64,000 nt of DNA, from contig OX597814.1 of the NCBI GenBank assembly GCA_951406725.2, positions 59,458,001 through 59,522,000 of the forward strand, in the 5' to 3' direction. The DNA comes from Octopus vulgaris (taxonomy: Eukaryota). Below are positions 1-64,000 of the stretch, in pieces. The position numbers and the translations under genes are program-made. The notes below the pieces were generated by a model. The model was not told where the DNA came from. It made no database searches and was given only the letters and a program-made list of their open reading frames with translations. Positions within the stretch are counted from its first letter, which is position 1, and every line of letters begins with the position of its first letter.

Positions 1-312
1 CATTGCGAATAAGCCCGCCATTTTCATAAATATGTAAAGATAAACATTCGTACATGCTACGACGAATTCTACAGTTGGCTGTCGGGTTTGTAATGTTATG
101 TTTTTTTTATATGTCTTGAGTTTGTTGCACTGATGAGCATAAAATGCATATTCTGCATTAATTGCGAAATCACAGGTGATATTTAACTAAATTCTTTTTT
201 TAAATTACTTGCTTTGAAGTTTTGCATTCGGTACAATTTGTTTATTTTAGTAGTTTTGACCGCAAGGTTCCCTCCTAGCGTGCGGTATCTATAAATAGTA
301 GTACCCTCTATA
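1..312 (+). mobile_element. 3' end (pseudo-LTR) of a PLE-type repeat carrying a hammerhead motif
   Basis: Bases 160-310 are homologous to 40081-40240. Contains the HHR at 124-187 and ends at a (TA)n tract. Confidence 0.6.
124..187 (+). ncRNA. Type I hammerhead ribozyme, canonical core
   Basis: GTTGCA-CTGATGA-[GCA..AATGCA-TATTC-TGCATT..TGC]-GAAA-TCAC-AG-GTGA-TA-TTTAAC. The sister copy at 40086-40107 has perfect palindrome TCACATGTGA and TGTAAC, which fully pairs with GTTGCA. Confidence 0.8.
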
Positions 313-378
<66 letters not shown>

Positions 379-564
379 ATCTTTATAGTAGAAAGTGAGA
401 TAGGGGTTATGAGTGTAACCCGCTATGGTATATCATTTATCGAATATAGTGCCAGTAAAGTACACAGAAAGGCTAATACATAAATGCTAAGTTTTGCAAA
501 GCAATTACTTCATTTATTGTATTATATGGCGAAGGTAAAATGCTTTACCTCAAATTCATAATAC

Positions 565-739
565 AAAATAAGAAAATGGAGGAATAGATTTCTTTCAATC
601 ATCAACTACCAGATAATACCAATTCATATAATTTATTAACTAATTATTTAGATTAAATAGATAGCTAATAAATTATATGAATTGGTATTATCTGGTAGTT
701 GATGATTGAAAGAAATCTATTCCTCCATTTTCTTATTTT
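565..739. repeat. Perfect 74-bp inverted repeat with 27-bp spacer
   Basis: 565-638 is the reverse complement of 666-739. Followed directly by TA-rich microsatellite. Confidence 0.9.
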
Positions 740-753
740 ATATATCTATATAA

Positions 754-784
<31 letters not shown>

Positions 785-872
785 TGTATACGGGTGAAAA
801 AGGAACACACGAGTTGATATATATGAAAAAAACAAGTCAAGATAGAAAATGCTAAAATAATTTTATAAAGAA

Positions 873-920
873 CATTTCATTACCGGTTTCGGTCATTTCG
901 ATACCTTTTCAACTGTAACG
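873..920 (-). ncRNA. Minimal hammerhead ribozyme, U3-A8 core variant
   Basis: Minus strand: CGTTACAG-TTGAAAA-GGT(ATCGAAATG)ACC-GAAA-CCGG-TA-ATGAAATG. The first pair of stem I is mismatched in this copy. Confidence 0.7.
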
Positions 921-1623
921 ATTAAATAATAAAATTTAGAAAAATTAAAAGAAAAGTTTTTTTTGAAGGAATATTTGTATAGTGTTCAAATATAAGTGGC
1001 ATTTTCCTTGTTTCTGCCTTTCTCTGTCTCTCTTGTTTACACTTGTAGGTTCGAGGTCGTTGTGAATTCTTGGTAGGGAAGAAGAAGAAGAAGAAGAAGA
1101 AGAAGAAGAAGAAGAAGAAGAAGAAGAAGAAGAAGAAGAAGAAGAAGAAGAAGAAGAAGAAGAAGAAGAAGAAGAAGAAGAAGAAGAAGAAGGATTATGA
1201 TGAGGAGAAGGGGGAAATTTGGGAGTGCCTTGATTGTCGTATTTTGAATGGTCTGTGGCGGTTAGCAGTTGCTGGTCAATTCATGAGAATATTTCTATTG
1301 AAAGTTTGTTTATAGAATTTGCGTAGGTGTTATACTAAAAAGAATTAGTGATAAAGTTAAGAAGTAGAAGGTGGGGCAGAAGAAGAAGAAGAAGAAGAAG
1401 AAGAAGAAGAAGAAGATGATGATAGTGATGATGATGACGATTTTGATGATGATAATGATGATTATGAAGAAGAAGAAGGAGAAAAAAGAGAAGGGAGGAT
1501 ATGAATGAGCGGAAGTAATGAGGTGTTGTATGATTTGAAGTTGGCACGTTATGGGTTATAACTGTGATTGGGGCTGATTTGTAATGGATTCTTTGGAATG
1601 TAATATTTGCGTGTGTATTTGTG

Positions 1624-3085
1624 TTATTCTAAAGCCGAGGTGTATATATCGTTTGTCGTAGACCCGTTCAGAAGTGGCCTGTATTTTGTAATAAAGAGAG
1701 TTTCTTTACTTATTCGTTGGCTCGAGGTTGTATCATCCCTGAATTGGTAGAGGGGGAAAATCCTGAAGCTTGGTGTTTTGTTGTTGGCGCAAGTATCTAT
1801 GTGTTGGCTGAATGCTATTTTTCTGTTTTCGGGAATTTTTATCTGGGATCTGTGCAGGGCCATTCTTTTACGTAAACTAATTTTTTTTGTTTGGCCTATG
1901 TACTGCTCTTGACGCCCAGAGCAGGTTAGTGTGTATATCAGGTTCTCCAAAGCACATGTGAAGTTGTTTTTCACTGTAAACCGTTGTCCCTGTTTGAAGG
2001 AGAACTCTGATCCCTCAATTAGATAATCGCATTTTTGTCTTCCATATTTTTTTACTGTCGGCTTCTGTGTTGAAGTGCGTATTCGGGCTTGTGTTAGGAG
2101 ACTTTTCATAGATTTAGGCTGTCTCTTGCTTTTTATGATCGTGTGTGTTTGGAGGATTGTGTTCATTCTGTGGTCTTTTTTATGAGGGGTATGTTTTGGA
2201 GGATAGTGCCGAAGGCTTCATTGTTGAGAGGGTTGTGTGTGGAGATGTATTGTAAGGCTTTGGGTCATAAGTTTTTCTTTGATTTGGGATGTCTGAGTTC
2301 CTGGATGTTGAGTTGAAGGGCACGTTGAATGCATATGTCAATAAGTGAAGTTGGGTAGTTCCTGGTGATGAGGGTATCTTTTAGTTCTTGTAGTCATGTG
2401 GCTCTGGTGTTTGCATTAGAAACTATAGTACATATCCTTTTTGCTAGATTGAAGGGGATATTCATTCTGGTGTGTCTGGGGTGGCATGAATTGAATGGAA
2501 GATATTGCTTAGAATCTGTAGGCTTAGAGTATATGTCTGTTTCTATTACATTATTAGCTTTCTTAATGAGGATATCGAGGAAGGGGAGTTGTTGCTGGCT
2601 ATATTTCATCGTGAACTGGATGTTTACGTCCAGCCCATTTAAAATTGCTTGGAATTCTTTGAGTTTCTCTATATTTTCATGCCAAAGAATGAAACGATCA
2701 TCTAGATGTCTCTTCCAGTTGTTTTCTATGTAGATGGAGAAAGGGCTGCCATATCTTTCTAGAACCTTACGATACAGACTGATTTCTAGATATCCCATGA
2801 CTAGGTTGGCAAAGGAGGGGCCATTCGTGTACTCATCGCAGTCCCCGATTTTTGTCGGTAGAAGTTGTCTTTGAAGGCGAAGAAGTTATTTTCCAGGATG
2901 AATTTAACCCCTTCTATCACGAATTCTTTTTTGATGCGATGTGAGAGTTCGTTGGCGTGATTCTCTAGCCAGAATTGAATTGCCTCTATTCCTAGGTTGT
3001 GGGGGGTATTGGAGTAGAGGTTGACTACATCGAAGGATACTAGTAGGGTGTTTTTGTTTATAGTATTAGGTAGAATATATTTCAT
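1624..3085 (-). pseudogene. PLE reverse transcriptase + GIY-YIG endonuclease, frameshifted
   Basis: Motifs LVSFDVVNLYSN, QKSGTAMST, RHLDD, LPFLDILI, YSKPTD, LIYTLTC..QYIGQT and FITKYRPLLN across ORFs 2801-3085, 2394-2798 and 1624-2166. Confidence 0.92.
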
Positions 3086-3302
3086 TACTACAAATAAATT
3101 TCTTAACTAGTATTAGGTAGAATAACACAAATACACACGCAAATATTACATTCCAAAGAATCCATTACAAATCAGCCCCAATCACAGCTATAACCCATAA
3201 CGTGCCAACTTCAAGTCATACAACACCTCATTACTTCCGCTCATTCATATTCTCCCTTCTCTTTTTTTCTTCTTCTTCCTCTTCTTCATCATCATCATTA
3301 TC

Positions 3303-3334
<32 letters not shown>

Positions 3335-3794
3335 CATCATCTTCTTCTTCTTCTTCTTCTTCTTCTTCTTCTTCTTCTTCTTCTGCTCCACCTTCTACTT
3401 CTTAACTTTATCACTAATGCTTTTTAGTATAACACCTACGCAAATTCTATAAACAAACCTTTCAATAGAAATATTCTCATGAATTGAACAGCAACTGCTA
3501 ACCGCCACTGACTATTCAAAATACGACAATCAAGGCACTCCCAAATTTCCCCCCTTCTCCTCATCATAATCCTTCTTCTTCTTCTTCTTCTTCTTCTTCT
3601 TCTTCTTCTTCTTCTTCTTCTTCTTCTTCTTCTTCTTCCCTACCAAGAATTCACAACGACCTCGAACCCACAAGTGTAAACAAGAGAGACAGAGAAAGGC
3701 AGAAACAAGGAAAATGCCACTTATATTTGAACACTATACAAATATTCCTTCAAAAAAATTTTTCCTTTAATTTTTCTAAATTTAATTATTTTAT

Positions 3795-3842
3795 CGTTAC
3801 AGTTGAAAAGGTATCGAAATGACCGAAACCGGTAATGAAATG
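3795..3842 (+). ncRNA. Minimal hammerhead ribozyme, U3-A8 core variant (inverted-arm copy)
   Basis: Same sequence as 873-920, on the opposite strand. Confidence 0.7.
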
Positions 3843-3888
3843 TTCCTTATAAAATTATTTTAGCATTTTCTATCTTGACTTGTTTTTT

Positions 3889-3970
<82 letters not shown>

Positions 3971-4548
3971 ATATTTATACATATATATATATATATATAA
4001 AGGTCGGTTCTTTACAGCTGTTTCTTTCACGTTTTTAATAGAATGAGTACATTGCATCTTTGCAACAATGTAATGTACTCATTTTTCAACTACAAATGCC
4101 TAAGAAACAGTTGTAATGAGTTGACATTTCATCCATCGTCTATTGTTATTCATTTGCTTATAATATGCCAAAGGATTTCGCCACACATCGGACACCGAAG
4201 AGTATACCAAACAATGTTTAATCAACACAACGCTTGCTTTGGGCCAGCTCCTATGCGCTAAATACTCGTAGGGGAGGTTTTCTCTGTGTGCACAACCTGA
4301 ACATTCTACTGGACACTTTAACAATCATAGGTGGTGACAACAGGATAATTCAATCCTACTTGGTGCTTATTATTTAAATACACGATTCTTATTTAACCTT
4401 TATTCTATAATTGCCTACGCAGGCTACTAGCTCCGAGATTCCGAGTTCAATTCTAGGCAGTGCTGTGAATAAATAATGATAACATAAGTTAAAAAGATAA
4501 AAGCCATAGGAATGAGAGCACATGCTCGAGTTCAAATTTCTATCAGGA

Positions 4549-4590
4549 CACCTGATGATGGCTGAAGAGTAAATGACCCGAAACCTTGTG
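4549..4590 (+). ncRNA. Decayed hammerhead motif in a PLE-type terminal fragment
   Basis: CAC-CTGATGA-TGGCTGAAGAGTAAATGACCC-GAAA-CC-TT-GTG. Core and 3-bp stem I are present, while stems II and III are damaged. Confidence 0.45.
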
Positions 4591-4702
4591 ATAATAACAA
4601 AAAAAAATGAGGACATATATCCGTCCAATGTAGTTAATCCAAACAATGGACAGAATTTCTCATCACTAAAATATAGAACAATATTAGCTCCGTCTTCGCT
4701 GA

Positions 4703-5071
4703 GGCATGCCGCCGGTTACGACGACGAGTGTTCCAGTTGATCCGGTCAACGGAACAGTCTACTCGTGAAATAAACGTGCAAGTGGCTGAGCACTCAACAG
4801 ACATGTGTACCATTAAAGAAGTTCTCGAGAATATTCAGCGTAATAAGGCTGGACATTTGAAATGCAAGTAGAACAGAAACAGGAAGAAAGAATGAGAGAA
4901 AGTTGGGATGAAAGAGTACAGCAGCGTTCACCACCCCAGCCCTGCCACAGTCTCGTGGAGCTTTTAGGTGTTTTTTGCTCAATAAACATTCACAACGCTC
5001 GTTCTGGAAATCTTAACCATGATCCTACGACCGCGAGTCCGCTGCCCTAACCACTGGGCCATTGCGTCTCC
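4703..5071 (-). mobile_element. tRNA-derived SINE
   Basis: Minus-strand head GGAGACGCAATGGCCCAGTGGTTAGGGCAGCGG with an A-box-like motif, followed by a ~300-bp non-coding body. Confidence 0.7.
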
Positions 5072-5778
5072 ACTATATTAGATTAGTATCAAACTCTATA
5101 TTGATTTTTTCCACCCGATATCCATGCAGTGTATGCAGTTGGCACGATCCAACTTATTAAGACATGTATTTTATATAAAAATACTTTCCATATACTTCCG
5201 AAGTGCAGATTCCGATGATAGACGAGTCAAATTTTAGGAAAAATGATGTATAAATGTCAATTCAATGCGGCAGTTTTGAGCAACTCCTTTAATTGATCAA
5301 TGAAAGCATTACATCATTACAAAGAAAACAGTTCTCATCAGATGACCGCATTGACCCCATCCCCAAGCATAAAGGGCAAGTTAGATATTTAAACATATTC
5401 ACATCAATTGAGAGCAAATATTTACAAGGATTCTGCTCCTGAATGCTTTTGGCATTATGAACAAAGGACAGTACAGCGACAGATAATAAAAAATTAGCAT
5501 CGGCTAGAGTGGTGGCGAGGGATGAATGAGAGCATTGACCCCGTTATCTACACATCGAAGACAATAGGGAAATGTAGTCTTCAAATCATCTAAAATTAAA
5601 TATTTAGGGAGTTATAAATTAATTAGTATCATGATAGTACGTTTAACTATCTGAGAAAATGGAACTTTACATCCGGATATATCAGCACCAAACGGGTAGG
5701 TAATGGGTTGATAAATGAGAATGTCTGATGGAGGAGTGGTAATAATAGAAAAAGATGGGATGAGGAAGGCTAATAAAG

Positions 5779-7645
5779 CTTATTTTGATTGTTACCTTAA
5801 AGGGGAAGAAAAAAGGAACTGTTACAAGTAATACCTCTTAAAGGATTATTGACGGGATATAGTTTGAAGGAGTATGTTTTTACCTTAGTTTAGTGATACC
5901 ATTAAAATGTTAATGTATAGCTATATAAAGCAAGAATTGAAATATATATATATATATAACGGCATAACGTATAATTTAACATATGATAATATAAGGTTGC
6001 ATCATATAACAAATTTTAAGAAAAAAGTATAAATTACCACCAAATTTTTATGCCATAAAGCATTAAAAATATAAGGAAAAAAGAATAAGAATTCTAAAAA
6101 TAAAATGTAATATAAGAAAATATAAAAAATATTTAGGATATATATACAAAGATATGAAAATATAAAACATAAAATCTTTACTATATATAGAAAAAATTAC
6201 AATGTGTAAAAAATGAAATAATTTTATAATTCTAGGTTTACAGTACACGGTGGGATATACGAAAATGATTTACAACTGTCAAAGTATTAATAAAACATAC
6301 AAAAATTATGAAAAATATATGAAGTGTATATAAAATGTTAAGATATAAGGATATAAGATATAGGATTTATAAAATATACGAGGAAATATGAGAATATATA
6401 TCAGGGAAGAATTATACTAAAAGCTATAATACAAAATTATAAAAAAGTTATCCTGAAAGAAATTTTCTTTAAATTGTTTTTTATAAAAGTAAGCCAATAG
6501 AAGATGCTATACTAAGATATAGAAAAAGGAAATAAGGTAATATAAAATGAAAATGTAGAAATGATTATAACAGAATTTTTATATAAATAGTTATAACCAG
6601 AATATTGATTATTACTATAAGGCATAAGTATACGGGGTTATGATAGAAATAAAATTGGATTACAATTATCATCAGAAATAGCTTAAGAAAATATATTTAA
6701 AATACTACAAAGAGCAAGGATTGAGGTATGATAGTAACAGATCATAGAGGGTATATTTTATAATTAGGGGAGATTTGAAAATTAAGGACTCGTTAGATAA
6801 AAATAGGATATTTATATTAACTTTGATAGAATAGATTCGCCACTGAGATTGGGTAGGTATATACGATTACTAAGAGTTAATAGATCAAAGGAGTTAAAGA
6901 GAACTTTTTTCTTTTTTTTAGCCACAAAAAATTATATGATATAATAAATAATTATCCTCTCCTAAAGTATTAAACGATACAGGTGATTTTACGAACACAT
7001 GACAGCCCCAAATCTAATCTATTATCAATTCAGTTGTCCTTATCTTTATATTTAAAAAAATTCATTCAATTCCATACAACATAATTTACATGCATATCGG
7101 TTATTTATCTACGGTTGAGCTCTACGCACTAAATCAGAATTAAGACTGAAATCGATATTATTGTCTTTAAGTTTCCAGAGTTCCGTAGATAATGAGGTAC
7201 TATTAGCTTTATCTATATTAAATATTTTGTATTATATTTTCAAGCCTTTGTATATGTATACCCTTTATATTTGTTTATATTTTCTTTTTATATTTTATTT
7301 CTTTTTAATTGGCTATATTTTTATTTTATTACCTTATATTTTTAAAGTTTGCAGAGCATAAAAATTTGGTGTCAAGTTATAAATTTATATTTCTTTCATA
7401 AAAACAGTTATATGATGCAACCTTATGTTGTCAAGTATTAACTTATATGGTATGTCCTTAATTAGTTACATATAAATTTCATTTATAATATTTATATATC
7501 TAGATATTTACATTTTGCGTTAATGATATCAATAAACTAAGGTAAAAACTTGCTCCTTCAATTTATATCCCATCCATAATCCTTTAAGAGGTATTCCTTG
7601 TCGCAGTTTATTTTTCTTCCCTTTTCAGATGGAAATAGAAATAAG
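5779..7645. repeat. Old diverged inverted repeat with ~420-bp arms around an AT-rich core, probably PLE-derived
   Basis: ~5779-6192 matches the reverse complement of ~7207-7645, e.g. AATACCTCTTAAAGGATTAT/ATAATCCTTTAAGAGGTATT and ATAAGGTTGCATCATATAAC/GTTATATGATGCAACCTTAT. Confidence 0.75.
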
Positions 7646-7689
7646 ATAAAGTTTTAAGTGTGTCATGGTGTTTTCTTGTTTTCCGTAAC

Positions 7690-9095
7690 TCTTAGATGTC
7701 TATCATTTTTGCATGTTCTATTCCGAAAATGGGAAATCTCTACAGACAGACATTAGTAAAACATCCTTCTGATATCAAGAAAGCTATATTTCAAGTATGG
7801 GCCAAAAATTATAAAAGCCGTAAATTCGCTTTCTGAAACATGATCAAGAACTCCAATGAAGCACGGATATCCGAGAGATGGATCAACTGAACCTCTCATA
7901 TCCTCGCCAGAAAGCTACAAATTAAAACCATCCGTGATGAACCAGCAAAACAGAGAGAACTTAAGGAAAATGTGGTTCTGAGAACTTCAAAATGGAGATA
8001 GAACTCCTGAAACAATCAGAGCTCAATCCCACGAAGAAAATATTACCTCAATTGATGAAGAAATGGAGGTTGAAATCGCGAAAAAAGCTCAAGGGGAACT
8101 TTTTCACAATATCATTCCACTCTGGACACAGAACTTTGAAAACGCGGAAGTAATTACACTTCGACGATGGAATAAAAAACAACAATTGGTTCAATCACTA
8201 TGATGACAAATTCAAGGAGGAAAATCATTCTTGAAAATTAACTAAAAATTATGAACTCCACGCAACCGGAAGAAAGTCGCAACCGGAACAGTACCTGAAT
8301 GCCCATCCAGCACCCAAAATAACCAATACTTTCTTCAGTATTCCAAATACTCATGAAAGACACAAAATGGGAAATTCCAATTCACCCTTCACCGCAAGAC
8401 AAAACACCTCCACTCAAAGATACAGAAACCCATCTCACCCAAAGAACCCTCCACGTCTTAGACGCAACGCCTACAGGAATAACTCTTTCGAACGGAACTA
8501 TAAGAGAAATGAAAATTCCCCACGTCCGAGACACATTCTACATAATGAAAACTTCGAACAGGACCAATCAAGAAGTAGGACCTTCTCCCTCCCAAAACAA
8601 ATCTTTCACAATGATCACTTCGTCCAAACCACAAGATATAACCATTACAACAACACCAGTCAGAACCAACCACAACGGAGAACCGGAAATAGACCAAGCA
8701 TCAACGGAAGGGAAATCAACAGGAGCACTAATTCCTTATATCAAAGCCCAAAAATCCATTTTTTAAGCAAACTGGGCCAAAACCGGGACACTCGATGACA
8801 CCAACCAAATAGGAGATCCTAAATGTGATAAATCTCTTACATAAAACCTTTCAAATCAACAAGTCAAAATTCTCACAAAAGGACTGAAATTCACCCTGAC
8901 ACCACAAAGATCGAACCTAAGTGATATACAAAATGGTATCCAGGAATACTGCAGAAAACGTCGAGAGAAGTATCGGATAAAGAAACTAATGATAACTCAA
9001 TACTTCATAATAAAGGTAACTACAGTCCGACAAAAGGAAGAAATCAAACTCTGGGTAACTTTTGTGATTTGGTATCCAATTATCCCTATAATTTA
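7690..9095 (+). pseudogene. Decayed N-terminal half of a PLE ORF
   Basis: N/Q/R-rich ORF 8367-8798, then frameshifted NVINL..KILTKGLKFTLTPQRSN..IQEYCRK. Homologous to 41273-41730. Confidence 0.75.
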
Positions 9096-9559
9096 CTTCC
9101 ACTTCAATGGAATTTTAAATTCCACAGGGGTCGATTTTGCTTTTCATCGTTACGAGGTCGGTAAATGAAGTACTAGTTGCGTACTGGGGTCGACCTAATC
9201 GACTGTACCCATCCCCCAAAATTTTAGGCCTTTTGCCTGTAGTAGAAATGATTATAATTGTTGTTGTTATTATTATTATTGTCATTATAATTATTGCTGT
9301 TGTCGAGTGAGAACAGCGTATGCATTCAAAGTGACACTTGGGTACAAAATATACGAAGCTCAATATAGCCATCATGACTACCCGTCTAATAAGGGAACAT
9401 CAAGCGCGTACATCATAATACCTACAATTTTCTTGAAGTCGAATAGCCCATCCCGATCAAAAGTTCCCTGAATAAAGTTTGTTTAAGCATGATGAATGAA
9501 ACACACCTGTCCTTATCATCATCATCATCATCATCACCATCACCATCACCATCACCACC

Positions 9560-9670
<111 letters not shown>

Positions 9671-9674
9671 GAAA

Positions 9675-10095
9675 GAGAGAGCAGTGCATGCCATCAAAGT
9701 GACACTGCGGTAAAATTTACGAAACCCAGTATACCCATTATGACGACCCGTCTGATAAGAGTAGACTAGGCACATGCGTCACAACCATATGTGTGCGACA
9801 TGTTGATCTCATATCAAGATAAACAGCACATAACCTTGAAGGTGGGGCCCAGTTAGAATTTTCTTCTGGTCGAGTAACTCATCCCGCACAAAAGGTCCTT
9901 GAATAAGGATTGTTTAAGAATGTTGAACAAATCACCCATGTTTCCAAACGTGAATTATCCAAACCGCCAAGAATTCCTTTCAACACACGGCTATGATGCT
10001 CCCCCACTACTTCTGCTCTTGGTCAGAGATGCACATATCGTCAGCCACTAAGGTACATGCTCAACTGGTTAGGGCCAAACAACTGACAAGCAAAT
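9675..10095 (-). mobile_element. SINE-like interspersed repeat with (AAT)n tail; a shorter copy lies at ~9308-9510
   Basis: The two copies share CAAAGTGACAC..ACGAA..CATCATGACTACCCGTCT and CCCTGAATAA..TTGTTTAAG. The element abuts a trinucleotide repeat. Confidence 0.6.
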
Positions 10096-10108
10096 ATTAT
10101 TATTATTA

Positions 10109-10140
<32 letters not shown>

Positions 10141-10191
10141 TAAGATATTATTGGCATTATTATTATTATTATCATTATTATTTTATTATTA

Positions 10192-10273
<82 letters not shown>

Positions 10274-10304
10274 CATTATTATTATTATTGTTATTGTTAT
10301 TGTT

Positions 10305-10383
10305 CAGGCCACTGCTTGGAATCGAACTTAGAATCTTGGAGTTAGTAGCTCGAGCTTTTACCCACTACGCCATATGTCCGTGG
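10305..10383 (-). mobile_element. Short tRNA-derived SINE (head plus (AAT)n tail)
   Basis: Minus strand TGGCGTAGTGG (A-box) ... AGTTCGATTCC (B-box), then AAT repeats. A related fragment lies at ~4415-4475 (+). Confidence 0.6.
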
Positions 10384-10399
10384 CTATCATCATCGCTAT

Positions 10400-10762
10400 T
10401 CTAGGTTCAGTCTCAAAGCGTGGCACCTTGAGCAGAAGTCTTGCACTATAACCTCGGACCAAACAAGGCCTTGTGAGTGGATTTGTTTGACGGAAGACGG
10501 TCGTGTATGTGTGTGTGTGCGTGTGTATATGTATGTACGTATGTGTAATTTTATGTGTGTTTTCGTTTGTTTCCCAACGTTGCTTAACAGGTATTGGCGT
10601 TTTTTACGTCCTTGTAACTTTATGGTTCTACAAAAGAAACCGAAAGAATAAGTACAAGGCCTAACAAAAATAAATGTTTGGATGTATTTGTTCGAGTAAA
10701 ACCCTACATGGAAATGTTCCAGCATGGCCGCTACCGAACGACTGAAACAAGTAAAAGATAAA
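10400..10762 (+). mobile_element. 5'-truncated copy of the abundant SINE family typified by 25408-25818
   Basis: Shares GCCTTGTGAGTGGATTTG, GAATAAGTAC and CCAGCATGGCCGC..GACTGAAACAAGTAAAA. Confidence 0.75.
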
Positions 10763-11522
10763 TATTGCCATTACCATCATAGCCATCATTATCCTCATCA
10801 TCATCACTCTTAAGCATTTTCACCCCACAGCAAAATGTTGATAATGCGTCCTATAGCTTCACACTCTTCTGTATGAGAACTGTATAGCTCAGCCATCACA
10901 CGGCTACAACTTATCTTATTTCTATACCGACTGCACCCACGTATTTCACTTGTTCTCCATTCACTACACTCTTTTTCTGTCTGAAGTCATTTCTTCGGCT
11001 CACGTATTCTACTCAACTAAATAAATTGTTCGATGTCCTGATTTTTTTTTCTTTTAGCATTCATATACATTAACAGTTTTCCGTCGTCTTTTTAGTGATT
11101 TATAATGTACATTTTTACATACAATTTTATGCTTTATGTTTTTATTCATCAGCCATATTTATGCTCCATATCTTTTCCCTCTCTCATAACTCATCAAATG
11201 TACACATTCAGGATTACATTCGCATTTTTAAATCGTATATTGGTTGTATTCTTCTTTCAGCGACTCTCGTCAATAAAATCGTTAGTAGAGGATTTTACAG
11301 TATTATGACTGTCTTCGCCATTTCTAAATATTTAATTTTAGTCGTCCTTAGTCGACCTCTATGTAACTTTCTTTAGCAACTTTTAGCAGTTCATAAACAT
11401 GATATTGGAAGAGGACTTAAGCATTCGCACACTGCCCTATGTGGGTACGAATGACACACCCACGCACACATATAAATATGTGTGTGTGTATGTTTGTGTG
11501 TATATATATTTATAAATATATA

Positions 11523-11581
<59 letters not shown>

Positions 11582-11758
11582 GTCTTCTGCATGTGAATTA
11601 AAAATAAAAGTGAATGCCCTTTCACACTGTTAATGCACAGCTATGCTATTCCGACATCTAACTCAGTGCTTTTGTTATTAAAATACCTTGACTATTGGAT
11701 CGTGAAAATGATTATAATCTATATACGCAAGTATTTGTGGGTTGCGTGTGTGTGTATG

Positions 11759-11854
<96 letters not shown>

Positions 11855-11856
<2 letters not shown>

Positions 11857-12385
11857 TAAACAGTAAAAATAATTACAGACATGGACAAGAACATGAAACG
11901 CCACAGAGACGACACAAGAACCACAGGACGGGACATTTGAAGCCCTCAGTCATCAGTCAAGAACCAGATCATCTTAGCAATTTCGGCTGATTAATCTTGA
12001 GATTGCTCCGATATGGCCAGCCCGCCACGGGAAATCTAAGCCAAGTGCATTAGATCCCCTGGAAGAAAGCTTCGAATGTATACAACACGAGGACGGAAAA
12101 CGAACGAAGTACACGAACAAAAATACAGAATACGTGACAACAATAAGAAAATATAAAAACGTAAAACAATAACGGTAAAAATAAAGTATAAAGAATAAAC
12201 AACAAAACAAAACCAGGACGTAGGACAAGGGTCTTTCGACAGGACGAATTGAGCATGGGGCTAGCTTATGAAGTTGTGCCTAATGGCCACAGGGAGACGA
12301 ACAAGTACGTGTTGCTTCAACGGCTGCTGGAACGAAAAGAGCGTTCACCAGCGGCTAGCGGTCACGTGAGAACAAAAGACATATA
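11855..12385 (-). mobile_element. (TA)n-anchored non-coding repeat of the 20033-21015 family
   Basis: Shares CTCAGTCATCAGTCAAGAACCAGATCATCTT..TTTCGGCTGATTAATCTTGAGATTGCTCC and GTCTTTCGACAGGACGA. Strand is inferred from the (TA)n-abutting end. Confidence 0.7.
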
Positions 12386-12529
12386 TATAGGCTTAGAAAG
12401 AAAGAACGTGTAGAAAATGAAGGAGTGTTTATGTGTGTGATTTGTGGAAGCAAATGCGAGAGTTGTGCCCACCGGATTAGCCATCAGATAACTCACAGGA
12501 AATCTACCCATTGTAAATTGCATTATGGC

Positions 12530-14180
12530 TATTGTTCAAAACAGAAGATGTGCAACTGACGAAAAGGTGTACATTTGAGTTTGAAGATTGAAAAGGCATG
12601 TCAAAAGAATTCATACTGCGGCACCAGTTCCCTGTGCAAGCCATTACAATGGCCTCATATTGCATAATCAATGAATCATTTCAAGGATTCTTTCAAGCAA
12701 TGGCTTTGTTTCTTATGTCCAACATTTCTCTCAGGGCGCTTACACTCTGTCGTGTGTGCATACTGACATTACACATCCAGCGGATCGTGCTAGCTTCATT
12801 TCTTTCGGACCTCCGCATGTCCTCAGCTGTCACAGCCTATGTTTCACTGTCGTGAAGCATGGCAGTTTGCACACATGCATCATACAATCTACCTTTCACT
12901 TTGAGCGAAATGCCCTTTGTCACCAGTAGGAGTAGAAGCTTTCTGCGCTTTGCCCAGGCTATTCTTATTCTAGTTGTAAGACTCTCTCAGCATCTAGCTC
13001 CAATACCAACTTGGTCACCTAGGTAGCGGAAGCTATCAACTACTTCTAGTTTCTCCCCCTAGAATGTGATGGGATCTGTTTTCTGAGTGTCTGTGGTATT
13101 TATTGCCCCTGTGATTCTGCCGCACACGAAAGCTATCTTCCCGGTTTATCTTCCTTTGATATTGCTGTACACATTATGCGTCCATAGCTTACACTGGGTA
13201 CCTCTTAGGCAGTTTCTACCTACACCTTTTCTACAGATCGAGCAGGGCCACCTACCTGAAGGGGTGTGTGATGTGTTCGCCTTCCGATTTACTAGAACTT
13301 TGGTCTTTGCAACATTGACTCTAAGGCCTTTCGATTCTAAACCTTGCTACTACACCTGAAATTTCTTCTCTTTTTTCTGGTATTGATTCTGCTATGAGGG
13401 CCAGATCATCAGCATAGGGGAGCTCCCAGTGAAGACTTGTCTTGAACTCCTCTGTTATTGCCTGGAGGACTATGATGAATAAAAGGGGACTGAGGGCTGA
13501 TTCTTGGTGGAGCCCTACTTCTTCACTATACTCATTGCCAATCCTAACCTTACAAACGGCCTCTGTGTATAGCGCCTGTACAACTCTTATTAACCATTCG
13601 TCTATCCCCAGTTTCCGCATCGTTCACTAGATAAGGGATCGGGTGACCCTATCAAAGGCTTTCTCCAACTCCACAAAAGCTAAGTATAGGGGTTTATCTT
13701 TGGCTAGGTATTTCTCCTGCAGTTGCTGCACCAGTAATATAGCACCATTGGTGCATCTGCCTGACACAAAACCGAACTGCGTCTCATCTAAGCAGACTCT
13801 CTCCCTAATGAGATGGGCTATGGCTTTCATCACCTGATCCAGCAGTTTGATACCCCTGTATTTATTTCTATCTAAAGAATCACCTTTACCGTCGTAGCAG
13901 TTGACAATGGTACTGCTACGCCAGTCATTGGGTATGACTCCATCATGAAATACCTGGTTTACAATGCGGGAGACTAGGCCATAGCCCACACCACCAGAAA
14001 TTTTAAGCATCCCATTAGTGATTCTTGATGGGCTTTTCCTGGCTTCATACCCTTAATTACTTTATCTACTAGGGAGCTGTCTATTCGGATAGCTGGTCCT
14101 TCTACTGGGTCAACATTTGGCAGGCTCTCCACTTCCTATTCATTCTCCACGTTCAGCAGTATTTTATAATGTCTTTTCCA
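12530..14180 (-). mobile_element. RTE-clade LINE, 5'-truncated, with disrupted RT
   Basis: IPNDWRSSTIV..KGKGD-like, YRGIKLL, QFGF, AFVELEKAFDRV, GLHQESALSPLLF and YADDLAL in ORFs 13627-14010 and 13321-13620. Confidence 0.88.
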
Positions 14181-14225
14181 CCTTTGATTATATGATCCGT
14201 AATCAGAATATAACTTCCTCGAATT

Positions 14226-14708
<483 letters not shown>

Positions 14709-14797
14709 GAAATGAGGTAATCAGAAGATCGGATGGTTTGTATTTAGAGATATTTATTTATATATTACATTTTTTACATATATATCATATCACTTAG

Positions 14798-14840
14798 TTC
14801 ATTAGCGCTTTCTCCCATTCTATTGGGGTTTTCAAATGAA
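14798..14840 (-). ncRNA. Minimal hammerhead ribozyme, U3-A8 core variant
   Basis: Minus strand: TTCAT-TTGAAAA-C-CCCA-ATAGAA-TGGG-A-GAAA-GCGC-TA-ATGAA. Perfect 5-bp stem I and palindromic AGCGCT stem III. Confidence 0.72.
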
Positions 14841-15667
14841 AATAAGTTCCTTCGCTGGGGATTTTAATCATTTTATAGTTTCTGGTTGTGGTGGGGAGGA
14901 GTGTAAGACAGTACAAGAGGGTGAGGTGGATGAGGAGGAAGTGGGAAGGAGAACATGTGTGTATGTGTGTGTGTGTTGTGCGTGTGCGTGTATGTGCCTG
15001 TGTGTATTTGTATCTGAGGTGATGCTAAAGAGAAAGAGGGGAAGGGAGAGGGAAGAAGAAGGAAAGAAGTTTTTTGGTCTGCTGGACAAGATATTGACTT
15101 CAAGGGGTTTCAGTTTTGACCACTTCACACAGTGTCATTGAGTGTGTGATGGTAGGAGGTAAGCCATAAATTATATTTCCTTTTAACATTGTTGGGATGG
15201 TCAGATGTCTTTTTGGGTTTTTAAGAATTCTTGTCACTTTGTATGATCGTTTTGTGGAGGTGTGTGTGTGTGTGTGTGTGCGTGCGCGTGTGCGTGTGTG
15301 CATGTGCGCGTGTCTGTGTGTTTGGAGAAGGGGAGAGAGACAAAAAAATATAAGGAAAAAGAAAAAGAAAAATAAGGGAGGAAGGGGAAAAAAATGTTGT
15401 GTTGATATTTATACCACTATATACATATATACACGCTTATACGTGAAATATTTGGAAAAAACCTTTTTATCGGTTCAAAATGAACAACTAAATTACATCA
15501 TCTTGAAAATTGTATATCATAGGAAAGTTAAAATTAAAGTGACAGTTAAAAAGTACAGATGAAGTAAATTATAAAAATAATATATATATATATATATATG
15601 TAAAATTAACAGAATGAGATTAAAAAAATCCAAGGCTGTGAAAGATTTCACATTTATAAAGAGAAGG

Positions 15668-15713
15668 TCTTACAGCTGTTTCCGGAATATTTAATATATC
15701 CCTTCTTCAGAGA
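15668..15713 (-). ncRNA. Minimal hammerhead ribozyme, canonical core
   Basis: Minus strand: TCT-CTGAAGA-A-GGGATAT-ATTAA-ATATTCC-G-GAAA-CAGCTG-TA-AGA. Confidence 0.75.
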
Positions 15714-17146
15714 AGGTGCGAGAAAATGGTTAAGCAATAGTTATTACAGGGAAGATATGAAATACAGAGTGAAGTGGAAGAATGAAAACAGACGTGAGAT
15801 ACGTCAGGATAATTTATCTGCAGTTCCATTATTTAAGCAGTATATATTACCAGTATACTTATTCAAATATGTGAGGTGTTTATATATCAATAAATTACCA
15901 GATATACCGCTGTAAAGAAAGGATAAATTCTACTCTAGTTTTGAATTCACTGAACACGTTTTGGCACTATGAAAATAATAAACCGCTTTTATTCGAACTA
16001 CAATAACTATTACAATTCTGAATTACTATGAACTCATGTATCTAATAAGATGGAAAGTATGTATTCTTAAACATATGAAGGTGTTAACCACCTAATCCAA
16101 TTAAGATATATACTTTTATTAAACAGTCTAGTGATCTGGGCACTTGATCAAAAATATTAAAATATAGTTATGAACATCGTATATAATAATATCTGGAATC
16201 GAGTGATTTTATCTAGACAGTAAATTACTAGGCTACTCTTAAATAGATGTCAGACAGCCACTCAATCTTTCAGTGAAAGCCGACATAAATTGCAAAATAG
16301 CAGAGAGTCTCATTATCAGAACAACGCATTAAAAGAGATACAACTACTTGACGCATCCAGTCATAAAAACAAATCAATCGCTTTTCCAAATAATTTGTTT
16401 CTTAGTCAAAATGGACAACTACCTCTTTTAGCGACTCTGACAATTGCTTTGTATACAATGTAATTATAACCATTTTTATTGACATTAATGGTATTGTTAT
16501 CACTATGTTATTTCTTCTTGTTGCTGTTACTGTTGTGGCATTTATTGCTGCTTTTTTGTTTTATTTTCATGTTTGCTCTTATTGCATATACAGTCTGTCA
16601 AACAATGCCAAAGAAAAAACAAATATAGATTTTTCATCATTCTTCTATTATTTTGTATCTTTCTAATAGTAACGTCATCGTCTTTCTCTCTGATTTTTTT
16701 TTCATTAGGTCCTTGTGTGAGGTTTCTTAATTTTCTGAAGGAAATATCTAACGTTTGTCGAATGTAACGCAATTTTTTAAAATTTTTAATCAATAGCGAA
16801 TCACATTAAGATAAAATATTTGAAAAGAAATCAGCATAAGAGATGTCACTAACTCACATTAATTATTATTAATAAAGAAATTAATAACTCACATTAATTA
16901 TTATTAATGCTTCTCGAGGTTATTGATGGCTTTTCATTCTTTATTTTTATTTCGTTTCGAGTCTGCTGACATTTTGTTCCAACTTAAACATTTTGACTCT
17001 TCAAAGATCGTAACTTCTTGACTTTTCACGAGAAAGATAGCATGATGTGTCCCTTAGAAAGTTATCTAGATTACTAGACAATGCCTATAAAACAGCTTCT
17101 ATTTGTTTTAAAAATCATAGAAACATGATTAGCATCATATTACACT

Positions 17147-17218
<72 letters not shown>

Positions 17219-17426
17219 CAGATACAAGGGTAAAGAATTATTAATTTAATAATTAATAAATTTTACCAAGTAGATTCGGTATGGAAAGAGAACCATTATC
17301 AATGGAACCTTTTAGAAAAAGTTTTTTTTTTATATAAATATAATTAAGGGTTAAGCAACAAGTTGCTTCACCACATGCCGAACATTTAGAAATAGCAGCC
17401 AAAAGACATATATATATATATATATA

Positions 17427-18445
17427 ATCCCAGATAAAAATTCCCCAAAACAGAAAAATAGCTTTTAGCCAACACATAGATACTTGCGCCAACAAAAAAA
17501 CACCAAACTTCAGAATTTTCCCCCTCTACCAATTTAGGGACGATACAACCTCAAGACAACGAATAAGTAAAGAAAATCTCTTTATTACAAAATACAAGCC
17601 ACTTCTTAACGGGTCTACGACAAACAATTAATATACCTCAATTTTAGAATAAAAGAAAAAAATATATATACACACACAAATACTACACTCCATAGAATCC
17701 ATTACTAATCAGCCCCTTCATAGCTATATTTACACCCATTCATATTCTCCCTTCTCTGTTTTTTTCTTCTTCTTCTTCTTCCTCTTCTTCTTCATCATCA
17801 TCGTTATCATCATCATCGGCATCATCATCATCGCCACCATCATCACCACCATCTTCTCCTTCTCCTCCTTCTTCTTCTTCTTCTTCTTCATCATCATCGT
17901 TATCATCATCATCGTCGTCATAATCATCACCACCATCACCATCATCGTCATCTTCTCCTTCTCCTTCTCCTTCTTCTTCTTCCTCTTCTTCTTCTTCTTC
18001 TCCACCCCCTACCCCTTAAGTTTGTCACTAATGTTTTTTAGTATAACACCTACGCTAATTCTATAAACAAGCCTGTCAATATAAATATTCTCCTGAATTG
18101 AACTGAGACTGCCAGCCGCCACTGACCATTCAAAATACGACCATCAGGGCACTCCCAGATTCCCCCACCCCCTTTCCTCACCAGCCTTCCCTCTACTACC
18201 CTACCAAGAACTCACAACTACTTCGAACACACAAGTGCAAACAAGGGAGTCAGAGAAAGGTAGAATGCCACTTAAATCTGAACACTACTATAGAAATATT
18301 CTTTTAAAAAAACTTTTCTTCTAATTTTTCTAAATTTAATTATTTAATCGTTACAGTTGAAAAGGTCTCAAAATGACCGAAACCGGTACTGAAATGTTCA
18401 CTATAAAATTATTTTAGCATTTTCTATTTTTTACTTGTTTTTTCA
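17427..18445 (+). mobile_element. PLE 3' fragment (endonuclease C-terminus + pseudo-LTR), same family as 821-3892
   Basis: Encodes SQIKIPQNRKIAFSQHIDTCAN..FITKYKPLLN, then a UTR homologous to 3118-3892. (TA)n on both sides. Confidence 0.9.
18349..18396 (+). ncRNA. Minimal hammerhead ribozyme, U3-A8 variant, best-preserved copy of its family
   Basis: CGTTACAG-TTGAAAA-GGTC-TCAAAAT-GACC-GAAA-CCGG-TA-CTGAAATG. Stem I pairs 7 of 8 and stem II pairs 4 of 4. Confidence 0.8.
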
Positions 18446-18467
18446 TATATATATATATATATATATG

Positions 18468-18507
<40 letters not shown>

Positions 18508-19619
18508 ACTGTATACATATATATCTGTTTATATATGTATATATACATACCTACATATATATATATATATATATATATTTACATGTATGTGTGTGTGTCT
18601 GTCTGTAACTACGAAAATGCACTGCGCCGATTGTTACGTGTTTCCAAAAGTGTCGACTCATTTTAAATGAGTTGAACATTACCACTTACATCACGAGTAT
18701 GGTAATTAATTTTGATCATCAGGTTTAACATATATCACCTTCCCTAGAGAACGTTTGGCCAATGTAATCACTTGAAAACATTAGAACCAAGACTGAGATG
18801 TGAGTATAACGTGACATGTGAATTGTTACTTTCTATTCCAGTAAACATTAAGCAGTGGTCTCTTATTTCTGTCATTGAATGGGCATTAAGAAACGTCTAC
18901 AAAGATCTATAGTATCGTTGGGTATGAGCGCCAAACAGCATAACATTGCTTTATTGCTTTTATAATCTCTGCAGATGTCTGCTGTTAAGGAGAAAGATAT
19001 TTAATGTATGCATCCATTGCCAATATATATATGGTTAATGTTATACAGATATTCTGTAGAAATTATGGCCGGCACTGATTTTTGTTACGGCGTTTTATAT
19101 CCGAGATGTCACATGTAAACAATGTGATCGACAATGAAAAACGGCTTATATGCCGTATTGCTGGAGTATTTCTCATTCATCTACCCCCGATTATCCCCAT
19201 AATCTTCCAGGAACACATTGCTTAAATAGCCAATAAATACAGCGTGCCAATACAGTTTATATATTGTTGAATCAAACTTAAATACAAATATAAATTCTGC
19301 GTCTTTAACATGAAAAAATAAGCCAACGTCTGGAAAAAATGGTATTTGTATATTTGTTGAAGATTAATTAACCTGGATATTTAAATATCATATGTTTGGA
19401 TTAATTGCAAGAAAACTGCATAAAATTATATAAGGAAAATTGTAGAGATTCCAATACTTTTGGCTGCATCCATTCCTCTTTATATATGCAGATTATATAA
19501 TTTAAGTCGGCATATATATGTGTGTGTGTGTGTGGGTGTGTGCATGTATATATATATATGGTCATATATATATATGGTCATATATATATACATATATATA
19601 CATATGTGGATATATATGT

Positions 19620-19713
<94 letters not shown>

Positions 19714-19758
19714 CAATAATAATTCTCTAAACGAGATATAAACAGTAACTGCTCCATA

Positions 19759-20014
19759 ACATAAGGGACATCAGGGCGGTGGAGGTGTTACTGATGCATT
19801 TAGCCCCAGGCGATCATCAACGTCACCAGGAGGGCTGACACCATCACGGTGTCCTTTCTTCGGGGAATGATCTCCCTTTGCAGGCTAGAGGACACCGTGA
19901 TGGTGTCAGCCCTCCTGGTGACGTTGATGATCGCCTGGGGCTAAATGCATCAGTAACACCCCCACCACCCTGCCCTGTCCCTAGCCACATTCAGATGGCT
20001 GATGTCCCTTATGT
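19759..20014. repeat. GC-rich fold-back inverted repeat
   Basis: ~19772-19855 pairs with 19889-19972. Outer ACATAAGGGACATCAG pairs with CTGATGTCCCTTATGT. Lies between two (TA)n tracts. Confidence 0.9.
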
Positions 20015-20032
20015 ATATATATATATATATAT

Positions 20033-21010
20033 GTAAACGTTAAAAAAACACAAACTGGGACAAGAACGTGAAACATTTTGAAGACGACAAAAAAACACAC
20101 AGACGGGACTTTCGAAGTTCTCAGTCATCAGTCAAGAACCAGATCATCTTCGCAATTTCGGCTGATTAATCTTGAGATTGCTCCAATCTGGGCAGCCCGC
20201 CAAGGGAAATCTAAGCCAATCGCATTAGATTCCTTGGAAGAAAACCTCGAAAGTATACAACACGGTGATGGAAAAACGGACGATGTTACTCGAAAAAAAT
20301 TCAAAAATACGTAAAAACAATAACGATAGCGCGGATAAGAATACAAAATAACGTAAAAACAATAATAACAAAACCAGGACGTCAGGACAAGCGTCTTTCG
20401 ACAGGACGAGTTGAGTATAGGCTGGCTGTGGAACAAGTGCCTGAAGGTAAACGGAGCACAAACAAATACGTGTTGTCACCCTAACTACTTGATGCGAAAA
20501 GGCAGTAGTAGCTGGCTGGTCACGTGAGCACAAAAAGGAGAAAGGGACAGATGAAGAGAGAAGCAAGAGAGGGAAAGGGACAGGTCAAGTGGGGTATAAG
20601 GTCTGAGAGGCAGAGAAATGTGGGAGAGGAGGGACAGAGGAAGAGAGAAAGAAAGAAGGGGAACAAGGGAGGAGAAGAAAAAGAGGGAAAGAGACAGAAC
20701 AAGGGGAGTGCAAAGGGTGAAGGCAGAGAAAAGTAGGAGAGGGGGGGGGAAGAGACAGTGTAGTCGAGTCGTACCGATGTTAGAGAGTAATATACTTACA
20801 GTATAGGGTCAAAAGGTAGGATACGTAGCCGCCGTGTATGTAAACGTTAAAAAAACACAAACTGGGACAAGAACGTGAAACATTTTGAAGACGACAAAAA
20901 CACACACAGATGGGACTTTCGAAGCTCTCAGTCATCAGTCAAGAACCAGATCATCTTCGCAATTTCGGCTGATTAATCTTGAGATTGCTCCAATCTGGGC
21001 AGCCCGCCAA

Positions 21011-21015
<5 letters not shown>
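20033..21015 (-). mobile_element. Non-coding partial tandem element: ~807-bp unit plus ~176-bp direct repeat
   Basis: 20033-20208 is repeated nearly identically at 20840-21015. (TA)n on the left and (GA)n on the right. Confidence 0.75.
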
Positions 21016-21079
<64 letters not shown>

Positions 21080-21574
21080 GTATGTGAACGAGTGTGTGAG
21101 TATGTATGTGAGAGCGTGCATACATATATGCAGACAGAAAGATAGATCACAATTTAGTAGCAGTACCCATAACAATGCTATTACATTAGATTCTTACTTT
21201 CAATGGCTACTTGACAGATTTTAATGGAAATAATTTTCCGCAGGGCCAAATATAACAGCGTGCTAATTTCCTTCGGAACTATGCAAGACTACATAATTCA
21301 AGTACCGGCATATATGTTATTTCTGTACATAATTTCTTAGCTCTCCTGCCCATCCCTGTTTCTTAATATACCAATTTATTAATATACCAATTTACTTTGA
21401 TAATCTATAGATACACGTGCGTGTTCGTGCATGTTTTTTTATGCGCGCATACCGTGTATTTGCTTTCTCTGCCTAGATATGTAGTCACCCATCGCTTCTA
21501 AATGACAACTCGATTGATGTTTCTCATCTGAAAAAAAAGCAAAATTAGTAATTGGAAGAATGATTAGTAGCATA

Positions 21575-21961
21575 TCTCTCTATATATATAAACGGCAGTT
21601 TGTCTGTCTGCGTGTCTGTGTGTCTGTTAGGTTGTACCCTCACCCTGACCACGGCTTTCAACCGATTCTGATGAAACTTGACACACACATAGCCCAATGT
21701 CATAATTCAAAGCTAACGCAGCGAAAATTTTGAAAAGTTTCCCCAGTTCTGAAAAAAATCGATAAATTCGACATGGGGTCGAGAATCAGAAACACAAACC
21801 ACAGACTGTCTAGGGGGGCGCAACTCGACCTTTTTAACTCTCAAAAAAATTTACCATAATTTTTTTTCCATTTTTTTTGCTATTTTTTGGCTATAACTCT
21901 CTAAAAATGCTTTATAGTTATTTCCCTTACACACCCGAGCAACGCCGGGTGATACTGCTAG
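21575..21961 (+). mobile_element. Non-autonomous Helitron
   Basis: A|TC 5' end, then GTCT microsatellite. 3' hairpin CCCG-AGCAACGC-CGGG and a CTAG|T end, with no TSD. Confidence 0.82.
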
Positions 21962-22115
21962 TAGAGTATATTATGAATAAATATATGTCCAGCCGCAACA
22001 AAATGCAATTTAAGTTAGACCTCGGATTACATCTAGAATAATACTTACGTGTATGCCACTTTTAAATGTAATGTGTAACACAAAAGTGGTGAGTCATTAT
22101 TACTGTTATTTTAAA

Positions 22116-22660
22116 GGCGGCCAGCCGGCACAATCTTTAGCACGCTGGACGAAATGCATAGCGGTATTTCGTCTGTCGTTACGTTGTGGGTTCAGATTCC
22201 GCCGAGGTCAACTTTGCCTTTCATCCTACCAGTTATAAGTACTAGTTACGCACTGGGGGTCGTTATAATCGACTTAATCCGTTTGTCTGTCCTTCTGTGT
22301 CCCCTCTATGTTTAGGCCCTTGTGGATAGTAAAGAAATAGGTATTTCGGTCTGAATTCAAATTCTGCCGAGGTTAACTTTGCCTTTCATCCTACCAGTTA
22401 TAAGTACTAGTTACGCACTGGGGGTCGTTATAATCGACTTAATCCGTTTGTCTGTCCTTCTGTGTCCCCTCTATGTTTAGCCCCTTGTGGATAGTAAAGA
22501 AATAGGTATTTCGGTCTGAATTCAAATTCTGCCGAGGTTAACTTTGCATTTCATCATTTTGGGCTCGATAAAATAAGTACCAGTTGAACACTGGGGTCGA
22601 TGTAATCGACACATCCTCACTTCCCCTAATCTGCCCTTGTGGCACAAAATTTGAAATGAC
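22116..22660 (+). mobile_element. SINE with internal ~165-bp tandem amplification
   Basis: TTCYGCCGAGGTYAACTTTGC recurs at ~22197, 22362 and 22527. Confidence 0.8.
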
Positions 22661-23812
22661 TGTTACTGTTATTTGCATGTCCAAGTGCTGTCAATTAATA
22701 TATCGTAAACAAGACTTAGTTTTCGTAAATGTATATGAAAGGATTCCATAGAAAGTGTAAATCTGACCCTATATACATTGAAATACAGATCGAATGGATA
22801 GACAATAGCTTAAGAGTGCGTACATATTTTAATCTATTACGTTTATTCCCTTGTTTTCCATTTTTTCAGTTTTGTTAATTAACTACGAAGTCGTTACATA
22901 TTAAGTCGTTTCATATTATGCTGTTCCCTACAGGGAAGAGCATAATATGAAAAAATGCAACTGTGTATTACATGCAGCTCTAATCATTTAAAAATTTAAG
23001 TCTTAATGTAAAATCAACAGTATTATTTTCCTCTGATTCTATTATAATTTCAGCCCTTATTTCTTCATCGACTACAGAAAATCTTCATTCACAGAGATCC
23101 AGTCACTTGTTTCAATAATAAATTAATTTCATGGCACTCATTCCTCACATATTTGCAACTATATGTAGTATCCCATAATTTTTTCTGGTATAGTGCATAT
23201 TTCTATTTCAAACTGATCAACCTTACTGATTTTCCTGTGTAAACGTAATTTTTAATAGAACTTAGAAACAATATCCTGATATTTATTTTGGAAGTACATC
23301 ACAGATTAACGAGCGTACCCGGAAAAATTACAGTCTGTCTCTTTTGACAAGGCACAACAGCCGTTCAGTCTGTCCGCTAAGGGTACAGTGAAGTCATGGA
23401 ATTGCAGCGTGGTGAAGTGTGAAGAGGCGGCATAACAGCTCAAATGAGCTCAATGTAATTCTCATATTGACGCTCGGCAAAAGAGTCCTAGCGTAACAGT
23501 CATGATCACCAAATTCTAGCAAACGAGTAAGCGCAACACATCCATGGCTGTGTAATGAGCTAATGAAAGATTCATTATGACCCAAAATACTAGTTCAAAC
23601 TCATAATAAAAATGGATGACGTCAGAGACGGTGAATCAGCGCGACTGGATGATGATTTTTAAGTATTTAATCATAATTAGCACACATTCCTTCCTCTTAC
23701 AAGGAACCTAATTATCAAGCAAGTTACTTTAAAGAATGTCTATCTCTTTTCTCTCTCCTCCCGCTCTCTCCCTCTTATACATACATATACACATACATAC
23801 ACACATATATAT

Positions 23813-23882
<70 letters not shown>

Positions 23883-23940
23883 GTGTGTGTATTCTTTCAT
23901 TTGAATCAGTCATTTGACTGCGGCCATGCTGGAGCACCGC

Positions 23941-24004
<64 letters not shown>

Positions 24005-24269
24005 ACACACACATAGATATACGTGTATTTACGTGTATATATGCAAATGGGTACTGAAAAGTACCTGCTTTTAAGGGTGTCGTGAAAGGCCTGGTTGGGG
24101 GCCCTACCTTCCGAGTCTTTTTACAGTGCATAGAAAAAGTAAAGGACCGCTGCTATAAGTGTATGAATTTGAAAGTGGATATGATGAATGGAATTATAAT
24201 TAACTGATCCTCCTGTATTTTCTTTCAAACGAACCCAGGAACATTTTAGCGTCATCTTGTATATCTATA

Positions 24270-25093
24270 CGAGACGGTAAAAACTAATTCCCCGACTAGT
24301 ACTGTTACACGCCAACAGATGACAGCACACGGTTGTGTGGGCAATGTGGCCTAGCAATGTGCCGAGTGACATTGCTGTGTTCACTTCGCAAGTTGTAAAA
24401 TTTATTTTTGTGATTACGCGTGTGCTGTAGTCTGCGATTTTCTGATGGACTGGAACAAAGTGCCAATGTGTAATTTTGCGTTAAACTTGCGAAGTCTTTT
24501 ACAGAGACATTGATCATGCTTCGGCATGCTTACAGTGACGAGGCAATGGATTGTACGCAATGTTTTGAGTGGCACGGGTGCTTCAAAAGCGGAAGAGCAT
24601 CCCCGGAAGACAATAAGCCATCTGGAAGACATGAAATGTTGTATTGTGCATCGAGAATTCGTTCCCCCGATATTTTGAAGCGTCTGAGGAAGGACATTCG
24701 ATGAAAGCAACCAGATCTTTAGAGCACGAAGAATTGGATTCTAAATGTCAACAGTGCACCCAGTCACGGAGCTCTACTTACTTGTGAGTTTCGCACCCAA
24801 AACAACATGGTATCACTTCTGCACCCGGCCCATTCCTCAGATCTATCACTTGCAGATTTCCACCTCTTCCCCGAAATGAAAGTGCTGTTCAAAGATTGCC
24901 ATTTTAACACTGCTGTCGAGTTCAAGAGTTGCAGAAAGTTCTCGACTCACTTAAGGAAAAATGACTTCCAAGCCAGATTCCAAAAAGGGACAAGAACACA
25001 AGGTGATTATTTCGAAGGAGATGTTAAAACGTAGGTAAATAAGTTATCTTTTATTTAACATAATTAGTCTAGGAATCTCTTGATACTATCTCA
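24270..25093 (+). mobile_element. Internally deleted mariner-like transposon
   Basis: HTH-like remnant (CFEWHGCFKSGRASPED) and HPAHSSDLSLADFHLFP (YSPDLAPxD-like). Degenerate TIRs start after TA at 24268. Confidence 0.75.
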
Positions 25094-25407
25094 TGTGTGT
25101 GTCAGTGTGTTAATATATAATACACTCATACATATATGTACATGTTGCAGTTATCGTCCAGATGTGAGATGTTCCCTACTCGGAGTTTCTAGTTCACTAT
25201 CCCCAGGACTCTGATAATCAGGAAGGATGAATCGGAGCTACTGACGCATATTGATATTTGGATAGGAATATACATCCATCCATGCATATATACTGACATT
25301 CACATTTAACATAATTTATTTTTTACACGCATAAAATATATATATTTATATCTTTTATATTTTCTATGTAGGTATGTATATGTGTCAGCGAATATGTACA
25401 CGTTAAA

Positions 25408-25818
25408 GGCGCAGGAGTGGCTGTGTGGTAAGTAGCTTGCTAACCAACCACATGGTTCCGGGTTCAGTCCCATTGCGTGGCATCTTGGGCAAGTGCCTTC
25501 TGCTAAAGCCCCGAGCCGACCAATGCCTTGTGAGTGGATTTGGTAGACGAAAACTGAAAGAAGCCTGTCGTATATATGTTTATATATATATATATGTGTG
25601 TGTGTATGTATGTGTGTCTGTGTTTGTCCCCCTAGCATTGCTTGACAACAGATGCTGGTGTGTTTACGTCTCCGTCACATAGCGGTTCGGCAAAAGAGAC
25701 CGATAGAATAAGTACTGGGCTTACAAAGAATAAGTCCTGGGGTCGATTTGCTCAACTAAAGGCGGTGCTCCAGCATGGCCGCAGTCAAATGACTGAAACA
25801 AGTAAAAAGAGTAAAAAA
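25408..25818 (+). mobile_element. Full-length tRNA-derived SINE with internal (TA)/(TG) tract
   Basis: GGCGCAGGAGTGGCTGTGTGGTAAG..GGTTCAGTCCC head. Further copies at 10400, 23895 (-), 32355-32600 (-), 39578-39895, 44388-44725 and 46435-46785. Confidence 0.85.
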
Positions 25819-26994
25819 GAGACTTATGTGTGTGTGTTTGTGTGTGTGTGTATTCTTCGTCACAGTAAGTATACTCATCTTCTATAAACAAATACTTTAT
25901 TAGGTTGTAGCAATTTATAACGTGTACAGTTATTAACATCGTATTTAAATATATCCCATTTGCTAGACTGTCGGTGTCTGATAGACTAGATTGCTTATTA
26001 TTACTTATTAATGTTGAAATACCACATTTTATAAAATAACTTATGTTTTCTATAACGTATCAAATAAATTTGTAGAATTTGTTTGACAATCTTTCATTAT
26101 GATAGAAATTTCATTAATGCTTTCGCTGTCTTTCTGTAGTAAAAAAATGTTTAAATAATAACACGGGAATTTGTTTCATTGTGGTACCTACTTCCCTTAT
26201 GTAATCGATTTCACTCAACAGTTAGTGATGTTCAATATCTAAACGTTGAACCTTTAAATTATACTTTCCATTTCTTTCCATACTTATGGCTGTCAAACAT
26301 GTTGCACACAAACACATATTGTATGAAATATAGATTTATATTGCACTACATAGATTTGTATTGATATTTGAAATGCTATTTATATTTGTGTTCGTTAGAC
26401 CCACGCAACAAGTATATTTTCTTCCGTTGAGCACAAAAAAGTAGCTGTCATATTTCGCTTCTTTCTTTCAGATTTTCAGTAGAGACAGAATACCCGGTGT
26501 AAAATTACGTAGTGGGAGCTATTATATTGTATACAATCTCGAACAAGTCTAAATATGTCCGTCTAATTCGTCAAAAATGTGAATGCGATGATAGTGTAGT
26601 GAACAGTGTAGTCACATTTTGGATAGAAAAGAAACGTATATATTTTAACAGAACACATGCTTTAGACTTCCTGTGGAAATCCTAAGTGTTATCTCAGCCT
26701 GAGATCAAATACTATGAGGAAAATGGCAGATGGATTTCTCCCCAATGATCAGTATTGGTGCGATGTTTGTATAGAACAAAGAATATCATTCACATGAAAT
26801 TGAAATATGACACAATATTTATTCGTGTTGTACATTTTTGCACATACAAGCACTTACCGATATGATGTATGCCGCATTCAGTAATTGAATATCTTTTACC
26901 CAATACAAATACCGCACTTAGTGCGGAATATGTGTTGATGATTCAGAGGACGCTCGCTTGTTATATACTACTTGATCTCTTCTTTTACACAGTG

Positions 26995-27189
26995 CCAAAC
27001 GCTTGCGTCAAGTTCCAAATCGTATTGAAGCAGTGGTGGAAGCTGAGGGTGGCTAATTTGAGTAGATTTGTCATATCCCAGTCATAATCAGCTGATGAGT
27101 TTAGAGTTCTTGAAAATAAAAGTTCGTGTGGGATATTGCATTTTCTCTTCCTTTATGCAAACTGTCGAATTTAGTTCCGGTACACTGTA
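26995..27189 (+). mobile_element. 3' end remnant of a Tc1/IS630-like transposon
   Basis: Frameshifted ACVKF/RIEAVVEAEGG*FE resembles a Tc1-type C-terminus. Ends ..GTACACTG|TA. Confidence 0.5.
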
Positions 27190-30100
27190 GTATCTGAACC
27201 ATCTGCTCTATACGTCGATTCTTCATGCCATTTACTAATGACAGGACAGCTAGCAATATTTCTCCTATTATATTTATGCTGCAATGCTTGTAGAAGACGA
27301 TATGTTTTATGGTTTTCAGTATTTGTTTGGTACTTGCATTTATATGACTTGTTTCCTCATCCAGCTTCTTATATCAGTTATGGCTGCTTACTAAGTATAT
27401 GAATTCATTGTTATAGCTAGATTCAATTTTCAAAATCTTACTGTAATATTGACGTTGAGTTATTTTTGTTTTTTAAATCAAATCATGTCATATCTTTTCC
27501 TTTTATGGTTAATTGTGGTTTTACTCCTGTATATAATACTGCATGTAGCTATTCTTCTCTATTTCTATCTTACTTTTATAGTGAATGAGCTAAGAAAACG
27601 AAATATTTCTGAGGCGTCGAAGCTCCCCATACCTTCACCGGTAAGCCTTATTATACTTAAAATGTGCATTATATGTACATTATGTACATAATCTAGTAGG
27701 AATCATTTCAATATAATGTTTCTCAGTTTTCATAAATATGATAATATTGATCTGTATTATAGTTGCATACATGCCGAATTGTAGGCTTTGCCCGAGAAAC
27801 TTCCAGAGACTGGTGAATCATACTTCAGTATATGGAGCTGGATAATCCTACTTCTATCTTTATTATCGCAAATGTCCCACGATGGAAATATTAGACTTGC
27901 ATTCCATCACAATTGTTGCTGATTTCATACGTCAGCTAACGCAAATCTCTGCACTTATAATTTACATCTATTGCTATCCCCATGAGCGTTTACATCTACA
28001 TGAAAAGTAATTTTCAAACTTATTTTTGTGGTCCTTGAGTGTTAAATATGGCACATGATTTTAGGAGCTTAGAAAGATTGCCTGAGTTTCGCAGTAATTC
28101 AACATTTCGCCTCATACCCTAGTACGTTATATGTTTGAATGTCCAGTAGCCGGCATACAAGAGCATTTCAATCTAAAAATGTGTACCAGGTAAGTAAATA
28201 TACGCAGAGTAATATTATCATAAAATAAAACAAACGCTTACAAAGAAATGAGTTAGGATAGTAAATGAATTAGTTGTAACTGCATGTTATATGTTCGATG
28301 TTGATAATCACGTGTGTAGTTTACAAAACTTAATCAATGTAAAACCGTCAAAATATAAAAAAGAATTATTTTCAACGGATTAAATCTTTCATCGGATTAA
28401 ATCGCATACTAGTCGAGTATTATTTATACTAAAACGTTCTTGGTAGAATTGAATAGGTGTTGCAATTTACTGTAGAATTCATGTAAGTTTAATATATCTC
28501 TCTGCCATTAGAAACTTGACACAACGGAAAATTGTGAATACATTTGGTGATTTATAATATTCGTCTGACGCCTGGCAATGTCATATATCATATTGAGAAG
28601 TAAAATATAATTTCATGCACACATTATTTGGTTAACAAGAAGATTCTATTCAAAACATTTTCCTTCCGCTATATATGTTATATATAATTCAATATGTGTA
28701 AATGATATACCCATTCACACACAACAAAATCTCACATATATATATAGTTCATGTATACATGTGTATAAGAGAGCATGTTTCTGTGTTTGAGCTTATGTGT
28801 GCTTTTATGCCCCGAGTTGCATTGGTATATACAATATTTCATTATTTATAACATGTTGTGCATTGGTATGCTTCCAGTCATTCTTCGAAAATAATACATA
28901 CGTTGCATGTATGTATTTGTTTCATCGTTCAAACACACATACCTAAAATGAATTTGGAACAAAAAATTATTCAAGATGACAAAACGAAACTCTAGGAGCT
29001 AACTACAATTCCTATCAATTATTTTGAAACGTTCTCTATGAAATGCAGCATTTGCGTCACTGCACTGAAGGGTATGTTTTTGGTTTTCACAGCATGGCTT
29101 AAGTTTTTGTATATTATTCATATCTGATTGTAGCTTGAAGTTGCGGCTCCTTTCAAACAGTCTCTACTGAAAAAATATTTTTAAATATTTATTGAGAACT
29201 TATATCTATACCCTATTGTTTTCGAACGCAAAATTAAATTAAAATTATAAGCGAAAGAATGGGAATGAATATTTCATTAATATCAAGAAGTCTACCGAAG
29301 TGAAATGCACTGAATGCTCTGAAATTCTAAATGACTTGGAATTCTCCTATTAGTTGGAAGATGTAAACGTAAACTAAGTAGAAGTTATTAGTAAATTCCC
29401 AAAGTGAAGATGAAATAATTTCATGAAATTTTGAAATAGTTGCAAGCTTGGTTAAAAACACGAGTTAACCTTGTTAAAAGTATTGGAAACCAACGTACAT
29501 AGCAGGCTTCATTATATCTGATCAGAAGAGAATACACTACATGGTCTTCAAGCAGCTTTACAAACGATGACGTTTACAAATGATGAAAATTTAGTGCTAT
29601 TAGAGGTTATAGTGACACACTTACTAAAATTCAAAAAGTGTAGTAGATTTTGTTGAGATAGAGTATCGGTCAGTTCGCTGTGTTGTTACGGATGAGTACC
29701 CTTTGACAGGTAATATATTTATAAAGTATTTACTCTATAAGTTCTAAACTTTAATTGACAATGAATGCCAGAACGGCGGAGGAAGTTCGCAGTTGTAGAT
29801 ATTAGCAGCGCTATATAATTTAAAGTTGATTTCGTTAAGTTTCCTGATGATTTATTTAAATCTTCCTGTGGTTGCGGCTGATATAATGTTGTTTGTATCT
29901 AGCACGAACAAGATTAAACGGATTGCTCGGCAACGTTTTTGTGATGCAATGGGTTAAATGATTCGCTAATGTCTGAGTAATTAAATATAATTCAGAACAT
30001 ATTTCTACATAATATATATTTTTACACGAATATGAGCCGTGAAATACAATTGTTATTCTATTTAGATTTATAGAGAAGTAACAATTCCAAATTATTGATA

Positions 30101-30590
30101 TCACATTTGCTAGAATTCATTTACTATGTACATATCACTTTATTCACCTTACATTTCCAAGCATGTCCTTTCCACACATTTCGATCACATCCAAGAACAT
30201 TGATTTCAAAGGAGAATTTCTACCTACTAAATACGATTTGACTGGCATTTTCATGACTTATTCATACATATAATTCGACATGAAATAATTTTATAATGAT
30301 CACATTTATATTTTTAGAACATAATATTCAGTAACTTGACAAGTAGGTGGCCCCGTAGACACAAGCAAAATATGCGCTTCTCTTTCAGTTTTTCTCTTTT
30401 ATTTTTGCATAAACATACATTTACCAACGTGTGTTGATATATATACACCTATATATATGTGTGCGTGATTGCATATGCTTGTGTGTGTTCGTGTTCGTGT
30501 GCATGTGTTTCTATATGTGTTTATGTGTTTATATTTGTATGTACGTATATAAGTAAGTGCATAGGCAAACGTATATATAAATTGTGTGTG

Positions 30591-30665
<75 letters not shown>

Positions 30666-30720
30666 TTTAGATTTGTTTTGCAACATTCTTTATATGAGTT
30701 CGTGTGTTGAAGCATATTTT

Positions 30721-31000
30721 GTTGTGTCTGGGGAGAGTTATTTTCTTTCAGTGCCTAATTATTTAACACACTCACCGGTAAAATTTCCACTTATTTCTTT
30801 TTTTATTTTCTAAAATTTTTTCATTGCATCTTGCGATCTTTTTCAATAGTTTTGACTCTTGCAATAGTCAAGACTATTGAAAAGGTTGCAAGACGCAATG
30901 AAAATTTTTGAAAATAAAAATAAGAAATAAGTGGAAATTTTACCGGTGAGTGAGTTAAATAATAAGGCACTAAAAGAGAATGGCTCTCCCCAGACACAAC
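30721..31000. repeat. Fold-back inverted repeat with ~135-bp arms between (TA)n tracts
   Basis: GTTGTGTCTGGGGAGAG..TTTTCAATAGTTTTGAC pairs with GTCAAGACTATTGAAAA..CTCTCCCCAGACACAAC. Confidence 0.9.
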
Positions 31001-31001
31001 A

Positions 31002-31084
<83 letters not shown>

Positions 31085-31173
31085 TATGTATATGTATGTA
31101 TGTATGAAAACATGTTTGAAGATTTCCATATTTTAAATATTAAGAAAAGAGAGGTAGTCAGAATTCTGGATAA

Positions 31174-31218
31174 TTATTAGCGATTTCATCTCGTTCGTTT
31201 GCGAGACTAATGAGAAAT
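31174..31218 (-). ncRNA. Decayed hammerhead motif
   Basis: Minus strand: CTCATTA-GTCTCG-CAAACGAA-CGAGAT-GAAA-TCGC-TA. Stem II is intact but the core has two substitutions. Downstream flank resembles 14704-14735. Confidence 0.4.
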
Positions 31219-31359
31219 GATTTATAGAGAATTTCGTGCCCCACATAAATTTGAAAGAAAATTTTGTGTTATCTAAATGTGCCTGTATATATACACACGT
31301 GCGTATATATGTGCACATAACTATGTTTGTTCATGTATATATATATATATGAAAGCATG

Positions 31360-31423
<64 letters not shown>

Positions 31424-32619
31424 CGTGCGTGAGGTGATTTTTCAGAGGTTTGGTTAGGAAGAGGAAGGAAACAGACAGAAAGAAAAAAATAAGACATGTA
31501 TGGCTTTTATTATATTTTTATGATCAGTTGTTTCACAGTTGTTAAGAGTGAATTATAATTTCATGATAACAACTACTAAAGTGGTTGCAAGAAGCAATAA
31601 AAAATTTAGTAAAAAAATAAATAAGTAAAAAATTTGTCTTAGTCATTGTTTTTAAGGCATGTGTTACGTGTGCGAGTGGGGGAATTTTTTAGTTAGACAC
31701 TAATCTAAACCTCAGTTGGAGCTCATTGTTATGCAAGCAAATGGTTTATTGAAAGAGAAGCACAGAGAAGGGAAACTTTGAATTTTATCGCTACTTATAT
31801 GATGATGAGTTTTAAAAATTGAAGATATGTGCCTCTGGTATGGCATCAATGTTTAGAACAACTTATATATGTAGCAAACATTTTCAAGAATGATATATAT
31901 GAAGTGATTACATGGCAAATGAATATTTGAAAGTAATTCCCTTTGTTGGATCCATCAATTGCAAAGCAAATATTGATATCTTAGAAATTAAACTAGTTTC
32001 ACAAATCTCACTAAACTTTTCTGCTGCTTAGTTTGTCAGATTTGGATATGTGCGCACTGGGTAAGAGATAATTCTCTTATTGTTAACGTCGCCTTCTTTG
32101 ATATGTTGATGTGACTTTATGTTTTGTTTCTCTGTATTCACTGCATTGTATTGAACAAAATGGTTATGCGACCCGCGCTCGTCATTCTCTATTATCTGGT
32201 CTGCTGGGAAAAAAAGGTTGTGACCCGTGGTTTAGAGTAAATAAAAGCATGAAAGAGGGAGAAAAAGAAAGTATGGACAGGGAGAAGGACATAGAAAAAA
32301 GGAAGAGGAAAGAACCGAAAACGAAAGGGGGTGACAAGCATTTGGACACATAGCTTTTATCTTTTCTTTACTATCTTTTACGTGTTTCAGTCGTTTGAAT
32401 GCGGCCATGCTGGGGCTCCGCCTTCAAGGATTTTAGTCGAACAAATCGACCTTAGAACATATTTTACAAACTAGCATTTATTATATCGGTCTTTTTCGCA
32501 AAACCGCTAAGTTACGGAGACGTAAGCACACCAGCACTCCTTGTTAAGCGGTGGTGGATTGACGAACACAGACGCAAAGATACACAAGCACATTTACACA
32601 CACATACATATATATATAA

Positions 32620-33880
32620 ATATATATATCCATTATTAGGCACAGTTTCCGAATTCCCGTAAGTGAAAACAAAACCCTTTTCATGAAGAAAAAATGCTTT
32701 ACAAACAATGAAACTCGACAATCCAAGCATCCCAAAAGAAGCCGATAAGAGTGGGGCAATAATGATTATCAACAAAACTATATAAAGACAAAATATTGGA
32801 ACATCTAACAGTCCAAAAGGAAGGTGGCAATGTGACTTGAGAAAGCACTAGTAATTTGAAATTCCACAAGACGTCTGCAGAATATATGCAATAAAAAATA
32901 TCAGAGGATGGTGTCAGACAATTATCTTTATTGCTTAGTTTACAATTGTTTTATCGATTATCCTTAAATCATACTTGCGCCAAATCGTTTCGTTGACGAC
33001 AATTATTAATTTGTCTCCACACATTTCCATCACACTGAACGGCGGAAATAAGATGTCTGAAGGCCGCAAAAAGCAATATACTGATCATGTTTGCAATATC
33101 ACAAAATCTACAATTATAGCCCTTCAAAGTTTATGATGACGATGGACTAAATTTATTTAAGAGAAATACAGGAAGAAAAGAAATAAATTAAAAAGAAGAG
33201 AAGGACTTTACAAGATAATTAGTCCCGCATCAATTTGACAATCAGATTTATCAAAACAAATTTGTTTTAAGCTGAATCGTCTTCCATGAATAAAATAGTT
33301 AAGAGGTCGGTTTGGGCAATCGGTTATTTTGAGACACTCAGTGAGGTATTCTAAGTCTTGAGATGATTGATTTCGGAAGTATTGTTGTTGCGGTGGTTGG
33401 ATTGGGGGTTGGGGTAAATTTAGTGTAGTTATTGCTGGATTGGGCTGGTGAAAACTACTTATTACTGACTGAGATGTTAGTAAAGATAGTAATGACAGAA
33501 GTACCAGTAGATGACGTCATGTAGCAGTGGTATCATTGTAAGAGTTAAACGTTCAGTCATATGGGAGATTATTGGCCAGGAGAAACACAACTAAGAATGT
33601 TGTTAGTATGATGCGATCCATTAACTCTGTGTAACTCAAGAATCTCGGCGAATATATTTATTGCACTGCTTACGGGATGACAAACTAATTCATTATATTT
33701 ATAATTCTTAACTCTAGTAACGTGTGTATTGAAAGGATTAGGAAGCGATTACAAAAATTTGTAAGGAAAATGTGTACTAGGAATTACTATATAGAATAAT
33801 TTTGCTTACTTCCTCGATGTTACTGTAGATGTAAACTCTGGGTTGTTCTACGCATACAGCAAGCCAGATAGTAATATTGA
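32620..33880 (+). pseudogene. Highly decayed PLE fragments
   Basis: Scattered motifs KEADKSGAIMII (~32735), YDDDGL (~33132) and FLDVTVDVNSGLFYAYSKPDSN (~33810). Confidence 0.5.
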
Positions 33881-34250
33881 TTTCAAATATTGGCACGAGG
33901 CCAGCAAGTTCAGGGACGGGGCTAGTAGATTACATCGACTCCAGTACTGAACTGGTACTTAATTTATCGAACCCGAAATGATGAATGTCGAACTTGGAGG
34001 TATTTGAACGATAAAAGTAAAGACGGATGATAAAGACTCATCAACAGTGCGTATGACGTCATCATCACTGCGATACTGGTTCACAGCCAAGTGTTTTACT
34101 CGTGTTGAAGAACACGTAATAGTCAGATTTGGCCAAATCAGGAGAAAAGTGAGGAGGAACAACCAGTTATAAGCCACAGTAACGCACAGCAACCATTGGA
34201 ACCAGAATAGAGTCATCAGATTTTCTGGGTGTCTGATCTTGATAGCCTTT

Positions 34251-35430
34251 CAACTAAGTTCCCGCTGTTTTTTTTTATTTTAGAATTTATTGCGTTTTTA
34301 AATTTTGGAATCTATTTTTTTCGAGAATTCTATTTTGAATAATTTTGGAATCTATTTTTTTTTCTAGTTTGTTTTAGTTAATTTTTGTTTATTTTCAGAT
34401 CATTAATCAAGGCTCTAAGTCCGCAAAAGCTGCTTGCAACATGTATGCTGTCTATGGAGATGGGTGCCATAGCTGAAAGAACCGCTCGTGATTGGTATAC
34501 CAAGTTCAAAAAGTGAAAATTTTGACCCGAAAGACGCACCTTGTTCTGGCCGTCCAGTTGAGTTCGACAAGGTAACTGGCAGAGAAAATGGAATGCTACC
34601 ACACTGCTATAGAGAAGTATAATTACTCGATGCGAAAGGTTCAGAAGTATGGTGCATGGATTCCGCATGCTTTCAGTGACAACAAAATCAACGAACTACA
34701 ATCTCCGTTGGTTTGCTTGCTCGTCACCGCTCGACTCATGGATACAAACAACGATTTCTTTACCAAATCGTTACTGGCGACGAAAAATGGTGCATGTACA
34801 TGAATATGAAGCAGCGTGAGTAATGGCTTAGCCCCGGTAAACAAGCGACACCGCGCGTGAAACAAGATTTTCATACGCGTAAAACGATGTTGTGCGTATG
34901 GTGAGACTGGGAATGGATTATCCATTACGTATTGCTTGAATGGAACCAAATGGTCAACGCAGAACTCTATGTTCAACAGATGGAACAACTCAACACGGCT
35001 ATCCAAGAGAAAAGTCCTAATAGTTAAGGTCTTTTCTGGACTTCTTCTACTGCACGACAACGCCCGCCTTCATATCGCCAATATGACCAAGGAAGCTATT
35101 CAAACGCACAGCTGGGAAGTGCTGTCACACCTGCCGTAATCTACTGATTTGGCAACAACTGATTTCCACCTTTTTCCATCTCTTTCAAATGCTATGCGCG
35201 AAGTTTCTTTCAATACTGATTCAGAATTGAGAGCTTGGTTGGATCAATTTTTCGAGTCGAAATCGGGTGATTTCTACCAAAGATGTACTGAAAATCTTGT
35301 TGAACGTTGGGAAGAAGTTGTAAGCAACAAGGGTGAATACATTATTGATTAATTAGTTGCTATTTTTTATTAAATCTTTTTAAAAAAATTAAATCTAAAA
35401 ACACGGCGGTAACTTATTTGCCAACCCAAT
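34251..35430 (+). mobile_element. Mariner (DD34D-type) transposon, pseudogenised
   Basis: YGAWIPH (WVPHEL-like), TGDEKW, LLHDNARLH and DLATTDFHLF. 3' TIR GGCGGTAACTTATTTGCCAACCCAA|TA and partial 5' TIR CAACTAAGTTCCCGC. Confidence 0.88.
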
Positions 35431-35986
35431 ATTTTCATTTTTAAACAAAATAAAAACTCTAAATGTTCTAAAATATTTTGTTAACATGTTTCTGTTAATA
35501 ATGTTTATGGTAAAGTTATAAGTTCAAATTCACATTAAGTTTTAAATCCATATTTTGCTATATTGTGAGGAACATTAAAAATAGGTTTATATTCGTTACA
35601 AGCTTTCATATACCTGACCTATGAGAAGCATTGTTATGAATTCCTAAATATGTTTTCTTCTTTCCTCAGCTCTAAAACGCATGTTCGAACTAATTTCTTT
35701 ATTTTTAATATAAATTAACTTGAGAAATATCAATAAGATTATAACTAAAATGTATTAATATTAATATTTTAATAAATATCTTACTATATGGAATTTAAAT
35801 GAGTGCGTTATAAATGTCTCATTTGCCATACCACTGAGCTTTTTCATGTACATAATTTAGGGACAATAACGTCTGTCATATAACGATTACTAATTGTATC
35901 TACACTGAAGATATTTAATTCCTAAGGCAATGGGTTTTTGTTCCTAAACTGCTTATTAACTTTGGGTAAGCAAAATTATACTTAAA

Positions 35987-36230
35987 TAAATGCACCCTTT
36001 TAAAGCCTAGCCAGGCTCATGAGCCCGATTTCCCGGTTTCAATGGCGTATGTGTTCCTCAGCTGGACGGGACGCCAGTCCGTCGCAATGATACTTATTTT
36101 TGCCAGCTGAGTGGACTGGAGCAACGTGAAATGATGCTCAAGAACACAACGCGTCGCCTGGTCCAGGAATCGAAATCACAATCTTATGATCATGATGCTG
36201 ACACCCTAACCACTAAGCCACGCGTCTCCA
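35987..36230 (-). mobile_element. tRNA-derived SINE with V-domain-like motif and 16-bp TSD
   Basis: Head GGAGACGCGTGGCTTAGTGGTTAGGG and internal TGCGACGGACTGGCGTCCCGTCCAG. Flanked by CAAAATTATRCTTAAA at 35971-35986 and 36231-36246. Confidence 0.8.
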
Positions 36231-39200
36231 CAAAATTATGCTTAAAACTATTCAAGTTGTAAACATGTCTTTTTCTTCGGTTATTGTGCATTCACGACTA
36301 CATTAGTCACAGTGGTTATTGTTTTGAAATTTTTGACTGTATTTTCAAGAAGTGATTGTAATGGTTTAGCAACAATAAAGAGTGTCGCATTAGCCTATGT
36401 TCGTTTAGTGTTATGTAGTTAATGCAGATGTTATAAATGATATATGTGCCGAAAGACACAATGCAAACCTCACTGGTCCTGCCACAGCCTTGTTGCCGTC
36501 GCAGACGTTCATATCACTTTGATAAAATCACTTCAATCTCAAACGAGTAATTCAATAACAAGCATTTACACGTAAATAATGCGAATTATTCTAGATATTA
36601 ATTAGTAAAAATGCAATCTAACCAGGAGTTCGTATATGAACATGACTACATGAATACATATTTAATGAAGCCGCCCATCCCTAACTTACTTGCCTGCGAG
36701 GATTCATATGCGTACCTGAAATTTAAATTGGAGTAACGTTAGAAGTGAACGTTTTTAGATGCCAGAGTTGTATAGCAGATCTAAGTATATATGTTTTAAG
36801 CTTTATATCAAGTTCTCTATGTAGGTAACATATGTAAATATAGTAAGTATCACCTTAGACTCAATATATGATAAAATCTTCGAATACATATCTTAAAAGT
36901 TATTCATGCAGAGGAAGGAGACACAACCACATCTATTGTATGGCCTTCAAGAATATTGTTGTTGGTGATTTATCTTCTTGTTATATATTGGTACAAGGCA
37001 GGATCGCAAGTATCGAGTTCAGTGTTCAATGTAAAGTCTCTAAGTATTACGAAAGAAAGTGCGGTGGATGCATCACGTGAAAGTGGACGATTGCGATACA
37101 ACGCACAATGGTCAAGAGAAGTCTAAACTATTTTAGAAGCGATTGGAGATACAAAAACCGCTTATAGTTTGGTAATATGGTTGAAAGCTTCTCTGCGATA
37201 TGAAAAACGAATATCATGATGAAGGCCTAATGGTATCACAGAGGAATAAGACAATGTCAATTACTGTCAATTTGTAACTCCGTCCTGGGTTTATTTGAAA
37301 GGATATACATTTCACATTAAATTTGTCTACTTAGGCTATTTAAAAAAAATTTTTAATAGAAACAGCTCTCCTTCCCACAAAATACAAGCATTTATATTCC
37401 ATTTTAAAAGACACATTTTCCTCGATTAAAAATCTTTCTGCTGCCCTTTTATATCAATCGGGTCATTAAACCTCTTCAAAAACTACTAAATTATATATTA
37501 AACGTATGAGTAGTGCTTTCAAATGATTTCGCAAACAAACTACACAGAGTTTAATATATGTGTATTTATTCTTCTTCTTAACGAGTTAAGATAATGTGAA
37601 AAATTATATTTACATACGAAGTAAATATATAAAAATCGCTTTTTGTTTCTCTCTTTGTATGTGTCATTATATTTCAATAAAGGTCAGTAAAAGGTTAATC
37701 ATATGAAAATAAAATGAAAGACGTTTCCATCATGTCTGCTTTGTGGTTCTATTTTCAGAAATATATTGAGAAACTATATTCACTTAAAATTTACTATTTT
37801 CTAACTTAAATAGCGCTTTTGTTAATGACTAATCTACATTTCATGTACTGTACCGCATCAATTACCTATTCTACAACATTAATTATTCACTGAAAACATT
37901 CCATCACTATGCCGTGCAGATGATGCAAAACAATCTTAAAATATTATTCATTATTCAAGCTTGTATATAGAGAAATGTCACAAATAATGAGAGATATTAA
38001 ACTTACTGAATCCATCCATTATGAAGTAATTTCAAATCTTGGTGAAGCACATACAGTAAACGAACATTAGATCGCACTGTTCTGGGAGTAATTTGGATAT
38101 CAGCGAGACTTTCAACACTACTATGGTAACTGTGTCGTCAGTAATGACGGCGGGAGCCTTCTTCTAAAACCATTAATTTCCTCTTCATTCTCAAACCTTT
38201 ATTGAGGATGTAGTTTCATTCTCTCTTCTAAGACTTCATCCGTCTTCTGTCTCATTTGCATGTCTTCCTTCAGTGTTATGCCTTATTGTGTCTAATATTC
38301 TGTTCCTGTCTTCGCTTCATTAGTTATATTTTGAGCTGTTGTGTGTCATCTCAAACAGGCTTCGCTCTCCCTTTCTCAGTTTCATTTTGTAACTTAGCTG
38401 TATGTCTAACTCCCTTTTGTCAAAGTCTTCTTGATCATTGCTCCTTACACTCATTCCATAGCCTAATTAATGTTCTCTCTCTAGTTCACTCTTGTTCATC
38501 AGTAGCAGTATTTACTCTTATTCTGTATCACTGTCTTTCTTGTTACCTTCATCTCCTAGCTCCATCTTGGCTTTGTTATGTGTTGTAGCCTCAAAGCTTG
38601 TACCTGCTGCCCTTGTATTTGCGCTTTTCGGGCAACACTCATATGTGCTCTGTATTCTTTTTTATAAGTTGCTCTACCTGTATGTTGTCTTGTGTTTCCT
38701 GTGTCTGCGCATTAAAACTTAACCGTCGTTCTGCTGCAGAAGAAATTGAAGAAAATACGTTATGAATTACGTAAAATTCTCAGTCGCCGTAGTGGTAAAT
38801 ATGAAATCAAAGTTAATATGATCCGTATTAAATATGGCAGCAACTTATCTCAAAGAACTGTTCGGGCTACAATGTCATCTATATATAAACTATTACATAT
38901 GCATATACACTATATCTATTTATATATACATCATCAAAATATATATACAATACGTATGTAATATTGAATGTACGCATTTATGTTCGTACGTATGTATGTA
39001 TGTATGTATGTATGTATGTATGTATGTATGTATGTATGTATGTATGTATGTATGTATGTATGTATGCATGTATGTATGTATGTGTGTTGGTATGCATGTA
39101 TGAATTAGAGGTTTTCCACTTTATAAATGCCAGCAAAATAGTATTTACAACAAAAATATGTAGGTAGTATTTGGGATATATGATATTATTCCATTTGACA

Positions 39201-39946
39201 GCTCGCGATACTTATATCATTTGAAATATGATTCGTTCTTTGTTGGCATGTATCGATACGTGCGTGGGCGAGCTGGACAGAGAAAGTGCAGGTACCAAAC
39301 ATCAATGAATTGCTCAATTATATTTGTGTACATGTATATTTAGCATGCCGGGCGAAATGCGTAGCTGTATTTCGTCTGCCAGTGAGTTCTGAGTTCAAAT
39401 TCCGCCGAGGTCGACTTTGCCTTTCATCCTTTCGGAGTCGATTAAATAAGTATCAGTTACGCACTGGGGTCGATAAAATCGAGTTAATCCCTTTGTCTGT
39501 CCTTGTGTGTCCCCTCTATCTTTAGCCCCTTGTGGGCAGTAAAGAAATATATATTTCTGTGCATGTATATATACAGAAGTGGCTGTGTGGTAAGAAGTTT
39601 GCTTCCCAACCACATGGTTCCGGATTCAGTCCCACTTCCTGGCATCTTAGGCAAGTATATTCTGCTATTGCCTCGGATGACCAGAGATTTGTGAGTGGGT
39701 TTGGTGGGCGGAAACCGAAAAGAAGCCCGTCGGATATATACGTGTGTGTATATTTGTGTGTGTGTGTTTGTCACCAACCATCGGTAGACAACCGATATTG
39801 GTGTGTTTACATCCCCGTAACACAGCAGTTCGGAAAAAAGAAACTGATAGAATAAGTACTAGAGTTACAAAGCATAAGTGTTTGGGTCGATTAATTCAGA
39901 TACCAACACGCTAAGAGGGACCATAAGTGTTTGGGTCGATTAGTTC

Positions 39947-40217
39947 AGATACCAACACGCTAAGAGGGACCAATGCGGTCAAAACTACTAAAAATAAACA
40001 AAATTTTACCGAATGCAAAACTTCAAAACACATCATTTTAAAAAAGAATTCAGTTACATATCACATGTGATTTCGCATTAAATGCGAAATCACATGTGAT
40101 ATGTAACTGAATTCTTTTTTTTTTAAAATGATGTGTTTTGAAGTTTTGCATTCGGTAAAATTTTGTTTATTTTTAGTAGTTTTGACCGCATTGGTCCCTC
40201 TTAGCGTGTTGGTATCT
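39947..40217. repeat. Near-perfect fold-back palindrome of the HHR-bearing repeat seen at 1-312
   Basis: Arms of ~133 bp with axis at TTCGCATT-A-AATGCGAA (~40080). Confidence 0.92.
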
Positions 40218-40503
40218 ACGAATAGTAGTACCCTCAATATAATATAAAATAATATATATATATATATATGTATATATTGTATTAATAAGAAGAACGGGCA
40301 CTTTTCAAATCCATAGTATAATTTAACAGTACTTTACCGAATCCTTTACTTCACTTACGTGTGGTATATGTGTGAAAAAACACCGTACCTCCCTTTATCA
40401 ATGTCACGACTTAATCAACGGAAATTACGCACTCGGATTTTCCTACCGATAAAAGTTAACAGACCTAGCAACTTATTGTTAGCTCAGGTATCTCAAAAGG
40501 TTT

Positions 40504-40561
<58 letters not shown>

Positions 40562-40652
40562 ATAAGAGTAGATCGTGTACGAGTGGGTATATATTTGTAA
40601 AATAGAAGTTTGAAAACGCCACTATATTATATCAATTTTAATTTTCTTATGA

Positions 40653-40697
40653 ATTTTACATGTTTCGGTTCTTGAAAAAACGAACCTTATCAAAAAT
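40653..40697 (-). ncRNA. Minimal hammerhead ribozyme, U3-A8 core variant
   Basis: Minus strand: ATTT-TTGATAA-GGTTC-GTTTTTTCAA-GAACC-GAAA-CATG-TA-AAAT. All stems pair fully. Confidence 0.8.
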
Positions 40698-41272
40698 ATT
40701 TTTAAAAGTAAAGTGTAATAGAAAAGTTCATGATTGTTTCTTACTGGTCTCAATAGAATCCACGTGGTAGTGTTTTGTTGGTAGTAGGTATAATAGCTAT
40801 AAATTTCAAGTTGAGTGTAGTAAAGAAGTTCATTATTGTTTCTTGCTGGTATCAACGGGATCCACGTGGCTGTTTTTAGCTTTCTTGTGTTAGAATGACC
40901 CGCGACTGGAATGGTAGCAGCAGTAGCGATTGTTGGTTGTTGAAGTAGTAACCGTTGTGGTGGTTGGGGTTGCAGCAGCTCAGCTGTGGCAGTGGGATGA
41001 CCAGTGGCTGAGATGTCAGTAGCAGCAATTACTGTTGGTCGTAGTAGTGGTAACTGTGGTGGTGTTTGGGGTTGTAGCAGTTTAGCTGTGGCCGTAGTAG
41101 CAGCAGCAGTAGTGGGGGACTGTTGATCGTAGCAGCAATAGTAGTGACCACGATGGTTGTAGTAGTAGTGATGATAGTGGAAGCAGTCGTAGTGATCGTG
41201 GTGGTTGTGGTAGAATTCCATTTTTCTTTACGGAAGACCAATGTTTTGTTTTAATATTCCTGGCCCAATTCT

Positions 41273-43857
41273 ATGAAATACAATCCACATAACCAAACTA
41301 AGACTCCACCACCAAACCTCTACCCTAGGAACCAACCATACAAACCTAACAAACAACAAACACACTACGGAAGAAACAACTACCAACACTATATACCTGA
41401 TACACTAAGAGGGAACACGAGGTACAAAAACACACTACAAAACAGAGCACCACAAACTCACTCTGAAAATTATAACAACAGGAGTCAGATAAACAGTGTT
41501 TTTGAACATAACTACACAAACCATGTTTTAGACCTAACACACAGGAACAGGGATACACGATGGCAACGGACAAACAAAAGAAACCACAGGTAATTAAATA
41601 ATCAATCTCTCGAATAAAGAACTTACACCTAACGAAATAAAGCATACTTTCCAAAGGACTTAAATTTACACCAACCCCATAACGTTCTAATTACTATGAA
41701 ATGAAACATGATATTTCGGAATTTTGTAGGAAACTAAGACTTGTCGAGGAATTTCATGGCAAGCAAATAGATGATGAATCAATAGCTAGAAACAACAGCG
41801 ATTACACTCCTACCAAGGGAAAGAATAAAGCCTTAGACCGCTATTGTGACTACATAACTAATTTCCCTTTTCAATTCACCAAGAAACAAAAACACAGCCA
41901 AAACTTTAACAAAAGAGAATGGAACGACCTCATCAAACTAAGAGAAGACAAAACAATAACAATTAAGGAGGCAGATAAGGGCAACGCGGTAGTATTAATG
42001 AATACAAACGATTATAAAAAGTTAGTGCTATCCCTATTAAGAGATGAAACATATTATGAAAGGGCCCAACATTATAATCAGCCAAAAATAATGTATAACC
42101 TCAGGACATTAATTAACACATACCGAGAAGGACTCACGGACAAGGAGTATGAATACATCACTAACTTCAAGTGCAAATCGAGTTTGTTCTACGGTATCCC
42201 TAAAGTCCACAAAAGCCAAATAATTAGTGAAACATGCAAGACATCTACCGATATACTCATCACAATCCCTTCACCAAATGATCTTCAACTTAGACCGATA
42301 ATAGCAGGCCCAGCATGTGAAACTCACCGCCTCGGCAATTTCTTAGACATACTTCTTAAACCTTTCCTAAAGCACATCAAAAGCTACGTAAGAGACGATA
42401 TAGACATGCTTAACCACCTCCCAAAAGCAGTCAATGAGAAAACCCTACTAGTATCCTTCGACGTAATTAACCTTTATTCAAACATCCCTCACACCCTAGG
42501 AATAGAAGCGATCACTTTCTGACTAAATAACTACTCCTTTGAAATCCCAACTCGCATAAATAAAGAACTTATAATAGAAGGACTTAGATTCATTTTAGAA
42601 AACAATTACTTTATTTTTGACAGTAATTTCTACAGACGAAGATCGGGAACAGCGATGGGCACGCGTACTGCGCCTTCTTTTGCCAACCTAGTGATGGGAT
42701 ACCTCGAGAAAATACTCTACCAGAAAACACGCGAGAAATATGGAAACACCTTCTCCACATATATCCAGAACAACTGGAAAAGATACCTCGACGACTGCTT
42801 TATCCTCTGGGATAAAAGTATAGAGAAACTTGAGGAATTTAAAATACTATTAAATGGAATAAATGATAATATTCAGTTCACGATGGATCATAACGAAAAA
42901 GAATTGCCATTTTTAGACATCCTCATTAAGAAAGTCGGCAACAAAATAGAGACAGATATCTATTATAAACCGACATACTCCAAGCAGTACCGACCCTTTG
43001 ATTCATGCCACACAAGACACACTAGAATAAATGTCCCTTTTTGTTTAGCTAGAAGGATTTGCACCATAATATCAGACACAAACACCCGACACACACGCCT
43101 CCAGGAACTTAGAACTACACTCATAAATAGAAATTATCCACAGCTCCTAATAGACAGTGCAATCCAACGAGCACTTAAATTAAGTATAGAAGACTTGAGA
43201 CAAACAAAACCAAAAAAGAAAGAAAAATTAAAAACCCTTCCCTACATCTCTACACACAACCCACTTAACAATGAGGCTTTCAACACCATACTACAAAGCA
43301 CAGCCCTACTAAAGGGAGACCCAAAGATGAACCGGATCCTCGAAACACACACCATCATTAAAAGTAAACGGCAACCAAAATCCTTGAAAAAGATTTTAAC
43401 CCAAGCTAAACTGCACTCAACATCAACCACAAAACCAGCTGTTAGAAAATGTGGAAAGCCCAACTGCGGAATCTGTGTCATCTTGGTAGAAGGTTCAGAA
43501 TTCACATTAGAACAAGGCCATCAGTTCACCATCAGAAAAAACTTCACCTGTGCATCAGAAAACTTAATTTACGTCTTAACATGCGCAGGCTGCAATAGGC
43601 AGTATATAGGCCATACAAAAAACAGCTTACGTAAAAGGATGGCGGTGCATAAATCCCAAATTAGAAACCCTGAATACCGGAAAATACCAGTCAACGGACA
43701 CATAGATAGATCCGCTTAAAAAAAAAGTCCGAAATTTACAACTTGCCCACTCTACAAATTCAGTGACAGCGTAACCTTCACTCAACGCCAAAATAAGGAA
43801 CTTTATTTCATTATAAAATTTAGACCAAGTTTGAACACCCTGGGCCACGAATATTAA
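41273..43857 (+). pseudogene. PLE polyprotein (DKG domain, RT, Zn-knuckle linker, GIY-YIG)
   Basis: KGLKFTPTP, IKEADKG, YGIPKVHK, LRPII, SFDVINLYSNIP, GTAMGT, RYLDD, CGKPNCGIC and LIYVLTCAGCNRQYIGHT. 41701-43857 is one frame broken by TGA at 42520 (Trp in paralogues) and TAA at 43717. Confidence 0.93.
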
Positions 43858-43928
43858 AACAAAACATGTAAAATTCATAAGAAAATTAAAATTGATATAA
43901 TATAGCGGCGTTTTCAAACTTCTTTTTT

Positions 43929-43989
<61 letters not shown>

Positions 43990-44098
43990 AACCAACATTA
44001 TTTGCAAGCGTTGAAATATGATTTGCACGATACCATAAGGTGGAAATTTTTTTCTACTATCTATATAGCGTCTTAAATTGTGGATGAATGTGTCAGCG

Positions 44099-44157
44099 GG
44101 CAGTTTAGCTTAATGGTAAAGCAATCTGCCGGATGTTGGTTCCAGTCCAATGGCTAT
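44099..44157 (+). pseudogene. tRNA-like fragment or orphan SINE head
   Basis: TAGCTTAATGGTAAAGC (D-arm/A-box) and GGTTCCAGTCC (B-box-like), with no anticodon arm. Confidence 0.35.
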
Positions 44158-44459
44158 TTGTTGGCAAATTTGTTCTTTTATAATTTACCTGGTATTTTTT
44201 CCTGTTCTAACTGCAATTTTGCGTTCGAGTGAATATCATATATTTAACGTGCAATACAATAAGGTGATATGTGTTCACAAATTTTTCCGCTTTGTAATTT
44301 ACCCAATATTTCTGCTGTTCTAACGGCAATTCTTCGTTTGAACAAACACCACATTTTTTTGTATCATATATATATATATATATATATGGCCTCGCACCGA
44401 CCAAAGCCTTGTGAGTGGATTTGCAACACGCAACCTGAAAGAAGTTCGTCGTATATATG

Positions 44460-44513
<54 letters not shown>

Positions 44514-45154
44514 AATATGTTTGTGCGTCTGTGTTTGTCCCCCCCCCAACATCGCTTGACAACCGATGCTGGTGTTTACGTCCCCGTAACTTAGCGGTTC
44601 GGCAAAGCAGTCCGATAGTATAAGTACTAGGCTTACAAGGAATAAGTTCTGGGGTCGATTTGCTCGACTAAAGGCGGTTCTCCAGCATGGCCACAGTCAA
44701 AATGACCGAAACAATTAAAAGAGTAATAGAGTAATATATATACTTTATGGAAAAGTAGCAGAAATATCACAAAGACTGTTACTGAGAGTTGTTTGGCGCA
44801 CAGTTTTGTTTCGAATGGAACAGAAATAAGCAGACATAAAATTTGTTTAATGGATACACATTTGAAAATAGTATCGTTTTTTTTGGTCCTTTCATTTAAC
44901 GGTATTAAGCAGGCAATGAACAAAATTCAGTATAAAGTCATCTTATAAAATGGAAGAAGACCTTAAATCAATGAACAGAGTCTAAATACATAGTGTAAAT
45001 AATTATGTGCAAAATATAAATCAATTTTTATACTAAACGTTATATCCGTTTCGAAAGTTAAAATTAAACATTTTCACGCTGGACTACATAAACGAAAGCA
45101 AAAGTATTTGAATAACACCTGCGTTCAACTGCATTTATTTACTCCGGTATATAT

Positions 45155-45285
<131 letters not shown>

Positions 45286-47368
45286 AACGATGTGTTTGCT
45301 GAGTATGGAGCAGCAATAAGAGAGATGACAAAAGAATAAATGATTATCATATGAAGTTCGTAAGCTTCCATCTGTTTCTGCTATAGGATGCAGTTGTCTC
45401 ATTGTTGAATCCTACACCGGGTTATTGGTCTTGCAATGCTCATGAGAAATATATATATGTGTATGTGTCTGAGTATTGATACGTGTGTACATTGTTTGTT
45501 GTTACCAGCAGATTTTGTTTCCCACCATGTAACAACACATGTGCTTTCCTCAGACTATATGCTTCTTCCTCCATTAAATCATTTCCCAACATACTCCTCT
45601 TTCCAACGAAGACCCATGCTTGAAACGTCATTTCCACTCTTAGTTTTCAATCTAAATCTTCCTTTGAGACTCATTCTAATATACACAGTTTACATCTAAT
45701 TGACATTTGTTACTTTTTCCTGCTTTCCTTTTTATAAAACCATAGACATATATTGATACACAAGCAAACGTGGGCACATATTATATACATGAATACATAT
45801 AACTTACATGATAGGAGACAGGCGAACAGACCTTCATACGTCTGCTTCCTAACTACACGACGCAGCTGTTAGATTTAGAACTAAAACTATCAGATGTTGT
45901 TGACATCAGTCTCACACTGGCCTCATATTTATTTACATATCATTCAGGTCTCTTTCTCCGCATGTATATATCTCTCACTGTATATATAAATACCTGTATA
46001 TGTATATATATGTATATATATATAAATAGGTATATGTATACACACGCGCGCGCGCACACACGCACACACACACACACACACGTACGAAGGAAAATTATTG
46101 ATCTATATTTTTATTCGCCTTATGTTAGATTTATTATTTTCGTCATATTTCTTCCTAGATTTTATATAAACAATATTCTCTACAGTGGTTCCACATCTAA
46201 TGAAATTATGATTATTGAAAACATATATTTTACATTTATACATGGTGTCAAAGTCTTGTGTGTATATACATGTCACATGTCTCTCAACGCACTACGCAAA
46301 GATATATACTATACTAGTACACTTTTTAATTTCTTGTGTCTCTCTCTTACGTATATGTGTGTGTGTGTTACTATGCGCGCGCGTTACTTCTGAAATTTTA
46401 TAAATTCATTTTTAATATATTACAGGAAATGTGCTCGTGAGTGACTGTGTGGTTAGAAGCTTGTATCACAACCACATGATTCCGGATTCAGTGTAACGTC
46501 GTGGCATCTTGGTCAAGTGAAAGAAGCAACTGAAAGATCCCCTTCGTACATATTTATGTCCGAGTCTTTGCGTTTGAGTTTGTCTCCCGCAACGCTTGAC
46601 AACAGCAGTTAGGGTGTTTACGTCCCCAAAACGTAACGCTTGAGCAAAGAAAAGCGATAGATTAGGTATAAGCCTTAAGACAATAACTTCTGGGGCTGAT
46701 TCATTTGACTAAAAATTCTTCAAGGCAGTGCCTCAACATGGCCACAGTCTAATACCTGAAACACATAAAAGAACAAAAGATAAAAGTTATGTTATTTCAA
46801 CTTCTGATACACTACGTAGTCATCCAGTTATCACACTTTCTACTTTAATTTATATATTTAATATGTAATACATATGCGCATATAAGTGTACATATGCATA
46901 CGTACATGCACACACACCCTCACAAACACACCTCTCACACACACATACACACACACATATATATATATACAATATGTATATATGTGTGTATACACATGTT
47001 ATATACGTGTCTTTAGTGCATAAAAATTTAAAGTATAATCGTAAACCAATCATAATACGGTTAACTTCGGAAGTGTACTTTTATCACACTGGGTGACAAC
47101 AAATATGTCATTTATACAATAAATAAAATTATCTGAATTTTATCGTATTTTTGCATGGAAATTCTGGTAAAATGAATATTAAGTTTCTAATTAAAAAGCT
47201 ATATTTTATTTAAATATATATTTCATTAAAAACTATTCACAGTTTTACTTTTTAAAAATGATAAAAAATATCACTGACCATGCTGATTTATACACGCACG
47301 CGTACACACACACACACACAAACATACACACACACAGACACACATACACACATACACATACACGTTCA

Positions 47369-47457
<89 letters not shown>

Positions 47458-47647
47458 CACATACACACCTCTTACTTGCTTGTGATTCTTTCTCTCTCAC
47501 TCTGTGAATGTGTGCATATATAGTTCATTTAAATATTGCCTGTCACGAAACATAGTACGTGTACTCCTCTGCCACCTGTTGTCAATCTTTCTATATATAT
47601 GAATTTTATTACCTTCCTCTACTATTGTATAGAGTTCATAAAAACAC

Positions 47648-47689
<42 letters not shown>

Positions 47690-47693
<4 letters not shown>

Positions 47694-47820
47694 TCAGCCG
47701 AAATTACTACGATGATCCGGTTCTTGACTGAAGACTGAGGGCTTCGAATGTCCTGTCTGTGTTTGTTGTATCGTCTTCTAAGTTCTTATGCGTTCTTGTC
47801 TCAGTTTGTAATTTTCTACA
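47690..47820 (+). mobile_element. Fragment of the 20033-family repeat between (TA)n tracts
   Basis: TAATCAGCCGAAATT..GATGATC.GGTTCTTGACTGAAGACTGAGGGCTTCGAA is the reverse complement of the ~20105-20170 segment. Confidence 0.7.
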
Positions 47821-47987
47821 TATCATAATATATATATATATGTATATACACACACAGACATACATATATACATCAGATATAAGTGCAAGTGTGTGCTTGT
47901 CTGTTGAGTGTCTTTGTCTCCCTTTGTCTGTCTGCCTGTCTCTCTATCTCTTTGTAAGCTCTAAATGATGTAGCAGTTAGATATCTA

Positions 47988-48046
<59 letters not shown>

Positions 48047-48203
48047 TATATGTGAGTGTGTGTGTGTGGGTGTATGTATGTGTATGTGGGTGTATGTATA
48101 TATATATATATATATACGTACATTTTTATGTAGGTAATATAGATGTACTTCTTAAGTTGTTGCTTCGCATATAATTTCTAAAAGATAATACATACTAAAT
48201 TGA

Positions 48204-48279
<76 letters not shown>

Positions 48280-48578
48280 CGTAATTGCCTATGCATAGTT
48301 TTTTTTTCACATGTCTATGAACCTACACTAATGTACGCATGTCTCTGCTTTCAATGCTGTTTCCAAAGTAATATTACCGGTAGGTGAGACTATTTTATTC
48401 AATATACCAATTAGTTCTTCTTAAATGAAAGACAATTTATTTTATATCATTATAAATTATTTCTCTATTAGTAAATTAATGCAAACGTTTAATGTTTATG
48501 AGTGTACGGATTAACGATTGACATATTAACTGTACCGATAAATCTAGCCTGAAATCTTTATAGATGACTCTTGCAATG

Positions 48579-48621
<43 letters not shown>

Positions 48622-49054
48622 ATTATACTCATAATTATAAAACGCAATGTATATATATATATATACATATATACAAACATACGTGCATATATATACATAC
48701 ATACACGGATACAACATGAACATCTGCATCACGAAACTATGTCACAGAGTAGTCACAAAATTAATGAAGGCATGATAGGAAAAAGATTTCAGTGAACTAT
48801 AATATCGCCTTACTTCTGCTAGCTTACTAAAAGTAATACTAGTTTAGAATTTAGTCCAAAATAGGGCCCGATTCTCTTCAGCCTAATCTGCCAGCCAACG
48901 ACTACTGAAATTCGTCCCCACCATGCTGAGACGATATTAGTTTTCACTGAGATTGTTTCCTATTATGACTGTATTAATTTTGTGACTATACCGTATCATG
49001 GAAATATTTTTGAATTCTCCTTTTAGCGATGCAGGTACCCACGTAGTACCCCTG

Positions 49055-49120
<66 letters not shown>

Positions 49121-49673
49121 TGTATACACATACACAAATATATATACGCGTACATATATATATATATACATATATATACACATATGTATATATTATATAT
49201 CTAGATTATTTAGGCAATTAAACTCATATACTTCAGAAAGAAGATCGGGAGAAATATGCTGCGTTTAAATAATACATCTAATCGTCAAAACTAAACTATT
49301 TCTACTCGAAATGACCTAGAAACTCGCCATAAGAATCTTATTGTAAAAAGAAAGCAGAAACTAAACTCACAATTTATTATTAGAAAAAATACGCACGCAA
49401 AAATATTCATTACCAAAAGAGAACAGGTAGAAAACTAAATTTTCACGCTTCACATATCAAGTAGAATATCGATTTATAAGTACTTGTTGAAGTAACGATA
49501 TTAACAGATTATTGAAGTAATTGGTGTATCTCTTATCGTAATAAACTGATTTCTTTTAATTAAGATATTTATTTTTTTGCAAATAGCCTTCGTCTATTTT
49601 CTTTAGCTTACAGAATATATTTTTACCCTTCAGCTTACTGAAAAATTGATCAATAAATTGATAAAGTGCATGA

Positions 49674-49737
<64 letters not shown>

Positions 49738-49908
49738 TTATATTTATAATTATATTTATATTTATTTATACATGCATATATAAATCATACATACGGATGG
49801 TCAGGAATATGTGCATATCTATATATATGTGTGTGTGTGTGTGTGTATACGCATATGCATATATATATATATAGATCGATAAATATACGTCTAAATATAT
49901 ATGTATGC

Positions 49909-49944
<36 letters not shown>

Positions 49945-49968
49945 GTATATAAGTATATATATATATAC

Positions 49969-50025
<57 letters not shown>

Positions 50026-50462
50026 TGTTTGTTTGTTTGTTTGTATGCCCGTGTGTATAAATCCATTTAATACACAATATACATGCCGCTGACTATATTC
50101 TGAAGAAAAGAGAAATAAAAAATATTTTTGACACGAAAATAATTCCTTCTCCAAAACATCATATTCCTGAAACACAAAATAAACAGACACAAAAATCAAA
50201 GCGAAAGCCAATTTCTTACAAACTCTCGCAGACTATCTTTTATTCACTTAAAACAATACAAAGAGAAACACTCACATACTCTCGAGTGCACACACACAAA
50301 TACAAACAGACAATTGACTGCATTTGCTTTTGAACTCAAAAGTATTCTTTTCAGTTGAATACAATTTTTGAAACTTGAGCCCCTGAATGCTATTCCAGGT
50401 CTCCACATACAAAATATATAAAATGAGACTTTAAGATGAATTTTCAAGCATGTACTTAACTA

Positions 50463-51701
50463 TCAGGTCATCCCATAAGTTCTTTCCGATTTTACCTTTT
50501 ATTAAAATTGAATGAAATTCAATAGTATTTTAGAATATCTAATGGAATTTTAAATTATTTTTATGCATTAGCCTACATTTAAACTAATTAAAAATTACTT
50601 TACATAATAATAGTATTAAAATTTCTTTGATTAAAACCCTTTCTAACATGGAAGTATCCAAAGCGCATTTAGGGCACATAAAGCTTTATGAGTACAAAAA
50701 AAGGAAACTCTGCAGCCGAAGCGACTCGAAACATACACTCAATTTATGGCAAAGAATGTTTAAATGAAAGAACTTGCAGAAGATGGTTTGCAAAATTCAG
50801 AAGTGTAGATTTCAGCCTTGAAGATGAAGATCGAACAGGACATCCAGTTGAGTTTGATGATAAGCTCCTTCCGGCATTACTTGCACAAAATCCTTCATTA
50901 TCATTTGAAGAATTAGCAATAAAGTTAAGTTAAAACCATACAATTGTTTATCATCATCTTCAACAACTTGGAAAGGGTCCTAAACTTGGACATCTGCTCT
51001 TTTCTCCATTCTCGTGAACATATTTCACCCTTTTTGGATAGCTTTCTGACTGGTGACGAAACATGGATCTTCTATCAACATGTTAAACGTTGTAAATATT
51101 GGCTTGGTAAAAGGGAAAAAGCTCAACCACAACCGAGAATGGAACTTCATGGAAAAAAGGTTCTTCTCTCTATCTGGTGGGATTGTAAAGGAGCAATTGA
51201 CTTTGGATTGTTACTACCTAATGCAACAATCAATGCTCAAGTCTACTGTCAGCAATTAGAGTGTTTGAACCAAGCGTTGACGAAAAAAGACCCGCTTCAG
51301 TGAATTGAATAGGAGTGATGTTTCATCAAGACATTGCGCGACTCCACACTGCAAAGATCACATCACAGAATATCGAAGAGCTTCGTTGGGAAAATATTCT
51401 TCATCCACATTATTCTCCCGATCTTGCTTCATCAGACTACCATTTGTTTCTTAATTTACAGAATTATTTGAAGGACATAACTTTCGCCAGCCAGGAGGAG
51501 GTCGAAACAAACATTTCAGAGTTCTTCGCTTTGAAACCAAAATAGTTTTATATTGATGGGATTAAAAAGCTTGTAAATAGATGGAAGGAAGTCATAGATA
51601 ATCAGGGAGAGTACATTGATGATTAAATACCAATTTAATATAACATTTAATCACTTGTTTTCTTTATTCAAAATTCGGACAGCACTTATGGAATGACCTG
51701 A
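50463..51701 (+). mobile_element. Near full-length mariner transposon with TIRs and TA TSD; transposase disrupted
   Basis: TA|TCAGGTCATCCCATAAG..CTTATGGAATGACCTGA|TA. Motifs RTCRRWFAKFR, LTGDETW, FHQDIAR and YSPDLASSDYHLF. Confidence 0.93.
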
Positions 51702-52082
51702 TAGTTACAAAATATGAGAAAAAAGTTGCTTTTCATTTCTAATTTCTTCTTATTTTCTCATTTGTTTCATATCTCTATTTGTTTCATATCTTTTTTTACT
51801 TTCAGTTTTCAATATTTGATAAGATGGGCATACACATCGAAAGCAGTAATAATTTACAAAAGTAACTTAATGAAACTGATATAGGGAAACACTTTAACCA
51901 TATTTTCGTGCTATTACTAGTTTTACTTTTTATCTATTCGCTTTCATTTGTAAGGATTCTTCACTCATTTTCTACTATAAAAACATATTACATATATGTA
52001 TACGTGTATGTGTGTTCTTCCTCCCGCACACACACACATATATTTAAGTACATGTATATGTATAAACATACACACACGCACG

Positions 52083-52128
<46 letters not shown>

Positions 52129-52358
52129 ATAATAATATTAGGGAATAAATCCAAACGTACAGGGAAAAATTAGATTTAGGATTAAATCCAATTTTATAGT
52201 ATAAATATATTATATTATATTATATTATATTATATTAGGGATAAAACCACTATTAGGCAAATCAAACAGTGAAAAACATAAGCCAATACATAAAATTAAT
52301 TTTAAAATATAAAAGTTAAAATTTAAAAATTATTTAAATAAATTAAACTTATAAATTT

Positions 52359-52426
<68 letters not shown>

Positions 52427-52558
52427 AATATATATATGTATGTATATTTTTATATTTATATATTATTTCATTTATTAATTAATTAATTAATTTATTTATT
52501 TATTTTTATAAATAAATATCAAAAGTATTAAAAGTTTAATAAAAGATAAAGAGTAAAA

Positions 52559-52651
52559 CACTACGATCGTTTCATGGCTGTACCAATTCGAATAACAATA
52601 ATTTAAATTCAATTAATAATTCGAGTTATAGTTACAGTCATTCTTCAGGTG
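52559..52651 (-). ncRNA. Hammerhead ribozyme with canonical core and extended stem II
   Basis: Minus strand: CAC-CTGAAGA-ATGACTGTA-(~50 nt)-TACAGCCAT-GAAA-CGATCG-TA-GTG. Confidence 0.75.
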
Positions 52652-53989
52652 AATTGAAATATTTTAAAAATAATCAGAAATATTTAAACAATATTTTAAA
52701 GATATAAATAATATAATAATTTTACTAATAATAAACTCTATTATCAAACTAGAAACTTAAAACTTGAAATTATGATTATATCAAAATCGATTATAATTTT
52801 AAATATTAATTTTAATTTATAAGGTAAGAAACCCAACAATAATCTAATATCGGTAATAGTCTATATCTAATTACATAAATATTTTTTAAAAAATGACTAT
52901 TATATATAAATTATCAATGAAAGTATATAAATATATATAAATATTATAATTAAGATCTAAAATAATCTCTATAAATAGATATATATGCACATATAATAAA
53001 GACCTAATAAATTAATTTTCCATATTTAAAGATGAAACAGCTAATTTCAAAAATACAAACAAACAAACTTAAACGAACTTTCGGAAATCTTATTTAAAAT
53101 ACTTATAGAAATAATCAATTCGTAGTTATATAGTATCGAATAAATACTATAAATACTATAAATATATTTATCAATGGGAATATACTAGCGAATATCAATT
53201 TAAAAAGACAATAACTGAGTTATGCTATTAAGTTAGACATGCCCTACACCAATCTTTGGTCGAAACACATCTAAGTTTATCTAAGTTTATCTAATTTTAA
53301 TTATAAGAAATTTAAAACTACAATTAATACTATTAAAACATGTATATACAAAAACCTATCTTTAGACAACTCGTATACTTGCTATCAAACAACAAGTCTA
53401 TCGCTAAGTAATATCTTACGAATAAACTTAAATTGAATATCTAATTCTATAGAAAATTACGATAATTAGATCATTACATAAACAACGATATTTACATAAG
53501 GAAAATATTATTGCACCAAAGACTTATAAAATATTAAAATTTACAATTTAACGATCTTAAATATAAATAAATACTTATAGTAGCGAGGTTTTGTAATGAA
53601 CTAAAGTTTTGAATCGGAAAACGTCTTTACAGCGTTTATAAGAATACTCGTGGAATTACGTTATTAGCAAAAAAAGAATTAATTGTTGAAGAATTCATTA
53701 AGCGTGAGGAACAAATACGCTTTATCAATGAAGTTTGTGAATGGGAACATTAATGGTTTATCAATAAGTGTAAATAGTATGAAGTCACAAATAAAGAATA
53801 AAATCACTCTATACTATAAGATTTATTAATAAAATAACTATGAAAAATAATACTTAATACAGAATAAATTAAATAATTTAAATGATTAAAAACAAATAAT
53901 TATTAAATATACTCTAAAAATCTTATATGATTAATAAATATATAAAAAAATTTTTTTATAGTAACCCCTCATCTTACTATAAAGTCTTT

Positions 53990-54529
53990 CCCAAAGCTCT
54001 TATAATTATTTTGCAACGTTTGTTTTTCAAAGTAGTGGTTTTCTGATTGCAGTCCTCCAGTGAAATCCGGCTTGTGCAGCTACCGGCGAACAGTTTTTGT
54101 GGGAACTGAGTTCTCGAGGTGGTCAATGAGCGCTGCAGAAATTTTGGGAGCTGTACTTTTGTGATCCTTTCTAACAATCCGACAGTCCCGATCTGAAAGT
54201 TTCGGTTTTCTTTCTGAGTTTTGTTTCGACGAGGAGGTTTTTCCATCTTTCTCAAATGCATTTTGATACGCTATACCTTTCGGCTGTTTTCTTAATTTTA
54301 GTGCCTACCAGACGAGTACCAACAAATTTACCTCTTTGAAAGTCCGATAGATCTGTCATTTTAATGAATTTTAATGACCTTATTCTGATGATATCTGAAA
54401 GGAAACAGCAATTTTAGCAAAGCATATTACGCAACACTAATAATAAATTAAAAGACATAAAAATTTATCGATATCTCAAAATTATGATGCTATGATGCTA
54501 GGTTTTTCCATTATTTTGTCCAACCCCTG
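53990..54529 (-). mobile_element. 5' part of a Tc1-like transposon
   Basis: Minus strand TA|CAGGGGTTGGACAAAATAATGG TIR. Transposase start MTDLSDFQRGKFVGTRLVG. Confidence 0.75.
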
Positions 54530-54798
54530 TACATATGTATCCATGTATGTATGTGTGTGTGTAATTCTTTGGAATATATTTTGTTATCGTTTTACGTTTA
54601 TAGAATTAAGGATGGTAACTAGTAAAATGTTAAGTCTCAGTTGTTTATGTCAAGACAACTTTTGATCGATTTATGCATTGATATGTGTTGTACTGTACAT
54701 ATGCGAGTGCTTGTTGATCAACTTGTTCTTGGGCAAACGTGTTGCGACAAAATTCATGTATTTTTCATTACGGTGTATTTGTATGAGTTCATACATAG

Positions 54799-54892
<94 letters not shown>

Positions 54893-55834
54893 CATACATA
54901 CATATATACAGGCATACATACGTGCATACATACATACATATATACATACACACACATGTATATGAGTAAAACAACTAGTTTTAAATCCCTAAATAAAAGC
55001 TAAGTAGTAACTATACTGCATAGTAAAATGTATTTGCCAACGAGATCAGTTACTGACTATTTCTTATATATTCATATTCAGTGCGTAGGGTCGAGTAAAC
55101 CGCTATTTCTGGACGGCGGTTGTCCAGCACAGAGGACGGGAAATTACCCAGAAACTATTGGCCTGTTGATAATGCTAGTCGCTAGTAGAGAGTAGTACGC
55201 TCACCTTATATTGCCGACACAGGGCGTGTGTCGATAACCAGCTGGAAAAGATGTTATCCTGCGGCTAAAATGTAGTAACATGGTCCTACGCAGGAATGCC
55301 GCCTTACGATGGCAATGAGATTTTACTATATATATATACATATGCGAAAGTATGCAAATGTTCACCCAACAACCTCAGTTGTAGAATAGCTTGTTATTTT
55401 TAAAATTTTCATTGTTCCTCTACTCGAATGAATCTAGAGAATATAACCGAAAGAGATTCTACGATCCCCAGGCTAGAGTTACATGCCTCGTCGAGTAGGG
55501 TTAATCCAGAGGTCCTTGGGAGGAACCCTACTTCAGCTACTTGTGTTTGCCATCGTACGCCTTTTCTGAATATCCATTATTCATGTCCTTAGGTGAGAAT
55601 GGACGCGAAGACCAAATTGCGTGTAGATAAATAGAGAGATAGATAGACAGATAGATAGATAAATATTTTATAAAATTAGACAGACAGACAGGCAGACATA
55701 AAGTCGGATAGGCAGACCAGACAGAAAGACAGACAGACAAACAGACAGACAGACAGGCAGGCAGACAGACAGACAGGCAGACAGATATATAGATAGATAG
55801 ATAGATTGATAGAGAGATAGATTGATAGAGAGAG

Positions 55835-55891
<57 letters not shown>

Positions 55892-56350
55892 CGTTTCTTT
55901 ATTGGCCACACAGGGCTGCACACAGATGGGACAAATTACAAGGTAGAGCTTTTCTTTTGGGGGATGAAAAAAACAAAAAAAAAAAACTAAAGAAAAAAAA
56001 GTGGCGTAGGTTTTCGATCAAAAAGGATCGTAAAAGGAAAAAAAGGAAAAGAAACAAAAGAAAAGAAAAAGGAAAAAAGAAGAAAAAAGAGGAAAAAGAG
56101 TAAGAGGGAAAAAAACGATCAATAGGTATCGTGTATCACAGTGTCACGATGTACGGTGTAAAGGGGGAAGCAGATAAGGTTTATCCGTGGGAAGAAAAGC
56201 CTACGAAAAAGACCACGGTAACCTCGGTCAATATTGTTATATGTTACCATATTTGTTTGCAAGTGGGTAACCCTCTGTTTTCAATTTCTGGGTTCATAGG
56301 ACTGTGCTCAAGGTGCCTTCGTCATTCCTACGTGCCATCATTGCTACATT
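55892..56350 (-). mobile_element. 3' end of an L1/Tx1-like LINE
   Basis: Minus strand has a pyrimidine-rich UTR, then AATAAA a few bases before a (TATC)n tract. Clade assignment is tentative. Confidence 0.5.
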
Positions 56351-56386
56351 CACTCATCTTTTTTTAAAACATTCGCTAGACAAAAT

Positions 56387-56462
<76 letters not shown>

Positions 56463-56515
56463 GTTGTAATGATATATATTTGATAAACTTAGTTAGATAA
56501 GTAAATAGATAGATA

Positions 56516-58390
56516 GGTAAGTAGCGTGCTTACGCATGCACTGTTTTTAGTGTTGTTCTTCGCACTAAAGAAGTCGCACGCTATTTTGTAGCTGCGAATT
56601 ATTGACAGAAAGAGCTTAACTGTAAGGTAAGGCTTTTGTTTTTTGGGTCCAGTGGGGTTTTGTTGTTTAGTGTGTAATATTTTTCCCAGGCAAAGTGTCC
56701 TCACTGGATTCTAGACATTTGTCGGCTTGTTGTTGAGTATTATTGTTCCCTTGAGGTGAATTGTTTGGGGACATGTCTCACCTCCAAAAAAGTTGTGAAA
56801 TTCGTTGAATTTTACCAAAAATTGTGGATTTTACCAAAAAGTCGTAAAATTCGTGGAATTGTACCAATTTGTGGAGGTCTGTTCCTGCTAGTGGATTACC
56901 CTAGACAAGGAGTACTGTCGGCCGGAATTGTGCTTTAGTGAATTCTGCCGGTGTTTTTTCTTCGAACGTTTTTTGAAATTGCATTGACTTTTTTTGGACT
57001 CAAACTGATAAGGTGTTGGAGTGAAAAATTGCCCCACCCAAACAAAGGATAAAAGGTCTTCAGGAGAGAACGATGGTGCTGCAAAAGTACGCTTGACACC
57101 ATCACCCTCTTCAAAAAGATTGATATAGATAGAGAGAGAGAGCCGGCAGAATACATGCCAACTGTAAAATTTATTTCCTGGAATGTCAAATATGCGACGG
57201 TGTGATTGCTATTTGATACCGATGAAGAGACTCGCAATTTTGCCAGTCAGCTCTTAGAGGGCGAAGTGATATTGTTTCTTCCAACGTATTGTGGGAAGAA
57301 GTTGACAAGGGCGTTGGTATGCGGGTTTCTACCCGGGATAGAACTCGAGTGGATAGAAGACACTATCCGCTGTGGTCAGAGTGGTAGCGGAGCCAAGCTC
57401 CTCAATGTAAAAAAATAGTCTGCGGCTGATTAGGTGAGATCAAAAGTGGTTTTGAACCTGTGGACCCAATCGGCCAAGAAACTTGTGTTTCCAGATTTTC
57501 TTAAAATGGCCGGTTGTAGATATCTTGTGAGTCTTGAGGGACGCCCCCACCCCCCAAGTGTCACCTGTACCTGGAACCAGACCACATTAAAAAGAACTGT
57601 CCCCAGGACCAAAGTAGGGTCCTGGAACAGTCAGTTATGGAAGAACCCCCACCTCCCCCTTCGGAGGGAGAGATGGAGTCAGTGGAGACCTCCCCGGAAA
57701 AAAGCGGCAAAAGAGCAAGAAGATGGGCAAAAATGGTTGCCCACCGAAGGACCCCAAGGCTGCATGAGGGAAGGAAGATCCTACGGTTAAAGCGGAGCAA
57801 CTACACCCTCCTTTAGCAAAGGGGAGATAAAAAGAAGAAAAACGGATCAGTGCCGGCGGTTAATGCACTGCCGGCATATTCCGAAGCCCCGTCGGTGAAA
57901 AATTTACTAGAAATTTACTATAAAGTTTGCCAGAGGAGACATAACCTGCATTAAAGATCCTGGATGGCCTCAGCAGGTAGCTGTGGAGGTTTTCTCAGAC
58001 ACGAATATTGTCAAGGTATTAAACACCTTCCCAGAAGATTATTCCGCTTCCGATTAAGGCACCCTGGTCTGGCACTACTGGAGTGCTTAAGTGACGCTTT
58101 GAACCTGGTCGAGTGCCAGCGAGGCGAAAAATATTAAAAATTAAAAGAGAGTGCCTCATAATGAAAAAGCATAAGGCCCATAAGAGAAAATGTAAGTGTC
58201 CTAGTGTCTCACTTTTAAGGGCTTTGTGTTATTTTTGGTAAGAGGCTGAGTGCCTCATTGTAAGGACCTTGTGTCCAAGCGGAACATTAATAAGATGTTT
58301 ATTACCTCAAATTGTATGTTTTCTAAAAGAACAATGTTTTAGAGAAGCAGAGTTCGACGGGCGTCTTCTTCCTTCCCTCATTAATACCAT
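56516..58390 (+). mobile_element. 5' UTR and decayed ORF1-like region of a LINE (Tx1/L1-like, tentative)
   Basis: Higher-GC block with overlapping broken ORFs (57206-57418, 57434-57790). Starts right after (GATA)n. No RT motifs are visible. Confidence 0.4.
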
Positions 58391-59109
58391 CTTTTCATCA
58401 ATCATCTTATTAATGTTATTGTCCAGCCCGCAGCTACTACTTCTATGTAATGCCTTGATGGTAAATTGAATGAAATAAAGTAGGTAGATAGATAGATAAA
58501 TAGATAGATAGATCTGTTGAACAATTTTATACGCAACAGTGAAACAATTTCTATAAATTTATTATCTCCTTATTAACTTGTATAAATACGTATATTTCTT
58601 TTGATGATTTGAACTGTGCCATTAATCATTCATTGATTTAATCGCGTCCTTATCCTCAAAGCAGTTAGCTGCATCAAAATGTTTCGTGAAATTTCTACAT
58701 TATTGCGTCTATGCTGAGTGTAATACTTAAATTCCTTACATATAGCATCGAAAGTAATGTCATTACAAATAGAAATAATAAAATAAGGAGGGTAATAATA
58801 TAGTGTTTAGAATATTTCTAACTCTGATATATCAATATATGCTTCATTGTATATATAATTCGTTTCGAAGCCTCTCTCAGAAAGCTATTTATTTTAATTA
58901 TAATTACCATTGCCGTTCAATCACTTAGAAGCAACTCGTAATTAAATTTTTATCAAACATTTATTTGAATGCTCTCAATGGGAAAATGTGAGACATTTCT
59001 TCCCTTGATATGTCTTTACTTCAGAAGCTTACTTTTCATTGCTCAGTTCTCAGCACTATTAGCTTAAATGTGAATAAGTTGAGGGTTAAAAACATATAGA
59101 ATTTACCAA

Positions 59110-60902
59110 TTTGTTTGGCATCTTACTGAAACCCATTCTTAAAAATATCGAAAACTCCATTAGAGATCATCTCGATATGTTACCCGAGACAATCAATGAA
59201 AAGACAGGCATGGTATCCTTCGATGTTTTGAACCTGTATACTAATATCCTACACGACTATGGAATAGAATCATTCAAATTCTGGTTGGAAGAATTATCCA
59301 GTAGATTTACCAGGAACAAGGTATTTATAATTGAAGCATGAAAATTCATTCCCCAGAAAATTACTTCTTGTTTGTTACCAATGACTACCGATATGAATGT
59401 GGAAAGGCGATGGGTACAAAAGCAGCCCCAGTTCTTACTAACTTAGTAATGGAGTGTTTAAAATCGGCAATATATCAAAATATCGATACTCATTTTACCA
59501 ATATGTGAACAAGAAATGATAGCTGGATGACTGTCTTATTTTTTGGAATGTAAGTATTGATACATCATTCTAATTTAAAACCCTGCTTAATGATATAAAT
59601 GCTACCATTCAATTTGCTAAGGAATACAGCAAAGAGAAACTTCCATTCCTTGATATTTTAATTTAGAAAGTAAACAACCAAATTGAAACCGATATCTATT
59701 ATAAATCCACAGACTCGAGGCAATACGTACTACATAACTCATGCACTAGAAGCAGATTAAAATAAATTTAGAAAAGGATTCGCGGAAACGGGATTTGCGA
59801 CACCATGAACATATACATATATTAGTCGAGAGATATTATCCACGATCACTGACAGCTAATGGGATATAAAATGTACCAAGAGAATTGATATCCAAACACC
59901 GAGAGAAATAAAACGAAATAATAAACCCGATCAAACATTACTACCCTATATTTCTAGCCACAATTCTAGAAACAATGAGGCATATAACCCTATTATTCAA
60001 AATTTACCTATGCTCACTAAGATGAACTAACTTCTACGCACACACAAATTCATCAAACGCAAAACCAACCAAAGTCACTTGGAGAATATTGACAGTTGTG
60101 AAAACTGAACCCAACAGCAACAGAACCAAGAGTGAAAAGATGCGGGGATCCAAACTATGGAAAATGTCTCATCTTCCTGAAAGGGCTGAAATTCCACTTC
60201 AAACAAAGCCAAAGATTCAAACATAAGACTGAGTTTACACCTGCATCTGAAAACTTAATATATGTGATAACTTGTTGAGGATGTGTCCTTAGCTATATAG
60301 GTTGACCAAGTATACCTCTCAGACAGAGAATAGTATAGTGAAAAAACTGTTTTCCCAGGTGTAGGTAAATGCCGTTAAGTAATAGAGAGATACGAAGGAC
60401 TTCTCCAACCAAATTTCATAATTTCTTTCCCTATTTACTAATGCAACGACAAATTCTGTACAACAACCGTCAGATATAATATCTTCCTTTATTGAAAAAT
60501 ACGAACCACACTTGATTATGAAGATATAACCGATTTTAGAATTTGTAAATATCTTAATTACTAAATATACAATTGCATTACCTAATCGTAAACAAAAACC
60601 GATAATAACCCCAACCCAGCTTGCTTCTAATACTTATAAATTACCTCTCGTCAAAAATTGATTTCCTTCCAGATTCATTCACAAAATATCATTCCTATTA
60701 CTAAAATAGAATGAAAACATCCTATGGTTGATGTAATTGTAATATTATCACTAAATGTTTAATCCTGATTAGCAAAAGCGAAACCGATCGCTTTTGTAAC
60801 TATTTCATCGCATAAAACAATATATATATTCTATACGTCAACCAGCCATTGACTTTTTCGCCACAATATATCACGGGTGGATTTTTCTTTCAGCGAAGCT
60901 TG

Positions 60903-60905
<3 letters not shown>
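59110..60905 (+). mobile_element. Decayed 5'-truncated PLE (RT-EN plus 3' UTR)
   Basis: ILLKPILK, VSFDVLNLYTNI, GKAMGT, LDD, LPFLDILI, YYKSTD and SENLIYVITC. Ends at (TA)n. Confidence 0.85.
60761..60793 (+). ncRNA. Decayed minimal hammerhead in the PLE 3' UTR
   Basis: AATC-CTGATTA-GC-AAAA-GC-GAAA-CCGA-TC-GCTT. Three substitutions away from a canonical minimal HHR, at the expected position. Confidence 0.5.
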
Positions 60906-60962
<57 letters not shown>

Positions 60963-60963
<1 letters not shown>

Positions 60964-61800
60964 TAGCAGAGATACAGCACTCCGGGCGGTTTTCTGCTTT
61001 CCACTCAATAATATTTCCACATGTGATTCCGACATCTAATAATTTTCATATTTTAAGTCTAATTATTTTTTAGTATTATAGTCCTCTCTTGCTTAGTAAA
61101 TACTGCTTTCATTATTTTATCACAGTCATAAACTCCCTTTTTTTAAACAAACATCAACGTAGTCCAACTACGTTTAATGTGTCAAACATATCAGCAATCA
61201 CATATAGATATTTTAATAACTAAAGCGTATCAAATAGCCAAATCAGCAAATTCAATTGCTAATTCTTCGGTAACGACAGAAAGAAAATATGTCATATGAG
61301 TCCGAAGCTTCAGTAAATTTTTAAAAATTCGTCCAATGTAATTTATTTTCAGTATGCATAAACAATAAACTGAGGGCATTTACACAGCAAATTTAAGTAA
61401 GCAAAGTACCCGTTTTCCTCATTCGAAATAACGAAATAAAAATTGAAAGGAAAAAAACTGTAATGAATATGTCTTAAGTAGATTATTATTAATGAAAACA
61501 ATTAGAGGCGGGAGGGAGAGAAAGTGAGATTGTGTTGCAAATGAAAAGAAAAACATTTGTGAGAACATATTAATACTGCTTATCAAATGTTAAAACTCAC
61601 TCTGCAGTGAACGTAAAGCTTGGCAACAAATATCTAAATTTGTGATAGTAAATAATAACAGACGCTTCGCAAATGCTATTTTTATCGATATATATTAACA
61701 GAAGAATTTATAAAAAGTTTCCAGGGTCAAACCTACAATATGGCTATTATGGAAGGTGTGACTAACTAACTAACGGCCATCACAGGATTTTATAAGTAGA
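60963..61800 (-). mobile_element. Non-autonomous Helitron
   Basis: Minus strand A|TCTACTTATAAAA..(GTTA)n at the 5' end. GC-rich subterminal motif and CTAG|T at the 3' end. Confidence 0.7.
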
Positions 61801-61821
61801 TATATAGCTGAGTTAATCTGT

Positions 61822-61853
<32 letters not shown>

Positions 61854-61854
61854 C

Positions 61855-61897
<43 letters not shown>

Positions 61898-61985
61898 TGT
61901 GTGTATGTGTGTCTATATATGTATATTTATCATTCATAATTGGTAGAACTTACAGAGCTGTGCATATACAGACAGATAAACAGAC

Positions 61986-62081
<96 letters not shown>

Positions 62082-62419
62082 GAATGGATGGATGGATGGA
62101 TGGATGGATATACACACACAGACGCACGCACGTACAAAACACTTGTACTGTGGTAACACATGGAAATGGCGTTTCCTTATTTTTTCGTATATACCCAAAT
62201 TTAAAATGATCTAATATAACGATATCATTCATCCAACATGTGTTGAAATATGCCAAAACCATTTCATTCCTCACAAATGTATGCTAGTGTACATATAGTG
62301 TATGTGTTAATTCTATTTGCTGAAACTTGCTAAAAAGCATATTTTGCTTTAAAGTAGTATCTCCTTGTGGACATAATTGTCTGTAATCGGACCGTTTTCC
62401 ATTTCTCTCAGCCAGTATT

Positions 62420-63450
62420 TTTACATTAGCCTTTTTAGAACTTTACATAATGCAACATACAGCTGACCATACGAGAAGAATTGTGTCGGAAGATTTATTC
62501 CAATTTGTTCAAATGTCTGACCCCGTGCCTTGTTGCATGTCAAGTCAAAAGTTGCTTTGACAGAAAATTGCGTGTAAATGTAAATGAAAATTCCATTTGT
62601 TGAGATACATGTGGCATTCTTGGGATTAGCAATGTCAATTCTGCATAAGGACCAGAAGCAATCTCAGCCTCAATATCATGTAAACTGACAATGATGTAGT
62701 GTGTGCCATTGCAATGTCCAATAGTAGCATCTAAAGTCCTCAGATTAAGCAGCATTTTTTCTTCAGTTTGAGAATATGTGGTGGAAACCTTGATGGTGTA
62801 AGTTTGCTGATGACTTCGATTGGGTATAGAGTTTCATTATCAGCTGTATTTGAGTTTCTGTATATTTTCAACTCATCAGGGATCCTGATCGACAGGAAAG
62901 CATTTGTTGCAATAACAGTAGTTCTATTTGCAAGCCGCATATGGTATATGAAGTTATTTTCAGGGTCACCATGTACAAAATCACATGGATCTGAAACAAT
63001 ACCACTTTGAAGGCAAAGGTCATTAGGTAGTTTGGTTTTTTAATTCACCTCGGCTTTGTTCAACAGAAATGTTACCATTTCCTACATCAAGAAGGTAATT
63101 AGCAAACTATCTTTCATCAGAATTAACTTCTGTAATAAGTCTTAGATTGGTTATCAATTCCACTACTTCCACATGATTTCAAAGAAAAGATATCTTTAGT
63201 GTTGCATCAACAAACTGTGATCTGGCACGATTATTTTGAAGCAGAATATTCTCCTCTCGAGATTATTTAACCAGTCGGTCAAACGTAGCGGAAACAGAAT
63301 CATGTTTACGTCTCGGAGCATATTCAGACATCTGTTTCAGTTGTTTTGCCCTGGTTTTATCTGATTCAGTTGCCTATCTTTCTCTCTGCTGTTGTGCCTT
63401 TACTGCTAAATTTTCAGTTTCAGTCGCCTTTCTTTTTCGACGCACTATGT
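62420..63450 (-). pseudogene. Helitron Rep/helicase remnant (PIF1-like helicase C-terminal motifs)
   Basis: LTPSRFPPHILKLK, GHCNGT, LLIPRMP, NKARGQTFEQIGINL and FFSYGQLYVAL. Confidence 0.85.
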
Positions 63451-64000
63451 TGAATTGCAAAATTCAAAAATAATATTTGTGTGATAACGAAATTAAACCG
63501 GGAGTGTGTGCTTTTATATTAGAGAGACAGTGTGAGTGTGTTTGTGTGTGAGAGGGAGGCAGAAGAGAGAGAATATTGCAAACATTGAATGAAAATAAAC
63601 ATGAAATCAAAAATATCGTATAAGTGAAAACTCGTTAAAAACAGCCGCGATCACATAGTTATTATTGTAAAGATTATAGCGTTCCAAGCAACCAAACCAA
63701 CGAAATCACTTCTTCATTTAGAAAAGAAGAGAATTATTCCGGTATATTAATGAATTTTCATATTATTATAAATATTCATTTAACAAACTCCGGAAGCTGA
63801 TAATATTTTTGAAATTGTGCCTCGAGTCAAAATTATATGGCTATTATTAAATTATCATTATTGAAAATAGAAGCGAGCGAGAAAGAGTAAGTGTTGCAAA
63901 TGGGAACGTAAAATTTCACCTGCAGCGAATTAATATTGTTTATTATTAAGCATTACAATCTACTCCGCAGTGAATGCAATGAATATTTAAATTTATGAAT

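What the first reader, a model, noticed from the sequence alone, without database searches (positions are those of the whole stretch)
18349..18396. U3-A8 compensatory catalytic core (UUGAAAA) in a PLE hammerhead
Seen: the core reads TTGAAAA where CTGANGA is expected, and the two changed bases are exactly positions 3 and 8. Stems I and II and the CCGG palindrome are intact, and the same core occurs at 873-920 and 3795-3842. Established: C3-G8 is a Watson-Crick tertiary pair, and U3-A8 is a tolerated but rare swap. Inference: this is selected covariation, and CUGANGA-based searches would miss the whole family.
Basis: partly seen in the sequence, partly recalled or inferred. Interest (0 to 1): 0.8.

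Follow-up and report, generated by a model that had tools for sequence, protein, structure and literature searches.

The report
Known U3-A8 hammerhead in Penelope element
The motif is a real copy of the small hammerhead RNA carried at the end of a very abundant Penelope-like jumping gene, and its swapped core pair (U-A instead of C-G) is already published for such elements, so it is an ordinary example, although in this genome the swap is unusually common and likely yields a weakened self-cutter.

Summary
Observation confirmed: 18349-18396 is a type I hammerhead with core UUGAAAA (U3, A8), helices I and II and an ACCGGU palindrome, in the terminal repeat of a 5'-truncated Neptune-type Penelope-like element. 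U3-A8 is the family norm: 1,954 of 1,964 genomic matches. The copies at 873 and 3795 are two ends of one insertion and have helix mismatches. U3-A8 in PLE hammerheads, including this heptamer, is in print (Cervera and De la Pena 2014; Perreault 2011), and this scan found it before on other genomes. Selection shows only between families: four related families keep U3-A8 across 51-66% protein identity, the seven nearest outgroups read have C3-G8, and 30 of 32 outgroup hits have a Watson-Crick 3-8 pair. Against strict covariation, two families carry U3.G8 (107 copies; 77 of the first 100 of 288). Extras: U3 cores (about 5,700) outnumber C3-G8 (about 1,200) among hammerheads with this helix III, and U3 with A17 is predicted to pair over the cut site. 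Cleavage is untested. New member of a known kind.

The parts
18349..18396 (+). Type I hammerhead motif, U3-A8 core, family A pseudo-LTR
18357..18363 (+). Core UUGAAAA (U3 18357, A8 18362)
   Evidence: 1,954 of 1,964 family matches
18382..18388 (+). Palindrome ACCGGU (helix III between two copies) and A17, the predicted cut site 3' of 18388
   Evidence: two-copy fold -25.7 kcal/mol with the palindrome paired, against 2 x -9.1 for single copies
17427..18452 (+). 5'-truncated Neptune-type PLE copy between (TA)n runs: end of the GIY-YIG frame (17428-17628) plus pseudo-LTR
   Evidence: 67 of 67 residues identical to the end of the RT-EN frame in L072
740..3973 (-). Older family A insertion: broken RT-EN frame (3073-1648), tailed 3' repeat (about 740-1631) and inverted repeat (from 3118)
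873..920 (-). Hammerhead copy with U3-A8 core and helix I and II mismatches
3795..3842 (+). Identical inverted copy of the 873-920 motif, same insertion
40649..40701 (-). Hammerhead of related family C, core UUGAUAA (also U3-A8), different helices, palindrome ACAUGU
   Evidence: 375 genomic matches
41527..43836 (+). RT-EN frame of family C, 66% identical to family A

Best explanation
The motif is the hammerhead in the terminal repeat of a young Neptune-type Penelope-like retrotransposon; its U3-A8 core was likely fixed once in the ancestor of a five-family clade, and it is predicted to cut weakly after A18388, and only when two copies pair through the ACCGGU palindrome. Shown: sequence, copy numbers, element anatomy, tree. 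Established: 3-8 is a Watson-Crick pair, U3-A8 is active in vitro, PLE hammerheads cut poorly and as dimers. Inferred: in tandem copies the upstream hammerhead would trim the transcript 124 nt before the first ATG, while most RNA that is reverse-transcribed stays uncut or is rejoined, because copies run 64 nt or more past the cut site. The U3-A8 pair, and a possible U3-A17 pair over the cut site, would keep the rate low. The copy at 18349 is a lone 5'-truncated stub and is likely inert unless it meets another transcript.
For: Anatomy. [quoted passage not shown] Family. Clade A, C, D, E, B at support 99/97; A, C, D, E are U3-A8 at 51-66% identity between A and the others while helices I-III differ. 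Seven nearest outgroups read are C3-G8. With 3 and 8 left free, 30 of 32 loci with a hit (98 scanned) have a Watson-Crick pair: 25 C-G, 3 U-A, 1 G-C, 1 A-U. Tandem geometry in L075. Literature.
Against: No cleavage data for this RNA. U3.G8 is fixed in family B (first 100 of 107 all U3.G8), which also lacks one A at the cut site in 16 of 18 stored matches yet multiplied, so an intact hammerhead may not be needed to spread. A retrozyme-like family is 77 U3.G8 to 23 U3-A8 (first 100 of 288). The U3-A17 pair is only a secondary-structure prediction that ignores the 3-8 contact, and is strong in 3 of 5 U3-A8 PLE families (0.71 A, 0.73 D, 0.76 E; 0.12 C, 0.05 F). The closest homologues P0001-P0008 have unknown cores, so the origin may be older than this clade. 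Outgroup loci are partly redundant.
Confidence: 0.7

Rival explanations
1. The hammerhead is a vestige. U3 and A8 are two AT-biased changes that rode along in an ancestral master copy, and the element no longer needs cleavage.
For: Family B multiplied to 107 matches with U3.G8 and a missing base at the cut site. Hammerhead mutants did not affect insertion by a lizard PLE in vitro (PMC11167929); Naiad elements lack the motif and are abundant (PMC8557442). The window is AT-rich.
Against: The other core bases, helix II pairing and a palindromic helix III are kept across families only 51-66% identical in protein to A, with different helix sequences. No C3.A8 family appeared in any listing. Outgroups show four different Watson-Crick pairs.
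Confidence: 0.18
2. U3-A8 is a neutral equivalent of C3-G8: a fully active ribozyme reached through a tolerated U3.G8 step, with no dampening.
For: U3-A8 is reported active in vitro and natural (PMC3088659). A 362-bp tandem retrozyme-like family is 99 of the first 100 U3-A8 with C17 and no trap (904 matches), beside a 359-bp C3-G8 family with a similar hammerhead. U3.G8 and U3-A8 coexist in one family, where G8 sits in a CpG.
Against: Every PLE family of this clade combines U3 with A17; PLE hammerheads are generally slow. C3-G8 remains the majority among outgroups (25 of 30).
Confidence: 0.1
3. The motif is a chance match in AT-rich repeat DNA.
For: Folding energy is not beyond shuffles; no Rfam hammerhead hit.
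Against: 1,954 matches against 0 for the reversed control; same place in the repeat as in other PLEs; 1 of 200 shuffled windows gives a hit.
Confidence: 0.02

Closest known systems
U3-A8 hammerheads of Cercyon PLEs in Schistosoma mansoni (Cervera and De la Pena 2014, PMC4209133)
   Same: Type I hammerhead in a pseudo-LTR, U3-A8 core, found as a family of over a thousand copies; the supplement lists UUGAAAA (S. mansoni 4) and UUGAUAA (S. mansoni 3), the two heptamers seen in this window.
   Different: Here helix III has a 2-nt palindromic insert, helix II is 4 bp, there is no extra base between 9 and 10.1, the cut site is GUA, and the host element is Neptune-type and very young (41 copies 100% identical over 171 nt among 40-41 scored of 694 candidates).
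PLE hammerheads with a small palindromic helix III (Drosophila, rotifers, shrimp; same paper)
   Same: Short palindromic helix III that needs a second copy.
   Different: Those shown in the supplement passages seen have C3-G8.
Natural U3-A8 core variants (Perreault et al. 2011, PMC3088659)
   Same: Same compensatory pair, reported in several natural examples and as active in vitro.
   Different: Described there as rare; here it is the norm of several families.
Neptune clade of Penelope-like elements (Craig et al. 2021, PMC8557442)
   Same: RT, CX2-5CxxC linker, C-terminal GIY-YIG, (TA)n targets, inverted ends, tail, ORF1 separable by a frameshift.
   Different: No named Neptune reference was on my tree, so the clade label rests on motifs.

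Membership tests
Type I hammerhead ribozyme | Core N3 U4 G5 A6 N7 N8 A9, G12 A13 A14, A15.1-U16.1, H17, with 3-8 a Watson-Crick pair | tested here: met
   U3-A8 is a published variant
Type I hammerhead ribozyme | Literal CUGANGA consensus | tested here: not met
   UUGAAAA; 1 of 1,964 family matches has C3-G8
Type I hammerhead ribozyme | Helices I and II around the core, G10.1-C11.1 | tested here: met
   for the 18349 copy; not met next to the core in the 873 and 3795 copies
Type I hammerhead ribozyme | Match to an Rfam hammerhead model | tested here: not met
   none among 120 matches at E<=1 over the whole window
Type I hammerhead ribozyme | Self-cleavage 3' of N17 | not testable with these tools
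   needs an assay or raw RNA reads; only contigs were offered
Dimer-type PLE hammerhead | Palindromic helix III that pairs between two copies | tested here: met
   ACCGGU; two-copy fold, (prediction only)
Dimer-type PLE hammerhead | Lies in the pseudo-LTR of an RT plus GIY-YIG element | tested here: met
Neptune PLE | C-terminal GIY-YIG with CX2-5CxxC linker before it | tested here: met
   (C-x4-C-xx-C); definition
Neptune PLE | (TA)n target bias, inverted ends, 30-40 bp tail | tested here: met
Neptune PLE | RT groups with named Neptune references | not tested
   trees held no named PLE references

The most novel reading that the evidence does not exclude
In this genome U3 has displaced C3 as the usual hammerhead core, in a whole PLE clade and in tandem retrozymes, with U3.G8 families marking the route between the two pairs. 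In the PLEs, U3 plus a GUA cut site forms a U3-A17 latch over the scissile bond, like the known C3-G17 trap, making a selected low-gear or protein-gated ribozyme that spares the RNA needed for reverse transcription.
Probability: 0.2. Interest if true: 0.55.

Novelty: new member of a known kind. Interest (0 to 1): 0.25.

Why it matters
The swap itself adds little: it is published for PLEs. The genome-wide picture has modest value. It shows how far CUGANGA-only searches can undercount (about 5,700 U3 against about 1,200 C3-G8 matches of one helix III type). It also offers a natural series in close relatives (C3-G8, U3.G8, U3-A8, with A17 or C17, and one family with a damaged site that still spread) to test the open question of whether PLE hammerheads are needed, tuned down or merely carried.

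Tried and rejected
Rfam scan: no hammerhead hit; only low-complexity miRNA matches. Folding z-score: not significant, so not used as support. Treating the three window copies as independent evidence: rejected, two are one insertion. A C3-G8 subfamily inside family A: one copy only (L036); 0.004-0.008 expected if the two sites change independently, but n=1, the copy is 88% identical to the window over 276 nt and age differences raise the expectation, so I give it little weight. Sequencing runs: no RNA holder listed; all 24 rows are contigs. Laying 4 runs: no other letter at positions 3 or 8 among the 40 rows shown, 57 rows not shown, no pile-up of ends; contigs cannot show a cut site, so no conclusion. 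A stable structure behind the slippery site: none in family A (-0.2 kcal/mol), -10.5 in family B. Two of 32 outgroup hits were dropped before the count of 30 (L102, A.G, opposite strand, no palindrome; L113, C.C, inside the frame, no palindrome); 66 of 98 loci gave no hit. The careful 54-row tree did not finish (one search gave the quick tree); a 19-row careful tree was built instead. Lunse et al. (PMC5785218) and Przybilski and Hammann (PMC1986816) are not held, so rates for U3-A8 and U3.G8 were not seen; supplementary file 1 of PMC4209133 could not be searched. The DNA around the closest homologues P0001-P0011 was not obtained.

Full report
Observation. The bases at 18349-18396 form a type I hammerhead: helix I, core UUGAAAA (U3 18357, A8 18362), a 4-bp helix II, GAA, the palindrome ACCGGU and A17 at 18388. 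The predicted fold gives helices I and II, though its energy is not beyond shuffles. Two copies are predicted to pair through the palindrome (-25.7 kcal/mol). The motifs at 873-920 and 3795-3842 have the same core but are the inverted ends of one insertion, and both have mismatches in helices I and II. Rfam gives no hammerhead match in the window.

The element. The motif sits in the terminal repeat of a 5'-truncated copy (17427-18452) between (TA)n runs. [quoted passage not shown] These are Neptune-type features as described in PMC8557442 (passages); no named reference was on my trees. The family is young: 41 places are 100% identical over 171 nt (40 of 694 candidates scored). In tandem copy L075 the predicted cut lies 124 nt before the first ATG and 4,412 nt from the next hammerhead. 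Copies run 64 nt or more past the cut site, so I infer that the copied RNA was uncut there or rejoined.

Inside the family. With flanks fixed, G000 has 1,954 U3-A8 matches, 4 C3.A8, 1 G3.A8 and 1 C3-G8, and 2 U3.G8 and 2 U3.C8, the last an inverted pair: 1,954 of 1,964. These copies share the core by descent, so they say little on selection. The one C3-G8 copy exceeds the independent expectation of 0.004-0.008 but is a single older copy.

Between families. Related PLE families were found in the genome: C (also in the window at 40649-40701; 375 matches; first 100 by my count 95 U3-A8, 3 U3.G8, 1 C3.A8, 1 U3.U8), D, E and F (within 1,424 matches, control 28; first 100 by my count 90 A8, 10 G8) and B (107 matches, first 100 all U3.G8). 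A, C, D, E and B form one clade at 99/97 (F gave no RT match and is not on the tree). A is 51-66% identical to the others, and B is 96-97% identical to D copy L205. Their helices differ in sequence but keep pairing. The seven nearest outgroups with a readable motif are C3-G8 (L095, L099 by scan; L096-L098, L174, L175 by eye). In 98 outside loci scanned with 3 and 8 free, 32 gave hits; 30 credible ones are all Watson-Crick (25 C-G, 3 U-A, 1 G-C, 1 A-U) and 2 were dropped. Some loci are near-duplicates. So selection on the 3-8 pair is supported, and U3-A8 here is likely one old change inherited by several families. The cores of the closest homologues are unknown.

Against strict covariation. Family B, likely derived from a D-like U3-A8 parent, has U3.G8 and lacks one A at the cut site in 16 of 18 stored matches, some of which are the same place held twice, yet it multiplied. 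A retrozyme-like repeat has 77 U3.G8 and 23 U3-A8 in the first 100 of 288 matches, by my count. No C3.A8 family appeared in any listing. A wobble seems tolerated and a C.A mismatch not (inference).

Scale. Four non-overlapping patterns sum to 5,728 matches, nearly all U3 (2 of the first 100 are C3), including a 362-bp tandem repeat with U3-A8 (904 matches, 99 of the first 100). One broader C3-G8 pattern gives 1,493 with 278 in the control. All these patterns need a 2-nt insert in helix III, so minimal hammerheads without it were not counted, and the majority claim holds only for this type.

Mechanism. Established: C3-G8 is a Watson-Crick pair and G17 can trap C3 (PMC3884650, passages); U3-A8 is natural and active in vitro (PMC3088659, passages); PLE hammerheads cut weakly and as dimers (PMC4209133, parts 1-2 of 4); in a lizard PLE the hammerhead needed the protein to cut and was not needed for insertion in vitro (PMC11167929, passages). 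Inferred: this ribozyme cuts slowly after A18388 in paired copies. U3 with A17 is predicted to extend helix I over the cut site in A, D and E (0.71-0.76) but not in C or F (0.12, 0.05); the model omits the 3-8 contact. No cleavage or expression evidence was obtained.

Known or new. PMC4209133 reports U3-A8 in PLE hammerheads with about 1,300 hits in S. mansoni. Its supplement file 2 lists UUGAAAA, UUGAUAA and a U3.G8 core in a Saccoglossus PLE; file 1 could not be searched. Searches for a paper on U3.G8 families or on this genome's hammerheads found none, in a library that lacks most subscription papers; I ran no search aimed at the U3-A17 idea. Other papers seen: PMC6765202, PMC3846280, PMC7229834, PMC2920678, PMC7151607 and bioRxiv 10.64898/2026.07.22.740005, passages only. 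Earlier notes of this scan report the same variant in other genomes and reach the same view; none exist for this genome. That the host is a cephalopod is my guess from recall and was not tested.

Verdict. Real, correctly read, new member of a known kind; interest 0.25. The clade-wide U3 core, the U3.G8 families and the possible U3-A17 latch are the parts worth an experiment.

Noticed in passing
L072:2286-2296, L075:6089-6131, L078, L205, L096, L097, L174; window about 8757-8765: ORF1 overlaps the RT frame at a conserved T TTT TTA/G run in families A, B, D and 3 of 5 outgroups checked, a likely -1 ribosomal frameshift site. PMC8557442 Fig. 1 legend already mentions an ORF1 frameshift in PLEs. 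ORF1 has no Pfam match.
   Followed up: partly
L078:4720-4870 (-): A family A repeat is joined to a family B repeat so that two different hammerheads with the same ACCGGU palindrome lie about 95 nt apart and could pair in cis.
   Followed up: no
L136:117 and L138:1969: PLE-associated hammerheads with G3-C8 and A3-U8 cores in metagenome contigs, one locus each.
   Followed up: no
L208, L209 (362 bp), L056-L062 (about 359 bp), L210-L215: Three retrozyme-like repeat families with U3-A8, C3-G8 and mixed U3.G8/U3-A8 cores; in the mixed one G8 lies in a CpG, an easy route to A8.
   Followed up: partly
L036 (G000:C13:524775-524812): The single family A copy with canonical C3-G8.
   Followed up: partly
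window 39955-40209: A long near-perfect inverted repeat of about 255 nt, seen as a below-threshold Rfam miRNA match; possibly a small transposon.
   Followed up: no
window 59099-60335 and 8235-9089: Decayed pieces of two further PLE families, about 42-51% identical to family A; no hammerhead found near them.
   Followed up: partly
L174-L191: Eighteen loci in bacterial genome bins carry these animal-type PLE frames, likely host DNA in the bins.
   Followed up: no

What the first reader, a model, noticed from the sequence alone, without database searches (positions are those of the whole stretch)
40653..40697. Second U3-A8 hammerhead (UUGAUAA) attached to a near-complete PLE
Seen: perfect 4-bp stem I, 5-bp stem II and ACATGT palindrome. 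Its stems and N7 differ from the 18349 family, yet it has the same 3-8 swap. It lies in the inverted pseudo-LTR of the 40590-43937 element, whose RT is related to that at 1624-3085. Inference: the variant core is a lineage trait kept while surrounding sequence diverged.
Basis: partly seen in the sequence, partly recalled or inferred. Interest (0 to 1): 0.72.

Follow-up and report, generated by a model that had tools for sequence, protein, structure and literature searches.

The report
Known-type hammerhead in dead Penelope retroelement
This 45-base motif has the full layout of the small, likely self-cutting hammerhead RNAs carried by Penelope-like jumping genes; its swapped U-A core pair is shared with a sister family in the same genome but is already in print, so it is an ordinary new example on a broken element.

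Summary
Observation confirmed. Minus strand 40697-40653 holds a minimal type-I hammerhead: 4-bp stem I, core U3-U4-G5-A6-U7-A8-A9, 5-bp stem II, GAA, a 6-nt palindrome, and A17 at 40657. A strict scan gave 2 hits in the window and 0 in 40 shuffles. It lies in the inverted 3' UTR (pLTR) of a full-length but dead Neptune/Nematis-type PLE. The sense 3' copy has lost the core in a 581-nt deletion, so the insertion has one intact motif and no same-strand partner. The 1624-3085 element is the 18349 family itself and also carries U3-A8. The two RTs are sisters (99/93), so shared inheritance is the simplest reading. The swap is not special: U3-A8 also occurs in three other places on the PLE tree, and one clade of all five U3-A8 elements is rejected. 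U3-A8 is in print (PMC3088659; PMC4209133), and the same two core strings appear in Schistosoma PLE hammerheads. This scan noted U3-A8 PLE hammerheads on other DNA at least six times. Cleavage is untested. Verdict: new member of a known kind, low interest.

The parts
40653..40697 (-). Minimal type-I hammerhead motif, U3-A8 core, 6-nt palindromic stem III, GUA triplet; predicted cut between 40657 and 40656
40590..41267 (-). Inverted complete 3' UTR (pLTR) of the element; begins in the last codons of the ORF and carries the hammerhead about 60 nt before its end
   Evidence: 41267-41241 matches 43841-43867 at 26 of 27 and 40661-40592 matches 43866-43935 at 68 of 70; loose ends in runs X14 and X7 continue from about 41267 into the ORF end
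40558..40587 (-). About 30-nt 'tail' present only at this end, followed by (TA)n
   Evidence: matches the description in PMC8557442
41560..43857 (+). Full-length but broken PLE ORF: RT (GLKF, DKG, YLDD motifs), linker C-x4-C-x2-C, GIY-YIG endonuclease with CCHH; stops at 41599, 41638, 41680, 42520, 43717
43858..43937 (+). Sense 3' UTR lacking 581 nt relative to the inverted copy, joined at a 6-nt microhomology; hammerhead core and stem II lost, palindrome and triplet kept; then (TA)n
18354..18391 (+). U3-A8 hammerhead of the sister family (UUGAAAA core, ACCGGU palindrome)
878..915 (-). U3-A8 hammerhead in the 3' UTR of the 1624-3085 element (same family as 18349), with one mismatch each in stems I and II
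3800..3837 (+). U3-A8 hammerhead in the inverted pLTR of the 1624-3085 element, same mismatches
1624..3085 (-). 5'-truncated, frameshifted RT/EN ORF of the sister PLE family
60761..60793 (+). Decayed hammerhead-like motif with C3 (position 8 is U) behind a third, heavily decayed PLE (59099 to about 60520); used as tentative local outgroup
   Evidence: read by eye

Best explanation
The motif is a minimal type-I hammerhead with a U3-A8 core pair in the inverted 3' repeat of a broken Penelope-like retrotransposon; in active family members it likely cuts the element's RNA weakly, as a dimer joined through its palindrome, while this copy is probably inert. Shown: the anatomy, the position in the pLTR, the dead ORF, the loss of the second hammerhead, and the sister relation to the other U3-A8 family. 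Inferred: the 3-8 pair changed from C-G to U-A once in the ancestor of the two families and was kept because it still pairs. Two copies would pair their 6-nt palindromes to make stem III and cut after A17, possibly helped by the element's protein. The inverted copy arose during insertion, so it is read only on a transcript antisense to the ORF and would need a partner in trans.
For: All core positions and helices are present and beyond chance. Two copies cofold through the palindrome at -18.6 against -12.0 kcal/mol for two monomers, with stem II kept. Position and architecture match PLE hammerheads and inverted pLTRs with a one-sided tail. Contigs of 4 runs: none of the 39 places in the 40 best-supported difference rows lies in 40653-40697 (66 rows hidden). 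The one listed indel inside the motif is a 3-nt insertion (27% of depth in X1) that lengthens loop II and keeps stem II. Of the 16 closest loci, 8 have a C3-G8 hammerhead behind the ORF (1 more doubtful), 1 has U3-A8 and 6 have none; several share the 6-nt palindrome layout. Sister status 99/93. Covarying 3-8 pairs are reported active in vitro (PMC3088659). Minimal PLE hammerheads cut weakly as dimers and not as monomers (PMC4209133). One PLE hammerhead needed the element's protein (PMC11167929).
Against: No cleavage data for this motif. Stem I is four A-U pairs and is hardly formed in a monomer fold. The conservation signal is weak: the chance of 0 listed differences in the 45 nt is 0.077 over the whole stretch and 0.036 within 40575-40780, and most rows were hidden. 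Both hammerhead copies of the 1624-3085 element have stem mismatches. In the anole PLE, cleavage was not needed for insertion in vitro and no RNA-seq read ends were found at the site, so the biological role is open. The label of the C3 outgroup at 60765 rests on a decayed copy with a long branch.
Confidence: 0.8

Rival explanations
1. The two families gained U3-A8 independently, by parallel change in an AT-rich, fast-evolving motif.
For: The swap recurs: at least 5 changes among three core states on a 25-row tree. In PMC4209133 Fig. S3, an S. mansoni U3-A8 motif and an S. japonicum C3-G8 motif have closely similar stems II, and a U3-G8 motif is listed for Saccoglossus. The motif region is 27% GC.
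Against: The two RTs are sisters at 99/93, so one origin needs fewer steps; no C3-G8 family was found between them.
Confidence: 0.12
2. The motif is a hammerhead relic that no longer cuts in any family member; it is kept as a binding or folding signal near the RNA 3' end, or it merely drifts.
For: Weak stem I; stem mismatches in sister-family copies; the cited papers report low activity for this class and dispensable cleavage in vitro.
Against: All catalytic positions, the 3-8 pair and a self-complementary stem III are kept in two diverged families whose stems and palindromes differ.
Confidence: 0.07
3. Chance match in AT-rich DNA.
For: Unremarkable folding energy; no Rfam match; loose descriptors give 0.8 hits per shuffled window.
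Against: 0 strict hits in 40 shuffles and 0 in 100; all 4 window matches sit at the expected place in PLE 3' UTRs.
Confidence: 0.01

Closest known systems
U3-A8 minimal hammerheads of Cercyon PLEs in Schistosoma mansoni (Cervera and De la Pena 2014, PMC4209133; about 1,300 hits)
   Same: Type-I minimal hammerhead in a PLE terminal repeat; U3-A8 core. Fig. S3 lists the same 7-nt cores UUGAUAA and UUGAAAA found here. Opposite-strand second copies are described there too.
   Different: Here there is no extra nucleotide between position 9 and 10.1; the palindrome is 6 nt rather than 4; H17 is A; the host PLE has a linker zinc finger (Neptune/Nematis type).
PLE hammerheads with a small palindromic helix III (shrimp Marsupenaeus, Saccoglossus 2, Aedes, Drosophila willistoni in PMC4209133)
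   Same: Palindrome longer than the 4-nt minimum; Marsupenaeus and Saccoglossus 2 also lack the extra nucleotide and have A17.
   Different: Those have C3-G8.
Natural U3-A8 core covariation (Perreault et al. 2011, PMC3088659)
   Same: Same compensatory swap, seen in several natural hammerheads.
   Different: The section read does not tie them to PLEs or to loop-less stem III.
Neptune/Nematis-type EN+ Penelope-like elements (Craig et al. 2021, PMC8557442)
   Same: C-terminal GIY-YIG with CCHH, CX2-5CxxC linker, DKG motif, (TA)n flanks, inverted 5' repeat, one-sided tail, hammerhead near the 3' end.
   Different: This copy is dead and its sense 3' repeat lacks the hammerhead core. Neptune versus Nematis was not resolved.

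Membership tests
Minimal type-I PLE hammerhead | Core N3-UGA-N7-N8-A9 with a Watson-Crick 3-8 pair, and GAAA | tested here: met
   U3-A8
Minimal type-I PLE hammerhead | Helix II with G10.1-C11.1 and open helix I | tested here: met
   5-bp stem II (pair probability about 0.85), 4-bp stem I (pairable, under 1% in monomer context)
Minimal type-I PLE hammerhead | Palindromic stem III region and UH triplet | tested here: met
   6-nt palindrome, GUA; cofold through the palindrome
Minimal type-I PLE hammerhead | Location in the pLTR / 3' UTR of a PLE | tested here: met
Minimal type-I PLE hammerhead | Extra unpaired nucleotide between 9 and 10.1 (usual, not universal) | tested here: not met
   Absent here; also absent in the Marsupenaeus and Saccoglossus 2 examples of Fig. 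S3 and in locus L006, so it does not define the class
Minimal type-I PLE hammerhead | Conservation across family copies | tested here: inconclusive
   0 of 39 shown difference places in the motif, 66 rows hidden, P 0.04-0.08
Minimal type-I PLE hammerhead | Self-cleavage as a dimer | not testable with these tools
   No assay; only contigs, no raw RNA reads, were listed
Rfam hammerhead families | Covariance-model match | tested here: not met
   No hammerhead model at E up to 10 on 40590-40800; the canonical-core PLE hammerhead in L006 was also missed at E up to 0.5, so the models are insensitive to this class
EN+ Penelope-like element, Neptune/Nematis type | Single ORF with RT and C-terminal GIY-YIG carrying CCHH | tested here: met
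   Pfam GIY-YIG above cut-off; homologues carry RT PF00078; translation
EN+ Penelope-like element, Neptune/Nematis type | CX2-5CxxC zinc finger in the RT-EN linker | tested here: met
   C-x4-C-x2-C; invariant cysteines in alignment A2; definition from PMC8557442
EN+ Penelope-like element, Neptune/Nematis type | Placement with named Neptune or Nematis reference elements in an RT tree | not tested
   No named reference sequences were in hand

The most novel reading that the evidence does not exclude
The U3-A8 hammerhead of this family does cut in vivo, the cut RNA is sometimes reverse-transcribed and inserted, and the differing palindromes of the two sister families act as family-specific dimer addresses. 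The one hint: a loose-end consensus in run X14 leaves the family sequence exactly at the predicted scissile bond (8 contigs, median loose length 11, so the far letters rest on one or a few contigs). If insertions ending at A17 are enriched genome-wide, that would be a genomic footprint of PLE hammerhead cleavage in vivo, which the papers read here lack.
Probability: 0.08. Interest if true: 0.55.

Novelty: new member of a known kind. Interest (0 to 1): 0.14.

Why it matters
It matters little alone: the U3-A8 hammerhead in Penelope-like elements is published. It adds a case in a Neptune/Nematis-type element and a small tree indicating that the swap can be inherited by sister families yet recurs across PLEs. 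Two sister families with the same core but different stems and palindromes would be a handy pair for testing whether PLE hammerheads dimerise in a family-specific way and whether they cut in vivo.

Tried and rejected
No whole genome is held for this window, so no genome-wide family survey was possible. Rfam: window-wide matches among the 150 of 195 shown were microsatellite-driven miRNA models and similar noise; no hammerhead match locally or on 6 loci. Viral contigs: no PLE relatives; the U3-A8 pattern hit 117 stretches, 0 of 117 with the helices and palindrome. The genome behind L085 gave 10 pattern matches against 15 for the reversed control; I recognised only the L085 motif itself and did not examine the other nine further. 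Sequencing runs: no RNA holder listed on record, contigs only, so no start or end of RNA could be seen. An intron explanation for the 581-nt difference was rejected: by inspection no register on either strand gives GT..AG. The junction is 3 nt upstream of the predicted cut, so it is not a ligation at the cleavage site. The 201-aa ORF 40622-41227 (-) has no Pfam match and is low-complexity UTR; not treated as a gene. A third loose hit at 8357-8313 (-) with a 14-nt non-palindromic stem III lies within a PLE 5' fragment and was taken as chance. A clade of the two window families with L083-L085 was only marginally rejected (p-AU 0.039, group chosen after seeing a tree), and a quick 25-row tree put L085 near them at support 81. 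Lunse et al. 2016 is not held: title only. A sequence look-up in earlier findings gave nothing. The host organism was not identified.

Full report
Observation. The minus strand at 40697-40653 reads as a type-I minimal hammerhead: 4-bp stem I, core U3 U4 G5 A6 U7 A8 A9, 5-bp stem II with G10.1-C11.1 and a 10-nt loop, G12 A13 A14, the palindrome ACAUGU, and A17 at 40657. A strict descriptor found 2 motifs in the window (this one and 18354-18391) and 0 in 40 block-wise Markov shuffles; the loose version found 3 real hits against 0.8 per shuffle. A pattern built afterwards from both motifs found 4 window matches (912 -, 3803 +, 18357 +, 40693 -) and 0 in 100 shuffles. Folding energy alone is unremarkable (z -0.65). 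In context stem II is stable (about 0.85) and stem I is not (under 0.01). Two copies cofold through the palindrome at -18.6 against -12.0 kcal/mol for two monomers. No Rfam hammerhead model matches, but Rfam also missed the canonical-core PLE hammerhead in L006.

The element. One frame, 41560-43857, aligns with residues 1-752 of a 753-aa homologue at 57%. It has five stops, two of them in what appears to be a short compensated frameshift near the start. It carries GLKF, DKG and YLDD motifs, a C-x4-C-x2-C linker and a GIY-YIG domain with CCHH, which by the definitions in PMC8557442 makes it a Neptune/Nematis-type EN+ PLE. The inverted piece 41267-40590 is the complete 3' UTR. Its first 27 nt match the ORF end at 43841-43867, its last 70 nt match 43866-43935, and contigs in runs X14 and X7 continue from about 41267 into the ORF end. 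The sense 3' copy lacks 581 nt between two copies of a 6-nt microhomology, which removes the core and stem II. So this insertion has one intact hammerhead, antisense to the ORF, with no same-strand partner. An approximately 30-nt tail at one end and (TA)n flanks fit the published PLE architecture.

Family copies. Contigs of 4 of the 24 listed runs were laid on 40575-41300 at 80% likeness. The 40 best-supported difference rows (39 places; each 72% or more of depth in at least one run) include none inside the motif; 66 rows were not shown. The chance of that is 0.077 over the stretch and 0.036 within 40575-40780, so this is weak support. Of 12 indel rows shown (14 hidden), one lies in the motif: 3 extra nucleotides (27% of depth in X1) that extend loop II. 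Summed contig depth is much higher over the last 200 nt of the UTR than upstream, which would fit many 5'-truncated copies, but the tool warns that it is no copy number. No run gave raw RNA reads, so cleavage could not be observed.

Lineage test. A third, decayed PLE has a C3 motif at 60765 whose position 8 is U, one change from C3-G8 and two from U3-A8 (by eye). I fetched 99 related loci (80 of 243 confirmed in a partial metagenome scan, 19 from genome bins). A structure scan gave 28 motifs: 22 C3-G8, 4 U3-A8, 1 A3-U8, 1 G3-C8. Among the 16 closest loci a looser scan gave 8 C3-G8, 1 doubtful C3-G8, 1 U3-A8 and 6 without a motif. Trees used query columns 245-700, and I assigned each label from the motif behind the ORF. 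The two window U3-A8 families are sisters in all three trees (SH-aLRT 95 in the 46-row quick tree; 85 in the 25-row quick tree; 99/93 in the 26-row careful tree). On the 25 labelled rows at least 5 changes among three core states are needed, and one clade of the five U3-A8 rows is rejected (p-AU 4e-115). Left out of that tree: unlabelled rows, L082, the near-duplicate or gappy L010, L037, L051 and L052, and loci L035, L048, L065, L069, L090 and L091, which were never entered. The position of L085 is unstable. The six closest proteins have no DNA context. So 'lineage trait' holds for two sister families, while the swap recurs across PLEs.

Mechanism. By established hammerhead chemistry (recalled) and the papers read, C3-G8 is a Watson-Crick pair that tolerates compensatory exchange (PMC3088659; PMC11167929). 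Loop-less palindromic stem III implies dimer activity, which is low in vitro (PMC4209133). The anole PLE hammerhead needed the element's protein and was dispensable for insertion in vitro. The likely role in active family members is weak processing of tandem transcripts; this copy is probably inert. Both points are inferred.

Known status. PMC4209133 reports U3-A8 in S. mansoni Cercyon PLEs with about 1,300 hits, and its Fig. S3 lists the very cores UUGAUAA and UUGAAAA. PMC3088659 reported natural U3-A8 in 2011. I found no paper mapping the swap onto a PLE tree or reporting it in Neptune-type elements, in searches of an open-access library; Lunse et al. 2016, which may cover this, is not held, and the supplements of PMC8557442 were not read. 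What I saw: PMC4209133 main text parts 1-2 of 4 and supplement parts 1-2 of 3; PMC3088659 passages and section 8; PMC8557442, PMC11167929, PMC6765202, PMC7151607 and PMC2920678 passages; bioRxiv 10.64898/2026.07.22.740005 part 1 of 5; Przybilski and Hammann 2007 and Lunse 2016 titles only. Six earlier notes of this scan describe U3-A8 PLE hammerheads on other genomes with the same verdict; they are not independent evidence.

Verdict. Observation confirmed; interpretation partly supported; new member of a known kind; interest 0.14.

Noticed in passing
window 40656/40657; run X14 loose end before 40669: The consensus of 8 contigs leaves the family sequence exactly at the predicted cleavage bond; the far letters rest on one or a few contigs. 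It could be an insertion of a cleaved RNA, a subfamily with another stem I, or chance.
   Followed up: no
window 43858-43937 (+): The sense 3' UTR has a 581-nt microhomology deletion that removes the hammerhead core while the inverted copy of the same insertion is intact.
   Followed up: yes
window 59099-60910 (+): Third, heavily decayed PLE with a C3-type hammerhead-like relic at 60761-60793, a short 2-bp stem II like relatives L001 and L010, then (TA)n.
   Followed up: partly
window 8235-9107 (+): 5' fragment of another PLE (matches residues 19-101 of P0001) preceded by an open frame rich in N, R, Q and T.
   Followed up: no
window 39947-40217, 30593-31105, 19764-19982, 561-743: Several long palindromic (MITE-like) inverted repeats; 39947-40217 is 97% self-complementary and related to 155-358.
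   Followed up: no
window 44099-44159 (+): Weak tRNA-like match (26.3 bits, gathering score 29), possibly the head of a tRNA-derived SINE next to the element.
   Followed up: no
L059:1964-2004 (+), L067:2212-2250 (+), L065:113-155 (+): Sister PLEs L059 and L067 carry A3-U8 and U3-A8 hammerheads; L065 has a G3-C8 candidate. All four Watson-Crick forms of the 3-8 pair occur among the 99 loci.
   Followed up: partly
L081-L099: PLE retrotransposon contigs sit in bacterial genome bins, most likely eukaryotic host contamination.
   Followed up: no
viral loci with a 44-nt match, such as L113: A recurring 44-nt stretch with hammerhead-like core strings but without the helices (about 40 of 117 matches in four close variants); no Rfam match in 3 loci tested.
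   Followed up: partly
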